Notes: generated from the letters alone by a model not told the origin. Positions 1 to 60,294 are shown, counted from the stretch's first letter. The stretch: 60,294 nt of DNA from Candidatus Hydrothermota bacterium (GCA_021158525.1 JAGGUL010000079.1:1-60294), one strand, 5' to 3'. Numbers and translations: made by a program.

Positions 1-113
1 GCAGAGCTTCGGATCTCGGGCTGACAGATTTTCACGCTTCCTCATTGAAATCTGACAATATCTGCATTTTGGCAAATCTGAATTTCACTTTGTACTGATT
101 ACAGATTTCTGCA

Positions 114-142
114 TTGACAATCTGCCGCTATAACTTTAATAT
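114..142 (+). promoter_or_regulatory. Sigma70-type promoter, leaderless geometry for tlpA
   Basis: TTGACA(114-119)-17 bp-TAATAT(137-142), 7 nt before ATG 150; no Shine-Dalgarno. Confidence 0.6.
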
Positions 143-149
143 GCACTCC

Positions 150-695
150 ATGATTTTCCGTCATGGGCTTTTTGCGCTTCTCGCCGTCGTCCTTTTTGTC
201 AATCCTTTAGCGGCAGAAAAACACAAGAAAGCTCCCACCTTCGCCCTCGAAGACCTTAAAGGCAATGAAATCGTCCTGGACAGCGTGCTATCCGGCGGCC
301 CCGTCATAATCGATTTCTGGGCGACATGGTGTAAGTCCTGCGATAAAGCTCTTGACATGCTTCAATCGCTTTACGCCACTTATAGAGACAGCGGATTGAG
401 TGTGCTTGCTATCACTGTGGATTCTCCGGACAAGATCTCGCGGATTAAACCTCTCGCCTCTTCCCGGAAGTGGGAATTTCCCATACTCATGGATCCCGAG
501 AAGAAGGTAAAAACTCTATACAGAGTCATGGTGCTCCCCACGCTGTTTGTGCTGAATCGAGATGGCGAAATCGTGTACCACCATGTTGGTTACAATCCGA
601 GAGAACGATCGAAGCTCGAGGAAGTCCTGCTTCCTCTGTTCAGGACCGCTTCGGATTCCTCCGAAGCAGAAAGTAAAGCGAGCGGAAATCCCTGA
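150..695 (+). CDS. TlpA/ResA-family thiol:disulfide oxidoreductase, exported
   Basis: Signal peptide, APTFALEDLKG, DFWATWCKSC, cis-Pro VLPTLF; start moved from TTG 114 (the -35 box) to ATG 150. Confidence 0.9.
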   Translation: MIFRHGLFALLAVVLFVNPLAAEKHKKAPTFALEDLKGNEIVLDSVLSGGPVIIDFWATWCKSCDKALDMLQSLYATYRDSGLSVLAITVDSPDKISRIKPLASSRKWEFPILMDPEKKVKTLYRVMVLPTLFVLNRDGEIVYHHVGYNPRERSKLEEVLLPLFRTASDSSEAESKASGNP

Positions 696-751
696 ATTTC
701 TGTCAATGCCGTCTGGAAAGAAAACCAAATTCAACTGAAAGGAGGTTTTCT

Positions 752-2591
752 ATGAGAAAAGTTTTAGGTATGGTCGTGATTTTGTTGACAATAAACTCTG
801 CCAGACTGATGGCAGCTGACCGGTATGTTCTCGCTGAGATGGTCACAAATACGGGCTGTCCATATTGTCCTCCCGCCGACAATCAGCTCGATTATCTGGG
901 GGAGTATTTTGGGGACAGGCTCGTCGTCATCAGATACCACGCCTGGTGGCCCTCTTCGGGCGATCCCTTTTACAATGCAAATACAAGCGAAAATATTGCG
1001 AGAATCCAGTATTACAACGTGACTTACACGCCTCACTGCTTCTTCGACGGCATTGTGGATGGAACGTCCAATTACAGCACCTGGCAGATGATGATTCAGA
1101 ACAGGATGAACGAGCCGAGCCCCCTCACCATCGACCTCGATGTGGATTACAACCCTCAGTCGAGGGAAGGCTCTGTTATAGCGACCATCTATAATGAAGA
1201 CGACTCCACTCATAACAATGTGAAACTCCGCTTCTGCATAACGGAATCGGATATAGAATACACGGCTCCCAATGGGGAGACGGAACACAACTACGTGATG
1301 AGAGACTTCTTTCCCGACGTCAACGGAATAACCGTCGACATCCCGGCTGGTGAAACTATAGTTGACACGGCCTATTTCACCATTTCGCCATCCTGGGAGG
1401 ACGGTAACTGCCAGGTCGTCGTTTTCGTTCAGAACGATGGGACCAGGGAGATCTATCAGTCAGCCTGGGCGTGGGTCAATCCCAACCCGGCCCTCGCTTT
1501 CAGCAGGTTCAGGGTGGAAGACGATAACAGCGGCGATGGCGATTATCTTCCGGAACCCGGAGAGGAAGTGAATCTCTACGTCGCATTGAAAAACACCGGG
1601 AGGGAGGATGCGACGAGCGCCAACGCGACGATCTATACCGATGACGAGTACTTCACTGTGACGACGGCCTCTGCCAGCTACGGAGCCATTCCAATAGGGG
1701 GCAGCACCGAGCCCACGACTCCATTCAGCATTCAGATCTCAAGCAGCGCTCCCTACGGATATATGGGCTGGATAAACATCGACATGGAGCTCCCCCAACG
1801 GCGTCACTTACACCGACAGTTTCCTCGTCCTGATCGATTCCACTGCAGGCTTTTTCGATGACTGTGAATCGGGGGAGCAGTTCTGGCAGCACGCAGGCTT
1901 CTCCGATTTCTGGCATCTCACGGAGTTGAGGTGCGTATCCCCCACTCACAGCTGGTACAACGGAATAGAGGAATCGAACGTCTACAACAACAACGCTAAC
2001 TGCGCCCTTTATATGCCCGACTACATCCTGATAGGACGGGATGCCCTCCTGACTTTCAATCACTGGTACGCGATACAGGAGAACGCTGATTTCGCCTATC
2101 TCGAGATCGACAACGGACACGGATGGGAGGTCTACGGAACCTGGACCGGAACCAGCGACGGATGGGAGGCAGAGACCCTGGATCTCTCGGGATACGCCGG
2201 CTCACCCCTGAAAATGCGCTTCCACTTCACCTCTGACGGGTACGGTGTCGACGAGGGGTGGTACATCGACGATATCAGTTTTGGAGTGTCCACCTCGGTG
2301 GAGGAGAACCCCGGTGCGGGCAATGATAGAAAGCCAGTAACGGCGACAATAGGGGGGCGTGACCTCACGATCGCCTTTGAGCTCGACAATCCGGCCCTGC
2401 TTGACCTCTCTATCTACGATGTATCGGGAAGGCCAGTCCTCAAGAAACAGCTCCACGGAAAGGAAGGCACGAACAGGCTCCATCTCGGTGAGATGATCAC
2501 GGGGAAAGGGCATTCCGGCGTTTACTTCGTCATTATAAAGAAGGGCAATGAAACCCTGCTGTCCCGGAAACTGATCCTGTTCAACCACTGA
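752..2591 (+). pseudogene. Omp28-related thioredoxin-fold protein with Ig-like, jelly-roll and T9SS/FlgD-like C-terminal domains; split by a +1 frameshift at C5 1792-1796
   Basis: SD AAAGGAGG; signal peptide; TNTGCPYCP, YHAWWP, HNYVMRD. Removing one C gives IDMELPNGVTYTDSFLV...FFDDCESG in frame with ORF 1926-2591 (EGWYIDD, IYDVSGR, SGVYFV). Confidence 0.8.
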
Positions 2592-2594
2592 TCG

Positions 2595-3719
2595 ATGAGA
2601 ATCAAAGCCTTCATTTTTCTCACCTTACTTCTCATAGTGGGGAGTTGCATAAAGAGGCCCGAGGAGGAAGAGATCCTCCCCCAGGGCGGAAATCCAGTCG
2701 TCGCCGAGTGTTTTACCAATATAGGCTGCGTCCACTGCCCTGAGGCTGAGAGCATCCTCGCGTCATACCTTCAGGAAGACACGAACCTCCTGGTCATAAA
2801 CTATCACGTCGGAATACCTCTCGGAAACGATCCCTTTTACCTGGCCGACTCGGCAGAGATTAACCGGATCCTGGAATTCTACTTTCTCGAGGGACTGCAG
2901 GGAACTCCCGGAATCGTCTTCAACGGCACAATTCGATACGAGGGTGTGAGCGCCGCGCCGATCTGGCCGGAGATAATCGACTCGCTGCACGATCTGGAGC
3001 GTGCTGTCACGATGACCGGGGAAGGCGAGTACTCCCCCGATACGCGTTCCGGTTGGATAAAGGTGTATGTCTCGGGCGACATCGAGTCGGGCCTCTATCT
3101 GAAGGGGCTTCTCCTTGAATCCGACATAGAGTATCAGGCTCCAAACGGCGATACTCTCTACGACCACCTCGTGAGAGATATAATCCCCGATCCTACGGGG
3201 ATACCCGTAGATAGCGAGGGGACCTACAGATTTGATTTCTCCCTTAGCGGGGAAATCGAAGCCGAAAACTCTGAGATAGCCGTTATAATTCAGGATGCAT
3301 CGACGAAATTCATCGAGTGGGCGATCCGTTTCCCCATCTCCGAACTCCCCGAGCCCCAACCCGGTTATTCCTTTGAATTCCACGTGAGCGATACCCTCCT
3401 TTACGTCCCCGTCAACCTGCTCACGACGACCAGGCTGTACCTCGAGAACACGGGAACGCTCGATGACATCTATCTGATCGAGGTGATCAGGGACTCACTG
3501 GCAGACCCTCAGTGGTCCGTGAGCCTCTGCCGTGAAGTCTGCCTGCCCTATCTCACTGCCTATGATACTATTCCTGCGGGAGAAAGGGATACGAGCTATA
3601 CCATCGATTTCATCCACTGGAATGAGACCGACCCGCCGGGCTTCGTCATCGTGAGAATCACGTCTCAGGGAGATACATCGCTCGTCGATTCATCAAAAAT
3701 ATGGGTGTATCCGCAATGA
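2595..3719 (+). CDS. Omp28-related outer-membrane lipoprotein (CxxC) with C-terminal Ig-like domain
   Basis: Lipobox VGSC; FTNIGCVHCP; NYH...DPFY; GTPGIVFNG; DHLVRD; C-terminal WSVSLCREVCLP. Confidence 0.8.
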   Translation: MRIKAFIFLTLLLIVGSCIKRPEEEEILPQGGNPVVAECFTNIGCVHCPEAESILASYLQEDTNLLVINYHVGIPLGNDPFYLADSAEINRILEFYFLEGLQGTPGIVFNGTIRYEGVSAAPIWPEIIDSLHDLERAVTMTGEGEYSPDTRSGWIKVYVSGDIESGLYLKGLLLESDIEYQAPNGDTLYDHLVRDIIPDPTGIPVDSEGTYRFDFSLSGEIEAENSEIAVIIQDASTKFIEWAIRFPISELPEPQPGYSFEFHVSDTLLYVPVNLLTTTRLYLENTGTLDDIYLIEVIRDSLADPQWSVSLCREVCLPYLTAYDTIPAGERDTSYTIDFIHWNETDPPGFVIVRITSQGDTSLVDSSKIWVYPQ

Positions 3720-5082
3720 TAGGCATACTCGCTCTTTTGTTAGCGGCTCAACTGAGCGTAAATGCTTCGAATTTTCTTGAACTGAGGCTCCTCAGAGATG
3801 GCCGGGAAAGGCTAATCGACGAGCTCTCCTTCGACCTCTTCTATGATAACTTCAAGGCAGGCTTCACCTTCGCGACCTATCAGCCCGAGACCCTCCTCGA
3901 GTTCCAGAGGCGCTCTGAGGTATTGAAAAAGTATATTGAATACAGAAGCGGCCCCTTGACGGCCCGGGGCGGATATTTCTATTCCACCTTCGGACACGGC
4001 CTGCTCCTTTATGCCGCCAGAGATGAAGTTCTGCAGATGGACAGGTTTGTCGACGGGGCCGATCTGAGGCTGAAACTCAGGGGAATCAAAGGGGAATTCC
4101 TCGTGGGCAAGCCGAGGGTCTTCGAAGAGTATCGCCTCCGGGAGGACTCTCTTTCACTCCTTCAGGCGGTCGACCTCGCCGCCAGCCCCTTGAGCTTCCT
4201 GAAAGTGGGTGGTTCTTTCCTCCGTGCCTCCGATTCCCTCCGATACCTGAGGAGCGACTTTCTCGCCGGAAGGACAGAACTATCGGTCGGACCTCTGAAC
4301 CTGTATTTCGAATATGCCAAAAGATGGGGATACAACAGGATGCTCAAAAAGAAAAAGAACGGGGCCGCCGACTACCTCTCCCTGAGCTATTCGGGGGCCG
4401 GGCTCGGTCTGACTTTCGAGTTCCGGGATTACTGGCTCTTCGGCAAAGAATATGGAATCCCGCCCTCCCTTTCCAAAAACGGGTTCTACCTGAACTCGGC
4501 GATGGACGAGAGGGGCTTTTCGCTAAAACTCGACCTCGGGTTAATTGAGGGCTTCGACATAAATCTCCACGGATCACACCTGTTTTCCACCGAGCATTTC
4601 GGGCCCAAATCGGATCTCAAGGAACTGGGCGGTAAAGCGGACGGCTATGTAGGCCCACTGGAATACACGCTCTCGTTGTCCTATATGAATTTTGAGGGAG
4701 CAAAAGACGCCCTCGGACTTGACAGGCGCAGGGAAATCGACCCCGAGGCAACCTTGATCCTGAGGCTTTCAGACCTTTATTCTATCAGCCTCTATGGCCG
4801 CAACAGAATGAGAAAAGACGATGACAAAAAATACAGCGATATCGACGCTTATCTGACTTTCTCCCTTTTCTCCATAATTGACCTCACTCTGGCCGGCTCG
4901 AAGCGCACCGGCGACCTCGAGGGAAAGTGGGGGGGATAGAGCTTTTCCTTCATGCGGGCGGAATGCTCGATATGATCCTCACCTATGGCTCGGAGAGAGG
5001 AGATTTCGTCTGCTCGGGCGGAATATGCCGATATGAACCCGAATTCAAGGGGTTCAAGGCACAGGCAGTCATAAACTTCTAA
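3716..5082 (+). pseudogene. DUF6029-like outer-membrane beta-barrel; frameshift at G7 4929-4935
   Basis: ATGA overlap with the upstream stop; GYFYSTFGHGLLL. One extra G gives WGGIELF...GDFVCSGGICRYEPEFKGFKAQAVINF-stop with a terminal Phe and a TAATG overlap with the next gene. Confidence 0.75.
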
Positions 5083-6731
5083 TGCTAAAAGAGGAACTGA
5101 AAAAAGAGAGAAAGAGGCGTCTTATTGCCTTCTGGGTTTCGTTCTTCCTGCCAGGTGTGGGCCAGCTCACCAGGAAGAGGATCGGCTCGGGCCTCTTTTT
5201 TATTTTAGTGACCGTCCTTTCGCTTCTATTTCTGAAGCGAATCTGGAAGGGCTGGAGCCCGGCAGTCATAAGCCTCTTCATAGGTTACTCTCTTCTGTGG
5301 GTATTGAACCTCCTGGACGCTTACAAAGGGCCTGTATATCACAAACCGCCCTGCAGGAGGGCCTGCCCTGCAGACATCGACGTTCCCGGCTACACAGAAC
5401 TGATCCGCCGGGACAGATACTCTGAGGCCCTGGAGCTGATAGCTTTGAAGGCTCCTCTGCCAGGTGTCCTCGGCTACGTCTGTCTGGCCCCCTGCGAAGA
5501 GAAATGCTCGAGGACGGGAATGGAGGGCAGCGTCCTGATTCGCCACCTCAAGCTGAAAGCGGCCGTCAAGGGCGAGCTCACCTTCGAAGTCACTCAGCAA
5601 AAGAAGCATCACAGGGTGGCTGTAATCGGGAGCGGACCCGCAGGCCTGACCGCAGCCCATTACCTTGCCGAGAAAGGCTATAAAGTCACTATCTTCGAGA
5701 GACAGGAGAAACTGGGGGGAATGTTGCGTTACGGGATACCATCCTACCGACTTCCCAGGGAGATGCTCGATCTGGAGATCGACAGGATAACGAAGGACAG
5801 GATCGAGGTGAAAACCGGCGTGAAAATCGGGGAGGACATCTCTTACGCCGAGCTGGAAAAGAATTTCGATGCCGTCATAGCGGCTCCCGGCGATGCCCTC
5901 TCCAGGATGCTGAACTTAGAGGGGATAGATCTCAAGGGAGTACACTACGCCCTCGAATTCCTCGAAAAAGCCAATCGCGGCGAGAAAGTTCCGATAGGCG
6001 AGAAGGTGGTCGTCATAGGAGGCGGCAACGTGGCCGTGGACTGCGCCAAAACCTCGTTGAGGCTGGGGGCCCGTTCCGTGAAGATGGTGGCGCTCGAGAC
6101 GCGCGACCTGTCTTCCCCCGACAGGCTACCCGCCAGCGACAGGGAAATAGAGGAAGTGGAAGAAGAGGGAGTCGAGATACTGGGGTCCCTTGGGCCCAGA
6201 AAAATCGTAGGCGAAAACGGCCGGGTAAAGGCCCTCGAGACCATCAAGTGCACCCGCGTTTACGACGAGAAGGGAAGATTTGCGCCTCAGTTCGACGACA
6301 AAGCCGAGACACCTGTCATCGAGGCGGATTCTATAATAATCGCCATTGGTCAGAAACCCGACATCTCCTTCCTGCCGGAGGACGTGAGATTTCTGAAGAA
6401 CTTCAAAACCACGAGAAAAGGCCTCTTTTTCGTTCCAGGGTCCCTGATGGTGGCTGAAGCCATAGGCAGGGGCAGGAAGGCAGCTGAACAGGTCGACAGG
6501 TATTTCAAATCTCCCCTGAGGCGATTTCTGGACCAGCTCTTTTCCTTCGAACTCTACATCAAACCCGCCAGGCTCGGACGACCCGAGCCGGCCGATCCCG
6601 CCGCGGTCAGGAAAGAAAATCCGGAGGAGAGGATCAAAGATTTCAGGACGATAGAAAAGCCTTTAAGTGACGAGGAGGCTAAGAACGAAGCCCGTAGATG
6701 TTTACAGTGTCCTTTCCGATTTCGGGTCTGA
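5082..6731 (+). CDS. GltD/NfnB-like FAD, NAD(P)-binding Fe-S oxidoreductase with N-terminal membrane domain
   Basis: N-terminal hydrophobic segments (FFLPGVGQL); CRRACP and CLAPCEEKC Fe-S motifs; IGSGPAG; GGMLRYGIP; IGGGNVAVD; C-terminal EARRCLQC. Confidence 0.85.
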   Translation: MLKEELKKERKRRLIAFWVSFFLPGVGQLTRKRIGSGLFFILVTVLSLLFLKRIWKGWSPAVISLFIGYSLLWVLNLLDAYKGPVYHKPPCRRACPADIDVPGYTELIRRDRYSEALELIALKAPLPGVLGYVCLAPCEEKCSRTGMEGSVLIRHLKLKAAVKGELTFEVTQQKKHHRVAVIGSGPAGLTAAHYLAEKGYKVTIFERQEKLGGMLRYGIPSYRLPREMLDLEIDRITKDRIEVKTGVKIGEDISYAELEKNFDAVIAAPGDALSRMLNLEGIDLKGVHYALEFLEKANRGEKVPIGEKVVVIGGGNVAVDCAKTSLRLGARSVKMVALETRDLSSPDRLPASDREIEEVEEEGVEILGSLGPRKIVGENGRVKALETIKCTRVYDEKGRFAPQFDDKAETPVIEADSIIIAIGQKPDISFLPEDVRFLKNFKTTRKGLFFVPGSLMVAEAIGRGRKAAEQVDRYFKSPLRRFLDQLFSFELYIKPARLGRPEPADPAAVRKENPEERIKDFRTIEKPLSDEEAKNEARRCLQCPFRFRV

Positions 6732-7551
6732 GCATATCGAGGGGCGTTGAAAACCTTATCGCCCCCTGAGGACAGGCCGACTGGCACTTTCCGCACCTTA
6801 TGCAATCAAGATCCGATGCGTTCTCATAAATCCTGATCTCCATGGGGCACACATTGTAGCAGATATCGCATTTAGTGCACTTGCTCTTGTCCACATACAT
6901 CCTCAACACGCTCAACTTGTTGAAAATAGAGAAGATGGCTCCCACGGGACACGCCACCCTGCAGAAGGGCCTTCTGGTCGAGAGAGAGAGCACGACGAAG
7001 AATATGAGTATGCCGTATTTGACGTAAAAATGGGTCGTGAGGATCTCAAGGAGGGACGAACCGAGCGACTGAACCGGATCCCAGGAGAGAAGCGGTATCC
7101 CGGCCTCGATGGTTCCGGCAGGGCAGAACTTACAGAACCATGGTTCGAGCAAAACGATGGGCAGTATTATGGCCAGGACGAGGACCACGTACTTCAGGTA
7201 GGTGAAGATCCTGGGGATCCTGAACTTATAGGAGGGTATCTTGTAGAGAAGTTCCTGGAAAAGTCCAAAGGGGCAGACCCAGCCGCATGTCGCCCTCCCC
7301 ACCGATGCGCCCACGAGCCCGAAGAAACCGAGGATGTAAAAGGGAATCTGTCGAACTGCGAGGAAATGCTGGAAGCTCCCCATCGGGCAGGCGAACCTGG
7401 AAAGGGGACAGGAATAGCAATTCAACGCCGGCACGACGAATCTCTTGGTGAGGCCCTGATATATCGCCTGGCCGGTGAGAACGCCCTTGTAGTAGCTGTC
7501 AATCGCTAAAAAACTCAGTATCTGAAAAAGTCTTCTTATCCTCGCAGTCAT
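6679..7551 (-). CDS. NapH/MauN-like membrane 4Fe-4S binding protein
   Basis: LNCYSCP, CPMG, GRATCGWVCPFG, FCKFCPAG, RPFCRVACPVG, two CxxCxxCxxxCP motifs, TM helices. Confidence 0.88.
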   Translation of the reverse strand: MTARIRRLFQILSFLAIDSYYKGVLTGQAIYQGLTKRFVVPALNCYSCPLSRFACPMGSFQHFLAVRQIPFYILGFFGLVGASVGRATCGWVCPFGLFQELLYKIPSYKFRIPRIFTYLKYVVLVLAIILPIVLLEPWFCKFCPAGTIEAGIPLLSWDPVQSLGSSLLEILTTHFYVKYGILIFFVVLSLSTRRPFCRVACPVGAIFSIFNKLSVLRMYVDKSKCTKCDICYNVCPMEIRIYENASDLDCIRCGKCQSACPQGAIRFSTPLDMLRPEIGKDTVNIYGLRS

Positions 7552-7704
7552 CTATTCGATCCCGACGCAGGAAAGACAGATCATGGAGGCATTCAGCTCT
7601 GTCTCTTCGAAATCGCCGACTTTGGCCCCCTTTATTATGAGGCCAGTCGACAGAGCAACGAGCAGCGCCAGCCCCGCCACAAATAAAAATGACCTGATGC
7701 GCAT
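7552..7704 (-). CDS. Small membrane protein with C-terminal CxxC (CD1871A-like), 50 aa
   Basis: One TM helix and C-terminal ICLSCVGIE; its stop abuts the start of the 4Fe-4S gene. Confidence 0.75.
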   Translation of the reverse strand: MRIRSFLFVAGLALLVALSTGLIIKGAKVGDFEETELNASMICLSCVGIE

Positions 7705-7710
7705 GTTCTG

Positions 7711-7739
7711 ATTTTGAAAGCAATCACCCGCCCTGTCAA
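7711..7739 (-). promoter_or_regulatory. Sigma70-type promoter, leaderless geometry
   Basis: TTGACA-17-CAAAAT, 6 nt before ATG 7704; no SD. Confidence 0.55.
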
Positions 7740-7966
7740 GGGTTTCGCCCAGTCGTGATATAGGGCACGCTTCGGCCTCCATACAATTAAAAGACCAACT
7801 CCGGGATGTAAACAGTGTAAACAAATCATTTTGAATCAAGTTTTGCCATGAAGAATCTAAATTACAACTGCATTAACTTAAATATCATTGCATTACTAAA
7901 TTACTCCCGGGGGTTCTGATTATTGCAAATAGCACCTCTACTGAATCTTCCGCTCTTTAAAGATTT

Positions 7967-10339
7967 TTATCTCTTATGTAATTCATCTGAGAAAAATTTA
8001 AGTTCACAAGGAATAGGAGGAGGACCGCCATAAAAAAGATATTTAGCTAGATATATCAGGTCTGCTATGGTAACATCACAATCACCATTGACATCACCCG
8101 AAAGTAATGGGGTAGGAGCAGGGCCGCCACTATAAAGATACTTAAAAAGATAAACCAAATCTGTATGATTAACCAAATTGTCTCTGTTACAATCGCCTGG
8201 AATTTCAATAAATTCATTCTTAATCCAAATAGTGTCTGTAAAAGTCCCAGTGAATCCAGAATCTACAAGAATTGTTAAATAACCGTTGTTTTGAAGCCAA
8301 TCAGTAAGGATTCTATAACATGAATGCGCAGAATGGGATACTCCTCGATGTAGAAAAACTTCGTCATGCTGAGGATCTGCGATCTCAATTCCCAAATCGT
8401 ATAATTTTTCTTCTCCCCAGTTATCAATTTGAATGCCAACACTTGGAATAATTTCACATAGTGTAGATTCCGCTGAATCAACTTCCAAATTTTTTAGATT
8501 ATACACGATTTCGGTGCCTACATTCGAAACTATTGTGCACAAATGATAGCATTTAGCTTCAACATCAGGATTTATTAAAGCTACCGTTTTCCCATCACCC
8601 TTATAGTGTATTTTTTCTTTCTGCGAACTGTCAACGTCAAAGCGAAAACAGTGAAAAGATGTCCCTTCAGGAGTAAACAAACTAAAATAGAAAGCGCTAT
8701 CTCTTATATGAGTATACTCACATAGCCAATCTTCATCTTGGAGCATGAGCGGGTAGCCAAGAATTGCAATGCAGGAGTCAAGAAAATAGTAATTTAAATA
8801 TGTGGATTGATAGAAAGCTTCCTCCGCGGGATAAGCTATAATTCCGATATTTTGTCCTCCAAGATCTATATACATTTCAGGTGTAGATAAATATTCATCA
8901 ACAGGCTCCATCAAGAAAAGTCCTCTCCCGGTATCCCCTCCCCATATATAGGACCAAGAATTAAGTATTGTATCTACTCTTACACGAATTGGTATATCAG
9001 ATTGCACCGTATCGGGATATCCAGGGCAACAATAAACTGTATCAGTTCCAGGCCAGATATTGTCATATACCCAAATATATTTTATGTGAGAGCTATCAGG
9101 AGAGATATTTGTAGTAATCTTGACAGGATTAACAAAATGTGGAATACTTGGTGGGGAGGGCCATATACACAGTGTTCGGTGAATCTTCTGATCGCTATTC
9201 AGCATTTCAATAATTTTAGTTATCGTTTGATTCGGGGTTACGAGAATATATTGTTCAATCAAGGAGTTGATATGTTGCCATCCAAATCCATGAGTGTAGT
9301 ACATATTGGCTACTTGACGCGCACATGTCATTGGACAAGAATCACCAACTGGAACATCAAAAAGTCTGTAATACCCTGGGAAAAACATCTCTAAATTTAG
9401 CAAATTATCAAAAAATAAATAGCATGAAGTAGCCATACCCAGGCATGAACCCCACCAGTTAGTAGAATCAGGATATTGGGATGGTGGATGGTTTACTAAT
9501 CGGGATAGACACCACCTAAAAACAGCATATGGCCTGTAAATTACCCTTCCCGGAGGGGGATCAAAATAACATTGATCCTCGCCGAAAGCTGCAACCCAAA
9601 GAGTCCAACTTGGGAAATCAGAATTTCTTATGTTAAATATGGATGTTAAACGACGAAATTGCCTGTTGTATTCGCTGTAATTCTCCCAGCACTGATTAGG
9701 CCACATATATATGAAATAAGAATCAGGATCTGCATGAACAAAGTTGTCTAAATAATAATTAGGGAATCCCCAGCCATCTCTATTTATCTGAAACGTATAG
9801 ATTGTAAAAGCACTGTCACTTGTATCTGCTGGTTCCATATCATACGCATCATAGATTCTAATCAAACAACTGTCAGAGTCATAAATCCATGGTACTTCCC
9901 AAGTGTAAGAACAACTGGATGCAGGAACTTCTGCTATAAAATCCCATGTAACACCGCAGTCAACTGAGTACTCTATTCTAACATTCCCGGGGATGTTTAC
10001 AAAATTCCAAATAATATCGTGCTCAGAGCCCATGTACCAATATTCTCCTCCATTCGGCGAAATTAAAGTTAGATCTTCTGGAAGTGGCCTAAATTGTCCT
10101 ATTGGAGATGATTGGCCCAAAGAGAAATTCAGTTTATAGACGCTCTTTAGCAGTTCTCCCCCCTCATCCAGAGTCTGTGTTTTAAAATGATAACCTGAGA
10201 TTCCAGTTCGTGTTGACCGTTCTGAAATTGTATAAATATAACCCCAGTGTCCAATTGTGTTTGCAAAAGTCGTGGTGGAATACACTAGAAAAATGCTGAA
10301 TAAAACATACCTGAGAATTTTAAAGAAATTTATCTTCAT
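7967..10339 (-). CDS. Secreted multidomain protein: Ig-like (SPNGGE) domain, putative papain-like Cys-His-Asp domain, dockerin type I
   Basis: SD GGAGG; signal peptide; LISPNGGEYW; DGWGFPN...GSCLGMA...PHFVNP...WVYDN; duplicated GDCNRD...DLVYL and GDVNGD...DLIYL. Confidence 0.7.
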   Translation of the reverse strand: MKINFFKILRYVLFSIFLVYSTTTFANTIGHWGYIYTISERSTRTGISGYHFKTQTLDEGGELLKSVYKLNFSLGQSSPIGQFRPLPEDLTLISPNGGEYWYMGSEHDIIWNFVNIPGNVRIEYSVDCGVTWDFIAEVPASSCSYTWEVPWIYDSDSCLIRIYDAYDMEPADTSDSAFTIYTFQINRDGWGFPNYYLDNFVHADPDSYFIYMWPNQCWENYSEYNRQFRRLTSIFNIRNSDFPSWTLWVAAFGEDQCYFDPPPGRVIYRPYAVFRWCLSRLVNHPPSQYPDSTNWWGSCLGMATSCYLFFDNLLNLEMFFPGYYRLFDVPVGDSCPMTCARQVANMYYTHGFGWQHINSLIEQYILVTPNQTITKIIEMLNSDQKIHRTLCIWPSPPSIPHFVNPVKITTNISPDSSHIKYIWVYDNIWPGTDTVYCCPGYPDTVQSDIPIRVRVDTILNSWSYIWGGDTGRGLFLMEPVDEYLSTPEMYIDLGGQNIGIIAYPAEEAFYQSTYLNYYFLDSCIAILGYPLMLQDEDWLCEYTHIRDSAFYFSLFTPEGTSFHCFRFDVDSSQKEKIHYKGDGKTVALINPDVEAKCYHLCTIVSNVGTEIVYNLKNLEVDSAESTLCEIIPSVGIQIDNWGEEKLYDLGIEIADPQHDEVFLHRGVSHSAHSCYRILTDWLQNNGYLTILVDSGFTGTFTDTIWIKNEFIEIPGDCNRDNLVNHTDLVYLFKYLYSGGPAPTPLLSGDVNGDCDVTIADLIYLAKYLFYGGPPPIPCELKFFSDELHKR

Positions 10340-10372
10340 GAAATTCCTCCCTTAACAACTTACTACGGCCAT

Positions 10373-11215
10373 TCATTGATTTTTAAGAATGCGCACACGA
10401 ACATAATTCCATCGCTTGTGTTCAGGCATAACTACTGCATTGTCATCAGATGCACGATGTACAGTGATTGAACTATCAGTGAGATCATACCACTCAAGAC
10501 CTACCTCATACCATACTAAATTGTATCGAAATGATGCAGTTCCAAAATTAGCTCGATGGATAGGGAAACCATTTTGGTTAGGACTACCTTCGACACAAAC
10601 TATATACTTACTTATATCCCCACCTAAGTTGTGGTGAAGTACTCTTGCCTGCCCTGCAGAGATATGTACCCATCCAGAATTGTAGTCAAACTTAAATTTT
10701 ATGGGGGCATTAACTCGCAAAGTATCGGAAATATAAGCTTTGCCTTCTACATCAAGATCATAGGCTGGTAAATTTTTCCCTATCCCTACCTTACCTCCGG
10801 TGTAATACAGGTCGCCGTTGTTCTTTTTTGTCCAGTCATAATCAGTGAATGCATAGGCTACACTCGTTATCCTTGTTCTGGGGAAAACCTGCCCTGGTGG
10901 TGTATTTATCGTTACTTCAAGCCAGCGATTAGCGCTGTTGAAAGTCACCTCGGGAATCTCGGCAATTGAGCCTAAAAGTACGTTGAACACACCCGAATCA
11001 ACCAGAACTGAATCATGATCCTCAGACCAAAGAAGAGTTCCGTTAGTCGAATCATCGTAGATCTTAAACGTGATATCAAAAGTTCCATGTAGCGGATTCC
11101 CCTCATTGTCCGTTAGATAACCCTGGAAATTGATCATTTGAGGCACAACACTCTGAGCTGCCAATACTGCTTGCAGTGCAAGTATTATTACTCCACACAT
11201 TGCGTAACTCCTCAT
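10373..11215 (-). CDS. Secreted protein with PQMINFQGYLTD N-terminal domain, VGIG fibre-like segment and uncharacterised C-terminal domain
   Basis: SD GAGGAGG before ATG 11215; signal peptide; GKVGIG...LDVEG; YNSGW...HNLGGD...RVRI. Confidence 0.7.
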   Translation of the reverse strand: MRSYAMCGVIILALQAVLAAQSVVPQMINFQGYLTDNEGNPLHGTFDITFKIYDDSTNGTLLWSEDHDSVLVDSGVFNVLLGSIAEIPEVTFNSANRWLEVTINTPPGQVFPRTRITSVAYAFTDYDWTKKNNGDLYYTGGKVGIGKNLPAYDLDVEGKAYISDTLRVNAPIKFKFDYNSGWVHISAGQARVLHHNLGGDISKYIVCVEGSPNQNGFPIHRANFGTASFRYNLVWYEVGLEWYDLTDSSITVHRASDDNAVVMPEHKRWNYVRVRILKNQ

Positions 11216-11323
11216 TTGACACCTCCTCGTTTGAGCTTGCAAAACACCAAATGTACATACAAAATGCTTTTTGCGATCTCCATATAACTGTGACACTTCA
11301 ATTTAAAAAGGGAAGCTGCAATC

Positions 11324-11512
11324 TTATTTCAGGGGAAATTTACAGGTCCTTTTGAGAAATGATAGACCAGAAATGGTGAAAAAGTAACATCCGTGGATAG
11401 CATCATTCCTGATATAGCTACTACAAAGAACCGTTTGAGAGAAATATGAAAGGTAGGAAAATACTGAACGACTGTAAATAGACCCGCGACATCGACATAT
11501 CCCCTGAAATAA
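11324..11512. repeat. Nested inverted repeat (13-bp outer and 8-bp inner arms)
   Basis: TTATTTCAGGGGA 11324-11336 / TCCCCTGAAATAA 11500-11512; ATTTACAG 11338-11345 / CTGTAAAT 11472-11479. Confidence 0.75.
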
Positions 11513-11602
11513 CAATACTTTACACATTCATGCCCCCTATGATTTCTCTATAAAGCCTCCTTTACATTTTGTCAAGTCAATCACCAGAAAATCATACCCC
11601 CC

Positions 11603-12400
11603 TCACCCCAGCATGGAATCGAGGTAGAGCATCACGTAAAATCCGAGGAAAAAGCCAATTGTGATGGGCATCTCGTTCTTTTCGCGGCTGTATATCTCCG
11701 GTATCATCTCCTTGACCGTGACGTAGAGCATGGCGCCGCCGGCGAGCCCCATCCCGTAAGGCAGGAGCCACCCCAGGTTCTTGAAGAAAAGCGCCCCTAC
11801 AACGGCCATGATCATCTCGGCCACGCCGCTCAGGACACCGAGAGCTATGGGCTTCAGCCTCTTTTTCTGGATGGCAGCGAGGGGAAGGGATACCACAGTT
11901 CCCTCCGGTATGTCCTGTATTCCGATGGCGATGGCAGTAATTATCCCCAGTTTGAGATCGAAGACCATGGTGGTCCCCACAGCGAGGCCCTCGGGCAGAT
12001 TGTGGATCATGACGGCGAATATGATGAGCCAGATCATCCGCAGCTTCTCCTTGAGTTCGCGGGGCCCCTCGTAACCCTTTACCAGGTGCTCGTGGGGAAT
12101 GAACCTGTCCATGCCGTGAATGAGGATGATCCCGAGGAGGATCCCGATACCGACAGGCGCAAAACTATGGGCAGCCTCTATTCCGGGGAGTATCAGACTC
12201 GTGAAACTGGCGACGATCATAACTCCCGCCGCGAAGGATATGCTCACGTCGACTCCCCAGGCAGGCATCCTGTGGACGAAGAGGGCAAGCAGTGAGCCGA
12301 GGGAGGTCATCAGCATGACAAAAACCCCCGCATAAAAGGCTGCCAGCAGGAGATGTCCCCCTGAAAGCCTGAAGAGAAATTCACCGAGAAAATCTATCAT
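11603..12400 (-). CDS. ZIP/GufA-family metal transporter
   Basis: HNLPEGLAVG, AIGIQDIPEG, PHEH loop, multiple TM helices. Confidence 0.92.
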   Translation of the reverse strand: MIDFLGEFLFRLSGGHLLLAAFYAGVFVMLMTSLGSLLALFVHRMPAWGVDVSISFAAGVMIVASFTSLILPGIEAAHSFAPVGIGILLGIILIHGMDRFIPHEHLVKGYEGPRELKEKLRMIWLIIFAVMIHNLPEGLAVGTTMVFDLKLGIITAIAIGIQDIPEGTVVSLPLAAIQKKRLKPIALGVLSGVAEMIMAVVGALFFKNLGWLLPYGMGLAGGAMLYVTVKEMIPEIYSREKNEMPITIGFFLGFYVMLYLDSMLG

Positions 12401-12439
12401 CCCATTATCTCGCCGAATCAGTTCTATGAGCCCACGACA

Positions 12440-12820
12440 TCAGCCGGCGCAGGCTCTGAAATATTTTGCCCAGTTGATCTCCGTAGGCTGAATTCGGTTC
12501 CCGTCGGGGTCTGAGATAACGATATAACGCCCTCCCCAGGGCGTATCTTGAGGTCCTTCGAGGATCTCGACGCCCTTTTCCGATAGCTTCCTGCAGGTTT
12601 CTTCCATGTCATCAACTAAAAAATCTATGCAGGGCTCTCCTTCCCTTGGCTCTTCCAGCTTCCCCCAGGTTTTGACGCCTATCTCTACCCCTCCGCAATC
12701 AAAACCGGCATAATCCCGGAATTCATATTTTTCCTGGAGACCAAGTATGTCCCTGTAGAAATGCACTGCCCTCGCAAGGTCCTTCACGGTGAGGGTAATG
12801 TCCCAGATACGTCTTATCAT
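12440..12820 (-). CDS. VOC/glyoxalase-family protein
   Basis: ITLTVKDLARAVHFYRDILGL, DTPWGGR, DPDGNRI; SD GGAGGTG before ATG 12820. Confidence 0.88.
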   Translation of the reverse strand: MIRRIWDITLTVKDLARAVHFYRDILGLQEKYEFRDYAGFDCGGVEIGVKTWGKLEEPREGEPCIDFLVDDMEETCRKLSEKGVEILEGPQDTPWGGRYIVISDPDGNRIQPTEINWAKYFRACAG

Positions 12821-12824
12821 TCTC

Positions 12825-13520
12825 TCACCTCCCCTTTCCGCGACCGGAAAATGCCTTAAGAAGGGAATCGAGCTCAGCCTCTTTGAGAAATTGAGCCCGG
12901 TATTCCCCACCTGCTTCCCCGATCCTCTCGACAAACGAACGAAGGTGGTTGATCGATCCTCTCCTGAGATTTTCATAGACCCTGGAAATGTCCGCCTTGT
13001 CAGTCTTCAAAAGCAGCTCATTGAGGTCTCTGATATCCAGTTCCTCGATCGTCGCCCCAACGATCAGGGCATCGAGAAGGGACTTCTTTCCCCTTTTGAT
13101 AAGCTCATCGTGAAGCTTCGTGAACTCTGGATCGGAAAATTCCCCAACAGCTTTAGATTTCACAGGATCATCGAGGCCATAGGCATCGAGAAGCCCTTTG
13201 ACCGCCGCCATGTGCCTTTCCTCGGACGAAGCGATACTCCTGAATATTGGGATCTCCCAAAGCTCGTGGAGTTTCAGGTAAACGTCTCTTGCCAGTTTTT
13301 CCTCTTCTCTCATCTTCAGAAGGCCCCTGGCTTCATCGGCCGTCAGTGTGTCAAGGGGAACTTCCTCAATGTGATCGCCGGGGTCAATTTCTGGAGGAGC
13401 TTCTTCGGTAATTGCCTCGACGTCCTCCTCGAATTCTCCCGGAACGCTCTGACACATCCCTCGATTCCCCTGAAAAAAGGCGAACAACAGGGCAAATAAC
13501 AGGGCTTTTTCCCTCATCAT
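12825..13520 (-). CDS. DUF2202 ferritin-like domain protein
   Basis: MREEEKLARDVY, IASSEERHM, IEELDIRDL, GSINHLRSF; SD AAGGAGG. Confidence 0.85.
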   Translation of the reverse strand: MMREKALLFALLFAFFQGNRGMCQSVPGEFEEDVEAITEEAPPEIDPGDHIEEVPLDTLTADEARGLLKMREEEKLARDVYLKLHELWEIPIFRSIASSEERHMAAVKGLLDAYGLDDPVKSKAVGEFSDPEFTKLHDELIKRGKKSLLDALIVGATIEELDIRDLNELLLKTDKADISRVYENLRRGSINHLRSFVERIGEAGGEYRAQFLKEAELDSLLKAFSGRGKGR

Positions 13521-13566
13521 GTTCCTCCTTCTTCGGTTAATTATAATGCCTGCACACGTTCCCCCC

Positions 13567-15303
13567 TCAATCGAGAACCCTGAAATGGACCGTGTCGCTT
13601 CTACCAGCCCCCATAAGAACCAGCTCATGCTCTCCCGGCGATAGCTGCCAGCGGATGGTAAAAGGAGCCCTGCTCCTGAAGATGCCCCTGCCGTCGATCA
13701 TCCACTCGACCTCCCTGACGCCGTAAGGAACGAGAGCCCTGAACTCGAGGGCCTGAAAAGACCTCCTTAGAAAGGGATCGATTATGAAAACGTCGCCCTC
13801 GTCGGGATGGATTATCCTGAGGGCAAAGCTCGTATCGACTTCCTTCGCAGCCACCCGCTGTTCCTCGAGGGGTTCTCCCCTATCCGCACCGATGTACTGT
13901 CCCCAGGCCCTGAATTCCGGGGGGTAGCGGATAGCTACCCTGTCACCCTCAGGCCCATGAACCAGATAATGCCAATCACAGGTATCCTTCGGCTCAGTGC
14001 CCTTTATGAACCATTCCAATCTCTTTCCCTCACAGTGAGGTCCTGCGAGCTTACCCGATAAGGTACAGATAGTAGCCCTGACGAGACCACGGGGAACCGG
14101 AAAGGGCCGGGGCGGCTCCTTCCTGTGAAGGTACAACATCACATCTCGAAAAATCGGTCCCGCCCCCGTAATCCCTGAAACCCCGTGCATAGGTTCTCCT
14201 GAGAAATTGCCGACCCAGACTCCCACGGTGTATTTCGTCGTGTATCCCACAGTCCAGTTATCCCTGTAATCCTTTGAAGTCCCCGTTTTGACGGCACAGG
14301 GAAAGGGAAGGTCGAGGGGGCTGTTATCGCCGAAAGCCGGAGCCCTGGCCTCCCCGTCGGAGAGGATATCGGTGAGCAAAAAGGCGATCTGCCGGGAAAA
14401 TACGATCTTAGAGCTATCTTCCTCCTCAGAATCAAGCGAATCACCGTCGTCAAGCAAAAAGCGAAGAGGGGTATAGACGCCTCCCATCGCGAGGGCACGG
14501 TAAGCCCTGACCAGCTCGTAGAGCCTCACCTCTCCCGCTCCAAGGGTCAGGGCGAGGCCATAGTACCCCGGCTCTTTATCGAGCGAACTGAACCCAGCTC
14601 TGTGGAGCCTCTCCAGCAGGACTTCGGGTCCAAATCTCTCGAGCACCCTGACGGCGGGCACGTTATATGAACAGGCGAGGGCCTGCCTCAACCTGACAGG
14701 ACCGTGATAACTCTCGTCGTAGTTTCTCGGGGTGAAATCTCCGTATCCCGTGCTGACAAAGGAAGGATTGTCGGGAATTATAGAGGCGGGAGTCATGCCG
14801 CTCTCTAAGGCAATCCCGTACGTAAAGGGCTTCAACGCAGATCCCGGCTGCCTCAGGGCAAGCACGCCGTCCACCTGTCCATCGTGAAGGGTGTCAAAGG
14901 GGTCGGCCGATCCCACCCAGGCCAGAATTTCTCCGCTCTCGTTGTCCACGACGAGAATCGCCCCGTTGGTCACGTTTTTATCCTCAAGCGACTTCACGTA
15001 TGCCCTCAATATCGACTCACAGGCCTTCTGTATCCTGAGGTCGAGGGTGGTCTTCACTTCTCCCCCGACAGCGACCTCCCTCCGTCGGATCTGTCGCAAT
15101 ACGTATTCGACGAAATGGGGGGCCTCGAAGTTTTTATCAGGGAGAACCAGTTCGATATCCTGGGCCATCGCCCTTCTGAAAGAGCTCTCGTCGATAAATC
15201 CCCTCTCCAGCATGAGCCTCAATATGTGTTCCTGACGCCTTTTTGCCCTGTCAAAATGGAAATAAGGGTTTAAATAAGAGGGCCCGCGCGGAATGCCCGC
15301 CAG
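13567..15303 (-). pseudogene. pbpC: Penicillin-binding protein 1C, 5-prime truncated
   Basis: Frame opens at LAGIPRGPSYLNPY (last transglycosylase motif); RQPGSALKP, SYN, KTGTS; PBP1C C-terminal domain; TM anchor and most of the GT51 domain are absent. Confidence 0.85.
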
Positions 15304-17216
15304 ATCACGCTGTAAAACTTATCAAGGGTTGGATTCCAGTCATAGCGCAGGTGAAAACGATAGGGTTCTATTCCCCAATCCCATTCCGAGGAGAGAAAAG
15401 AAAAATCTCCACCCTTCTTTATGAAAACCCAGAACTCCGGTGGACGCCAGCTGTTGGGCCTGTTTATACCCAGCTTCGCCCAGCCCGGTGCGCGAACGAG
15501 TCCCTCTCCGTCGCTTTCCCCGCTCCACAACGTTCTGTTGGACTTATCCCTGACCTCCACAAAGGCGCCCGAGAGAGGCCTGCCCGTCCTCAGGTCATTG
15601 ACATAAACAACCATATCGGCAGGGGAATACTTCAGAGAGGCGTCCAATCCTGTAACTTGAAGAAGGGCCTTGCGATAACGTTCATTCCACTGCCCGTCCC
15701 TGTAGGGCAATTGCAGGAGCACGATGCCCGCTGAGTCGCCCTGAAGCGCGAGGTCGAGATTTAGTGGGTATCTGTATCTTCTGTTCCGGGGTAGGGAGGG
15801 AGAAATAACCGTATCAACCAGAAAGGTTACTCCGGGCGGGCTGAAGTCATTACGGAAGAAGCTCCCGATCCAGTCAAAGGCCTCCTCGGCACTGAGAAAG
15901 AGGGGTATCACCTCATCGGGATAGATGCGCGCCATCTGCAGCCTGAAAGAATTGATGTTGATGAGCTCGACGGGATATCTATGGGGCTCGTAGGACTCCA
16001 CTATGCCGTGTCCGATCTTGAAAAGAAGGTCCGGCCTGAAATCCCCCGTTCTGAAGGTAAAGATCGCCCTTTTCCCCAGCCTGTTGCCGTAGACGTCGAC
16101 GAGGGTCTCAGGGATCGTCACCCTGTAAAGGGTGTCGGGCAGGAGCTTTAGATCGAAGGACGGATGCGTAGAGCCCCTGTTTCTGTCAGCGGTTCTGTAA
16201 TAATCGGGGATTTCAACGGGAGGATCGAACGTCAAACTCAGGGCAAGCAGGGCGGAATTGACGGGATTGGAGAAAACAAACCTTATCGGCCTGTCGGGGC
16301 TCTGTCTCTCGCCTTCACTTATAAGTTTCCCCGACTGGTCGCGGGTCTCAACCCGCTCAATGCCCCAAAATTCGAATCTGTTATAGGTCCTGAAATAAAA
16401 GGCTGCTCCCGCTCCTGGTAAGTCTCCTTCCGCCCCCTTTATTCCTTTTTTGACCTTCACCTTATAGTAGGTGCTTCTCTTTAAAGGTCTTCCCGGATAA
16501 AGCACGAAGACTCGCTTTCTCAGGTTCTCCTGTATTTCCTCCCTCGTAATTTTCCTGTAATCATGGACAAACCTCGGAAGGTGCCTTCTGGACAGATCCC
16601 ACCAATACGTATATCCTCTCGAAAAATCCTGTATCCATTCCCAGTCCTCTCCCCTGGGATCGGGAGACAGGTAGCGAAGCGTGTACTTAACTGACCTCCT
16701 GCCCGATTCCAGCAGCTTGATATACCTGCCCGCCCTCGCCGAATCCATGGGCTGGTTGAAAAACAGGAAGATCGGCCGTTTTATGCCCACGAGGCTTTCC
16801 TGACCGCAGGGGATCGAGAAGATCAGCTTCGGCGCGGGAGTGCTGAAAGTCCACACATAATCCTCCCTCAACTCGTGCCCCCTCACCGACCTCACACCCG
16901 CAGGCACCCTCACCCTGAACTCCGTCGCATATGGCAATGAATCAGCCGGCTCAAAGGCCAGCATCATCGTCCCCAACCACCTCAACTTTCCCTCTATCGG
17001 CGGCTCTATCTCAAGAGGGAAACTTACCTCCCCAGTAAGGGCACTCAGCGGCACCATAGGCTCGCTGAAAACTACCAGTGCCATGTTCGCCTGCGAGAGG
17101 GACTCGATGCTCCCACGGGGAACCGCATTCAGTATCCTGAGTCCCTCCTCATCGGCTTCTCCAGCATGGAGGAGGACAACAATCCCTGTCAGAAGGAACA
17201 ACAAAAACTTCCTCAT
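15270..17216 (-). pseudogene. Bacterial alpha-2-macroglobulin, 3-prime truncated
   Basis: Signal peptide; Ig-like repeats (FSEPMV, FNQPMD, FSNPV); LLQVTGL...SDGEGLV segment; ends where the FTDR-type MG2 motif is expected; lies upstream of pbpC. Confidence 0.8.
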
Positions 17217-17297
17217 AATCACCTCCCTGCTATTTGAATTATGTCTTCCGGCAAATCCTAATTCAAGTGACGGAAAGGGACCGTAAGCCCGGCTATA

Positions 17298-17326
17298 TTG
17301 TCTGAGGTTAATTCAAGCGATATAAT
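17298..17326 (+). promoter_or_regulatory. Sigma70-type promoter, leaderless geometry for dacB
   Basis: TTGTCT-17-TATAAT, 6 nt before ATG 17333; no SD. Confidence 0.65.
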
Positions 17327-17332
17327 TTTTTC

Positions 17333-18730
17333 ATGAGACCTTCAGCATCTGCCCTTTTCGTTCTCACCCTATTTCTGAGCTCCTGCGCCACCCTGAGCAC
17401 CATAAGGCGGAGAAAACCGGAGAAAGCGATCCCCTTAGAAGCCTTGCAGGAGGCACCTGAAGGGGCCACCGTGGGCATTTATGCCGTATCGATGAGGAAC
17501 GGGCGCGAGATAGCGTCCTATAACGCGGATAAGCTCCTCCTTCCAGCGTCTAACCTGAAGCTCCTCGTGCTCTATGCCGCTCTCGATCTCTTAGGCCCTG
17601 CGAAGAACTTCAGGACGGAGTTCCTTCTGGACGATTCGCTGAACCTCTACATGGTGGGTTTCGGGGACCCTTCGCTTCTCGCCTCCGACCTTTACATGAT
17701 AGCCGAGAGGATAAAGGCCTTCGGAATAAACCGGATAATGGACATCCGCGTGTCGGAATCTTTTTACGACACGATCAGGTATGGGCCGGGCTGGATGTGG
17801 GATGAAGGGCCCCATCCCTATGCCGCACCGGTATCCGCATTGTCCCTGAACAGAAACGTGGTAGAAGTGTGGGTACGGAATACAGAAACGGGACCCGTCG
17901 CGGAGGTGGTGCCCGCGACCGATTTCGTGCGGGCCGCGGTCGAGGTGACACCGGCGGAGTCCCTCGATAAGGTCGAAGTGGAGAGGAGCTTCGATACGGT
18001 AAACAACATAACCCTCAGGATTCCCGAAGACGCTCTGGATTTCGAGCCCCACGTTAAGTACGTCAGCATTGAGGAGCCGGCCCTCTTCGCCGGCCACGTG
18101 CTGAAAGGTGCCCTGGAACGCTCCGGTATGGAGGTTGAGGGAAAAGTCCTGAAAGGCGATCCGCCGCCCGATGCTTCCCTCATCTATACATGGCTCTCCC
18201 CTCCCCTTTTCGAGCTCCTCTATGACATGGAAAAGTACAGCCTGAATTTCTACTCCGAGATGATCCTGAAATACATCGGCGCCGAGTTCCGGGGACCGCC
18301 GGGGACCTGGAGCAAAGGACTGTCGGTACTCAAGCAGTTCATTTACGAGAGGGGTCTCGACACGTCGGGGGTCCGCATAGCCGACGGGTCGGGCCTTTCA
18401 CGCTATAACCTGTTGACTCCCCGCTTCATAGTTCAGATACTCGCCTCTGTCTATGAAAATTTCTCCATAATGCCCGAATTCCTTTCCGCGCTTCCCGTGG
18501 CGGGGAGAGATGGGACTCTGGCAATGAGGTTCCTGGACACACCGCTCGAGGATAACCTGCGCGCTAAAACCGGCACCATGACCGGTGTTTCGGCCCTCTC
18601 GGGATATATGTATACGGAAAAGGGAGACCTGCTTGCATTCTCGATCATCATCAATAACTACACCTCGGGGGGCGAGAAAGCGAAGTCCTTCGAGGAAAAG
18701 CTCCTGGAAGCGCTCTACGAGTCTGACTGA
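17333..18730 (+). CDS. dacB: D-alanyl-D-alanine carboxypeptidase/endopeptidase (PBP4, S13)
   Basis: Lipobox LSSC; PASNLK; SLN; DGSGLSRYN; AKTGT. Confidence 0.93.
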   Translation: MRPSASALFVLTLFLSSCATLSTIRRRKPEKAIPLEALQEAPEGATVGIYAVSMRNGREIASYNADKLLLPASNLKLLVLYAALDLLGPAKNFRTEFLLDDSLNLYMVGFGDPSLLASDLYMIAERIKAFGINRIMDIRVSESFYDTIRYGPGWMWDEGPHPYAAPVSALSLNRNVVEVWVRNTETGPVAEVVPATDFVRAAVEVTPAESLDKVEVERSFDTVNNITLRIPEDALDFEPHVKYVSIEEPALFAGHVLKGALERSGMEVEGKVLKGDPPPDASLIYTWLSPPLFELLYDMEKYSLNFYSEMILKYIGAEFRGPPGTWSKGLSVLKQFIYERGLDTSGVRIADGSGLSRYNLLTPRFIVQILASVYENFSIMPEFLSALPVAGRDGTLAMRFLDTPLEDNLRAKTGTMTGVSALSGYMYTEKGDLLAFSIIINNYTSGGEKAKSFEEKLLEALYESD

Positions 18731-19569
18731 TGCTGATAGATGCCGCCCTCGTGATGTTCCTCATCGCCCTCATTTTCGGGCTCATCGTCTACTTTCTCGA
18801 CCGATACGAAAAAGAACCCATAACGAGCCTCCTCTTCGGCTTCATGGCCGGGATGACAGCGACTTTCCTCCTGATAATTGCAAAGAATTACATATACTTC
18901 GTCACGCCCCCTTTCGTGGGAGAACCTTTTTTCAAGGCCTTCTTCAGAGCGGCCTTCGTCGAGGAGATCCTGAAATTCCTGACCTTTTACATCCTGTTTT
19001 TCAGGGCACGGGTTTTCAACGAACCCCTCGACGGGATCATCTACATCTCCATGGTGGCCCTCGGGTTCGCCTATATGGAGAACATAGGCTACGCTCTGAA
19101 ATACACCCATCCCTATTTCGCCAGGCCGGGCTATGCGAGCTCCCTCCTCTCCATTACCCTGGCACGCTCGATCCCGGGCCACCTGCTCTTCAGCTCTTTC
19201 GCAGGATACTACACGGGTATATACAAGTTCGAACTAAAAAGAAGGAGCTATCTCATTCCCCTGGGTTTAACCCTGGCAGTGATCTTCCACGGCTTTTTCG
19301 ACTATTTTCTGTTTATCGGGAAAAGCGCGTTCGCCTTCTATACAGTCCTCATCAACCTGATCCTCTTCGCTTTTCTGCTGAGAAAATCATGGAAACTCTC
19401 CCGCATAATGTTCGAACTTATGTCCTCGATAGAAGTTCCTCAGGACGAAATTCAGGAGCTCGTGGAAGAGGACACCGGGGCGTCCTTCACATCCCTGCTC
19501 ATAGCAGGCCCGATAATCATCGGCTATGCCCTTTTCCTTAACGCCCTCCTCTTCTTTATTTTGAGGTGA
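18730..19569 (+). CDS. prsW: PrsW-family intramembrane protease
   Basis: DRYEKEP, VEEILK, DGIIY...GFAYMEN, PGH, FHGFFD. Confidence 0.88.
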   Translation: MLIDAALVMFLIALIFGLIVYFLDRYEKEPITSLLFGFMAGMTATFLLIIAKNYIYFVTPPFVGEPFFKAFFRAAFVEEILKFLTFYILFFRARVFNEPLDGIIYISMVALGFAYMENIGYALKYTHPYFARPGYASSLLSITLARSIPGHLLFSSFAGYYTGIYKFELKRRSYLIPLGLTLAVIFHGFFDYFLFIGKSAFAFYTVLINLILFAFLLRKSWKLSRIMFELMSSIEVPQDEIQELVEEDTGASFTSLLIAGPIIIGYALFLNALLFFILR

Positions 19570-21622
19570 ATCTGTAAGCCTTACCGTCGAGGACCACGAT
19601 CACTTTGTCCCCGACAGACAGGTAGGGAGCCCACTCCGGATGCTCCTCGATAAACCTGAAGTAATCCTGGCTCCCCGTCTCGATCTCCTCGAATTTCATT
19701 CCTTCTTTGTAATCGGTATCAACGTAAAAACCGTCTTTGAACACGAAGACCTTATCGAGGACCCGTTTGAGGTCCAGTTTTTCCTCCAGCTCTCCCGAGA
19801 CAGAAGCCGAGGCCCTTATCTCCGAGAGAGTCCTGGCGAGCTTGAAGGCCCGCTTTCCCGTCTCGGCCCCCAGCACGTTTCCCTCCAAGTATTCGCTGAC
19901 CTCATCCGGCGCCTCTTTCACGAGAAAAGACGTATAGGGGGTTATTATGCCGTACTTCTTCCCGAGCTCAGTCACCTCATCGACAAGCTCTCTGGTCTCA
20001 CCCTTCAGCCTTATCTCCGAAAGGAGATATCCGACCCAGCGCCGCGCCCACACCCTCGGCAGGAAATCCAGGTCCTGAGCTTCATCGGGGAACTCAAATT
20101 CCCTCTCTATGACCCTCTCTCGTCCCCTCTCCTCTCCGCGCAGAACAAGAGTGAACTTTCCCGGCTTTCTGTAAATACCGGAAACCAGGACCTGCGAGCC
20201 GTAAAAGAGATCGGGCAGGTTCACGGGATAGACTTTCTCCACATCGAGCCCGTCGAAATCCAGCTCGAGATCTGTAAGGGCCGGAAACTGAATCTTATCG
20301 TAGAAATTCGTCAGAACAACCTCCAGGTCCTCGTCAGGCTCGACATACTCCGGCTCAGATCTGCTCATGGCCGCAAGGGCATCGAGAAGGAGGGTGTTTA
20401 CGTCGTAGCCTGTCCCGAAGACAAAAAGCCTCGCGTTTCCGAGGTTCTCCTTCACATCCTCAACGATCCTGCCGGGCATGGTCGTCCCCACAGTGGGACG
20501 GCCATCAGTGAGAAAGACAACATAGAAAGGCCTGTTTCCTTCCTCTCGCAGTGCCAGTGCTTCCCTCAGTGCATCATCGATATTCGTTCCGCCTCTGGCT
20601 TTGAGCGAATCGATAAAAGACAGGGCCCTCGCCCGGTGTACCGAATCGGCCTGAACAAGCTCAGGGCTGAATTTCCTCACATCAGACGAAAAAGCGAGAA
20701 TGTCGAACCTGTCAGCGGGCGAGAGCGATCTGACGAAGTATCTGAGGGCCTTCCTCGCCTGTTCTATCTTCTTCCCGAGCATGCTGCCGGAGACGTCGAG
20801 CAGAAAAACGATGTCTTTAGGAAAGGGCTCTATTTCCTCGGGCTTGGCCCCCGGTGTGATAGTGAGCAAAAAATAACCCTCTTTGCCCTTCCTGTAGGTG
20901 AGGAGGTCCATGCCGAGCTCCTCGCCTGATTCGGAATAAAAGAGCCTGAAATCCTCCCTGGGCCTTATGTTCTGTGCCTCGTAGCTGAGGTGAGCGGTGT
21001 TTCCGCTTACGTCGATCTCCAGGTCATGGGTGGGCGAATAGACGGTCTTTATGGGATTTCTGGCCTCGATGAGCACCTCCAGCGACAGCTCCTTCATGGG
21101 ATCCCTGGTCAGCGCCTCGGGCTTCAGAGGATAGGTAAAAGCGTAAAGTCCACCTTCTCTCTCAAGGACACATTCGTATTGCAGCCTAACCCTCACGTCG
21201 CCCTGAGGCTGAATGGGAAAGATCTTCGCCCTTATCAGGTCCTGGTCGTAATATTCGAGAAGGGCCGGATCTCTCCTTTTCCTCACGAGCTCGTTGTAAA
21301 CCCTGCGCGCCTCTTCCTTTCCCAGGACCTCTCCCTTTATCTCTTTATCGCCGACGAAAATCGAAAATTCCGAAATAGAGGCATCGCGGGGAACAGGGAA
21401 AAGGTATTCCCCCTCGAGCTCATAGGTATATGGATTTGTGAAGACCTGATCCACCGAGACCTGGGCCACATTATCCCTGATCTTTATGAAAACGTGGTGG
21501 TATTTGACGTTCAGGTAAATGGGCCTTGGGGACGGGCCAACAGGCGGATGAGGCGGTATTATTATCCCGTCGGCAAAGAGCAGGGAAGAAAGAATTATTA
21601 ACAATGGCAGCGTCTTTTTCAT
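19556..21622 (-). CDS. Secreted VIT plus vWA domain protein (inter-alpha-trypsin-inhibitor-like)
   Basis: Signal peptide; VIT (QVFTNP...EGEYLFP); MIDAS DVSGSM, GGTNI, FLTDG; ITPYTSFLV. Confidence 0.9.
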   Translation of the reverse strand: MKKTLPLLIILSSLLFADGIIIPPHPPVGPSPRPIYLNVKYHHVFIKIRDNVAQVSVDQVFTNPYTYELEGEYLFPVPRDASISEFSIFVGDKEIKGEVLGKEEARRVYNELVRKRRDPALLEYYDQDLIRAKIFPIQPQGDVRVRLQYECVLEREGGLYAFTYPLKPEALTRDPMKELSLEVLIEARNPIKTVYSPTHDLEIDVSGNTAHLSYEAQNIRPREDFRLFYSESGEELGMDLLTYRKGKEGYFLLTITPGAKPEEIEPFPKDIVFLLDVSGSMLGKKIEQARKALRYFVRSLSPADRFDILAFSSDVRKFSPELVQADSVHRARALSFIDSLKARGGTNIDDALREALALREEGNRPFYVVFLTDGRPTVGTTMPGRIVEDVKENLGNARLFVFGTGYDVNTLLLDALAAMSRSEPEYVEPDEDLEVVLTNFYDKIQFPALTDLELDFDGLDVEKVYPVNLPDLFYGSQVLVSGIYRKPGKFTLVLRGEERGRERVIEREFEFPDEAQDLDFLPRVWARRWVGYLLSEIRLKGETRELVDEVTELGKKYGIITPYTSFLVKEAPDEVSEYLEGNVLGAETGKRAFKLARTLSEIRASASVSGELEEKLDLKRVLDKVFVFKDGFYVDTDYKEGMKFEEIETGSQDYFRFIEEHPEWAPYLSVGDKVIVVLDGKAYRFTSK

Positions 21623-21915
21623 TTTTATCCCTCCTCTTGAGTTTAGCCTATTTTAGGCCATATTCGGCCATTTTTAAAGTGTCCAATGGAAATTCTTCAT
21701 GTTCCCAAACGGTTTACCCGATGGAGTTTCTGAATTTCATTCCCTTAAATATCCCTCCGCCCTGTTAAAGAACCCGGTCTCTCATTCGATCCATGGGAAA
21801 GGAAATCCTCCAACCCCTTAGACACTTGTACGAGACATAATCAAAGATCTACCAGTGCACTCAAGCACATTGGAACCCTCTCATCTGCATAAATTTCAAG
21901 GTAAGTCACACACAC

Positions 21916-21944
21916 TTGACAAATTAGGGACTCCAAAGTATGCT
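21916..21944 (+). promoter_or_regulatory. Sigma70-type promoter
   Basis: TTGACA-17-TATGCT upstream of SD AAGGAGG and ATG 21973. Confidence 0.7.
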
Positions 21945-21972
21945 CAAAATACAAAGATTCAAGGAGGCTAAA

Positions 21973-24840
21973 ATGTGGGGGATTATCATTCTTTTTACCT
22001 GCATGTCTGCCCTCCCCAGGAAACTATCCCCTGACCTGAGCCGAAAGATAAAATCAACCACAGAAGAACAGGTATTCCATGTCTTTATATTCCCGAAGGA
22101 CCAGCCGGATTATCAGCACCTCAAAAGAGATTTTGGTGATAATAAAAAGGGCATAGCAGATTATCTCCGCGACTTTGCCGAAAGAAGTCAGAGAAACATA
22201 ATCAAATTTTTGCGATCTGAAAGAGCCTGTGAGACATTGAGAAACTACTGGGTTGCGAATGTAATTGAGGCAAGCTTAACCGGGGATATGCTCCTTTCTC
22301 TGGCCGAAAGAGAGGACGTGGGTTACATCGAGGAGGTGCCAGTAGTCAGGCTGACGGATGTTTTCAGCAAAAAGACTTATGGAAAAGAACGTCCAAAAAA
22401 CGTTTCATGGAACATAAGGAAAGTAAATGCGGACACCGTGTGGTCACTGGGCTACACCGGGAATGGGGTTATAGTGGGAACGATGGATACAGGAGTCGAC
22501 GTTGACCATCCTGCACTTTCCGGTAAATGGAGCGGCTACTGGAAAGATTTTATATGGGGACTGTCTGAGCCATACGACGATAATGGACACGGAACCCACG
22601 TGATGGGGATAATTCTCGGGGGCGATGGACCCGGTCCCTTTCCTGACGACATCGGTGTGGCCCCTGGTGCACAGTTTGTCGCTGTGAAAGTTTTTACTAG
22701 TTCTGGAATCGGACTTCACATAATGGCTGGGATGAACTGGTATGCTTCTCTCGTCGCCGATTCTGGAGTTCCCGTCAGGGTCATCAATAACTCGTGGGGC
22801 AGCCCCTGGCCTACCAGTCTGGCTTTCTGGGATGCCATCCTAACATGGAGGAGCCTTGACATAATTCCCGTTTTTGCCATCGGAAACAGCGGGCCTGATA
22901 GCGGCACGACAGAAACTCCCGGTAACTACCCCACCGTGATAGGGGTGGGGGTGATAAATCAGAATGACACCGTTCCAGATTTCTCTTCGAGAGGGCCTGC
23001 ACCGAACATGAGTCCCTGGAACAACTCCAATTTCTGGGAGCGTCCTGATTGGAATCTCACAAAACCTGACATAACCGCTCCCGGCGTTTACATATGGTCT
23101 TCCCTCCCCGGAGGCAATTATGGCGGGCTGAGCGGGACATCAATAGCAGCTCCTCATGTCACCGGAGTGATTGCCCTACTTTTATCCAAAGATCCCTTTG
23201 CCGAATACAATATACTTTACAACACGCTGCTTTACACCTGTTACAGGCCTCCACAGGTGCATAAGTTTCCGAATAACAACTACGGCTGGGGGATTGTAAA
23301 TGCCCTTGACGCCATCAAAATGCTCTCTCCTGGAACTCAGTCTTTCCTCGCTCTCATGCAGGTTTCGGTCGAACATAGCAATTTAAATTCTTTCAATCCT
23401 GGAGATACTGCCGAGATAGTCGTTAGAATCACGAACTACAGCCATAATATAGCAACTAACACGATAGGGGTTCTATCCACTGACTGCGACCAATATGTGA
23501 CCATAATAAACGGAACCTCCAGTTTTGGCGATGTGGAGTGGGGAGACACGGCCATCAGTGCTCCACCTTTCAAGGTCTTCGTGCACGATCATGCGCCCAT
23601 AGGTATCTCTGTGCCCTTCGAGTTGCATCTTTCCTGTAATGTCACTGATACCTTCGTTTTCCACTTCAATATACCCATTGTCTTTGAATACCGGGATTAC
23701 CTGGATATAGCCGCGGGTAACGCCCTTCTCACCGTCACTGACAGAGGCGCAATCGGATTTCTATCGAGCGAGCAGATTGAAGGAAACGGTTTTGTTTATC
23801 CTCTAAACGGAGAAATTTTTCTCCAATACGGGAGTTTTGCAGTTGGTAATTCTGCCGATTATGTTGCAGATGTGTGGTATAAGGATCTTACCGATGATCA
23901 GGATTGGCTTCCCACGGAGGAGCCCGATGGCAGAGTTCACTATCTTCCCGATCCCCCAAGAAATGCTGATATTGCCGCCATCGCATTCTTTGATGACTCC
24001 GGGCATCCCGATTCCCGGGGGATTACCGTGCGTCAGCTTGCTTATGCCTATGATAAACCGAATTTTTCCGATTTTGTCATTCTCGAATACAGAATAAAGA
24101 ATGAAGGCACTACCATTTTTGATAATCTCTACGCTGCTCTTTTCATGTTCTTTAATATCCCCGGCAACAGCCCATACAACTATGCCAGAGTGGATTCCGG
24201 CCATAAAACGGTCTACAACTGGAATTACACAGATCATGGCGGTGTGGCCCTTCTCTATCCTGAAACCCCCGCTAATCTCAGTGTTATCAGCTATGAAGAG
24301 TTTCACTCGGGTGTCTTGTCCGATAGCCTGAAGATCAAGTATATGAACGGGACGTATCACCACGACACCTTTGGCAGTCCCGGCTACTATGCAATGGTTG
24401 TTTCGGCTGGTCCCTTCTTCCTCGCGCCGGGAGATTCTCAGAAAGTTGCCTTTGCCGTTGTTGGAGGCACCAATAGCTATCTTTATATGAGAAATGTTAA
24501 CAGGGCCGACTCGGTTTACCACGACTCGAGCCTCGTGCTCGTGAAGGAGGACAATGGGTCGGAAAATCGCAAACACCTGAAGGTCCGTACTAACATATCC
24601 AAAAGTCAAGTAACTATCTCCTTCTCCCTTCCCCTGAGTGAAAAGATCGAATTGAACATTTACGATGTAACGGGCAGGAAAATAAAAGAGATACTAAATT
24701 CCAAATTGTCGCCGGGGGAATATAAATTTCACTGGGACGTCACCGACGACATGGGAAGGGCTGTGGGTTCAGGTATTTATTTCGTACGGATAAGGAGCAA
24801 ATCCTTCAAAAGTACCGAAAAACTGCTGATATTGAGGTGA
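21973..24840 (+). CDS. Secreted S8 subtilisin-like protease with FlgD/T9SS-like C-terminal domain
   Basis: MDTGVD, GHGTHVMG, GTSIAAPHV triad; IYDVTGR...WD...SGIYFVR. Confidence 0.92.
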   Translation: MWGIIILFTCMSALPRKLSPDLSRKIKSTTEEQVFHVFIFPKDQPDYQHLKRDFGDNKKGIADYLRDFAERSQRNIIKFLRSERACETLRNYWVANVIEASLTGDMLLSLAEREDVGYIEEVPVVRLTDVFSKKTYGKERPKNVSWNIRKVNADTVWSLGYTGNGVIVGTMDTGVDVDHPALSGKWSGYWKDFIWGLSEPYDDNGHGTHVMGIILGGDGPGPFPDDIGVAPGAQFVAVKVFTSSGIGLHIMAGMNWYASLVADSGVPVRVINNSWGSPWPTSLAFWDAILTWRSLDIIPVFAIGNSGPDSGTTETPGNYPTVIGVGVINQNDTVPDFSSRGPAPNMSPWNNSNFWERPDWNLTKPDITAPGVYIWSSLPGGNYGGLSGTSIAAPHVTGVIALLLSKDPFAEYNILYNTLLYTCYRPPQVHKFPNNNYGWGIVNALDAIKMLSPGTQSFLALMQVSVEHSNLNSFNPGDTAEIVVRITNYSHNIATNTIGVLSTDCDQYVTIINGTSSFGDVEWGDTAISAPPFKVFVHDHAPIGISVPFELHLSCNVTDTFVFHFNIPIVFEYRDYLDIAAGNALLTVTDRGAIGFLSSEQIEGNGFVYPLNGEIFLQYGSFAVGNSADYVADVWYKDLTDDQDWLPTEEPDGRVHYLPDPPRNADIAAIAFFDDSGHPDSRGITVRQLAYAYDKPNFSDFVILEYRIKNEGTTIFDNLYAALFMFFNIPGNSPYNYARVDSGHKTVYNWNYTDHGGVALLYPETPANLSVISYEEFHSGVLSDSLKIKYMNGTYHHDTFGSPGYYAMVVSAGPFFLAPGDSQKVAFAVVGGTNSYLYMRNVNRADSVYHDSSLVLVKEDNGSENRKHLKVRTNISKSQVTISFSLPLSEKIELNIYDVTGRKIKEILNSKLSPGEYKFHWDVTDDMGRAVGSGIYFVRIRSKSFKSTEKLLILR

Positions 24841-24910
24841 ACTTCTCAAAAAGAACTAATAACAGAGCAAAACCGATTAAATCGCCCTTTTAAGCTATGA
24901 AATCGCCATC

Positions 24911-24939
24911 TTGACAGATATAAATTTCATCTTTAAATT
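24911..24939 (+). promoter_or_regulatory. Sigma70-type promoter followed by a ~120-nt leader
   Basis: TTGACA-17-TAAATT; SD AAGGAGG at about 25051. Confidence 0.6.
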
Positions 24940-25062
24940 TGCGTCAGAGGGGAGGGAAATATGGATACTGAATGTGAAAGTCCGCTTTTTAATGTTTCCC
25001 ACCACAATTATTTTGGCCCACCTGAGTATCTCTTTGTTTTCCTATCAAAAAAGGAGGGGAAC

Positions 25063-28000
25063 ATGAGAAGGTATGTAGGAGTGGCCCTGCTGATATTGGC
25101 AGGGTCAGGTGCAATGAGGGCGTCTCAGGACGCCCCTGGACTACTATGGAACTACTTGTCGGACCAGGAGAGAAAGCTCTACAGCTCCTATGAGCACTTC
25201 AAAGGCCAGTACGAACTGTCGCAATCGCTTCTCCAGATAAAAGGCTTTATTCCCGGTTCACTGTACACGGTCGGGAGGGGCCCTGGCAACTATAACTTCT
25301 CCGCCATATGGGACGGCGCTGTATACCGCGACACCCTTTTCCTTGGGATTTTCGGTTTTGACCACATAGCAAAATTCACATCCGACGGCCAATTCGTCGC
25401 TTCTCTCGGCGCGAGGCCCACACTTTACTATCTCCACGGAATAGGCGTCAACGACCGGTATATATGGATCTCCCAGGGCGATGGAGGCCATCCTAAAAAG
25501 TGGATAGTTTCCCGCACTTATCCCGCCACCATAATCGATGTGGACGACTCGACGTCTTATCGTTTCATAAGGATAGCCCTGGATTCGACCGACGCTTATT
25601 GTCTTGTTCACGACTACTTCAATTCGGACCGGGGAAATCTCTATATGTTTCCCGACTCTTCCGTTGACCCCGCGGATGTCATATTCACCATCGAACACGA
25701 CTTCAAGGGTGTCGATGTGGATAACCTTTTCCTGTGGCTCGTTGACGCCGACAGCCTTTACAGGTACAGCAAAAATCCCGGTAATCCCCCATCTTTCGAA
25801 GCCTCTGCCTTTATCGCCCATAATCTCATCGATGTGGTTGCCGGATATAACCGTGTCTTCGTGGCGAGAAAGGCCTCCGACGATTCGATGACTGTTTTCA
25901 TAATAGACAAGAACTCCCTTGAACCCGTGAGCAGCTTCAACACAGCCTTCCTACCCGCACAATATATGACCATGGCGTCTCTCGAAATGATAGGCGATAC
26001 CCTTTACGTGATGAAAAGAGTGGACAGGCGGGCCTGCGAGCACAGCTGGGCAGTGGAACGGTTTCTGATTCAAAACGACACCGCCATATCCCTGGACCAG
26101 TTCGGCGACGAGTTCCCGATGGAGACCTACGCCCCTGAGCAGACCATACTGCGTGATGGATACTGGATCTCCTCCAACTCCTACGAGTGGCTCAAGATCA
26201 CGATCAGAAAACCTGACGGCAGTTTCGAAAAGCAGATAGACCTTCCCTACCACAGTGTCGGCATCGAATACGATCCCGAAAGGGGATATTTCTACCTGGG
26301 ATTAACGGTGCCCGACGGATCCGGGAATCTCGCCATAGTCGATACATCTGGAAACATTATCAGCACTGCATTGAACAACAGCTCCTGGATACATAACATA
26401 CACCTCTGGCATGATACGCTGTTTGTAAAGGCGTCCGCCAGCAGCTATATCCACGTGATGAATCCCGAAAATCTCGAGACTTACAGGGTTTTCTTCGTCA
26501 ATCAGGGAGTTGGCTCCCCGGGAATGGACATCGCTGGCGACAGCGGGTTCATATTCGTCACTGCAAAAATAGATGGTCGTTCCGGAGTTAAGGTATTCCG
26601 CAGAGACGGAAGCTATGTCGCAGATATTGCCATTTACAACACTATGGTCCACTACTACGATGTATCAGTGGACGATAGGGTCTTCCCATGGCGTGTGTTC
26701 GTGTCCCCCAACACTTCGGGCGTTTCGCCCCTCCTGATCTGTGAAGTTAACCCGCTGACCTGGGAATGGGAATTCGTTGATTCCGTGGGAGCTCCTCTTT
26801 ATAGAAGTGTCCTCTATCCCCACTGGGAATGGCTTTCTTTCACAGACACCCTCTACCTCCGTAATCCCAAAAACTTTATTATTGCCGTGGGAGAACCTGC
26901 CGGCTCCAAAGTCCTCATGGCTGATATCCACAACAGGAGAACCGTCGTTCACCCCCTCAAAGTAAATCACCGATCGGACACTCCGCTTGCCACAGCTTAC
27001 CAGGGACAGCGACATCTCGTTCGGGTCCCGAATTCCGACTTCCTGCACCTCGTCTATGAGAGCCAGGGCAACATATATTACCACACCTCCCCTGACGGCG
27101 GCGTGACCTGGAATCCTCCCAAAATCATAGAAGGCGGGAAATATCCATCTCTTCTCCGGAATTTTGGAGACGGAAAGGAGACGGGAATTGTCTATGTAAA
27201 AGACGGTCAATTGAGGTATGCCCAGGTGGATCCCTATTATATTGCCTATAACACCGTGACCTTGTGGACAGAAGAGTCTGATATTGCCTTTCCCGTGGTT
27301 ACAAAAGTATGGAGAGAGGACACCAGGTTTATTCATGTGGTCTATGAGGGACGGAAAAACGGAACCCTTTGCCTATCATATGCATCTTACATGATACCGA
27401 TTTACCCCGATAGCCCGGTGACAATTATGCCCGGAAGACATGAACTCATAGCCTATCTGAATGAGCCCGGCTCTCATCCCTCACTCACTTCCGATATGTA
27501 TCTGTTCCATCTCCATGTGGTCTGGCAGAACCAGGGAAAGATATTCTACAGCGAATATAACAATGGGGAGTGGATGCCTCCTGTTGAAATAGAAATCGTC
27601 GTATGGGGTACAGCTGAATCTCCTGATATAACTGCCTATGGCGAAAAAATCTATGTTAATTTCGTTCAGGACAGCACCTCGAATGGCATTTACGAAAGAT
27701 TAGTAAGAAGAATACGCGATCTATCTGACACTCTGCCATATTGGTGGTGGGAATTCCCGGAGGATACTCTAATTTCAAGTGCGGATCTGCGCAACGCCAC
27801 TCTCAGCCTTACCGGTCGCTATTCCTTCTTCGCAATGAACGAAACTCCCTGTACTCCCACACCTACATGGGAAATGTATTACTACGATTGGGCAACAGGA
27901 GATATGAAAAATATCTCTCAATCTCCCTCCATCGATTCAAAATACCCAGCGGCCTCGAGCATGGAACTCAACGACATGAGCAGATGGTATTGCATCTGGA

Positions 28001-28848
28001 CTGAGGGCAATGCCCCGCCCTATGGGGTAATGGGCAAAAATGCAAATAACAAATCCCGCCGCCAGATACGCTCCCTCGCCGGTCCTGTAACGCTGTATCC
28101 TTTACCGGGGCCTTTTCCCCTGACAGTTGACACTTCTCTTTCCTATTATTCCGCTCGTCTCGGCGACACAATCCCTTCGCCTTTCACTCATTACAGGTCT
28201 GGATACATAAATACCTGGGATATACCGGTTGACTACGGAAATGACCATCTTATTTATATCTTTCCCAACATAGACCCGATTTATGACTATTACATCGGCG
28301 TGAAGTTCTACCAGGAGGCTGCCGACGTGAGAAATGCCCGGATTTATGCGGGCAACGAGCTACTCGGGGAGGTTAGCTACAACTACGAAACACCCAGAGT
28401 TGCGTTTTTCAGAGTCCCTCCCCAGACCTATTCAGACAGCAGCATAACGATATCCCTCGAGAATCTCGGGAGCGCCATGGTCACAGCTGCGGAAGTCAGG
28501 CTTTATCGGTTTGAGAGATGGATCTGGACTCCATGGGGCGGTCCTCTTTCATCTGAAGTCACAAGAGCGAACCAGAGTCCCTCATTCTCAATAAAACCCA
28601 GCATCTTCAGGGAGAGAACGGAGATAAGCTTCAGTTTGCCAGAGAATGAAAAAGTAGAGCTCAGCGTTTATGACGAAAGTGGTAGGAAAGTGCGAAACAT
28701 ACACAGCGGATTGATGTTGAAAGGTGATCACACTCTTCTCTGGGACGGAAGGGATTCTCGCGGGAAGAAAGTTGCTGGAGGAATCTATTTCTTCAGATTG
28801 AGAACCAGAAACGATGAAATCGTGGAAAAAGCGCTTTTGTTAAGATAA
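25063..28848 (+). CDS. Large secreted beta-propeller protein (NHL-like and BNR Asp-box) with FlgD-like C-terminal domain
   Basis: Signal peptide after ATG 25063; SPDGGVTW Asp-box; VYDESGR...WDGRD...GGIYFFR. Confidence 0.75.
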   Translation: MRRYVGVALLILAGSGAMRASQDAPGLLWNYLSDQERKLYSSYEHFKGQYELSQSLLQIKGFIPGSLYTVGRGPGNYNFSAIWDGAVYRDTLFLGIFGFDHIAKFTSDGQFVASLGARPTLYYLHGIGVNDRYIWISQGDGGHPKKWIVSRTYPATIIDVDDSTSYRFIRIALDSTDAYCLVHDYFNSDRGNLYMFPDSSVDPADVIFTIEHDFKGVDVDNLFLWLVDADSLYRYSKNPGNPPSFEASAFIAHNLIDVVAGYNRVFVARKASDDSMTVFIIDKNSLEPVSSFNTAFLPAQYMTMASLEMIGDTLYVMKRVDRRACEHSWAVERFLIQNDTAISLDQFGDEFPMETYAPEQTILRDGYWISSNSYEWLKITIRKPDGSFEKQIDLPYHSVGIEYDPERGYFYLGLTVPDGSGNLAIVDTSGNIISTALNNSSWIHNIHLWHDTLFVKASASSYIHVMNPENLETYRVFFVNQGVGSPGMDIAGDSGFIFVTAKIDGRSGVKVFRRDGSYVADIAIYNTMVHYYDVSVDDRVFPWRVFVSPNTSGVSPLLICEVNPLTWEWEFVDSVGAPLYRSVLYPHWEWLSFTDTLYLRNPKNFIIAVGEPAGSKVLMADIHNRRTVVHPLKVNHRSDTPLATAYQGQRHLVRVPNSDFLHLVYESQGNIYYHTSPDGGVTWNPPKIIEGGKYPSLLRNFGDGKETGIVYVKDGQLRYAQVDPYYIAYNTVTLWTEESDIAFPVVTKVWREDTRFIHVVYEGRKNGTLCLSYASYMIPIYPDSPVTIMPGRHELIAYLNEPGSHPSLTSDMYLFHLHVVWQNQGKIFYSEYNNGEWMPPVEIEIVVWGTAESPDITAYGEKIYVNFVQDSTSNGIYERLVRRIRDLSDTLPYWWWEFPEDTLISSADLRNATLSLTGRYSFFAMNETPCTPTPTWEMYYYDWATGDMKNISQSPSIDSKYPAASSMELNDMSRWYCIWTEGNAPPYGVMGKNANNKSRRQIRSLAGPVTLYPLPGPFPLTVDTSLSYYSARLGDTIPSPFTHYRSGYINTWDIPVDYGNDHLIYIFPNIDPIYDYYIGVKFYQEAADVRNARIYAGNELLGEVSYNYETPRVAFFRVPPQTYSDSSITISLENLGSAMVTAAEVRLYRFERWIWTPWGGPLSSEVTRANQSPSFSIKPSIFRERTEISFSLPENEKVELSVYDESGRKVRNIHSGLMLKGDHTLLWDGRDSRGKKVAGGIYFFRLRTRNDEIVEKALLLR

Positions 28849-28860
28849 CACAGACATTAA

Positions 28861-28884
28861 GGGGAGGGACTTAAGTCCCTCCCC
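28861..28884. repeat. Perfect 24-bp palindrome/hairpin between two secreted-protein genes
   Basis: GGGGAGGGAC TTAA GTCCCTCCCC; no U-tract; directly followed by SD GAGGAGG. Confidence 0.85.
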
Positions 28885-28899
28885 CGAGGAGGTTTGTTT

Positions 28900-30720
28900 A
28901 TGAGGTGGACGATTTTGATTCTATGGATCAGTTCCTTCCCCGCTTTTGCCATGCATTTCAACCTGAAATCCCAAATAAACGATGGACCGGGTGCTGGCAA
29001 TCTACTTATTGGTGATACGGACGGAGATGGTAAACCAGAACTGATTTTTTATTCCTGTCTTCAGGAGTGCGGAGTAAATATCTACGAATTCGATGGTGGA
29101 ACATGGGGAAATACCTATAGCATTGGCACAGGATTTTTACCTGTCTATGGCCTCGGGTTACTCGATGGCGATAGCCTCTACGATTTATGGCTCCAACACT
29201 ATGATACCCTCTGCCTCTTTGAAAGCCCTACACCCTACTCTTTCCCTATACAAAAGGTTTGGACATCCCCTTATAACGGCACATATAACTTCCATTACCA
29301 GATGGACATGAAAGATATGGACAACGACGGCAAAATCGACATCGTCGACGCCGGTGAAGGCCCTTTCTCCACATACAACCTTTGTATCTATGAAAACAAT
29401 GGAGATAACTCCTTCGACATCGTCTTCTATGATACAACTTTGATCGTCTGGGGTAGCAGACCCGCCCTCTGTGACTATGATGGTGACGGCAAAATGGAGA
29501 TCGCCATAGGTACCCTTGAGAACCATGCCCTTTTTATCGAAAATACCGGAAATAACTCCTATGAACTCTGCTGGGAGATGCCCCTTTCATCTCTGATCGA
29601 CAGCGTACCTGTGGGTTACCTTCTGGATGTCTTTGCGTGTCCCGATTCTCTCCCCGATATGGACGGTGATGGCAAGAGAGAGGTCGTCTTTCATCCAAAA
29701 TCCACTTCTGCTGTGAATCCATGCCAGTGGCGCGAAGATGTTGTCATCCTGGAAGCTGACGGTGACAATAGCTACAGACTTTCATGGTATGACTCCCTCC
29801 CCGGCTACTCATGGTCTGGTAGCTGGCCACACGGACATAACCTACTGCGTTCAACTATTGCAGATATCGATGGTGATACAACGCCCGAAATACTGCTCTC
29901 TGTTGCTCATAAAGTCTACATCCTCAAAGCCACATCTAACGATAACTACCAGCTTGCTGGCGAAATATACCTCACACCCCTCGTCGGCGCACCTATGGAC
30001 GAATACATGGACGAACTTTATATCACAGCTTGGGATTTAGATAACAACGGCCTCAATGAAATTATCACGGGAATAGTCTATGAAGATAATCAACACTACA
30101 GCCACAAAAAGATTCTCATTTTTGAGAAGGGCATAGACCTCCAGTGGATATACCCCAACTCCACTGACACTCTCACCGCCAACTCACACATCACACTCAA
30201 GTGGAACATCCTCGATCACTCCGCCGTGGACTCATGCTTCATCTTCCTCTCCTCCCCCTATAACCCACATAACAAACAACTCATCTTCTCAGGCTCCCCA
30301 TCCGATACTTCCTTCACCTGGACAGTCCCCGACTCCCTCGGCTGGTTCAAACTCATGCTCCTCGCCACTGGACCTGGTATCCCCCCAAGAAGAGACTCCC
30401 TCTTCTCCTCACCCTTCTTCATACTCACCGACGTCAAGGAAAATCAAAACCTGCCCCTCATCCCCCACGGCCTCTCGGTAAAACCATCCAATCCTGCTTC
30501 TTTGCCCCTTTCCATCTGCTTTTATGTGGACAGGCCTGAAGATGTCAGGTTGTATGTTGTGGATGTGAGTGGGAGGGTGCTGAAGAGGTTCAGGGGGTTG
30601 AGGAGGGGTTACAATGAGGTGAGGTGGAGTGGTGAGGGAGAGGTGTGCAATGGAGTGTATTATGTGGTGCTGGAGGTTGGGGGTGAGAGGCACATCAGGA
30701 GGGTGGTGCTGGTGCAGTGA
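28900..30720 (+). CDS. Secreted FG-GAP/VCBS repeat protein with T9SS-like C-terminal domain
   Basis: Repeated DxDGDGxxE/D motifs (DTDGDGKPE, DMDNDGKID, DYDGDGKME, DLDNNGLNE); VVDVSGR...GVYYV. Confidence 0.85.
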   Translation: MRWTILILWISSFPAFAMHFNLKSQINDGPGAGNLLIGDTDGDGKPELIFYSCLQECGVNIYEFDGGTWGNTYSIGTGFLPVYGLGLLDGDSLYDLWLQHYDTLCLFESPTPYSFPIQKVWTSPYNGTYNFHYQMDMKDMDNDGKIDIVDAGEGPFSTYNLCIYENNGDNSFDIVFYDTTLIVWGSRPALCDYDGDGKMEIAIGTLENHALFIENTGNNSYELCWEMPLSSLIDSVPVGYLLDVFACPDSLPDMDGDGKREVVFHPKSTSAVNPCQWREDVVILEADGDNSYRLSWYDSLPGYSWSGSWPHGHNLLRSTIADIDGDTTPEILLSVAHKVYILKATSNDNYQLAGEIYLTPLVGAPMDEYMDELYITAWDLDNNGLNEIITGIVYEDNQHYSHKKILIFEKGIDLQWIYPNSTDTLTANSHITLKWNILDHSAVDSCFIFLSSPYNPHNKQLIFSGSPSDTSFTWTVPDSLGWFKLMLLATGPGIPPRRDSLFSSPFFILTDVKENQNLPLIPHGLSVKPSNPASLPLSICFYVDRPEDVRLYVVDVSGRVLKRFRGLRRGYNEVRWSGEGEVCNGVYYVVLEVGGERHIRRVVLVQ

Positions 30721-30749
30721 CAAGGAACAATGAGAGCAGGCGGATATAA

Positions 30750-31454
30750 GTGTGGCAGAAAGATCCCGGAAATTCAAGGAGCCCTGCGAAAAATATAAGA
30801 AAAACTAAATCAGCACTTCGCATAGCGGGGATAGACCTCTCCGGCCCCAAAAACCTGCGAAACACAAGCGTCGCGGTCCTCGAATACGGACATACTCTGG
30901 CGCTTCTGAAGCTTCAAAAGGGATTGAACGACAACCAGATTCTTGAGTTGTTGAAGAAACTGAAAGTCAAGGTAGTCTCGATTGACGCTCCGCTCTCTCT
31001 GCCCAGTGAAGTATGGAGGCCAGAGGACATCTACCTGAGGGAGGTCCTCAAAAACCGCGGCGGCTCTCCCCGCTACGTTATGGCTCCGACGGCTACCTTT
31101 CAGATGAGATCCCTTACGGAAAGGGGAATTAAGCTCAAAAACCTTCTAGAAATGAATCGAATAAAAGTGCTCGAAACACATCCGAGGGCCTCTCTTTTGT
31201 TCCTCACGAAAGACGCCGATCTGGCCCAGAACTACAAAAACAAGGACAGAAAAAAGAGGAAAAGGGCACGGGATAGAATACTGGAGCTTCTGCGAAAACA
31301 CATAGATATCGGGAACTTCGTTCTCCGCGATGATCACGATATAGATGCACTCATCTGCGCCTACGTGTCATTTCTCGCCTCATGTAGTCCTGAGAAACTT
31401 CTTCAAATAAACGAAGGCTTCTATGTGGTGGCGCCGGAGGGAACGTTCTCATGA
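30750..31454 (+). CDS. DUF429 (RNase H-like predicted nuclease) protein; start uncertain
   Basis: AGIDLSG, SIDAPLSLP, ETHP, DALICA. Confidence 0.8.
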   Translation: MWQKDPGNSRSPAKNIRKTKSALRIAGIDLSGPKNLRNTSVAVLEYGHTLALLKLQKGLNDNQILELLKKLKVKVVSIDAPLSLPSEVWRPEDIYLREVLKNRGGSPRYVMAPTATFQMRSLTERGIKLKNLLEMNRIKVLETHPRASLLFLTKDADLAQNYKNKDRKKRKRARDRILELLRKHIDIGNFVLRDDHDIDALICAYVSFLASCSPEKLLQINEGFYVVAPEGTFS

Positions 31455-32542
31455 CCGCCTTCTTCGAGTAGTCGAACTATCAATTCAACTGCCCTTTGAG
31501 AAGCCCTGCCATCAAGCCCGTAAAACAGGTAATTCCTCCACTTCTCCATTTCTTCGAGCATTTCGCTATCGGGGTTAAGGGCATGCTCTATAGCCTCTCT
31601 CAACTGCTCCGGAGACTTCACGTGGGGATAAGCACCTTTTAAAAATTTCTCAGGGTCTTCGTCAAGAATAGGAGTACCGTCGTGATGGCGCAATTTCTGA
31701 TGTGGAAGATCGTATATAACGCCTATTTTCCCGAGGGCAAGGAATTCGAAGATCGTGCTTGAGGCCTCGCTCACAAGAACATCGGCAGCCACAAGAAAAG
31801 GAAGTATATTGTCTTTTTCGGGAGGAACCAGAACGGCATGATCGTACTTCTTGACTGCCTTCTCGTAGATCCTGTGGTGACTGTGGGGCGCATAGCTCCC
31901 GCTCCAGCTATAGGGATGCAATTTAATTATGAGGTTGTAGTCTTTAGTGGCCTCGAGAATGTGCTCCTTCACATATTTGATACAGGAAGGCTTATGGGTC
32001 GGGGCAAAGAGGATAGTCTTCCTGGCGGGGTCAAGCCCCAGTTCTCTCAACACCTCCTCCCTTCTATATTTGCCCTGAAAAACGGGATCGAGCTTTGTAT
32101 ACCCCACCACATATACTTCGGATACTCCGAGCACTCCCTTTTCCAGTATCTTCCGTTTTCTGTATTCCCCCTCGACAAAAATCATGTATTTAGTGTTACT
32201 GCTCTTAGAGAGATTCCGATAGAGAACGTTTTTTATTCCCGTTCCGTGATTGATAAATACTAACAGCGTTCTGCCGTAATCTTCCGGATTTCCGAGCGTG
32301 TCCCCGGTGATGACAGCGTCAAACCCCTTTCTCGTACTGGCTATACGTCTTCCTTCTTTTCGCAACAGATCTTCAGCTTCCCTGCGCCTCGACCTCAGAA
32401 ACAGAAACCTCCTCACTTTCTCATCTTCGCAGGAAAAATAGATGTCGAACCTGTCGTCATCCTTCATAACCTCATAAACAGGATCAAGGGCTGCACGGTG
32501 GTAAAGAAAGCTGAGCCGGAAAAGGACCTTTATCTTCCGCAT
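31421..32542 (-). CDS. CDP-glycerol glycerophosphotransferase-family protein
   Basis: NHG, GYTKLD, ILFAPT, IKLHP, ADVLVSEASS, DGRASQR. Confidence 0.85.
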   Translation of the reverse strand: MRKIKVLFRLSFLYHRAALDPVYEVMKDDDRFDIYFSCEDEKVRRFLFLRSRRREAEDLLRKEGRRIASTRKGFDAVITGDTLGNPEDYGRTLLVFINHGTGIKNVLYRNLSKSSNTKYMIFVEGEYRKRKILEKGVLGVSEVYVVGYTKLDPVFQGKYRREEVLRELGLDPARKTILFAPTHKPSCIKYVKEHILEATKDYNLIIKLHPYSWSGSYAPHSHHRIYEKAVKKYDHAVLVPPEKDNILPFLVAADVLVSEASSTIFEFLALGKIGVIYDLPHQKLRHHDGTPILDEDPEKFLKGAYPHVKSPEQLREAIEHALNPDSEMLEEMEKWRNYLFYGLDGRASQRAVELIVRLLEEGGHENVPSGATT

Positions 32543-32625
32543 GCCTATACTATCGGGCGGATCACCTCGTTATTCAAGGCAGGTCTTGTTATGGGCCTGT
32601 TTCTTCTTTATCATAAATCGCTGAA

Positions 32626-33813
32626 ATGGTGAGATTCATACACACGGCTGACTGGCAAATCGGTTTTGAGGCCAGGGAAGCTGCAGAGATCGGCGATGAA
32701 CTGCGGGAAGCTCGATTTGAGACAATAGAGAAAATAGCAGACGTTGCTCTCAGGGAAGGGGTGGATTTTCTGCTCATTGCGGGTGATCTGTTTGAAAGCA
32801 ATCTTATCTCTCCGCAAACCGTCCACCGTGTGTTGAGCACGCTGACCCGTTTGCATCCCATCCCCGTCTTCGTTCTCCCCGGGAATCACGATCCTTATAC
32901 GCCTTCATCCATTTACCAGGGCAAGGCCTGGAACCGAGCTCCTGACCACATAAAACTGCTCCTCGAACCTGTCGAAACTTCCGACTCGGTGATAATCCCC
33001 TCCCCTCTTTATCAGAAAAACTCGAGAGAAGACCCGTCGTCGAGAATCTCCTTTCCCTCCGATAAGGAGAAAATCAAAATCGCAGCTCTGCACGGCTCCC
33101 TGGCCATAGAGGGTATGTACGAGCACGACGACTTCCCCATCTCGCCCGATGTGGCCGAGAGGCTCGGAGCCGATTACGTGGCTCTCGGCCACTGGCACAG
33201 CACTTTCAGGTTAAACGACAGGGTTTATTACCCCGGAACTCCTGAACCCACTTCATTTTCTGAACGACGCAGCGGGAACGTCCTTCTTGTGGAGATAGAG
33301 GGGCCCGGCAAGCTCCCTGAGGTCAAAGAGATAGAAGTCAAAACCCTTACCTGGCAGGAAAAAAGTGCTGAGCTGCGCCCTGGCAGCGAAAAGGACATAC
33401 TCGATGCCCTCCTCAGGGAAATAGAAGATATCCCGCAAAAGCGCCGAACCCTCCTGAGAATCAGGCTCACGGGCTTCGCAGACCCGGAGTTCATCAGAGA
33501 TTCTGAAGTATACCTGGAACAGCTGAGAGAGGATTTCCTTTACCTCGACATCAGAAAAGAAGTGAAATTGGCACCTGAACCACAGAAACTCGAGAAAATC
33601 GCCGCAGGAAGCCTCTTAATCAAGGAGATTATGAAAGAACTGTTGAACCTGAAGGATTCACTGGAAGGACGGCGGGGAAAATCGAGCGACGAAAGCGAAC
33701 GCCTCCTCGAAACGGTCAGGAAAAAGTTCGGTGATCATCCCCTGGACCTCGCGAAGGCGGCCGAGGAGGCGGTGATGCTCCTCGCGGAGCTGACACTATC
33801 CCATGATACTTAG
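32626..33813 (+). CDS. SbcD/Mre11-like DNA repair exonuclease (YhaO-type)
   Basis: HTADWQIG, AGDLF, PGNHD, HGS, ALGHWH, YPGTPE. Confidence 0.9.
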   Translation: MVRFIHTADWQIGFEAREAAEIGDELREARFETIEKIADVALREGVDFLLIAGDLFESNLISPQTVHRVLSTLTRLHPIPVFVLPGNHDPYTPSSIYQGKAWNRAPDHIKLLLEPVETSDSVIIPSPLYQKNSREDPSSRISFPSDKEKIKIAALHGSLAIEGMYEHDDFPISPDVAERLGADYVALGHWHSTFRLNDRVYYPGTPEPTSFSERRSGNVLLVEIEGPGKLPEVKEIEVKTLTWQEKSAELRPGSEKDILDALLREIEDIPQKRRTLLRIRLTGFADPEFIRDSEVYLEQLREDFLYLDIRKEVKLAPEPQKLEKIAAGSLLIKEIMKELLNLKDSLEGRRGKSSDESERLLETVRKKFGDHPLDLAKAAEEAVMLLAELTLSHDT

Positions 33814-36514
33814 AAAGCTAAAAGTCAGCGGAGTAGGGGTTTTCAGAGAATCCTTAGAGCTATCGGGATTCAATGACGGCATAAACCTCATCGTCGGGCC
33901 CAACGAGATAGGAAAATCCACTCTGATCAGGGCCCTGAAATGTGCCCTTTTTTACAAGTACAGCTCCAGGGACAGGGAGATAAAAAGCCTTCAGCCTTGG
34001 GGAACCATGCTTGCTCCCCGAATAGAAGTTGAATTCGAAGCGAAGGGAGCCCTGTACCGTCTGGAGAAAAAGTTCCTTGAGACGCCCTTCTCCGTCCTCT
34101 ACAAATTCGAAAACGGCAAATTCCAGAAATTCGCCGAACTCGACAGAGCCGATGATTTCGTGCAGGAGCTTCTCCTCGTTCCAAGAAGGCCCAAAAAAGA
34201 AACCCGCCTCGGAATCGCGAGGTTGCTCTGGGTGGATCAGGGCGGCGATCACTTAAAACTGGAAAGCCTGCCCCTCGAACTGGAGGAAAAGATAAGGGCG
34301 ATACTCGGAAGCTCAGGAATAACTGAATTTGAGGGCAGGTTCCTCAAAAAATTAAAGGAAACTTACGGTGAGATTTTCACCGAAAGAGGACGCTTTATCA
34401 CGGGGCAGAAAGCCCCGGACGTCATAAAGCTCAGGGATGAAATTGAGCAACTGAGGACCAGACTTAACAACATTAATGCCCTCATCGATTCCGTTGAGCA
34501 AAAGGCCGAAAGGATCGAGTTCGAGAGGAAAAATATCGAAAAATTGCACAGGGACTTGGAGGAAAGGGGCAAAAAAATCAAGAAACTACGAGAAGAATAC
34601 GAGATATACAAAAAACTCAAAAATGATTTTGCCAGAAAGAAAGAAACGGAACAGACACTGAGAATCAAATTTGAAAACCACAACAAAAATCTCAACAGGC
34701 TGAAAGAACTGCGCGAGCTGAAAGAGAAAAAGAAGGAAAAACTTGGGAAACTGAAAAAGCGTCTTGAAGAGCTGGACAAAATCGCCGTCGAATATAACAA
34801 AAAGGCCCATGAGCTTAAGACGCGGCTCGAAGCACTGCAAAAGGAGATCGAAGCAAAAAGGGCAGAACTGGAAAAAACAGAAAAAACTCAGAAAGCAGCG
34901 GAACTTGTCGATAAAATCAGGGCTCTCGAGAAGAAAATCTCGGCTCTGAAGGAGTTAGAAGATAAAATAACCCGCGCGAAAGAAGCTCTGCAATCCATCA
35001 AAGCACCCCCCGAGGACGAATTGAAGAAGGCACGCCGATTGAACACCCAGCTGATAACGCTCAAAAGCAAAGGGAAATCTGCCGGATTTAACTTCAAAAT
35101 CAGAGCCCTGGCTCCTTTCAAGACGGAAATAAACAAGGATTCGGAAAATATAGTTCAGGACATCCTGAGCGGCACTGAGGTGAGCTACGACGTCCTGGAG
35201 AAAATTCAGATGAAAATACCGGGGCTCTTGCAACTCGAGGTGAGAAGCAAGTCACCCGAATCGCGAAAACTGAAGGAATCCATCGAGAAAGCAGAGGCGG
35301 AACTTAAAAAAATATTCGAAAAGTATAGCTGTGAGAGCATAGCTGAACTGGAGGAGAGAAGCAGGGAAAAGCTCGAGAAGGAAAGCGAACTCAGGAGCTT
35401 CTTATCGAACAGGAACTTCCTGGCAGGGGGAGAGAAGATCGAGGACTTCGAAAAGAGGCGCGCCGAAAATGAAAAAAAATTAGAAAAGCTGCTCGAAGAA
35501 TTGGGAATGGAAAAAAGCGAGCTCAAGCCCCCGGCCGCGGCCGAGGCAATAAAAACGGGCCTTTTGAAGCTAAAAGATGAGTTCGAAAAGACGAGGGTTG
35601 AGATCAAAAAGGTTGAAGAATTCATGGAAAAAACCGAGGCAGAAAAAACTGAGCTCAATAAAACTGCAGTGAGACTCCACACTGAACTGAAATCCGCTGA
35701 AAGCGAGACAAAGAGGATCCTGGAGGAATATGGCGACGAAGAAAAACTCAAAAATGCCTGGAGAAACTCCAAAACCGAACTCGAGATGATCGGGGAGGAA
35801 CTTAAAGAACTCGAGACCAGGCTGAAGAAATTTCCTCCCGATATGGATTTGACAATAGAAAGGGAAGAAAAGCAGCTTCAGGCTCTGGATGGAGACATCA
35901 GAAGGAGAGAAACAGAACTCAACAGGCTCGAGGGTTCGCTGGAGGAGCTCCTTTCGGGGGATCTGTATGGTGAAAAAGCAAAGCTCTCCGAAAAGATAAG
36001 AACCCTTGAAAACCTCTACCGAGCCAAACTCAACAGGTCTATCGGCGTCTATCTCCTCTACAGCTTATCGGAAGCTGTGAAAGACCGCATGTTCAACACA
36101 CTGATAACCCCCATAGCTCTGATGGTCAGGGATTTTATAAATCGCGTTACAGGCAGAGATAGAGAGGTCGAGCTGTCCAAAGGCCTTCAGGTAAGCTCAA
36201 TAACGGAAGGAGGACAACCCCACAATGTTGATGAATACTCAACGGGCACTGTGGAACAGCTCTCGCTACTTGTCAGAATAGCGCTGGGACTGCAACTGGC
36301 GAACTGGGAGAGACAGCTTATCGTGCTTGATGATGTGCTTGCTTACACGGACAGCGAGAGGAGGAAAAGGATCTTCAGGATCCTCGAGGAAATCAGTGAG
36401 AAATTGCAGGTTATCATCCTGACAGCACATCCGGAACGGTATTCCGAGCTCGATTACGGAAAAGCCTTTGACCTCTCCGTTCTGTTGACAGCTTCTGACG
36501 GAACGGGTATCTAA
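33803..36514 (+). CDS. SbcC/Rad50-like coiled-coil ABC ATPase (YhaN-type)
   Basis: Walker A GPNEIGKST; long coiled coils; YSTGTVEQ signature; LIVLDD; LTAH. Confidence 0.88.
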   Translation: MILRKLKVSGVGVFRESLELSGFNDGINLIVGPNEIGKSTLIRALKCALFYKYSSRDREIKSLQPWGTMLAPRIEVEFEAKGALYRLEKKFLETPFSVLYKFENGKFQKFAELDRADDFVQELLLVPRRPKKETRLGIARLLWVDQGGDHLKLESLPLELEEKIRAILGSSGITEFEGRFLKKLKETYGEIFTERGRFITGQKAPDVIKLRDEIEQLRTRLNNINALIDSVEQKAERIEFERKNIEKLHRDLEERGKKIKKLREEYEIYKKLKNDFARKKETEQTLRIKFENHNKNLNRLKELRELKEKKKEKLGKLKKRLEELDKIAVEYNKKAHELKTRLEALQKEIEAKRAELEKTEKTQKAAELVDKIRALEKKISALKELEDKITRAKEALQSIKAPPEDELKKARRLNTQLITLKSKGKSAGFNFKIRALAPFKTEINKDSENIVQDILSGTEVSYDVLEKIQMKIPGLLQLEVRSKSPESRKLKESIEKAEAELKKIFEKYSCESIAELEERSREKLEKESELRSFLSNRNFLAGGEKIEDFEKRRAENEKKLEKLLEELGMEKSELKPPAAAEAIKTGLLKLKDEFEKTRVEIKKVEEFMEKTEAEKTELNKTAVRLHTELKSAESETKRILEEYGDEEKLKNAWRNSKTELEMIGEELKELETRLKKFPPDMDLTIEREEKQLQALDGDIRRRETELNRLEGSLEELLSGDLYGEKAKLSEKIRTLENLYRAKLNRSIGVYLLYSLSEAVKDRMFNTLITPIALMVRDFINRVTGRDREVELSKGLQVSSITEGGQPHNVDEYSTGTVEQLSLLVRIALGLQLANWERQLIVLDDVLAYTDSERRKRIFRILEEISEKLQVIILTAHPERYSELDYGKAFDLSVLLTASDGTGI

Positions 36515-36524
36515 GTATAAGCTC

Positions 36525-37136
36525 ATGGGTAGACTTGTAATTGGAATAGCAGGCGGATCGGGATCGGGAAAAACCACGGTCGCCAGCAGGATAATCTCGG
36601 CGGTGGGGGAAGAAAGAGTTACTTACATACAGCACGATTCCTATTACAAAGACAGGAGCAACATACCGCTGGAAGAAAGGGAGAAAATCAACTACGACCA
36701 CCCAGATGCCCTCGAAACCTCGCTTCTCGTGAGACATTTGCACAAATTACTTGAGGGGAGCCCGGTAGAAATACCGATATATGATTTCATCACCCACACG
36801 AGAAAACCAGTCGGCAACATAGTATATCCAAGAGACGTCATAATCGTTGAGGGAATTCTCATCTTCGTGGAGAAGGAGCTCAGAGAGCTTTTTGACATAA
36901 AGCTCTATGTGGATACCGATCCAGATATAAGATTCATCCGAAGGTTAAAGCGCGACATAGAGGAGAGGGGAAGAACCATTGATTCCGTTATAAAACAATA
37001 CCTTGAAACTGTCAGGCCGATGCACATCGAGTTCGTCGAACCCACAAAGAGGTTCGCAGACGTCATAATACCCGAAGGTGGATACAACCAGGTTGCCATA
37101 AATATGGTCATCTCAACGATTTTACAAAAGCTTTAA
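36525..37136 (+). CDS. udk: Uridine kinase
   Basis: GIAGGSGSGKTT, DSYY, NYDHP, IIVEGIL, RDIEERGR. Confidence 0.95.
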   Translation: MGRLVIGIAGGSGSGKTTVASRIISAVGEERVTYIQHDSYYKDRSNIPLEEREKINYDHPDALETSLLVRHLHKLLEGSPVEIPIYDFITHTRKPVGNIVYPRDVIIVEGILIFVEKELRELFDIKLYVDTDPDIRFIRRLKRDIEERGRTIDSVIKQYLETVRPMHIEFVEPTKRFADVIIPEGGYNQVAINMVISTILQKL

Positions 37137-37157
37137 ATTTGAGAAACTTTCTCAAAT
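37137..37157. repeat. Perfect 10-1-10 palindrome after the udk stop
   Basis: ATTTGAGAAA C TTTCTCAAAT. Confidence 0.75.
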
Positions 37158-37282
37158 AAATTCTTAACACAAAAAACTGTGAGCAATTGTTACACCTCGA
37201 CGAAGTGAATTTTCGGGTTTTTTTGCTCCAGAAGCCATTTTCCGCGGGGCAAGTCCTTTTACTTCTGAAAGTTACATAAGTA

Positions 37283-37311
37283 TTGACATAATCCCCACAG
37301 TGTTTTATAAA
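37283..37311 (+). promoter_or_regulatory. Sigma70-type promoter for the S9 peptidase
   Basis: TTGACA-17-TATAAA; SD GGAGG before ATG 37356. Confidence 0.6.
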
Positions 37312-37355
37312 GTGAAAGAATTTGAATAACTTAGGATTCCAAAGGGGAGGTTAAT

Positions 37356-39356
37356 ATGCCAAAAAGACTGACATGGAAAGTTAAGCCGGAAGACATATAT
37401 GAATTCAAGCTGGTCTCGGATCCACAGATGTCTCCTGATGGTAAGGAGATAGCCTTCGTTGTCACGGAGGTAAAACCTGCCAAAGAGAAGGGCAAGAAAA
37501 AGTACGAGTCCCATATCTGGCTGATGAACGTCGAAACGAAGGAAGCAAGGCAGTTGACTTTCGGCAAGGGCAGCGATATCAACCCGAGATGGTCACCTGA
37601 CGGCAAACATCTTCTGTTTCTCTCCAACAGGGACGACGAAAAGAAGGGAATGCAGCTCTACGTTATCCCCAGATACGGAGGGGAAGCCCGCAGAATGACC
37701 GACATAGAGGGAGGAGTATCCGATCCCCAATGGGCTCCCAAAGGAAGAAGAGTCCTGTTCCTCGCATCTCCGCCTTCCAAGGAAAAGGAGAAAACAGACG
37801 TTAAGGTCATCAGGAGGATTTTCTACAAGTTAGATGGGGCCGGATTCATACATGAGAAGAGAAGGCACCTTTTCGTCCTCACTTTTGAAGGCGCAAGGCC
37901 TAAACAGCTTACCTCAGGAGACTTCGATGTATCCGATCCGGCATGGTCACCCGACGGCACGGAGATAGCTTTCATAGCGAACATGAGCGAGAACACAGAC
38001 TACGAGGTAAGAAAGGACCTCTACGTGATCTCCAAAATGGGAGGCAAGCCCCGTAAGCTTTACTCAGGCAAAGGTCCTCTCGCCAACCCAACCTATTCTC
38101 CCGACGGTAAATATATCGCTTTCCTCGGCCAAGATATGGAGAAGGGATTTGCCACGAATACTAATGTCTGGCTGATCACGAGCGACACTGGCAGACCCCG
38201 AAACCTGACGAAAAATTACGGGATCAGTGCTGTATCTGTGGTCCTCGGCGATGCAAGGGGACCGGGTGGAAATCCCTATCCTATATGGGGCAGAGCAGGC
38301 AAGTACATATACTTCCTCGCTACGAAGGGCGGCTCGACCCATATTTTCAGGGTCGACAAAAAGGGGAAATCTTTCGCCCAGGTCACCGAAGGCGAGTTCT
38401 CCGTCGACAGTTTCTCCCTTTCGAGAAGGGCATCGAAAATAGTGTATCTGAGAACATCGGCGGTCAATCTACCGGATGTGTATCTGCTGAACGATGAAGG
38501 TGAAGACATTCAGCTTACAAACTTCGGGACCGATCTGACGGATTACAGATATCTGTCCAAACCCGAGAGATTCACCTTCAAAGCTTCTGACGGCAAGGAG
38601 ATCGAGGGCTGGATCATGAAACCTGTCGATTTCAAAAAGGGAGAAAAATATCCGGCTATTCTCGAGATCCACGGAGGTCCGAGAGCGGCTTACGGCTATG
38701 CCTTCATGCACGAGTTCCAGCTTCTTGCTACCCGTGGCTACGTGGTCTTCTACATAAATCCCAGGGGAAGCGCCGGCTACGGCGAGGATTTCGCCTATGC
38801 CATCGTGAAAAACTATGGTGACAGGGATTACAAAGACCTGATGGAAGCCGTTGAGTACGTGAAAACCCACTTTGATTTTGTGGATCCGGACAGGCTCGGG
38901 GTCACTGGCGGATCTTATGGAGGCTACATGACCAACTGGATCGTCACCCACACCGATATATTCAAGGCAGCCGTCACACAGCGATCCATAAGCAATTTCT
39001 ATTCTTTCTTCGGAACTTCAGACATAGGCTACATCTTCGGGAAGGAAGAGCTCGGAGGAGAACCCTGGAAGAGGCCTAGGGCCTTCCTGAAAAAATCTCC
39101 CATCTCTTATGTTGAGAATGTCAAAACCCCGCTGCTGATAATTCACTCGGAGAACGACTACAGATGCCCGATGGAACAGGCAGAACAGTTCTACGTGGCG
39201 CTGAAATATCTCAAGAAGGAGGTTGAATTAGTGCGTTTCCCCGATGAGGGGCACAACTTATCCAGAAACGGGCAGCCTCATCACCGGGTTGAAAGGCTAA
39301 ATCACATACTCAGGTGGTTTGACACTTACCTTAAAGGCAAGGGCTCAAAGAAGTGA
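37356..39356 (+). CDS. S9C acylaminoacyl/dipeptidyl aminopeptidase
   Basis: SPDG propeller repeats; IHGGP; GGSYGG; DYRCP; EGH. Confidence 0.95.
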   Translation: MPKRLTWKVKPEDIYEFKLVSDPQMSPDGKEIAFVVTEVKPAKEKGKKKYESHIWLMNVETKEARQLTFGKGSDINPRWSPDGKHLLFLSNRDDEKKGMQLYVIPRYGGEARRMTDIEGGVSDPQWAPKGRRVLFLASPPSKEKEKTDVKVIRRIFYKLDGAGFIHEKRRHLFVLTFEGARPKQLTSGDFDVSDPAWSPDGTEIAFIANMSENTDYEVRKDLYVISKMGGKPRKLYSGKGPLANPTYSPDGKYIAFLGQDMEKGFATNTNVWLITSDTGRPRNLTKNYGISAVSVVLGDARGPGGNPYPIWGRAGKYIYFLATKGGSTHIFRVDKKGKSFAQVTEGEFSVDSFSLSRRASKIVYLRTSAVNLPDVYLLNDEGEDIQLTNFGTDLTDYRYLSKPERFTFKASDGKEIEGWIMKPVDFKKGEKYPAILEIHGGPRAAYGYAFMHEFQLLATRGYVVFYINPRGSAGYGEDFAYAIVKNYGDRDYKDLMEAVEYVKTHFDFVDPDRLGVTGGSYGGYMTNWIVTHTDIFKAAVTQRSISNFYSFFGTSDIGYIFGKEELGGEPWKRPRAFLKKSPISYVENVKTPLLIIHSENDYRCPMEQAEQFYVALKYLKKEVELVRFPDEGHNLSRNGQPHHRVERLNHILRWFDTYLKGKGSKK

Positions 39357-40133
39357 TCTGACGAGCCCTCCATCCACCTGAATCGTCGTACCCGTTATGT
39401 AGCTTGCCCGCTCGGAAGCCAGAAAAGCTACGAGTGCTGCCAGCTCTTCCGGTTCGGCGAGACGCCCGAGGGGTACGTCTGCGGCCATTTCCTTGAGGGC
39501 TTCATCCTCGGATATGCCCTTCTGTGCCGCTCGACTTCTCGCCAGTTGAACCATCCTCTCGGTGCGTGTGAGCCCAGGAGCAACGCAGTTTACGAGAATG
39601 TTATAGGGAGCCAGTTCCCTCGACAGGGTCTTAAAAAGACCCACTACGGCGCTCCTTATCGCGTTGCTGAGTATCAAATTGTCCAGCGGCTGCTTCACCG
39701 AAACGGAAGTCAGGCCGATTATCCTCCCCCACTTCTTTTCTTTCATATGGGATAGAACGCCTTTTATGAAACGCTGAGCCGAGAGGAAGGTCAGATTAAA
39801 GGCCTTAAGCCAGTCCTCATCATTGAAGTCCTCGAAGGTACCCGGAGGTGGTCCGCCGGCATTGGTCACCAGTATGTCGATAGATCCGTAGACATCCAGG
39901 GCCTTCTTGATCAGGTTATCGATGTCCTCTTTTACGGTTAAATCTGCTCTGAAAGCCTGAACTTCAGCGCCGAGAGCACGGATCTCCTCCGCTGCTCTGC
40001 TCAGGTTCTCCGGTTTTCTTGAGGTTATGATAACCCGAGCTCCCTCCCGAGCGAGCTCGAGAGCTATTGCTTTCCCGAGCCCCTTCGAGGAGGCCGCAAC
40101 GAGGGCACTTTTCCCCTTAATTCCCAGGTCCAT
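39345..40133 (-). CDS. Short-chain dehydrogenase/reductase (atypical SNxxR subtype)
   Basis: AASSKGLG, NAGGP, SNAIR, ITGTTIQVDGG. Confidence 0.9.
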   Translation of the reverse strand: MDLGIKGKSALVAASSKGLGKAIALELAREGARVIITSRKPENLSRAAEEIRALGAEVQAFRADLTVKEDIDNLIKKALDVYGSIDILVTNAGGPPPGTFEDFNDEDWLKAFNLTFLSAQRFIKGVLSHMKEKKWGRIIGLTSVSVKQPLDNLILSNAIRSAVVGLFKTLSRELAPYNILVNCVAPGLTRTERMVQLARSRAAQKGISEDEALKEMAADVPLGRLAEPEELAALVAFLASERASYITGTTIQVDGGLVRSLL

Positions 40134-41436
40134 TCCTTCCCTCCATTTCTCTCTTATAGGCTTCCTCCCTCAAAAGGTTTCTGTAAGAAGGGCTCTCGAA
40201 AGTATAGGAAAACCTGGAAGGCACGTCATACCTGCCCTCGATTATAGCGACCACGTCTTCCGTAAAGACCAGCTCCTCATCGGTGGGAATAACGAAAACC
40301 TTCACCGGTGAGTCATCGGTCGAGATCAGGAATTCCTTGTTTCTGCTCACGGCCTTTCTGTTCCTCTCCTTATCGAGACGTATGCCCAGATTTTCCAGGT
40401 TCTCGAGGGCCATCTCCCTGATCTGCCAGGCCATCTCTCCAACTCCGGCCGTAAACACCACTGCATCGACCCTGCCGAGAGCCGCCATATACGCACCTAT
40501 GTACTTCTTGATCCTGTAGCTCTCCATCTTCAGGGCGAGTTTCGCTCGCTCATCGCCTTCCTCAGCGGCTTTTATGACATCTCGCCTGTCTGTGTATTTG
40601 CCGGTGATTCCGAGGACACCGCTCTTCTTGTTGAGCACGTTGACAACCTGCTGAGCAGTTATTCCCTCTCTCTTCATTATGTAAGGTATGATGGCGGGAT
40701 CCAGATCGCCCGATCTTGTCCCCATAATGAGGCCCTCGAGGGGGGTAAACCCCATGCTGTGATCGTAGGACTGGCCGTTCTTTATGGCGGTGATGCTGGC
40801 GCCGTTTCCTATGTGGCAGGTAATGAGGTTGACTTCAGAGGGTTTCTTCCCGAGCAGCGCCGCGGCTCTCCTCGAGACATAAAGGTGAGATGTGCCGTGA
40901 AACCCGTAGCGCCTGACTTTGTGTCTCTCGTACCACTCGTAGGGCACCGCGTAAAGGTAAACGTGGGAGGGCATGGTCTGATGAAAGGCCGTATCCATCA
41001 CCGCGACGTGGGGGATATCGGGCAGAACCTTCATGGCTGCCTCTATTCCCATGACGTTTGCCGGGTTGTGGAGGGGAGCCAGAATGGCGAGCTCCTTGAA
41101 GGTTTCGATGGCTTTCTGATCTATGAGAACCGACTTGGTAAAGACCTCACCGCCGTGAACCACCCTGTGTCCCACCGCCTTTATCTCTCTTATGTCGCTG
41201 AGAACACCATAATCAGGATGAGTGAGTATCTCCAGAACGTGCTGAATCGCCTCAACGTGAGACAGACAATCCCGCTCTATCCTGACCGGTTCCTTTCCCC
41301 TGACTTCGTGGACTATGAAAGAATTCCCTATGGTAACTCTCTCAACGACCCCCTTGGCGAGGGGTACCCTTTTCTCCCAATCATAGACCTGATATTTAAC
41401 GGAAGAACTGCCGCAATTCAGGGTCAGTATTTTCAT
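40117..41436 (-). CDS. ackA: Acetate kinase
   Basis: NCGSSSVKY, GHRVVHGG, APLHNP, DTAFHQ, RRYGFHGTSH, GTRSGD, PTDEE. Confidence 0.96.
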   Translation of the reverse strand: MKILTLNCGSSSVKYQVYDWEKRVPLAKGVVERVTIGNSFIVHEVRGKEPVRIERDCLSHVEAIQHVLEILTHPDYGVLSDIREIKAVGHRVVHGGEVFTKSVLIDQKAIETFKELAILAPLHNPANVMGIEAAMKVLPDIPHVAVMDTAFHQTMPSHVYLYAVPYEWYERHKVRRYGFHGTSHLYVSRRAAALLGKKPSEVNLITCHIGNGASITAIKNGQSYDHSMGFTPLEGLIMGTRSGDLDPAIIPYIMKREGITAQQVVNVLNKKSGVLGITGKYTDRRDVIKAAEEGDERAKLALKMESYRIKKYIGAYMAALGRVDAVVFTAGVGEMAWQIREMALENLENLGIRLDKERNRKAVSRNKEFLISTDDSPVKVFVIPTDEELVFTEDVVAIIEGRYDVPSRFSYTFESPSYRNLLREEAYKREMEGRNGPGN

Positions 41437-42347
41437 ACCCAGCCTTTCCCGGCCATTTTGGCAGCCAGAGCGATCGAGTAAAACTTGGAATCCTCCCTGT
41501 CACCCCTCGATGTCAATATGCAGGGGGCCGTCGTGCCAGCCACCACAGCGGCGAGTTCAGCACCGGCAAGCCAGGTAGCAGTCTTGAAGAAAACGTTACC
41601 CGTGACGATGTCCGGGAAAAGGACTATATCGGCGTCGCCAGCAACCTCGCTCTTCACCCCCTTTATTTTTGTGCTCTCCTTTGAAACAGCGAGATCAAAG
41701 GCGAGAGGACCGTCCACAATGGCACCCCTGATCTGTCCTCTCTCAGCCATGACCTTGATTATGGCAGCGTCAACGCTGGAAGGCATCTTGGGATTAACGG
41801 TCTCTATCGCGGAAATTATAGCGGCTTTTGGCATCTCGATGCCGAGTTCGTGGGCAACTTTTATGGTGTACTTGAGGATCTGAACCTTCTGGTTTAGATC
41901 AGGATGGATAATGACCGCCACGTCGGCGGCGATGATGAGCTTCGGGTAGGTGGGGAATTCCACAACTGTGACATGGGACAGAAGGGCGCCCTCGGGCAAG
42001 AGGCCCTGTTGCTTGTCGAGAATTGCCCGCATATAGGTAACTGTCGAAACGAGTCCCTTCATCAGCATGTCGCCTTCACCCTCCCTGACGAGTCTCACCG
42101 CTTCCTTCACTGCTTTCGAGGGATCCGGTTCGTGCGTGATCTCAAAAATTCCGGGGTCCACACCGTGCTCCTTCGCAACCCTGTAAATGTTGTCCCTGTT
42201 TCCCACGAGATGTGCCTTGATCATCCCCTCGTTGACTCCTCTGGCAACCGCCTCGATGGTGTGCGGATCTTCCCCCACAGCAACAATGAGCTTCTTGGTC
42301 TCGGCCCCTTTTACCTCCTCCACCAATTCCGAAAGTCTCCTTATCAT
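41433..42347 (-). CDS. ptb: Phosphate butyryltransferase
   Basis: LMKGLV, LLSHV, VDGPLAFDLAVS, VAGDAD, LTSRGD; adjacent to buk. Confidence 0.9.
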   Translation of the reverse strand: MIRRLSELVEEVKGAETKKLIVAVGEDPHTIEAVARGVNEGMIKAHLVGNRDNIYRVAKEHGVDPGIFEITHEPDPSKAVKEAVRLVREGEGDMLMKGLVSTVTYMRAILDKQQGLLPEGALLSHVTVVEFPTYPKLIIAADVAVIIHPDLNQKVQILKYTIKVAHELGIEMPKAAIISAIETVNPKMPSSVDAAIIKVMAERGQIRGAIVDGPLAFDLAVSKESTKIKGVKSEVAGDADIVLFPDIVTGNVFFKTATWLAGAELAAVVAGTTAPCILTSRGDREDSKFYSIALAAKMAGKGWV

Positions 42348-42361
42348 CTTCTCATCCTCCT

Positions 42362-43432
42362 CTATCTGTATTCTTTGGCCACTTCCTCACCTTTCAATAC
42401 TCTCAACGCTCCCAGGGCAAGCGCTTTCATCTCATCGCCCCCGGGATACACCATGATCCTGGCGATAAACCCCACTCTTTCCCTGATCATGTTCACAAAT
42501 TCCTCGTCATAGGCGAGGCCACCACTTATCACAATGGCGTCCACCTCTCCCTTTAAAACGGCCGCATCGGCTCCGATTTCCTTGGCGACCTGATAGGCCA
42601 TAGCCTCTTTGATAAGCTTCGCCTTTTCGTCGCCCTCTTCTATGCGCCTGTTAACTTCCCTCATATCATTTGTGCCGAGATAGGCCACCATCCCGCCCTT
42701 TCCGGCGAGCATCTTCTTGAGCTCGTCCCTGGTGTACTTCCCCGAAAGGACCATCTCAATTGTATCCCACACGGGGAGCCCCCCGGCCCTCTCGGGTGCA
42801 AAGGGCCCGTCGCCGTTCAGGGCATTGTTGACATCTACCACCCTGCCCTTTCTGTGGACCCCAACCGATATGCCGCCGCCCATGTGAACCACGATAAAAT
42901 TCACGTCCTCATATTTTCGCCCAAGCTCCTCGGCGGCCGTTCTCGCGACGCACTTCTGGTTCAGGGCGTGGAAAATGCTTCTCCTCGTGATCTGCGGGAG
43001 GCCCGAGATTCTGGCCACAGGCTCCATCTCGTCGACGACGACCGGATCCACTATAAAGGCCGGAATCCCCAGGGGCCTGGCTATGGAATCGGCCAGTATG
43101 CCCCCCAGGTTCGACGCGTGCTCGCCCTGCAAACCTTTCCTGAGATCCTCGAGCATCTGCTCGTTTACCCTGTAAGTTCCGCTTTCTATGGGCTTTAAAA
43201 GCCCACCTCTTCCCACAACAGCATCGAGCTTCTTCAGGTCGTACCCGCGTTTTTCGAGCTCGTCCAGGATTATCTTCTTTCTGAATTCGTACTGATCTGT
43301 GATCCTGTGAAAAGGGGCCAGTTCCTCCGTTGAATGGGGAATGTTCACGGAGAAAACTTCCCTTTTGTCTTCGAAAAGAGCGATCTTCGTTGAAGTTGAA
43401 CCCGGATTTATCACAAGAATGTTGAAGGCCAT
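42362..43432 (-). CDS. buk: Butyrate kinase
   Basis: [32 protein letters not shown]; SD AAGGAGGTG before ATG 43432. Confidence 0.96.
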
Positions 43433-43487
43433 GTCACCTCCTTTAATTTTATCACAAAAAACGCTTAACGGCTTGATAGACAATCCA

Positions 43488-43516
43488 ATTATATTTAATT
43501 TTGCTAAAATTTGCAA
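43488..43516 (-). promoter_or_regulatory. Sigma70-type promoter of buk-ptb-ackA-SDR
   Basis: TTGCAA-17-TATAAT. Confidence 0.7.
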
Positions 43517-43768
43517 GAAAAGAGAGCCTTTGAGCTCTACCTCCCGTAAGAGCACATATGCAGAAGAGCTCATAAACTCTCGGCCAGAAGCGGTACCCCT
43601 ATCAATTGTATCCGCCTTTTTCCGTATCGCTCTCCATCTGCCTCATCTATAAAATTGGGGCTAAATTCCCCAAAGGAAAATAAAGAGCCAAACGGTATAA
43701 CGGCCGAAAAACACTGGCAGGGCAAGCTCTGATTGACTGATGGAGCATCTCTACTGCAAAATAAAAAG

Positions 43769-44137
43769 ATGGAAGCGAGGGAGCATGTCAAAAAATACCT
43801 GGATGAGGTCGATTTTGATTTTCATCTTGTGGACAGAAACTGGCTGAGGGAGAGGCTCGGAAAAGTTTACCTGGCCGATGTGAGAATGCCCAGCGATTTC
43901 TCAGAATGTCACATACCCGGAGCTACTAACATACCTCTAAAAAAGCTTGCAAGATATGTAGAGAAATTTCCCCGGGAAAAAGACATAGTCTTCTATTGCA
44001 CTTCGGGAGCCATGTCAGCTCAGGCCGTAGTCCTGATGAGGCTCATGGGGTACAGGGCTTACGCGCTTCTGGAGGGCATAAAGGGCTGGAAGGCGGCGGG
44101 GTTTCCCGTCGAAGGTGAGAGACGGACTCCGGGGTGA
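43769..44137 (+). CDS. Single-domain rhodanese
   Basis: DVR, HIPGATNIP, FYCTSG, LEGIKGW; TTGACT-18-CAAAAT lies 6 nt upstream of ATG 43769. Confidence 0.85.
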   Translation: MEAREHVKKYLDEVDFDFHLVDRNWLRERLGKVYLADVRMPSDFSECHIPGATNIPLKKLARYVEKFPREKDIVFYCTSGAMSAQAVVLMRLMGYRAYALLEGIKGWKAAGFPVEGERRTPG

Positions 44138-44143
44138 GACACG

Positions 44144-45244
44144 ATGGATAACGAGATACAGGGAATCGATCCCGATGAGAGGTTTATGAGGATAGCCCTC
44201 GGACTCGCCGAGCTCGGAAGGGGATTCACGGCTCCCAACCCGATGGTGGGTGCAGTTATAGTCAGGAAGGGCAGGATAGTCGGAGCCGGGTACCACAAAA
44301 AGGCCGGAGAGCCCCACGCTGAGATCCGCGCCATGGAAGATGCCGGGTGGGATGTCAAAGGCGCCACCATGTACGTGACTCTTGAACCCTGCGTGCACTA
44401 TGGCAGGACGCCGCCCTGTACCGACAGGATAATAAAGGAAGGGATAAAAAGGGTCGTCATCGCCGTCCTCGATCCGAATCCCAGGGTTCACGGAGAGGGC
44501 GTGAGAAAACTCCGCGAGGCCGGCATCGAAGTTAAAGTCGGCGTTCTGGAGAGAGAAGCCCGCGCCCTGAACGAAGCCTTTTTCAAATTCATGGAGACTG
44601 GCCTTCCCTTCGTGATCCTCAAACTCGCCGTCACCCTCGACGGGCACATAGCGGACTCATGGGGAAATTCGAAATGGATAAGCTCCGATGCAGCGAGGGC
44701 CTTCGTGCACAAGCTCAGGGGCGAAATGGACGGAATAGCGGTCGGCATAAACACAGTGCTCATGGATGACCCGATGCTCACTCCTCGAGAGGTACATCCC
44801 GCCCGGGTTCCGAGAAGATTTGTACTCGATTCAGGGCTCAAAATTCCGCTCACGTCGAAAGTTCTGGGCGTCCCACCTCCCACCGTGATCGTGTCAGGGA
44901 CTAATCACGATAAAGAAAGAAAAAAAGCGCTCGAGGAAAGAGGAATAGAAGTGTGGGTCCAGGAAAGGGCAGCAGTCGACATCGAAGCTTTCCTCAGAAG
45001 AGCCGGTGAGGAAGGCATACAATCCATAATGTTCGAGGGCGGGGGGAAAGTGGCCACTTCCATAATCGGGACAGGGCTGTTCGACAAGATATACCTGTTT
45101 CTTTCGCCCAAATTGCTGGGAGGCGGCATCCCGTTTTTCAGGAAGGAACCCCCGCTCCCCGTCGATTCTCCCGTCAGCCTCGAAATCGAGACTTTCAAGA
45201 GGTTTTCCTCCGACTTACTCATGGTTTTGAGGAAAAAGGGGTGA
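44144..45244 (+). CDS. ribD: Bifunctional riboflavin biosynthesis deaminase/reductase
   Basis: PNPMVGAV, HAE, TLEPCVHYGRTPPC, SKWIS, EGGG. Confidence 0.96.
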   Translation: MDNEIQGIDPDERFMRIALGLAELGRGFTAPNPMVGAVIVRKGRIVGAGYHKKAGEPHAEIRAMEDAGWDVKGATMYVTLEPCVHYGRTPPCTDRIIKEGIKRVVIAVLDPNPRVHGEGVRKLREAGIEVKVGVLEREARALNEAFFKFMETGLPFVILKLAVTLDGHIADSWGNSKWISSDAARAFVHKLRGEMDGIAVGINTVLMDDPMLTPREVHPARVPRRFVLDSGLKIPLTSKVLGVPPPTVIVSGTNHDKERKKALEERGIEVWVQERAAVDIEAFLRRAGEEGIQSIMFEGGGKVATSIIGTGLFDKIYLFLSPKLLGGGIPFFRKEPPLPVDSPVSLEIETFKRFSSDLLMVLRKKG

Positions 45245-45285
45245 GACTTCTTTCGAACATCGAGTTTGCATTATAATCCAGAGGC

Positions 45286-45825
45286 GTGGGACATCTCGTT
45301 GAAAATATCAACATCAGGATACCCGAGCTGGCGGTGCTCGTCGTATCCATGCTCCCCGTCTCTGAGCTGAGGGGCGCAATTCCTCTGGCTGTCTTTAAAT
45401 TCCATTTCCCGATCTGGAAAGCATTTCTCCTGTCAGTAGCCGGCAACCTGGTGCCCATAGTGCCCATTCTCCTGTTTCTCAACAGAATCCACAGATTGCT
45501 GTACAGAACTTCCTGGGGCAAAAAACTCTTCGATAAGTTCTCGGCCAGAACGAGGAAAAGAGGGCAGATAGTGGAAAAATACGAGGCTCTCGGCCTCATA
45601 GCTTTCGTCGCAATTCCCCTTCCCGTAACGGGTGCCTGGACCGGAGCTTTCGCCGCTTTTCTCTTCGACATACCCTTCAAAAAGGCCTTTCCTGCGATAG
45701 CAATGGGTGTACTTATCGCCGGTTTTATCGTCTCTGCCTTCGTTATGGCCGGTTACATCGGCGCAGTGGCGGTGGGCGCTATACTGCTTTTCCTGGTCCT
45801 GAAAGAGGCCTATAAACGCCTCTGA
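45286..45825 (+). CDS. COG2426 small multidrug-export-like membrane protein
   Basis: SMLPVSELRGAIP, FVAIPLPVTGAWTG. Confidence 0.88.
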   Translation: MGHLVENINIRIPELAVLVVSMLPVSELRGAIPLAVFKFHFPIWKAFLLSVAGNLVPIVPILLFLNRIHRLLYRTSWGKKLFDKFSARTRKRGQIVEKYEALGLIAFVAIPLPVTGAWTGAFAAFLFDIPFKKAFPAIAMGVLIAGFIVSAFVMAGYIGAVAVGAILLFLVLKEAYKRL

Positions 45826-45852
45826 AGGCCACAATCTGGAAACAGGATTTTA

Positions 45853-45881
45853 TTGACATGGGCAAAAATTAACGGTATTAT
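45853..45881 (+). promoter_or_regulatory. Sigma70-type promoter
   Basis: TTGACA-17-TATTAT; SD AAGGAGGT before ATG 45961. Confidence 0.7.
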
Positions 45882-45960
45882 CAAGGAGTTCACTCAAAAG
45901 GGGATATAAGAGGATTTGCTGTGATGTTTCTGTCGGAACCGGAAAAAAGGAGGTAATCTT

Positions 45961-47172
45961 ATGCCCATGAAGCTTCACTACAATTATAAGGACGTTTTCC
46001 GGGCAGCAAGACTCGGTTTCAGCGCGAAAAAAATTTGGGTACAATTTCTCGGTCTCCTTATAGGAACCGCAGTTTATTCGATTTTCACCTATCTGGGGCT
46101 CATACTCTCGGGATACACGATAAAAGAAGTCTGGACCAAATTTCACTACATTCCCATTCCCTTCGAGGAAAGCTTCACCGTTTACGGGTGGATCTTCCTG
46201 GGAATAGGGCTGTTTTTGTTCGTCGTCATCAACCTGATTTTCGGCGTTGCTGTATCAAAGATAACCTACGAACAGCTCAAAGGCGACGATTTTTACGAGG
46301 TTAAAAAAGCCCTCAGTTTTGCTTTCAAAGAGGGCCGGGCCGTCTATCTGGCCCCCATTGTCCTGATAATCCTGGTCGCCATCATTCTTCTTGGAGGCGT
46401 GATAATAGGCCTTCTGGGTAAAATCCCGTGGTTCGGGGAGCTCGTCCTGCTGCTCCTTTCCATTCCTTCTCTCTTCGCATGCGCCTTTATAGTCTACCTC
46501 TTTTTCGCCTTCGTGGTGGCCATGTATCTCTCTGCGGCCATAGTAGCGACCACGGCATCCGACACCTTCGACACCCTGTTCGAAGTTTTCTCGACGCTTA
46601 ACGACCAGAATTGGAGATTTATCGGCTATGAGGCCCTGCTCTACGGCGTGAAATTCATAGCCTTTTCCATCTTCGCCTGGGCCATAGGGAGGACACTCTG
46701 GATAATACACACGGTGCTGGGTGCCTCCTGGCTCATGGGAGCAAAATACCAGGCGATCGAGAAAGGTGCACTCCACTACTTCACCTATTCCTCCTCTTTC
46801 TATTTCCTCGATCCTTACCTCAGCTTCCTCAAGCTCAGCGCTATCCTCGAGGTTCCACCGGACATGCCGACCATGCCTTTGCCGTCGGCGATTCTCGCTT
46901 TCATATTCGGGATTCTTTTCTACTTCGTGGTCTTCACCGTTCTGTCCTTCTGGGGGGCGATGCACTGGGCAGGCAACACCTTGATTTTCGTGACCCTCGA
47001 GAAGAAAAAGGATGATATAGATCTCCTGGAGATCACGGAGGAAGAAGAGCTGACGGGAGGAGGAGTAACTGCTCCAACGGAGCAGATCGAAGAGGAGAAA
47101 GCAGCCGGTGAGGAAACAAAAGGGGATGTTGAAGGGGAAAGGGAAGAAGGAGAAAAAGAAGGAGAAGGCTGA
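45961..47172 (+). CDS. Hypothetical polytopic membrane protein with acidic tail
   Basis: About six long hydrophobic segments; Glu-rich C-terminus; strong SD. Confidence 0.75.
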   Translation: MPMKLHYNYKDVFRAARLGFSAKKIWVQFLGLLIGTAVYSIFTYLGLILSGYTIKEVWTKFHYIPIPFEESFTVYGWIFLGIGLFLFVVINLIFGVAVSKITYEQLKGDDFYEVKKALSFAFKEGRAVYLAPIVLIILVAIILLGGVIIGLLGKIPWFGELVLLLLSIPSLFACAFIVYLFFAFVVAMYLSAAIVATTASDTFDTLFEVFSTLNDQNWRFIGYEALLYGVKFIAFSIFAWAIGRTLWIIHTVLGASWLMGAKYQAIEKGALHYFTYSSSFYFLDPYLSFLKLSAILEVPPDMPTMPLPSAILAFIFGILFYFVVFTVLSFWGAMHWAGNTLIFVTLEKKKDDIDLLEITEEEELTGGGVTAPTEQIEEEKAAGEETKGDVEGEREEGEKEGEG

Positions 47173-47970
47173 TTGTCATCCTTAGGGGTTGAGATAGGGG
47201 CAAAAGAACTCAGGTTTATCCTGATCGAGGGAAACTGGATAGTAAAATCCGGAAGACGTCGTTTTACAGAGGGCGTGAGATTCCGGGATTTCCTCCTGAA
47301 TCTCCAGGCCGAGCTCGGGGAAGGCGGTGCATGGGTCGTTCCCCTTCGAGGGGTTTACGGGAGACTCATGGAACCCTGGGAAGGCGAGATCTTCGCTCGG
47401 CTTCTAAAGGAAACCCTGGGCAATCTATCGTCAGACCTCATATTCAGCTATCAGCCCGTGGGCAAAAAGGTCTTCCTCGGAACAGCGTTGAAAGACGACC
47501 TCATGGGGTACTATAACCTGATAAAGGGGGCTGGTTTCCAGGTGAATTCGGTTGAGGTGCCGGTTTTCGCCGCTTTCAATGCACTCTGGTATAATTATCC
47601 CGAAAAGAGAGGCGAGTCCCTGACGATGTTCCATACAGAGGGGGACCTCCTTTACGTGCTCCAGATAGACGAGGGAACACCTGTCCTCGCCGTATCGAGG
47701 CAGATTGGCGGAGATGACAACAGGCTGCTCGAATACCTGATCGAATTGAAGGAAACTTTCCTCGAGAACAACTCCGACATCGTCGTAAGCGGAGAACTCA
47801 GCACGAAGCCATCGGTTTTCGAGGCAATTGAGGCGGAACTCGAGATACCCGTTATCGTCCTTGACCCTCTCAGGGTCTTCGAGGGGATCGACAAAGAAGA
47901 AGGCCTCGAGAGCAATACGTTGTTTGCCGCCGCTCTCGGGGCGGCGCTGAAGGGTGCACGTTATGCTTGA
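47173..47970 (+). CDS. Divergent PilM-like actin-fold protein
   Basis: LGVEIGAK; GAGFQVNSVEVPVFAAFN; IVVSGE; LDPL; FAAALGAALK. Confidence 0.65.
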   Translation: MSSLGVEIGAKELRFILIEGNWIVKSGRRRFTEGVRFRDFLLNLQAELGEGGAWVVPLRGVYGRLMEPWEGEIFARLLKETLGNLSSDLIFSYQPVGKKVFLGTALKDDLMGYYNLIKGAGFQVNSVEVPVFAAFNALWYNYPEKRGESLTMFHTEGDLLYVLQIDEGTPVLAVSRQIGGDDNRLLEYLIELKETFLENNSDIVVSGELSTKPSVFEAIEAELEIPVIVLDPLRVFEGIDKEEGLESNTLFAAALGAALKGARYA

Positions 47971-48397
47971 CCTCAATTTCAAACCAGACCTGGAGAGAAA
48001 GAAAAAGGGATTTTTGAACTATGTTCCCAGCCTGGTGCTGTCGGTTTTACTGGTCATACTGCTGATCCTCTACTTCAAACAGAAAAGCGAGCTGAAATCG
48101 CTAAAGCAGGCAACCCCGATAATAACCGAGGAAGCTCCTGACACCGGGAGCACCGCCGAGAAGGAATTTAATCCTGCTCAGCTTATCCTGAGGGGCATCG
48201 TCGGCAAGGATTCTACTTTCCTCGTTCTCATGGAAGACCTTAACTCCTCCGGCTATATCTTACGGGAGGGAGACGTCCTCTCTGACTGGATCGTCCGCTA
48301 TCCCGGGGGCGATTCGGTCACTCTTATCTCAATAAAGGGCAACAGGAAGTACATCTTTAAATTGGGAGGAGGCATCCGTGAAGAGACTCTTCGTTAG
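47963..48397 (+). CDS. Single-TM protein with PilP/GspC-like beta domain
   Basis: N-terminal TM; LILRGIVG...GYILREGDVL. Confidence 0.5.
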   Translation: MLDLNFKPDLERKKKGFLNYVPSLVLSVLLVILLILYFKQKSELKSLKQATPIITEEAPDTGSTAEKEFNPAQLILRGIVGKDSTFLVLMEDLNSSGYILREGDVLSDWIVRYPGGDSVTLISIKGNRKYIFKLGGGIREETLR

Positions 48398-49040
48398 CTC
48401 TCTTGTCTTTCTCCTCATCTCGGGCGGCATCCTTCGCGCCGCTATCGAGGAGATCGTGGCCGAAAGGGAGGAAAACATCGTCAGGATATTTGTGAAGGGT
48501 GACTTCGATTACGAGGTGCTGAAATTACCTCCTCCTGATAAAGGGCTCGTCGTCTACATAAAAAGCCCCCTTCCTGAGAAATACAGGGGCAAAAGCTATA
48601 CCTTCGGGGGTGTTAGGATCAGGGCCGAATCTACCGACGGGGAAACGAGGATCTATATGCGTTCACCCATGGATTTCGAGCCCGATCACTACAGGGCTGG
48701 CAGCTACCTCGTCGTTTCCATGACCCTGAAAGCACCCCCAAAGGCTCCGACCCCTCCGAAACCGGAGACGACGAAGACCGCACCGAAAAAGGAGGCCCAA
48801 AAACCCCTTTCGGCGAGATCTGCCACCGCTGGTACTGCCGCCAGGCCTTCCCGTAAGAGCAGGAAAGGTCCAGGGCTCTATTCGCTCAGGATAAGGGGCG
48901 CCAAGGAGGAGCTCGTCCTTCAGGCTCTCTCCATACTTGAAGGAAGACCCCTCTTCCCCAGAAATCGGGAAAGAAGGGTCTATGCAACCGCCTTAGGGCT
49001 GACTTTTGATGACGCCCTGAACCTTATAATCGGACGGTAA
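48378..49040 (+). CDS. Exported protein resembling the PilQ N-terminus (AMIN-like, Pro/Lys linker, N0-like) without a secretin domain
   Basis: Signal peptide; DYEVLKL...LVVYI; P/K/A-rich linker; SLRIRGA...VLQALS...TFDDALNLI. Confidence 0.45.
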   Translation: MKRLFVSSLVFLLISGGILRAAIEEIVAEREENIVRIFVKGDFDYEVLKLPPPDKGLVVYIKSPLPEKYRGKSYTFGGVRIRAESTDGETRIYMRSPMDFEPDHYRAGSYLVVSMTLKAPPKAPTPPKPETTKTAPKKEAQKPLSARSATAGTAARPSRKSRKGPGLYSLRIRGAKEELVLQALSILEGRPLFPRNRERRVYATALGLTFDDALNLIIGR

Positions 49041-50442
49041 AGGCCACCAGCTTCGTCTCGGTCATAACCTCCATCGCGAACTTCAGGCCTTCTCTGAACA
49101 TACCTGACTTCTTATATCCGCCGAAGGGCATGTAGTCCACGCGGAAATCGGTGGAGTCGTTGATCATGACCCCCCCGAACCTCAGCTCTTTCGCGGCGTA
49201 ATAGGCCTTGTCGAGGTCCTGAGTAAAAATAGCGGCGTGAAGGCCGTAATCGGAATCGTTGGCTTCCCTGACCGCTTCCTCGAGATCGCTGAACGGGAAA
49301 ACGACCACGACGGGACCGAAGACCTCGCCCTTCACGACCTTTGCTTCCTTGGGGACGTTCTCCAGTATGGTCGGCCAGATGAAATTGCCCTCTCTCTTTC
49401 CCCCGGTAACGAGCTTCCCTCCCATCTCCACTGCTTCCTTTATCCAGCTCTCGACCCTGTCGGCTTCGCTCGAGGTTATCATGGGACCCATGTCGGTCTT
49501 CTCGTCCATCTTGTCACCGACCTTATAGGCCTCGGTCTGCTTCACAAATTCTGACATGAACTTATCGTAGATCTTCCTGTGCACGTAGAGCCTCTGAACG
49601 CCTATGCAGTTTTGCCCTGCCGCCCAGAAAGACCCCGACACGATAGAGGGCACCGCCAGCTCCAGGTCGGCATCGTCCATGACGATGACCGCCGAGGAGG
49701 AACCGAGCTCCATCATTATCTTCTTGAGCCCCGCCTTACGGGTGATCTCCTCTCCGGCCTCCACCCCGCCCGTGAAGGTGATCACGCGAGGACGGGAATC
49801 AGTTACGAGTGCATCGCCGATGTCGCCTGATTTTCCAGTTATTATGGAAAGCGCCTCCTCGGGAATCCCTGCCTCGAGAAGAAGCTCTCCGACCTTGAGG
49901 GCAGAAAGAGGCGTCAGGTATGTGGGCTTCAGAACCACGGCATTCCCCGCTGCGATAGCCGGGCCGACCTTATGTGCCACCATGTTGAGTGGATCGTTGT
50001 AAGGTGTGATGGCCAGAACTATGCCGACAGGCTCCTTGATCCAGTAGCCCATCCTCCTGTCTCGTCTGAAATCGGCGTCAAACCTGACTATCTCGCCGCC
50101 GAGCCTTTTCGCTTCTTCGGCAGCGTAGGTCAGGGTGTTCACGGCCCTCGCCGCCTCTTTTCTCGCCTCGTTGATGGTCTTAACGCCTTCCCTCGCGATA
50201 AGGCGGGAATACTCCTCAAGGCGATCGGACAGCAATTGCGCCGTCTTCAAGAGGATCTCATAACGGTCATAAGTTGCGAGCTTCCGCATCTTCTCGGCGC
50301 CCTTTTCGGCTATGTCAAAAGCAAGCTTCACGTCCTCGGGTTTTCCCCTGGGGACCGTATCGATCACGCTGTCATCCTGGGGATCAAGAACCTCAATTAC
50401 CTCGTCCTTTTCAACCCACTTTCCTCCGATCAGCATTTTCAT
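49024..50442 (-). CDS. NAD(P)-dependent aldehyde dehydrogenase
   Basis: ITPYNDP, FTGG, MELGS, AGQNC, EVFGPV, PFGGYKKSG. Confidence 0.93.
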   Translation of the reverse strand: MKMLIGGKWVEKDEVIEVLDPQDDSVIDTVPRGKPEDVKLAFDIAEKGAEKMRKLATYDRYEILLKTAQLLSDRLEEYSRLIAREGVKTINEARKEAARAVNTLTYAAEEAKRLGGEIVRFDADFRRDRRMGYWIKEPVGIVLAITPYNDPLNMVAHKVGPAIAAGNAVVLKPTYLTPLSALKVGELLLEAGIPEEALSIITGKSGDIGDALVTDSRPRVITFTGGVEAGEEITRKAGLKKIMMELGSSSAVIVMDDADLELAVPSIVSGSFWAAGQNCIGVQRLYVHRKIYDKFMSEFVKQTEAYKVGDKMDEKTDMGPMITSSEADRVESWIKEAVEMGGKLVTGGKREGNFIWPTILENVPKEAKVVKGEVFGPVVVVFPFSDLEEAVREANDSDYGLHAAIFTQDLDKAYYAAKELRFGGVMINDSTDFRVDYMPFGGYKKSGMFREGLKFAMEVMTETKLVAFTVRL

Positions 50443-50447
50443 CCTCT

Positions 50448-51482
50448 CTACCTCCCCTTTAGTTTCCTGTGAATGTCAAGCATATCGGTCAAAAGGGCGT
50501 AGCCGGCCTCTTTGCTGCCGGCACCTCTGCCCACCACGGTGACATCACCTATGATGTCCGTTGAAAAAACAACTGCATTCAACACGCCCTGAACGTGATA
50601 AAGGAAATCATCGGGATCTACTTCCATGGGGGCAACTTCGGCCTTCACCTTTCCACCTTCTCTCCAGGCCCTGCCCACAAGTTTCCACTTTTTGCCAGCC
50701 TTCCTGGCATTCTCCACATCCTCAATGGTGAGCCCGGTGATGCCGGTCCTGGGCACATCGTCCCTGCTGATATCGCCGCCCATAACAACGTTGGCCATGA
50801 TAATTATCTTGGCCATGGCATCCCAGCCCTCCACATCGGCATCGGGCTTCGCCTCAGCGTATCCGAGCCTCTGGGCTTCCTTTAGAGCTTCTTCGTAGGA
50901 TTTGCCCTTTTCCATCTCCGTGAGGATAAAGTTCGTCGTTCCGTTCAGTATGCCCCTTATCTCGCTGAACTCACAGCCAGCAAGATCTTTAAGGGCCATA
51001 TTGATGACCGGAGTTCCGGAAAGCACTGTTCCTTCGAATCTGAGTTCCGCATTGTTCTGAACGGCGAGTTCCGATAGCTCGCGGTAGTACAGTGCTATCG
51101 GCCCTTTGTTTGTGGTTGCGACGTGCTTGCCCCTTTTCAGGGCTTCTTTGATGTGGGAGTATCCCGGATCGCCGGTTTCCATGTTCGTGGGGGTTATCTC
51201 GAGAAGGATGTCATAATCGGTCTCTCTGATCATGGCAAGGGAATCCGGCAGCACCTTGCCAAGGGGATCGAGCTTTTCCTTTTTGCTAACCAGGTCCAGT
51301 GCTTTTCCCAGATCTATCCCGCCTGGATCGTATACGGTGCCCCAGATCAGATCTGAAATCCCGACAACATCGAAGTCGAAATCGTAACGGGACTTCAGGA
51401 ATTCCCTTTTGTCATGGAGGATCGATCCTATCCCCCTTCCGACGACTCCAAAGCCTACAATAGCTATTCTGTACTTCGTCAT
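50448..51482 (-). CDS. hom: Homoserine dehydrogenase (short type, no ACT domain)
   Basis: GFGVVG, TTNKGP, FEGTV, GILNGTTNFIL, GYAEA, DVEGWD, GRGAG. Confidence 0.92.
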   Translation of the reverse strand: MTKYRIAIVGFGVVGRGIGSILHDKREFLKSRYDFDFDVVGISDLIWGTVYDPGGIDLGKALDLVSKKEKLDPLGKVLPDSLAMIRETDYDILLEITPTNMETGDPGYSHIKEALKRGKHVATTNKGPIALYYRELSELAVQNNAELRFEGTVLSGTPVINMALKDLAGCEFSEIRGILNGTTNFILTEMEKGKSYEEALKEAQRLGYAEAKPDADVEGWDAMAKIIIMANVVMGGDISRDDVPRTGITGLTIEDVENARKAGKKWKLVGRAWREGGKVKAEVAPMEVDPDDFLYHVQGVLNAVVFSTDIIGDVTVVGRGAGSKEAGYALLTDMLDIHRKLKGR

Positions 51483-51499
51483 CGCTTTGACCTCCCTTT

Positions 51500-51540
51500 A
51501 AAAAAATAAGGGGGTGGCATCGCGCAGCGATGCCACCCCC
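51500..51540 (-). terminator. Intrinsic terminator after the porin gene
   Basis: 14-bp stem GGGGGTGGCATCGC/GCGATGCCACCCCC (51510-51540) followed on the minus strand by TTATTTTTTT. Confidence 0.85.
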
Positions 51541-51566
51541 AATGCCTTTGGCTGGTATTTCCTACC

Positions 51567-52865
51567 TTAGAATCCCTTGGCGAAGAATACGCTCCCGCCG
51601 AGCATGGCGCTGGCATTATCGTCGCCGACGAATTCTTTCTGCACGTCGCCGGGCATCCAGTAACCAACGGTGAAGCCGACAGTGAGGGCATCCCTGTAGT
51701 TGTAGCTGGCAAGGAGCCCTATTTCGTTGCCGAGTGCGCTCTTCTCGTTCTCTCCGACCTTATTCCTGGCATACATGAAGAAGTCACCCCTCAGGCTCAG
51801 AGCTCCTGCATTGATGCCGAGATGGGCATTGATCACGTTGAGGTTGATCATCATAGGATCCCAATCAGCGACGCAGGCAAAACCGTAAGGAGTAGCCATT
51901 GTGTGGGCAGGACCGAAGCCGGGCCAGCTCTTGTAGAATCCGAAGGCATAGGGAGCGTCGGTGGCGGCCACATAAACCTTGTTGTCGGTATCAGTGGGAT
52001 CGTCATCGCCGGAGAACATCACATAGGCGCCTCCGAAACTCACGGGCAAGCTGGCAGGCGCGTAGTCGAGGCCGACCATGGCATGCATTCCCTTGTAATT
52101 CATATCCGTCGCTTCTTCTGTGGTGTAGTCTTTTTTGCCTCCCATCATCGTTACTTCAGCCTTGAAATTGAGGCCCTCAACCGGAGCACCCTCGGTCCTG
52201 GCACCAAACCACATGGGCTTATCCTCGGCTTCGCTGTTGTTTTGCATCCTCATGAAAAGGTATCCCTGGAGGTTCATCTTGCCTTCCATGAGGCCGAGAG
52301 TGAGGTAAGTTCCCATGAGATTGAGGTCACCGGGAATGGAATCGGCCCCGGTAGCCACAAGTTCAATACCTCCAGACTCCGCAAGCCTGTAGTAGAAGAA
52401 GTCCCAGCTTATGGGATCGAAGGCAAGATTCACCTTCGTGCCCAGGAACCCATCTTCGCCACCGTCGAACATCACAGCGCCGTCGCCGTAAAGGACGTTC
52501 TGCTTTCCGACCTTAACCGAAATGGGATAATCGAAAAGATTGTCAATCTTGAGATAGGCCTCGAGGAGCCCCACGCGAGGATCCATGTTTCCGTCGATGT
52601 CGGTTCCCCACACAGGGTGCATGCCATATTCGCCCCATGCTCCGACCTTCACGAAGGCCGACACCCCTTCTCCGAAATCGGCAAGTGCATGGATGTCCCC
52701 GTGCATATAAGTGTAGTTGTCGCCGTCGGCTATATTCTTGTTGAAGTCAGCGTTCTGCCAGAAGAAGGTGTAAGAGTAGAACAATCCTCCCCATTCCACC
52801 TCTGGCTGGGCCTGAAGGAGCGCGGCCAAGCCCAACACCAACACTACCGCCATCATTTTCTTCAT
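51567..52865 (-). CDS. Outer-membrane beta-barrel (alginate-export/porin-like)
   Basis: Signal peptide; EAYLKI...VKVGKQ...YGDG; amphipathic strands; C-terminal Phe; SD AAGGAGG. Confidence 0.75.
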   Translation of the reverse strand: MKKMMAVVLVLGLAALLQAQPEVEWGGLFYSYTFFWQNADFNKNIADGDNYTYMHGDIHALADFGEGVSAFVKVGAWGEYGMHPVWGTDIDGNMDPRVGLLEAYLKIDNLFDYPISVKVGKQNVLYGDGAVMFDGGEDGFLGTKVNLAFDPISWDFFYYRLAESGGIELVATGADSIPGDLNLMGTYLTLGLMEGKMNLQGYLFMRMQNNSEAEDKPMWFGARTEGAPVEGLNFKAEVTMMGGKKDYTTEEATDMNYKGMHAMVGLDYAPASLPVSFGGAYVMFSGDDDPTDTDNKVYVAATDAPYAFGFYKSWPGFGPAHTMATPYGFACVADWDPMMINLNVINAHLGINAGALSLRGDFFMYARNKVGENEKSALGNEIGLLASYNYRDALTVGFTVGYWMPGDVQKEFVGDDNASAMLGGSVFFAKGF

Positions 52866-53052
52866 ATCTCATCCTCCTTTTTGTTTTCCAATTTATTCGC
52901 ACGGCGTTGAGCCGCTCGATCCCTCCCGCATCCAAAACGCGCCTTTCCCAACTCCATGTCCTGCACGCTGAGGAAGAAAACGCAAAATATATCTAGCCCC
53001 CGACATGTCATTCTCTCGCTCTTTTTCAAAGCCCCACTTGGCAATCTTCAAA

Positions 53053-53082
53053 ATTTTAAGAGCCTCTTTCAGCTTTTGTCAA
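53053..53082 (-). promoter_or_regulatory. Sigma70-type promoter with ~180-nt leader to the porin
   Basis: TTGACA-18-TAAAAT. Confidence 0.55.
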
Positions 53083-53258
53083 CACCCTGAAAGGGCTTTA
53101 ACGTCCTGAAGTAAAGGGCTACCGAAAAGCGAGTCCGCCATAACGCTTTGATTTTCAAGAACTTATTTCCCCCAACCCTTGTAAATGTAATTTTAACGGC
53201 TAATAAATTCAATAGCGGCCAGATTTCACTGATTCAGCAGAGGGGCGGAAATAATACG

Positions 53259-53287
53259 TTGACAAAGGGCAAACTTCCAGCGATAAT
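53259..53287 (+). promoter_or_regulatory. Promoter of tRNA-Leu-glmS-yicC-gmk
   Basis: TTGACA-17-GATAAT, 12 nt before the tRNA. Confidence 0.6.
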
Positions 53288-53299
53288 ATTCACATAAAC

Positions 53300-53383
53300 G
53301 CCGGAGTGGCGGAACTGGCAGACGCGGCGGATTCAAAATCCGCTGGGGGTTTCCCTGTGTGGGTTCGAGTCCCTCCTCCGGCA
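53300..53383 (+). tRNA. tRNA-Leu(CAA), CCA not encoded
   Basis: Acceptor GCCGGAG/CTCCGGC; anticodon arm GCGGA-TTCAAAA-TCCGC; long variable arm; GGTTCGAGTCC. Confidence 0.95.
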
Positions 53384-53396
53384 TAGGAGAGCGAAG

Positions 53397-55220
53397 ATGT
53401 GTGGAATTGTCGGTTATCTTGGCGATAAAGATGTGGATTCCGTTATCCTTGTGGGCCTCGAGAAGCTGGAATACAGGGGTTATGATTCAGCGGGAATCTC
53501 GGCTATCCATCGGGGGAAACTCATCACTCGAAAAAAGATGGGTAAACTGCGGGATCTCTATTCCCTGATGGATGGCAAACCCATAAAAGGCAATCTCGGC
53601 ATAGGACACACGAGATGGGCAACTCACGGGAAACCGAGCGATAACAACGCTCACCCCCACACAGATTGCAAGGACGAAATAGCAGTCGCTCACAATGGCA
53701 TAATCGAGAATTTTCAGGAACTTCGCAAAGAGCTTATAGAAAAAGGACACAAATTTTCCTCGGAAACTGACAGCGAAGTCATTCCCCATCTTATCGAGGA
53801 ATACTACGAGGGCTCACTTCTCGAAGCAGTTCTGAAAGCAATTAAAAGGCTCAAGGGCTCCTTTGCCCTCGCCATCATATCCTCAAAAGAACCAGACAAA
53901 TTAATCGGGGTCAGGAAAGACAGCCCGCTCATCCTGGGCATCGGCGATGGGGAGATGTTGCTGGCCTCCGATATACCTGCATTGCTTTCCCATACGAAGA
54001 GAATCGTCACGCTGGAAAACGGGGAGATAGCCGTCCTCACTAAAAACAGCTGGGAAATTTACGACTTTGACGGGAACAAAATCGAGAAAAAGCCCAAAGT
54101 AGTCGAGTGGGACGCTGGAATGATCGAGAAGGGCGGTTATCCCCATTTCATGCTGAAGGAGATCCACGAACAGCCCAAAGTAATCGAGGCCAATCTCTCG
54201 AAATATCTGAGGGCAAATGAATTTCTTCTTCTGAAGGACACGAACCTGAGAAGACTCCTCCTCAATAAGGGGCATATCATCATTCAGGCTGCGGGGACAT
54301 CGCTTCACGCCGGCATGGTCGGCAAATATCTCCTGGAGAGACTCGCAAAGGTCAGGACTGAGACCGATTACTCCTCTGAATTTCGCTATAGAGAACCCGT
54401 TATGGACAGCGACACCCTGGTTATAGCAATCAGCCAATCGGGGGAGACTGCCGATACCCTCGCTGGCCTCCGACTCGCCAAACAGGCCGGCCTTGACGTC
54501 CTTTCGATTGTCAATGTCGTCGACAGCTCCATAGCGAGGGAGTCGGACTACGTGATATACATAAACGCCGGACCTGAAATAGGTGTGGCTTCAACGAAAG
54601 CGTACACAGCGCAGCTTTTGATACTGATACTCCTGTCGCTGGAGCTGGCCTCACTCAAAGGTTATCTGCCCGAGGACGAGGAAGAAAACATCATCAACGA
54701 GCTCAGATTTCTCCCGAGCAGGATGCGGCAGGTGCTGAAGGACGAAAGAATGATCATAGATATCGCCGAAAACTATTTCACTTCGAACAATTTTATGTTC
54801 CTCGGGAGGGGAATAAATTATCCCACTGCCCTTGAGGGCGCACTCAAGCTAAAAGAGATCTCCTATATACACGCCACGGGATATGCTGCCGGCGAGATGA
54901 AACACGGTCCGATTGCACTGGTGGACAAAGACCTTCCCGTGGTAATAGTCAACCCCAGAACCTCGGTCTACGAGAAGACTCTCAGCAACATGATGGAGGT
55001 TAAAGCCCGCGGAGGAAGGCTCATCTCTCTTATCACCGAAGGCGACAAGGAGATGCTCGAGTTCTCCGACAAGGTGATCACGATTCCACAGGTCCACGAA
55101 ATCCTCACCCCCATATTATCGGTCATCCCCTTGCAGCTTCTCGCCTATCACATAGCCGTCCTCAGGGGCTGCGATGTCGATAAACCTCGTAATCTCGCAA
55201 AAAGCGTAACGGTGGAGTAA
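53397..55220 (+). CDS. glmS: Glutamine-fructose-6-phosphate aminotransferase
   Basis: MCGIVG, LEYRGYDSAG, GHTRWATHG, SQSGET, PRNLAKSVTVE. Confidence 0.98.
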   Translation: MCGIVGYLGDKDVDSVILVGLEKLEYRGYDSAGISAIHRGKLITRKKMGKLRDLYSLMDGKPIKGNLGIGHTRWATHGKPSDNNAHPHTDCKDEIAVAHNGIIENFQELRKELIEKGHKFSSETDSEVIPHLIEEYYEGSLLEAVLKAIKRLKGSFALAIISSKEPDKLIGVRKDSPLILGIGDGEMLLASDIPALLSHTKRIVTLENGEIAVLTKNSWEIYDFDGNKIEKKPKVVEWDAGMIEKGGYPHFMLKEIHEQPKVIEANLSKYLRANEFLLLKDTNLRRLLLNKGHIIIQAAGTSLHAGMVGKYLLERLAKVRTETDYSSEFRYREPVMDSDTLVIAISQSGETADTLAGLRLAKQAGLDVLSIVNVVDSSIARESDYVIYINAGPEIGVASTKAYTAQLLILILLSLELASLKGYLPEDEEENIINELRFLPSRMRQVLKDERMIIDIAENYFTSNNFMFLGRGINYPTALEGALKLKEISYIHATGYAAGEMKHGPIALVDKDLPVVIVNPRTSVYEKTLSNMMEVKARGGRLISLITEGDKEMLEFSDKVITIPQVHEILTPILSVIPLQLLAYHIAVLRGCDVDKPRNLAKSVTVE

Positions 55221-55227
55221 GGAAAAG

Positions 55228-56106
55228 ATGCTCCTCAGCATGACCGGCTTCGGGAAATCTCAGGGGTCTCTTGGATCTTCTAGAGTAGACGTTGAGATAA
55301 ATTCCCTTAATAGTCGCTTTCTTGACCTTTTTTTCTCCCTGCCAGAGCCCCTCGAACCCTTTGAAATCCGAATAAGGGAGAAGATCCGGAACAGGATAAA
55401 AAGGGGCAGGGTTCGTGTCAGGATATGGATGGAGAGCCTACCCTTCAGGGAAGATGATATAAGGCTTAACCTGCCTCTTCTCAAGAAACTCGTCAGCGAA
55501 CTGGAAAAAGTGGAATCCGCGAAAGTAAGCCTTCACATCGATCTCGCTCAGCTCCTCAGAACGCCCGGCATCTTCGAGGGCTTCATGGCCTATACCTTTG
55601 ATGAATCCGCCTGGGATCAGCTCGAACCCATCATCGACAAGGCCATCGAGGAACTGCTGAAATCGCAGAAAAAAGAGGGTAAAAAACTGGAGAAAGAGAT
55701 AACGTCGAGGCTCAGCAATATCGAATCTCTCGTCGGTAAAATCGAAAAATTGAAGGACGTAGAGATCGAGAAACAGAAGGAAAAAGCCAAAGAGATCCTT
55801 GTGGAAACAGTGGAAAGCGATCCCGAGACCGATCAGAGGATATCACAGGAACTGGCCTACTGGGCCATGAAACTCGACGTCGCCGAGGAAATCGCCAGGA
55901 TACGGGCGCACCTTCAGCAGTTCTGGGAGATTGTAAAGTCAAGGGAGACCCTGAAGGGTAGAAAGCTCGAGTTTCTCTGCCAGGAACTCCACAGGGAGGC
56001 TACAACTCTCTCTCAAAAAAGCTTTTCTCCCGAAGTGGTCTCTCTCACAATTGAAATGCGGGAAGAGATAGAGAGAATCCGTGAACAGGTGAGGAACGTC
56101 GTATGA
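55228..56106 (+). CDS. yicC: YicC/YloC-family endoribonuclease
   Basis: SMTGFG, SLNSRFLD, DVAEEIAR, GRKLEF, REQVRNV. Confidence 0.92.
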   Translation: MLLSMTGFGKSQGSLGSSRVDVEINSLNSRFLDLFFSLPEPLEPFEIRIREKIRNRIKRGRVRVRIWMESLPFREDDIRLNLPLLKKLVSELEKVESAKVSLHIDLAQLLRTPGIFEGFMAYTFDESAWDQLEPIIDKAIEELLKSQKKEGKKLEKEITSRLSNIESLVGKIEKLKDVEIEKQKEKAKEILVETVESDPETDQRISQELAYWAMKLDVAEEIARIRAHLQQFWEIVKSRETLKGRKLEFLCQELHREATTLSQKSFSPEVVSLTIEMREEIERIREQVRNVV

Positions 56107-56720
56107 ATCACGAGCCCTTCCTGATCGTGGTCTCAGCCCCCTCAGGAACCGGCAAGACCACCGTGCTGAGGAAATTCATGGAGATATGCGACGGCCTTTT
56201 TTATTCTGTCTCGGCCACAACCCGAAAGATGAGGCCCGACGAGGTTAACGGCCGCGACTACATTTTTCTCGATAGGGAAGTTTTCGAATACTGGATAAAG
56301 GAGGGCAAGCTGCTCGAGTGGGCCGAAGTATACGGAGAGTACTACGGCACGCCCAGAGATCCGGTCACTGAAAACATGGAACTGGGCAGGGACGTCATAA
56401 TGGACCTCGATGTGGAGGGCAAGAGAAGGCTGGAAGCGCAGTTTCCCGATCGCCTGGTCTCCGTATTTCTTTATCCTCCTGACAGGGAGACGTTACGAAA
56501 ACGACTCCTGTCGAGGGGAGCCGAGGACGAGGAAAAGCTGAAAATCCGCCTGAGCAAAGCGGAGGAGGAGCTCCGCTGGGCATTTGAATACGAGTACTGG
56601 GTCGTTAACGAAGACATAGAAAAGGCCGCTTTAAGGCTGAAAAGCATCACCGAGGCCGAGAGGATGAAACGTAAGAGAGCCAGAAATATCTGGCTCCTCG
56701 ACCTCATTCGGGACGATTGA
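56103..56720 (+). CDS. gmk: Guanylate kinase
   Basis: SAPSGTGKTT, SATTR, GRDY, LEWAEVYGEYYGTP. Confidence 0.95.
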   Translation: MNHEPFLIVVSAPSGTGKTTVLRKFMEICDGLFYSVSATTRKMRPDEVNGRDYIFLDREVFEYWIKEGKLLEWAEVYGEYYGTPRDPVTENMELGRDVIMDLDVEGKRRLEAQFPDRLVSVFLYPPDRETLRKRLLSRGAEDEEKLKIRLSKAEEELRWAFEYEYWVVNEDIEKAALRLKSITEAERMKRKRARNIWLLDLIRDD

Positions 56721-57429
56721 TTCCCCCCTTTTTACCAAGGACGTAAAGAGCTATCGCCGTGCTGGAGCTCACGTTTAGCGAGCTAACTTTCCCGTACATG
56801 GGTATAGTGAGCACGAAATCTGCTATTTTGAGCAAACTCTTCCTCACCCCGCTGCCCTCAGACCCGGCTATTAGGGCCAGAGGAAAGGCGACATCCACGC
56901 TTTCTATGTCGTCTCCGCCGGTTTCAAGGGCGGCGATCCACAGACCTTTTTCCCTGTATTTAAGGAGAAATGAGGCGAGGCCATCCCTCCTGGCTATGGG
57001 AATGTGAAAGGCTGCTCCTGCCGAGGCCCTCACCACCGCCTCGCTCAAAGGGACGCTTCTCGACTTGCTCATGATGATACCAGTGACGCCAAAAGCTTCT
57101 GCCGTCCTTATTATGTTGCCCGCGTTCTGAGGGTCCTGGATCCCGTCGAGAACCAGGACCAGGCCCCTTTCCCTCAGCGCCCTCTCGACTATACTCTCCG
57201 CCGAAACCAGCGGGACCTCTGGAATTACGGCTATAATCCCCTGGTGGTGCAGGCCACCGGAGAGGGCATCGAGCTTCGCCCTGGGCACCACCTGAACTTT
57301 AACTCCTTTCTCCTCGATCAGCTCTGCAAGCCTCCGGGGGAGGTGGGTGTTTTTCGCAACAAGTATCTTTTCCACCTCGAGGTCGCCTCTGAGGGCCTCC
57401 TCCACGCTATGTCTGCCCACCGCGAGCAA
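56704..57429 (-). CDS. rlmB: 23S rRNA Gm2251 methyltransferase (SPOUT)
   Basis: HQGI, LDGIQDPQNAGNIIRTA, GSEGSG, SLNVS. Confidence 0.9.
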   Translation of the reverse strand: MLAVGRHSVEEALRGDLEVEKILVAKNTHLPRRLAELIEEKGVKVQVVPRAKLDALSGGLHHQGIIAVIPEVPLVSAESIVERALRERGLVLVLDGIQDPQNAGNIIRTAEAFGVTGIIMSKSRSVPLSEAVVRASAGAAFHIPIARRDGLASFLLKYREKGLWIAALETGGDDIESVDVAFPLALIAGSEGSGVRKSLLKIADFVLTIPMYGKVSSLNVSSSTAIALYVLGKKGGINRPE

Positions 57430-57431
57430 CG

Positions 57432-57953
57432 CTAAAGTCCCTCTTCGAATTCTGCCCCGGCTTTAAGAAGTCCCTTTTTAAACTCTTTATAGGCAGCCTG
57501 ATCGTACAGGACGAAGATAACCTCCTCAGGGTATTCCTGATCGTTAAATTTCGACACCTCTTCATACATTATTTCGGCAGCCCTTTGATAGGGAAATCCA
57601 CCCACACCGGTGCCCAGGGCGGGGAAAGCAACGCTTTTCATTTTCATCTCCACAGCTCGCTTCATGGCGTTCCGCGTGGCTTTTCTTATCTTATCCTCGT
57701 CGGTCCTGAAGTCCATCCCCATAGTAGCCCCGTGAATCACATACTTCGCCTTGAGCTTTCCCGCTCCCGTGACGACGGCCTCTCCGATTTCTATGGGCCC
57801 CTTCTCCATCGCCTCCTTTTCTATCTCACGCCCACCCTTACGCCTTATGGCTCCCGCAACACCGCCCCCCATGATGAGCCTGTTGTTGGCGGCGTTGACG
57901 ATCGCATCTACATCGAGCTCGGTTATATCGCCCTTTATCAGCCTGATCTTCAT
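57432..57953 (-). CDS. Macro domain protein (ADP-ribose binding/hydrolase)
   Basis: GDIT, DAIVNAAN, GGGVAGAI, FPALGTGVGG. Confidence 0.93.
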   Translation of the reverse strand: MKIRLIKGDITELDVDAIVNAANNRLIMGGGVAGAIRRKGGREIEKEAMEKGPIEIGEAVVTGAGKLKAKYVIHGATMGMDFRTDEDKIRKATRNAMKRAVEMKMKSVAFPALGTGVGGFPYQRAAEIMYEEVSKFNDQEYPEEVIFVLYDQAAYKEFKKGLLKAGAEFEEGL

Positions 57954-57957
57954 CCTC

Positions 57958-58884
57958 TCACCTCCCCTTGAGAGCCGACATAAGGTTCTCTCTATCGGAC
58001 GGTTTTTCGAAGGGATAAAAATTCGCTCCCGGCAGGGTCTTCCTCACGAGCCCACACAACACCTTGCCGGGGCCAATCTCAATAAATCCGGTAACTCCAA
58101 GTTCCCTTGCCGAGTTGAGGGTATCGACGAACAGCACGGGACTGAGAAGCTGCTTCTTTAAATTTTCCCTGATCACATCGACATCATCGGTGGGCTTTCC
58201 CAGTGCATTGGGGATCACCGGTACGCGTGGGGAATTGAATCTGACGCCGTCCAGCACCTTCTCGAACTCCGCAGCGGCCTCTTTCATCAGCGGGGAATGG
58301 AAGGCTGCCGACACTTTGAGCATCACGGCTTTTCTCGCGCCCATCTCTTTTGCGAGGCGAACAGCTTCCTCGAGCTCGTCCTTAGCACCCGACAGCACCA
58401 CCTGCTCCGGCGAGTTGATGTTCGCGAGAACGACGTTGTCGAATTTTTCCGCGATTTCTTTCAGTTTACCGATCTCCAGGCCTATTATAGCGGCCATAGC
58501 CCCCGGCCACTTCTCGCCAGCTTTCGCCATGAGCTCACCCCTCGCCTTGACTAGCTTGAGAGCATCCTCGAACGTGAAGACAGAAGCGGCGTAAAGGGCG
58601 CTGAACTCGCCCAGGCTGTGCCCGAAAACCACGCCGGGCTCCAGATCTTTCAAAGCTTCGAGGGCCATGGCCTCGACCACGAAAAGGGCCGGCTGGGTAT
58701 ACCTGGTGTCGGTGAGCTTCTCCATGGGACCCTCGAAGCAGAGCTCGCGAAGGGGCAGACCTGTTATTTCTTCCGCCTTTAACATGAGCTCCCGCGCGGC
58801 CTCAAGCTCATCGTATAATTCTCTGCCCATCCCCACTTTCTGGGAGCCCTGTCCCGGAAACATAAAAGCGATCTTGCTCATCAT
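57958..58884 (-). CDS. fabD: Malonyl-CoA:ACP transacylase
   Basis: FPGQGSQ, TQPA, GHSLGE, AFHS, EIGPG. Confidence 0.96.
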   Translation of the reverse strand: MMSKIAFMFPGQGSQKVGMGRELYDELEAARELMLKAEEITGLPLRELCFEGPMEKLTDTRYTQPALFVVEAMALEALKDLEPGVVFGHSLGEFSALYAASVFTFEDALKLVKARGELMAKAGEKWPGAMAAIIGLEIGKLKEIAEKFDNVVLANINSPEQVVLSGAKDELEEAVRLAKEMGARKAVMLKVSAAFHSPLMKEAAAEFEKVLDGVRFNSPRVPVIPNALGKPTDDVDVIRENLKKQLLSPVLFVDTLNSARELGVTGFIEIGPGKVLCGLVRKTLPGANFYPFEKPSDRENLMSALKGR

Positions 58885-58893
58885 GTCCTCCTT

Positions 58894-60060
58894 TTATGTC
58901 GTTTCCTTGAGAACAAATCCTTTTAGATACTCGCTCTCCCTGAACCCCAGGAGAACAGGATGATCCTTTGCCTGACCCAGCCTCTCGAGGAGGACAAAAT
59001 GTCTCCTGAGGTTCATGGCGGGTACCGTGAAACTCTCCAGGAGAGCCTCCCCGGTGATATAATGGGAACAGCTGAAGGTAACTATGTACCCGCCTGGTTC
59101 GAGGAGCCTGATTGCCCTGTCATGGAGGACCTTAAATCCGTTGATCGCCTCCTCCACCTGTCCTTTTTTCCTCGCGAAGGAAGGTGGATCCAGAACGATC
59201 ACATCAAACTTCATCCCTGAGAGCAACATCTCGTCTAAAAACTGAAAGGCCTCCTTTTCTATGGGCACGACTCTCTCCCTTTCGAAGGAATTGAGCGCTA
59301 CGTTCTTCATGAGCAGGGAGAGAGCGCTTTTTGACCTGTCAACTGCGTAAACCCTGGAAAAACCCGCTTTCAGGAGGTGAAGGGTAAATCCTCCAGTGTA
59401 AGAAAAGATGTCCAGTGCTTTAGTTCCCTTCACAAGGGAGACAACTCTTTCCCTATTTTCCCTCTGATCGAAGTAAAAGCCGGTTTTCTGCCCGCCGGCT
59501 ATGTCCACGAGATATTTGAGTCCGCTCACCTCGATCTCGAGGCTCTCGGGGATCTCGCCGTGGTGAAGGCGGTCAGCCAGAGGCAATCCCTCCTCGGCAC
59601 GGAGCGAACTGTCGCCCTTCTCAAAAATAAAGGACGGGGAGAAAAGGTCCTGCAAGGCGTAGATCACGTCTTTTTTGTGGCGCTCCACGCCATAGGAAAG
59701 CACCTGAATCACAAGTCCGTCCCCGTATTTATCGACTACAAGGCCCGGAACCCCGTCGGACTCTCCGAAAAGAACGCGGAAGGAATTCTCTCCGGTATAC
59801 AGAGATCGCCGCCACTCCAGCGCTTTCTCAAGCTTATTCCGCACAAAGTGATAGTCGAACTCGCGTTTCTCCCTGGAATAGAAGCGGAGGACGATCTTCG
59901 AATGGGGATTGAAAAAGGCCGATCCGAGAAACTGCCCACGTGTGGTATAGACCCCGACGCACTCGCCGGGCGAAGCTTCGCCGTCATCGACGAGGCTTTT
60001 GGCGTAGATCCAGGGGTGGAAATAGTACCATTTCTTCCCCTTTACCGTAACCCGTTTCAT
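58894..60060 (-). CDS. rlmI: RlmI-family rRNA m5C methyltransferase
   Basis: HPWIY, ESDGVPGL, GQKTGFYFDQREN, FSYTGGF, LDPPSF, FSCS, DHP, YLK. Confidence 0.9.
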   Translation of the reverse strand: MKRVTVKGKKWYYFHPWIYAKSLVDDGEASPGECVGVYTTRGQFLGSAFFNPHSKIVLRFYSREKREFDYHFVRNKLEKALEWRRSLYTGENSFRVLFGESDGVPGLVVDKYGDGLVIQVLSYGVERHKKDVIYALQDLFSPSFIFEKGDSSLRAEEGLPLADRLHHGEIPESLEIEVSGLKYLVDIAGGQKTGFYFDQRENRERVVSLVKGTKALDIFSYTGGFTLHLLKAGFSRVYAVDRSKSALSLLMKNVALNSFERERVVPIEKEAFQFLDEMLLSGMKFDVIVLDPPSFARKKGQVEEAINGFKVLHDRAIRLLEPGGYIVTFSCSHYITGEALLESFTVPAMNLRRHFVLLERLGQAKDHPVLLGFRESEYLKGFVLKETT

Positions 60061-60067
60061 CGGGTGA

Positions 60068-60097
60068 ATTCTACCGCCAGGGCACGGCCAAATTCAA
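60068..60097 (-). promoter_or_regulatory. Sigma70-type promoter, leaderless geometry for rlmI
   Basis: TTGAAT-18-TAGAAT, 7 nt before ATG 60060; no SD. Confidence 0.6.
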
Positions 60098-60294
60098 CCC
60101 GAGGGCGTATCGGCAGGTACGCCCTTTCAAAGTGCCACTGCTTTCTCTTACAAGTTGAATCTGCCTTCAACCGGAAATTCTTTTCCCCATCGATAGCACT
60201 ATGGCTTTCATGAAAGGGAAATAGGACCTGTCAAAACAGAAATCCCTTTCTATCTCCCACGCTTCAAAAGCAAAAGTTTCCTCGTCTCCCTGAC

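Follow-up and report, generated by a model that had tools for sequence, protein, structure and literature searches.

Can reducing power reach the thiol proteins of a bacterial envelope other than through DsbD/CcdA, by which, to our knowledge, all characterised supplies of this kind run? The question is raised by seven genes at one end of a 60,294-nt stretch of DNA (the window) from a Candidatus Hydrothermota bacterium. We consider it probable that these genes make up one envelope redox system, encoded here in two units but in other WOR-3 lineages as one operon, and the system seems to carry reducing power from the cell interior to Cys/Sec proteins of the outer envelope by a new route. The evidence consists of the genes present, the conservation of their motifs, the folds and the operon linkage seen in different lineages; the electron-transfer steps, the way the electrons flow and what they are used for are all inferred from it.

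Gene content and layout

ORF reading combined with Pfam and NCBIfam profile searches located all seven genes and their Cys motifs at 114-7704 (Table 1), confirming the seven contiguous genes with Cys motifs of a preliminary description of this DNA. On the plus strand, from the TlpA-like gene to TM-GltD, neighbouring genes are separated by gaps of 56 and 3 nt and then overlap by 19 and 1 nt, the last overlap being that of the TM-GltD start with the DUF6029 stop. On the other strand the peptide gene directly precedes the NapH-like gene, with no nucleotide between them, and the NapH-like gene shares its last 53 nt with the 3' end of the GltD gene. Chance does not explain the Cys motifs, since they do not vary among relatives. 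A CxxCH haem motif is absent from all proteins of the cluster, as read from the sequences. The source organism is an uncultured vent-sediment bacterium.

Table 1. Genes of the locus, with positions counted from the first nucleotide of the window
Gene product	Position	Strand	Motifs and domains
TlpA/ResA-like redoxin	114/141-695	+	WCKSC (FWATWCKSC); Pfam AhpC-TSA, Redoxin
Omp28-like protein A	752-2591	+	CPYC (EMVTNTGCPYC); Pfam Omp28; TIGR04183 T9SS sorting domain
Omp28-like lipoprotein B (Omp28B)	2595-3719	+	lipobox VGSC; CVHC
DUF6029 outer-membrane barrel	3701-5082	+	PF19494; C-x4-C-R
TM-GltD, membrane-anchored GltD/NfnB-like flavoenzyme	5082-6731	+	Fer4_20 + Pyr_redox_2
NapH-like polyferredoxin	6679-7551	-	two Fer4_5 domains + 2x[4Fe-4S] domain
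50-aa single-TM peptide	7552-7704	-	ends ICLSCVGIE

Distribution of DsbD/CcdA

The absence of DsbD/CcdA noted earlier for the window extends to the whole genome (97.1% complete), which has 0 matches to DsbD_TM (PF02683) in a search that found matches in 10 of 14 known genomes used as a control, and no match to DsbB or VKOR. The genome holding locus L144, which carries a related operon described below, likewise has 0 DsbD_TM matches. Anti-correlation with dsbD/ccdA is found in the window's own class, where DsbD_TM occurs in 0 of 16 genomes with a NapH orthologue and in 21 of 25 without, but it does not hold across the phylum, in which at least 86 of 272 genomes must carry a NapH-like gene and DsbD_TM together, nor in the operon lineage (15/22 genomes with the operon, 5/9 without). 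Given this phylum-wide coexistence with CcdA, the system is not simply a CcdA substitute.

Inner-membrane components

TM-GltD has a GltD/NfnB-like cytoplasmic part with two [4Fe-4S], FAD and NAD(P)H (PF14691 Fer4_20, 1e-17; PF07992 Pyr_redox_2, 5.1e-29). It shares the Fer4_20 and FAD/NAD(P) domains with the NfnB/GltD small-subunit family, and its closest solved chains are 8oh5_C, 9bov_A, NfnA 9n5u_A and NfnI 5jca_L. Under curated NCBIfam cut-offs (PRK12771, gltA, GOGAT small subunit) it is assigned to no family, the best score being 403.3 bits for PRK12771 against a cut-off of 516. Unlike NfnB/GltD, TM-GltD has an N-terminal anchor, a two-helix membrane hairpin with conserved S..xPGxGQxxRxR and NxxDAxKGP and with neither Cys nor His, as well as a C-terminal tail ending in conserved RCxxC, and no GltB or NfnA gene adjoins it.

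The NapH-like protein matches PF12801 Fer4_5 in two stretches (4.5e-19) and PF00037 (5.7e-13), and 17 of its Cys are invariant among relatives. From hydropathy, its C-terminal 2x[4Fe-4S] ferredoxin domain is cytoplasmic, with Cys 89/93 and 197/201 probably on the same side and Cys 45/48/55 and 140/143 probably on the periplasmic side. It falls below the curated cut-offs (TIGR02163, 74.2 bits vs 213; NapH NF007013, 66.6 vs 234). Its N-terminal extension carries an extra NCYxCP...CP outside the NapH/MauN model (TIGR02163 covers only residues 73-268), and we found no solved relative of its membrane domain. According to PMC8238504, NapH-like proteins have been proposed as modular transmembrane electron carriers, and NapH/NosR/PceC-type proteins likewise combine PF12801, CxxxCP motifs and a cytoplasmic 2x[4Fe-4S] domain and serve varied operons as an electron conduit. 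The protein described here differs from that type in having no FMN-binding domain by Pfam and in its extracytoplasmic partner, a CxxC mini-protein; neither the cluster in the window nor any of the 14 NapH loci used for comparison has NapG/NapA or mau genes.

This mini-protein, the 50-aa peptide, is found beside 13 of the 14 NapH loci, with C43, S45, C46, G48 and E50 invariant in 13/13. Its positively charged N-terminus is probably inside and its C-terminus, ...N..x(I/L)C(L/F)SC(I/V)G(I/L)E, probably periplasmic. The layout is similar to that of the CD1871A family CXXC motif-containing protein, with a match to NCBIfam CD1871A_fam (NF040920) over model positions 2-37 of 38 that lies below the membership cut-off (E 0.1; 12.5 bits vs 32). 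A NapH-like gene is present in 212 of the phylum's 272 genomes; the peptide carries no annotation anywhere. Structure prediction points weakly to a complex of the NapH-like protein and the peptide, with a score of 0.33 against 0.00 for the best control, at least 94% of contacts agreeing between runs and a partner pLDDT of at least 70. In calibration, 58 of 80 solved complexes and 2 of 110 mismatched pairs attained this mark, and those that did so at scores of 0.60 or lower were only 7 of the same 80 solved complexes plus both passing mismatches; unlike the calibration, the NapH-peptide prediction used its own alignments and four 4Fe-4S ligands. Taken together, the hydropathy profiles suggest compatible membrane faces for the Cys motifs, placing the GltD domain and the NapH ferredoxin domain inside, NapH Cys on both faces and the peptide CxxC outside.

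Periplasmic and outer-membrane components

The TlpA-like protein, whose likely start is the ATG at 141, matches PF00578 AhpC-TSA (1.4e-24) and PF08534 Redoxin (7.4e-18) in Pfam and keeps its WCxxC in 20/20 orthologues listed. It stays below the curated NCBIfam cut-offs for ResA (99.4 bits vs 170), TlpA (37.3 vs 230) and DsbE (46.5 vs 123). A hydrophobic segment at residues 5-23, a signal or anchor helix by hydropathy only, predicts that the protein is exported or membrane-anchored outside the cytoplasm, as a periplasmic thiol:disulfide oxidoreductase.

Omp28-like protein A matches Pfam Omp28 (PF11551) with 64.4 bits (cut-off 34.9) and NCBIfam NF033782 with 74 (cut-off 150); its middle part is CARDB/MAM-like, and its C-terminal part scores 33.7 bits against the T9SS sorting domain (TIGR04183, cut-off 23). 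The genome itself has a T9SS (SprA, 385.7 bits summed; 92 CTD matches). Omp28B scores 19 and 21.3 bits under the same Omp28 and NF033782 cut-offs. Its AlphaFold2 model (pLDDT 88.5) has a thioredoxin fold at residues 35-132 followed by two beta-sandwich domains. The fold comprises a strand at 35-41, C45/C48, a helix at 48-61 and P105 before a strand at 106-109, so that the CVHC sits at the helix N-terminus, the canonical catalytic position of a thioredoxin fold; C45 and C48 are invariant in 19/19 relatives, and P105 is also invariant. The top Foldseek match of Omp28B is HBP35 of Porphyromonas gingivalis (5y1a; E 1.4e-11, TMt 0.60, sequence identity only 16%), with the DUF1223 structure 2axo at rank 19. 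HBP35 shares the thioredoxin-like CxxC domain with Omp28B and a T9SS C-terminal domain for surface attachment with Omp28-like protein A. Unlike these proteins it has been studied as a haem-binding protein, and the title of PMC2907840 also names its thioredoxin activity.

In the operon lineage, all 16 of 16 genes for the Omp28-like lipoprotein have a TGA at the first Cys of the CxxC, and the frame continues beyond it. The replacement of this Cys marks the position as catalytic. Both Omp28-like proteins of the window have Cys, not Sec, at the redox position. The hairpin after the TGA at L144 is no better than shuffles (z -1.14). Of the features of an Omp28-related selenoprotein (NF045500), namely an in-frame TGA at the redox Cys with an open frame after it, a SECIS element and Sec machinery, the first is seen in these 16 genes.

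The DUF6029 protein matches PF19494 in its N part (60.8 bits) and C part (36.2 bits; cut-off 27) and ends in ...VCSGGICRYEPEF...INF. The AlphaFold2 model of an intact orthologue, L038 (pLDDT 91.8), is a large barrel of about 24 strands with no plug of its own and no plug or TonB box of the OprC type. In the model the C-x4-C-R, invariant in 28/28 relatives' ORFs listed, forms the hairpin between the last two strands, with the Cys pair in an outside loop. The top Foldseek matches are FimD/PapC ushers; the OprC copper transporter is also among the matches, a generic barrel similarity.

Linkage across relatives

At L144, in a WOR-3 lineage of the same phylum, the genes Omp28-like(UxxC)-TlpA-DUF6029-peptide-NapH-TM-GltD lie on one strand in a six-gene operon of about 5.3 kb, with junctions from an 18-nt gap to an 11-nt overlap. 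Across this operon lineage peptide-NapH-TM-GltD is contiguous in 20/20 loci, with DUF6029 adjoining this core in 18/20 and TlpA in 17/20; protein identities between the loci are 37-77%. The compactness of the operon makes it testable by heterologous expression, although the phylum is uncultured.

Other families keep parts of the system together in at least six different partial arrangements. TM-GltD directly follows DUF6029 in 8/8 genomes of families f1 and f3, and peptide-NapH is convergent with TM-GltD in f1, f24, f39 and a record titled Hydromicrobium. Family f28 has Omp28-TlpA-DUF6029-peptide-NapH without GltD, f22 has peptide-NapH-GltD, f35 has TlpA-peptide-NapH, and in f18 peptide-NapH is convergent with TlpA-DUF6029. 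The convergent layout of the window recurs, among 29 loci of the class, only in the same genus, and most relatives in the class have the TlpA-Omp28-DUF6029 module without TM-GltD. In f4 and f7-f10 this outer module occurs without any NapH orthologue, in genomes that have DsbD_TM, which indicates that it does not need this donor. TM-GltD also stands in unrelated contexts, near HIT-domain genes (f35), radical SAM (f39) and MatE (f18), and the NapH/peptide pair occurs without any other part in 13 of 20 sampled families.

The preliminary description had treated the seven genes as one functional system, a claim strongly supported by the WOR-3 operon and by TM-GltD, which bridges both modules in further families. 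Linkage of the oxidoreductase and the 4Fe-4S/CxxC pair to TlpA-DUF6029-Omp28 is thus borne out by the co-directional operon of WOR-3 lineages, but not in f3, the nearest other family, where the NapH pair is unlinked from the cluster.

A putative route for reducing power

We posit that TM-GltD, at the cytoplasmic face, would take electrons from NAD(P)H via FAD and its two [4Fe-4S] and pass them to the NapH-like protein at its cytoplasmic ferredoxin domain. Cys-ligated centres on both faces of this protein's membrane domain could carry them across the inner membrane. There they may reduce the C-terminal CxxC of the mini-protein in the periplasm, by iron-sulfur-to-disulfide chemistry of the ferredoxin:thioredoxin reductase kind. 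The peptide dithiol would in turn reduce the WCxxC of the TlpA-type protein, which would pass the reducing power on to thioredoxin-fold proteins of the Omp28/HBP35 kind in the outer membrane, namely, in the window, a lipoprotein and a protein exported by the T9SS and, in other lineages, a UxxC lipoprotein that is a putative selenoprotein. These proteins are envisaged to work together with the plug-less 24-strand DUF6029 barrel. The interpretation offered earlier thus stands as regards one linked seven-gene system, a compatible topology and a genome without a DsbD_TM match, but the anti-correlation with DsbD/CcdA is confined to the window's own class, and the use suggested there, reduction of disulfides in the protein food of a peptide fermenter, is conjectural.

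The exported TlpA/ResA-like WCxxC protein is common to this system and to the DsbD/CcdA pathways (CcdA or DsbD to TlpA, ResA, CcmG or the PilB/Msr N-domain), and in both cases it depends on electrons that cross the inner membrane if envelope clients are to stay reduced. In contrast to those pathways, TlpA travels here with a NapH-like Fe-S protein, a 50-aa CxxC peptide and an NAD(P)H-type flavoenzyme in a genome without DsbD_TM; there is no sign of a thioredoxin-fed membrane relay working with thiols only, and the clients would be outer-membrane thioredoxin-fold proteins and a barrel. As an analogy only, MtrCAB and LptD/LptE resemble the outer part, in that the genes for a large plug-less barrel, a periplasmic redox protein, a lipoprotein of the outer membrane and a surface protein occur together, and MtrB is among the fold matches of the DUF6029 barrel (rank 37, TMq 0.53). 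Unlike MtrCAB, however, the cluster lacks CxxCH, its chemistry would be that of thiols or selenols, and its best barrel matches are ushers. It is a speculative and rather unlikely proposal that the locus represents a third kind of envelope thiol-redox machine, in which an NAD(P)H-fed Fe-S membrane protein reduces a mini-protein disulfide beyond the inner membrane and so feeds a 'porin-thioredoxin' conduit to the cell surface. In such a conduit the reducing equivalents would travel by way of the 24-strand barrel, which has no plug of its own, and Sec/Cys lipoproteins of the thioredoxin fold; it would correspond, in thiol/selenol chemistry, to the porin-cytochrome wire of Mtr.

Should the route outlined above operate, it would solve the problem of envelope thiol reduction in a new way, with an Fe-S membrane protein, an NAD(P)H flavoenzyme and a CxxC peptide of 50 aa. 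It would also provide a function for the widespread orphan NapH-like/peptide pair, give roles to DUF6029 and to the Omp28/HBP35-like surface thioredoxins, including a putative selenoprotein form, and bear on the recharging of a surface-exposed thioredoxin such as HBP35.

Alternative explanations

The same genes could instead handle metals, with the NapH-like protein acting as a CcoG-like metal-ion reductase, the peptide as a carrier of Cu(I) or another metal, TlpA as the reductant of metallochaperone thiols and the barrel as the passage for metal in or out. CcoG is a cbb3 oxidase assembly factor with a metal-ion reductase role and is among the weak NCBIfam matches of the NapH-like protein (TIGR02745, E 4.2e-6), and a CxxC on a short exposed tail, as in the peptide, is a common metal-binding motif. 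We nevertheless regard metal handling as unlikely: the Omp28-like proteins are thioredoxin folds with CxxC at the catalytic position and, in the operon lineage, a predicted Sec in place of the first Cys, as is usual for redox catalysts but not for metal carriers, and no metal-transport ATPase or chaperone family occurs in the operon (window cluster and L144 operon). The barrel's similarity to OprC is generic, and OprC-type barrels have plugs and TonB boxes, both absent from DUF6029.

Slimmer still are the prospects of a flow in the opposite direction, that is, a disulfide-forming pathway of an anaerobe without DsbB or VKOR, in which TlpA and the Omp28-like proteins would act as oxidants for proteins of the envelope or for secreted ones, and electrons, entering by way of the peptide, would reach the flavoenzyme through the Fe-S centres of the NapH-like protein and end on a cytoplasmic acceptor. 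Such a pathway would suit a genome that lacks DsbB and VKOR matches while exporting about 90 T9SS cargo proteins along with a barrel bearing an invariant outside-loop Cys pair, and the CVHC of Omp28B resembles the DsbA-type motif, CPHC. Its last step would, however, be thermodynamically uphill, as textbook midpoint potentials disfavour electron transfer from protein dithiols to NAD(P)+. Moreover, every characterised WCxxC protein of the TlpA/ResA type is, as far as we know, a reductant, and Sec at the attacking position is typical of reductases.

Mere adjacency of unrelated modules, with TlpA-Omp28-DUF6029 as a self-contained outer-membrane module, possibly the porin or export pore suggested in PMC9603273, where HHpred ties DUF6029 to Wzi-like polysaccharide barrels, and with NapH/peptide and TM-GltD serving other processes, would agree with the convergence of the two units in the window, the restriction of that layout to one genus among the 29 class loci and the frequent solitary occurrence of NapH/peptide, but is highly improbable and largely refuted by the single operon conserved in 18/20 loci of another lineage at 37-77% identity and by the six or more partial arrangements in other families.

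Frameshifts in the assembly

As assembled, the gene for Omp28-like protein A is split by an extra C (+1) in the C5 run at 1792-1796, and one G too few in the G7 run at 4929-4935 interrupts the DUF6029 gene; both are 1-base homopolymer frameshifts absent from the preliminary description. The frameshifting of two outer-membrane genes in this very strain was counted against the reading of the locus as a redox system. At both sites the sequence of the window recurs in contigs of run X1, possibly the sample from which it came. Contigs of runs X5, X6 and X7, from three other studies, have one base fewer at 1792 and one more at 4928, so that both frames are restored and both genes are intact; orthologues of Omp28-like protein A in f3 are 592-600 aa long.

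Gene content and packing

The preliminary description had proposed seven genes with redox-type cysteine motifs, and ORF listing combined with family scans finds all of them in the window, from 114 to 7704 (see table). The plus-strand genes are closely spaced: the first three are separated by 56 and 3 nt, and the next two overlap their predecessors by 19 and 1 nt. The minus-strand NapH-like gene is directly abutted by the peptide gene; the two units are convergent and their 3' ends share 53 nt. The sorting domain of Omp28-like protein A is recognized by TIGR04183 at 33.7 bits (cut-off 23). The G+C content of the cluster (53–56%) is normal for the genome (52.7%). Directly after the CxxC peptide gene, at about 7500–11500, G+C falls to 37–41% compared with that genome value; this stretch contains ORFs of 790 and 307 aa and may be foreign DNA.

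Positions of the redox cluster in the window, of its single-strand counterpart at locus L144 (operon lineage, records titled WOR-3) and of associated features
Locus	Feature	Position	Strand
Window	TlpA/ResA-like redoxin, WCKSC motif	114/141-695	+
Window	Omp28-like protein A, CPYC motif, CARDB/MAM-like middle part, T9SS sorting domain	752-2591	+
Window	Omp28-like lipoprotein B (Omp28B), lipobox VGSC, CVHC motif	2595-3719	+
Window	DUF6029 barrel, C-terminal end VCSGGICRYEPEF...INF	3701-5082	+
Window	TM-GltD, GltD/NfnB-like flavoenzyme with hydrophobic N-terminus	5082-6731	+
Window	NapH-like polyferredoxin	6679-7551	-
Window	50-aa peptide, last residues ICLSCVGIE	7552-7704	-
Window	790-aa ORF in low-G+C stretch, C-terminus dockerin-like by eye	7967-10339	-
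Window	307-aa ORF in low-G+C stretch	10373-11296	-
L144	Omp28-like lipoprotein	1883-2644	
L144	TlpA	2662-3201	
L144	DUF6029	3198-4625	
L144	CxxC peptide	4644-4793	
L144	NapH-like protein	4797-5588	
L144	TM-GltD	5578-7137	
L194	Distant pyridine-nucleotide-disulfide-oxidoreductase-like gene	9344-10219	
G000 (own genome), contig C103	Second TlpA-like gene	12412-12807	

Two of the genes carry frameshifts that had been overlooked earlier. In Omp28-like A (gene 2) the frame changes at a C5 run (1792–1796), and in DUF6029 (gene 4) a stop falls at a G7 run (4929–4935), with the conserved C-terminus going on in a different frame. Contigs from four public runs were aligned to window positions 1500–5300. 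Those of run X1, an independent set possibly from the source sample, have both frameshifts as in the window, by which a pure assembly error is rejected. In contigs of X5, X6 and X7, which belong to three separate sediment and vent metagenome studies, there is one base fewer at 1792 and one more at 4928, and one additional X6 contig has an A inserted behind 4932 instead. As the base changes in X5–X7 restore both frames, both genes are intact in close relatives, and the frameshifts of the window strain represent either real breakage, phase variation or a homopolymer misread. Both lie in homopolymer runs within genes for surface or outer-membrane proteins, and the strains of these three studies have A instead of G at 4933, which interrupts the G run.

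Conservation of gene linkage

The postulated joining of the oxidoreductase and the 4Fe-4S/CxxC pair with TlpA, DUF6029 and Omp28 is realized at L144, where all parts lie on one strand and where adjacent genes from TlpA to TM-GltD are at most 18 nt apart or overlap by up to 11 nt. Querying with the TM-GltD membrane anchor (alignment A5), one genome per species, gave 20 loci; the titles of their records are candidate division WOR-3, Candidatus Stahlbacteria, 'Cloacimonadota' or uncultured. Full-length TM-GltD is encoded by 22 of the 31 genomes round that of L144, and 20 of these 22 loci were fetched and mapped. Peptide, NapH-like and TM-GltD genes are contiguous in all 20. DUF6029 lies ahead of the peptide in 18 (one of them interrupted by a 1.9-kb insertion), with the two misses being one contig end and one locus with nothing inside 2.7 kb, and TlpA was found in 17. 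Protein identities to L144 are 37–77%. According to the coordinates of their DsbD_TM (PF02683) matches, these genomes are members of the 272-genome phylum set.

Within the 41-genome sample of the window's class, a DUF6029 (PF19494) match is present in 30 genomes; for 29 relatives, up to 20 kb round the match was fetched and the window proteins mapped by tblastn. DUF6029 is adjoined by a TlpA homologue in 23 of these 29 loci (three of the six misses are contig ends) and by an Omp28-like gene in 24. TM-GltD adjoins it in seven, all from the window's genus or the nearest other family (f3) and always abutting or overlapping the DUF6029 stop, and a NapH-like gene in one, from the window's genus. 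Full-length TM-GltD orthologues occur in eight genomes of the class sample, only in the window's own family (f1) and f3, after DUF6029 in each.

Clear orthologues of the NapH-like protein (E < 1e-70) are encoded by 16 of the 41 class genomes, away from DUF6029 everywhere except in the window's own genus, and an ORF of 48–50 aa lies immediately upstream in 13 of the 14 loci compared. Apart from this peptide, no neighbour of NapH is common to families f3, f6 and f2. The peptide ORFs share a positively charged N-terminus, a single hydrophobic helix and a near-identical C-terminus, with residues G26, E34, N38, C43, S45, C46, G48 and E50 invariant; the NapH-like protein has 17 invariant cysteines, at positions 45/48/55, 89/93, 140/143 and 197/201 together with eight in the ferredoxin domain. 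The peptide matches the NCBIfam model CD1871A_fam at E 0.1 only, and no paper bearing the name CD1871A was found in a literature search. By sequence, the NapH membrane domain has no match in the PDB, where the ferredoxin domain only is matched.

Across the phylum, the window TM-GltD as query matches 24 of 272 genomes (E up to 1e-95). The window-like arrangement, with TM-GltD convergent with the peptide and NapH-like genes, recurs in G108 (family f24), in G256–258 (f39) and in a record titled Hydromicrobium. A radical SAM gene lies upstream in f39, overlapping the TM-GltD start (L115–L117), and in f18 and f35 (eight genomes) TM-GltD occurs in other contexts including HIT-domain genes and MatE; the f35 and f39 contexts mean that the anchored flavoenzyme may have more than one partner. 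In f35 (L119–L121, L125) a four-gene unit ends with TM-GltD; its other members encode a HIT-domain protein and two proteins of 416 and 141 aa, the first with no Pfam family and the second with no family.

A further sample, centred on the NapH orthologue in one genome from each of 20 more families, contains the full operon (f25, f26), Omp28-TlpA-DUF6029-peptide-NapH without GltD (f28), peptide-NapH-GltD (f22), TlpA-peptide-NapH (f35), peptide-NapH convergent with TlpA-DUF6029 (f18), a TM-anchor match only, adjoining NapH (f37), and NapH without any other part (13 families). Upstream of TlpA-peptide-NapH in the f35 sample (L194) lies the distant pyridine-nucleotide-disulfide-oxidoreductase-like gene, with 58 bits to TM-GltD residues 158–440, which is possibly another cytoplasmic donor. 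Both modules also occur alone. The presence of the parts together in at least six different orders and orientations argues for functional coupling rather than an inherited accident, and functional linkage of the seven genes is well supported.

A probable selenocysteine form of the Omp28-like lipoprotein

The Omp28-like lipoprotein gene of L144 has a single in-frame TGA exactly at the first CxxC cysteine of the window proteins. All 16 N-termini found in the operon lineage (L144 and 15 loci among L158–L177) have TGA at the same position, within the motif E-x-F-T-x-D-x-U-x-x-C and with conserved sequence going on beyond. The UxxC pattern fits the NCBIfam 'Omp28-related selenoprotein' model, which window protein A matches at 4.9e-19. 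In a SECIS test, the hairpin 3' of the L144 TGA does no better than shuffled sequence (z -1.14, 25 of 200 shuffles equally good). Based on this pattern, the operon-lineage UxxC lipoproteins are probably selenoproteins, and the exchange of Sec and Cys suggests a catalytic redox role for the position. Literature searches for Omp28 with selenocysteine or thioredoxin/selenoprotein found nothing relevant, and for WOR-3 selenoproteins none were found.

Predicted folds of Omp28B and DUF6029

In the AF2 model of Omp28B (19 sequences, pLDDT 88.5), residues 35–132 form a canonical thioredoxin fold in which CVHC is located where helix 1 starts and P105, which is invariant, comes ahead of strand 3; two beta-sandwich domains follow. 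A fold search was needed because comparison with the PDB by sequence gave only 2axo, at E 0.22. The best solved match is 5y1a (E 1.4e-11), which is HBP35, a T9SS surface protein of Porphyromonas gingivalis whose thioredoxin activity is named in the title of the paper (PMC2907840), and DUF1223 (2axo) follows at rank 19.

DUF6029 was modelled on the intact orthologue L038 (AF2, 26 sequences; pLDDT 91.8, pTM 0.84), giving an all-beta protein with about 24 barrel strands and no plug domain of its own. The hairpin between the last two strands (426–437) carries both invariant cysteines and would lie in the last outside loop, judging by how short and long connections alternate in the model. The 24-strand ushers FimD and PapC are the best fold matches (TMq 0.57–0.61), TonB-dependent receptors match too, and MtrB is at rank 37; a relation of DUF6029 to Wzi-like barrels by HHpred is stated in PMC9603273.

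Topology and complex prediction

Judged by Kyte-Doolittle hydropathy and charge counts only, the cysteine motifs of NapH, the peptide and TM-GltD lie on membrane faces compatible with the relay previously envisaged. TM-GltD has two strong helices (34–52 and 60–78) behind a K/R-rich start, which are predicted to anchor it as a hairpin so that the catalytic domain stays cytoplasmic. In the NapH-like protein, strong helices lie near 63–81, 122–140 and 170–188; placing its ferredoxin domain inside puts motifs 89/93 and 197/201 at the inner face and 45/48/55 and 140/143 at the outer face, and its outer loop 136–173 has one K+R versus four D+E. The peptide tail is probably periplasmic, as evidenced by the N-terminal MRIR, the single helix and the acidic, CxxC-bearing tail.

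All 11 aligned TM-GltD orthologues have RCxxC at the extreme C-terminus, which may serve for docking or be redox-active. In all of them the tail (6700–6731 in the window) reads ...EA.RCxxC after a variable linker of about 60 aa, and the match of the larger fused PDB paralogues 8oh5_C and 9bov_A spans the region of the RCxxC tail.

Complex prediction for neighbouring pairs, a check suggested in the preliminary description, gives weak support for contact between the NapH-like protein and the peptide, which, predicted together with four 4Fe-4S clusters, score 0.33 versus 0.00 for the best of three controls, with alignments and ligands of our own that differ from the calibration. In that calibration, the score mark is reached by 58 of the 80 solved complexes and by 2 of the 110 mismatched pairs. 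At 0.60 or under, only seven of the 80 solved ones reach it, as do both mismatched pairs that pass. The runs have at least 94% contact agreement and a partner pLDDT of at least 70.

Relation to DsbD/CcdA

The window's own genome (97.1% complete) has no match to DsbD_TM, VKOR or DsbB. The anti-correlation with dsbD/ccdA anticipated earlier is seen in the class sample, where 16 genomes have NapH only, 21 DsbD_TM only, four neither and none both, counts that come from few families with kin that are not independent. It does not extend to the phylum, where NapH is found in 212 and DsbD_TM in 146 of 272 genomes so that at least 86 carry both, nor to the L144 group, where DsbD_TM is present in 15 of 22 genomes with the operon and in 5 of 9 without it. 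That the NapH/peptide pair strictly replaces CcdA is thus rejected as a general rule, and the system would be a supply for dedicated use that does not stand in for CcdA generally.

A putative reducing relay

We posit, with rather more confidence than doubt, that the seven genes encode a reducing relay from cytoplasm to envelope. We infer each transfer step, the direction of flow and the end use as follows: electrons would pass from NAD(P)H to TM-GltD, the Fe-S centres of the NapH-like protein, the peptide dithiol and TlpA, and from TlpA to outer-membrane proteins with an Omp28/HBP35-like thioredoxin fold, which would work alongside the DUF6029 barrel. The literature searched describes no system of this kind, although the NapH-like gene clusters listed in Supplementary file 1 of PMC8238504 may include some; searches for NapH with TlpA found nothing relevant, and for WOR-3 with thioredoxin and outer membrane none were found.

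A metal-handling system is an unlikely reading of the same genes, and a pathway running inward to form disulfides is quite improbable. That the genes are unrelated neighbours is very hard to credit beside their recurrence in different orders.

Elsewhere, the window's own genome encodes a second TlpA-like protein (37.5% identical), as well as six to seven soluble paralogues of the GltD/NfnB type that lack the membrane anchor.
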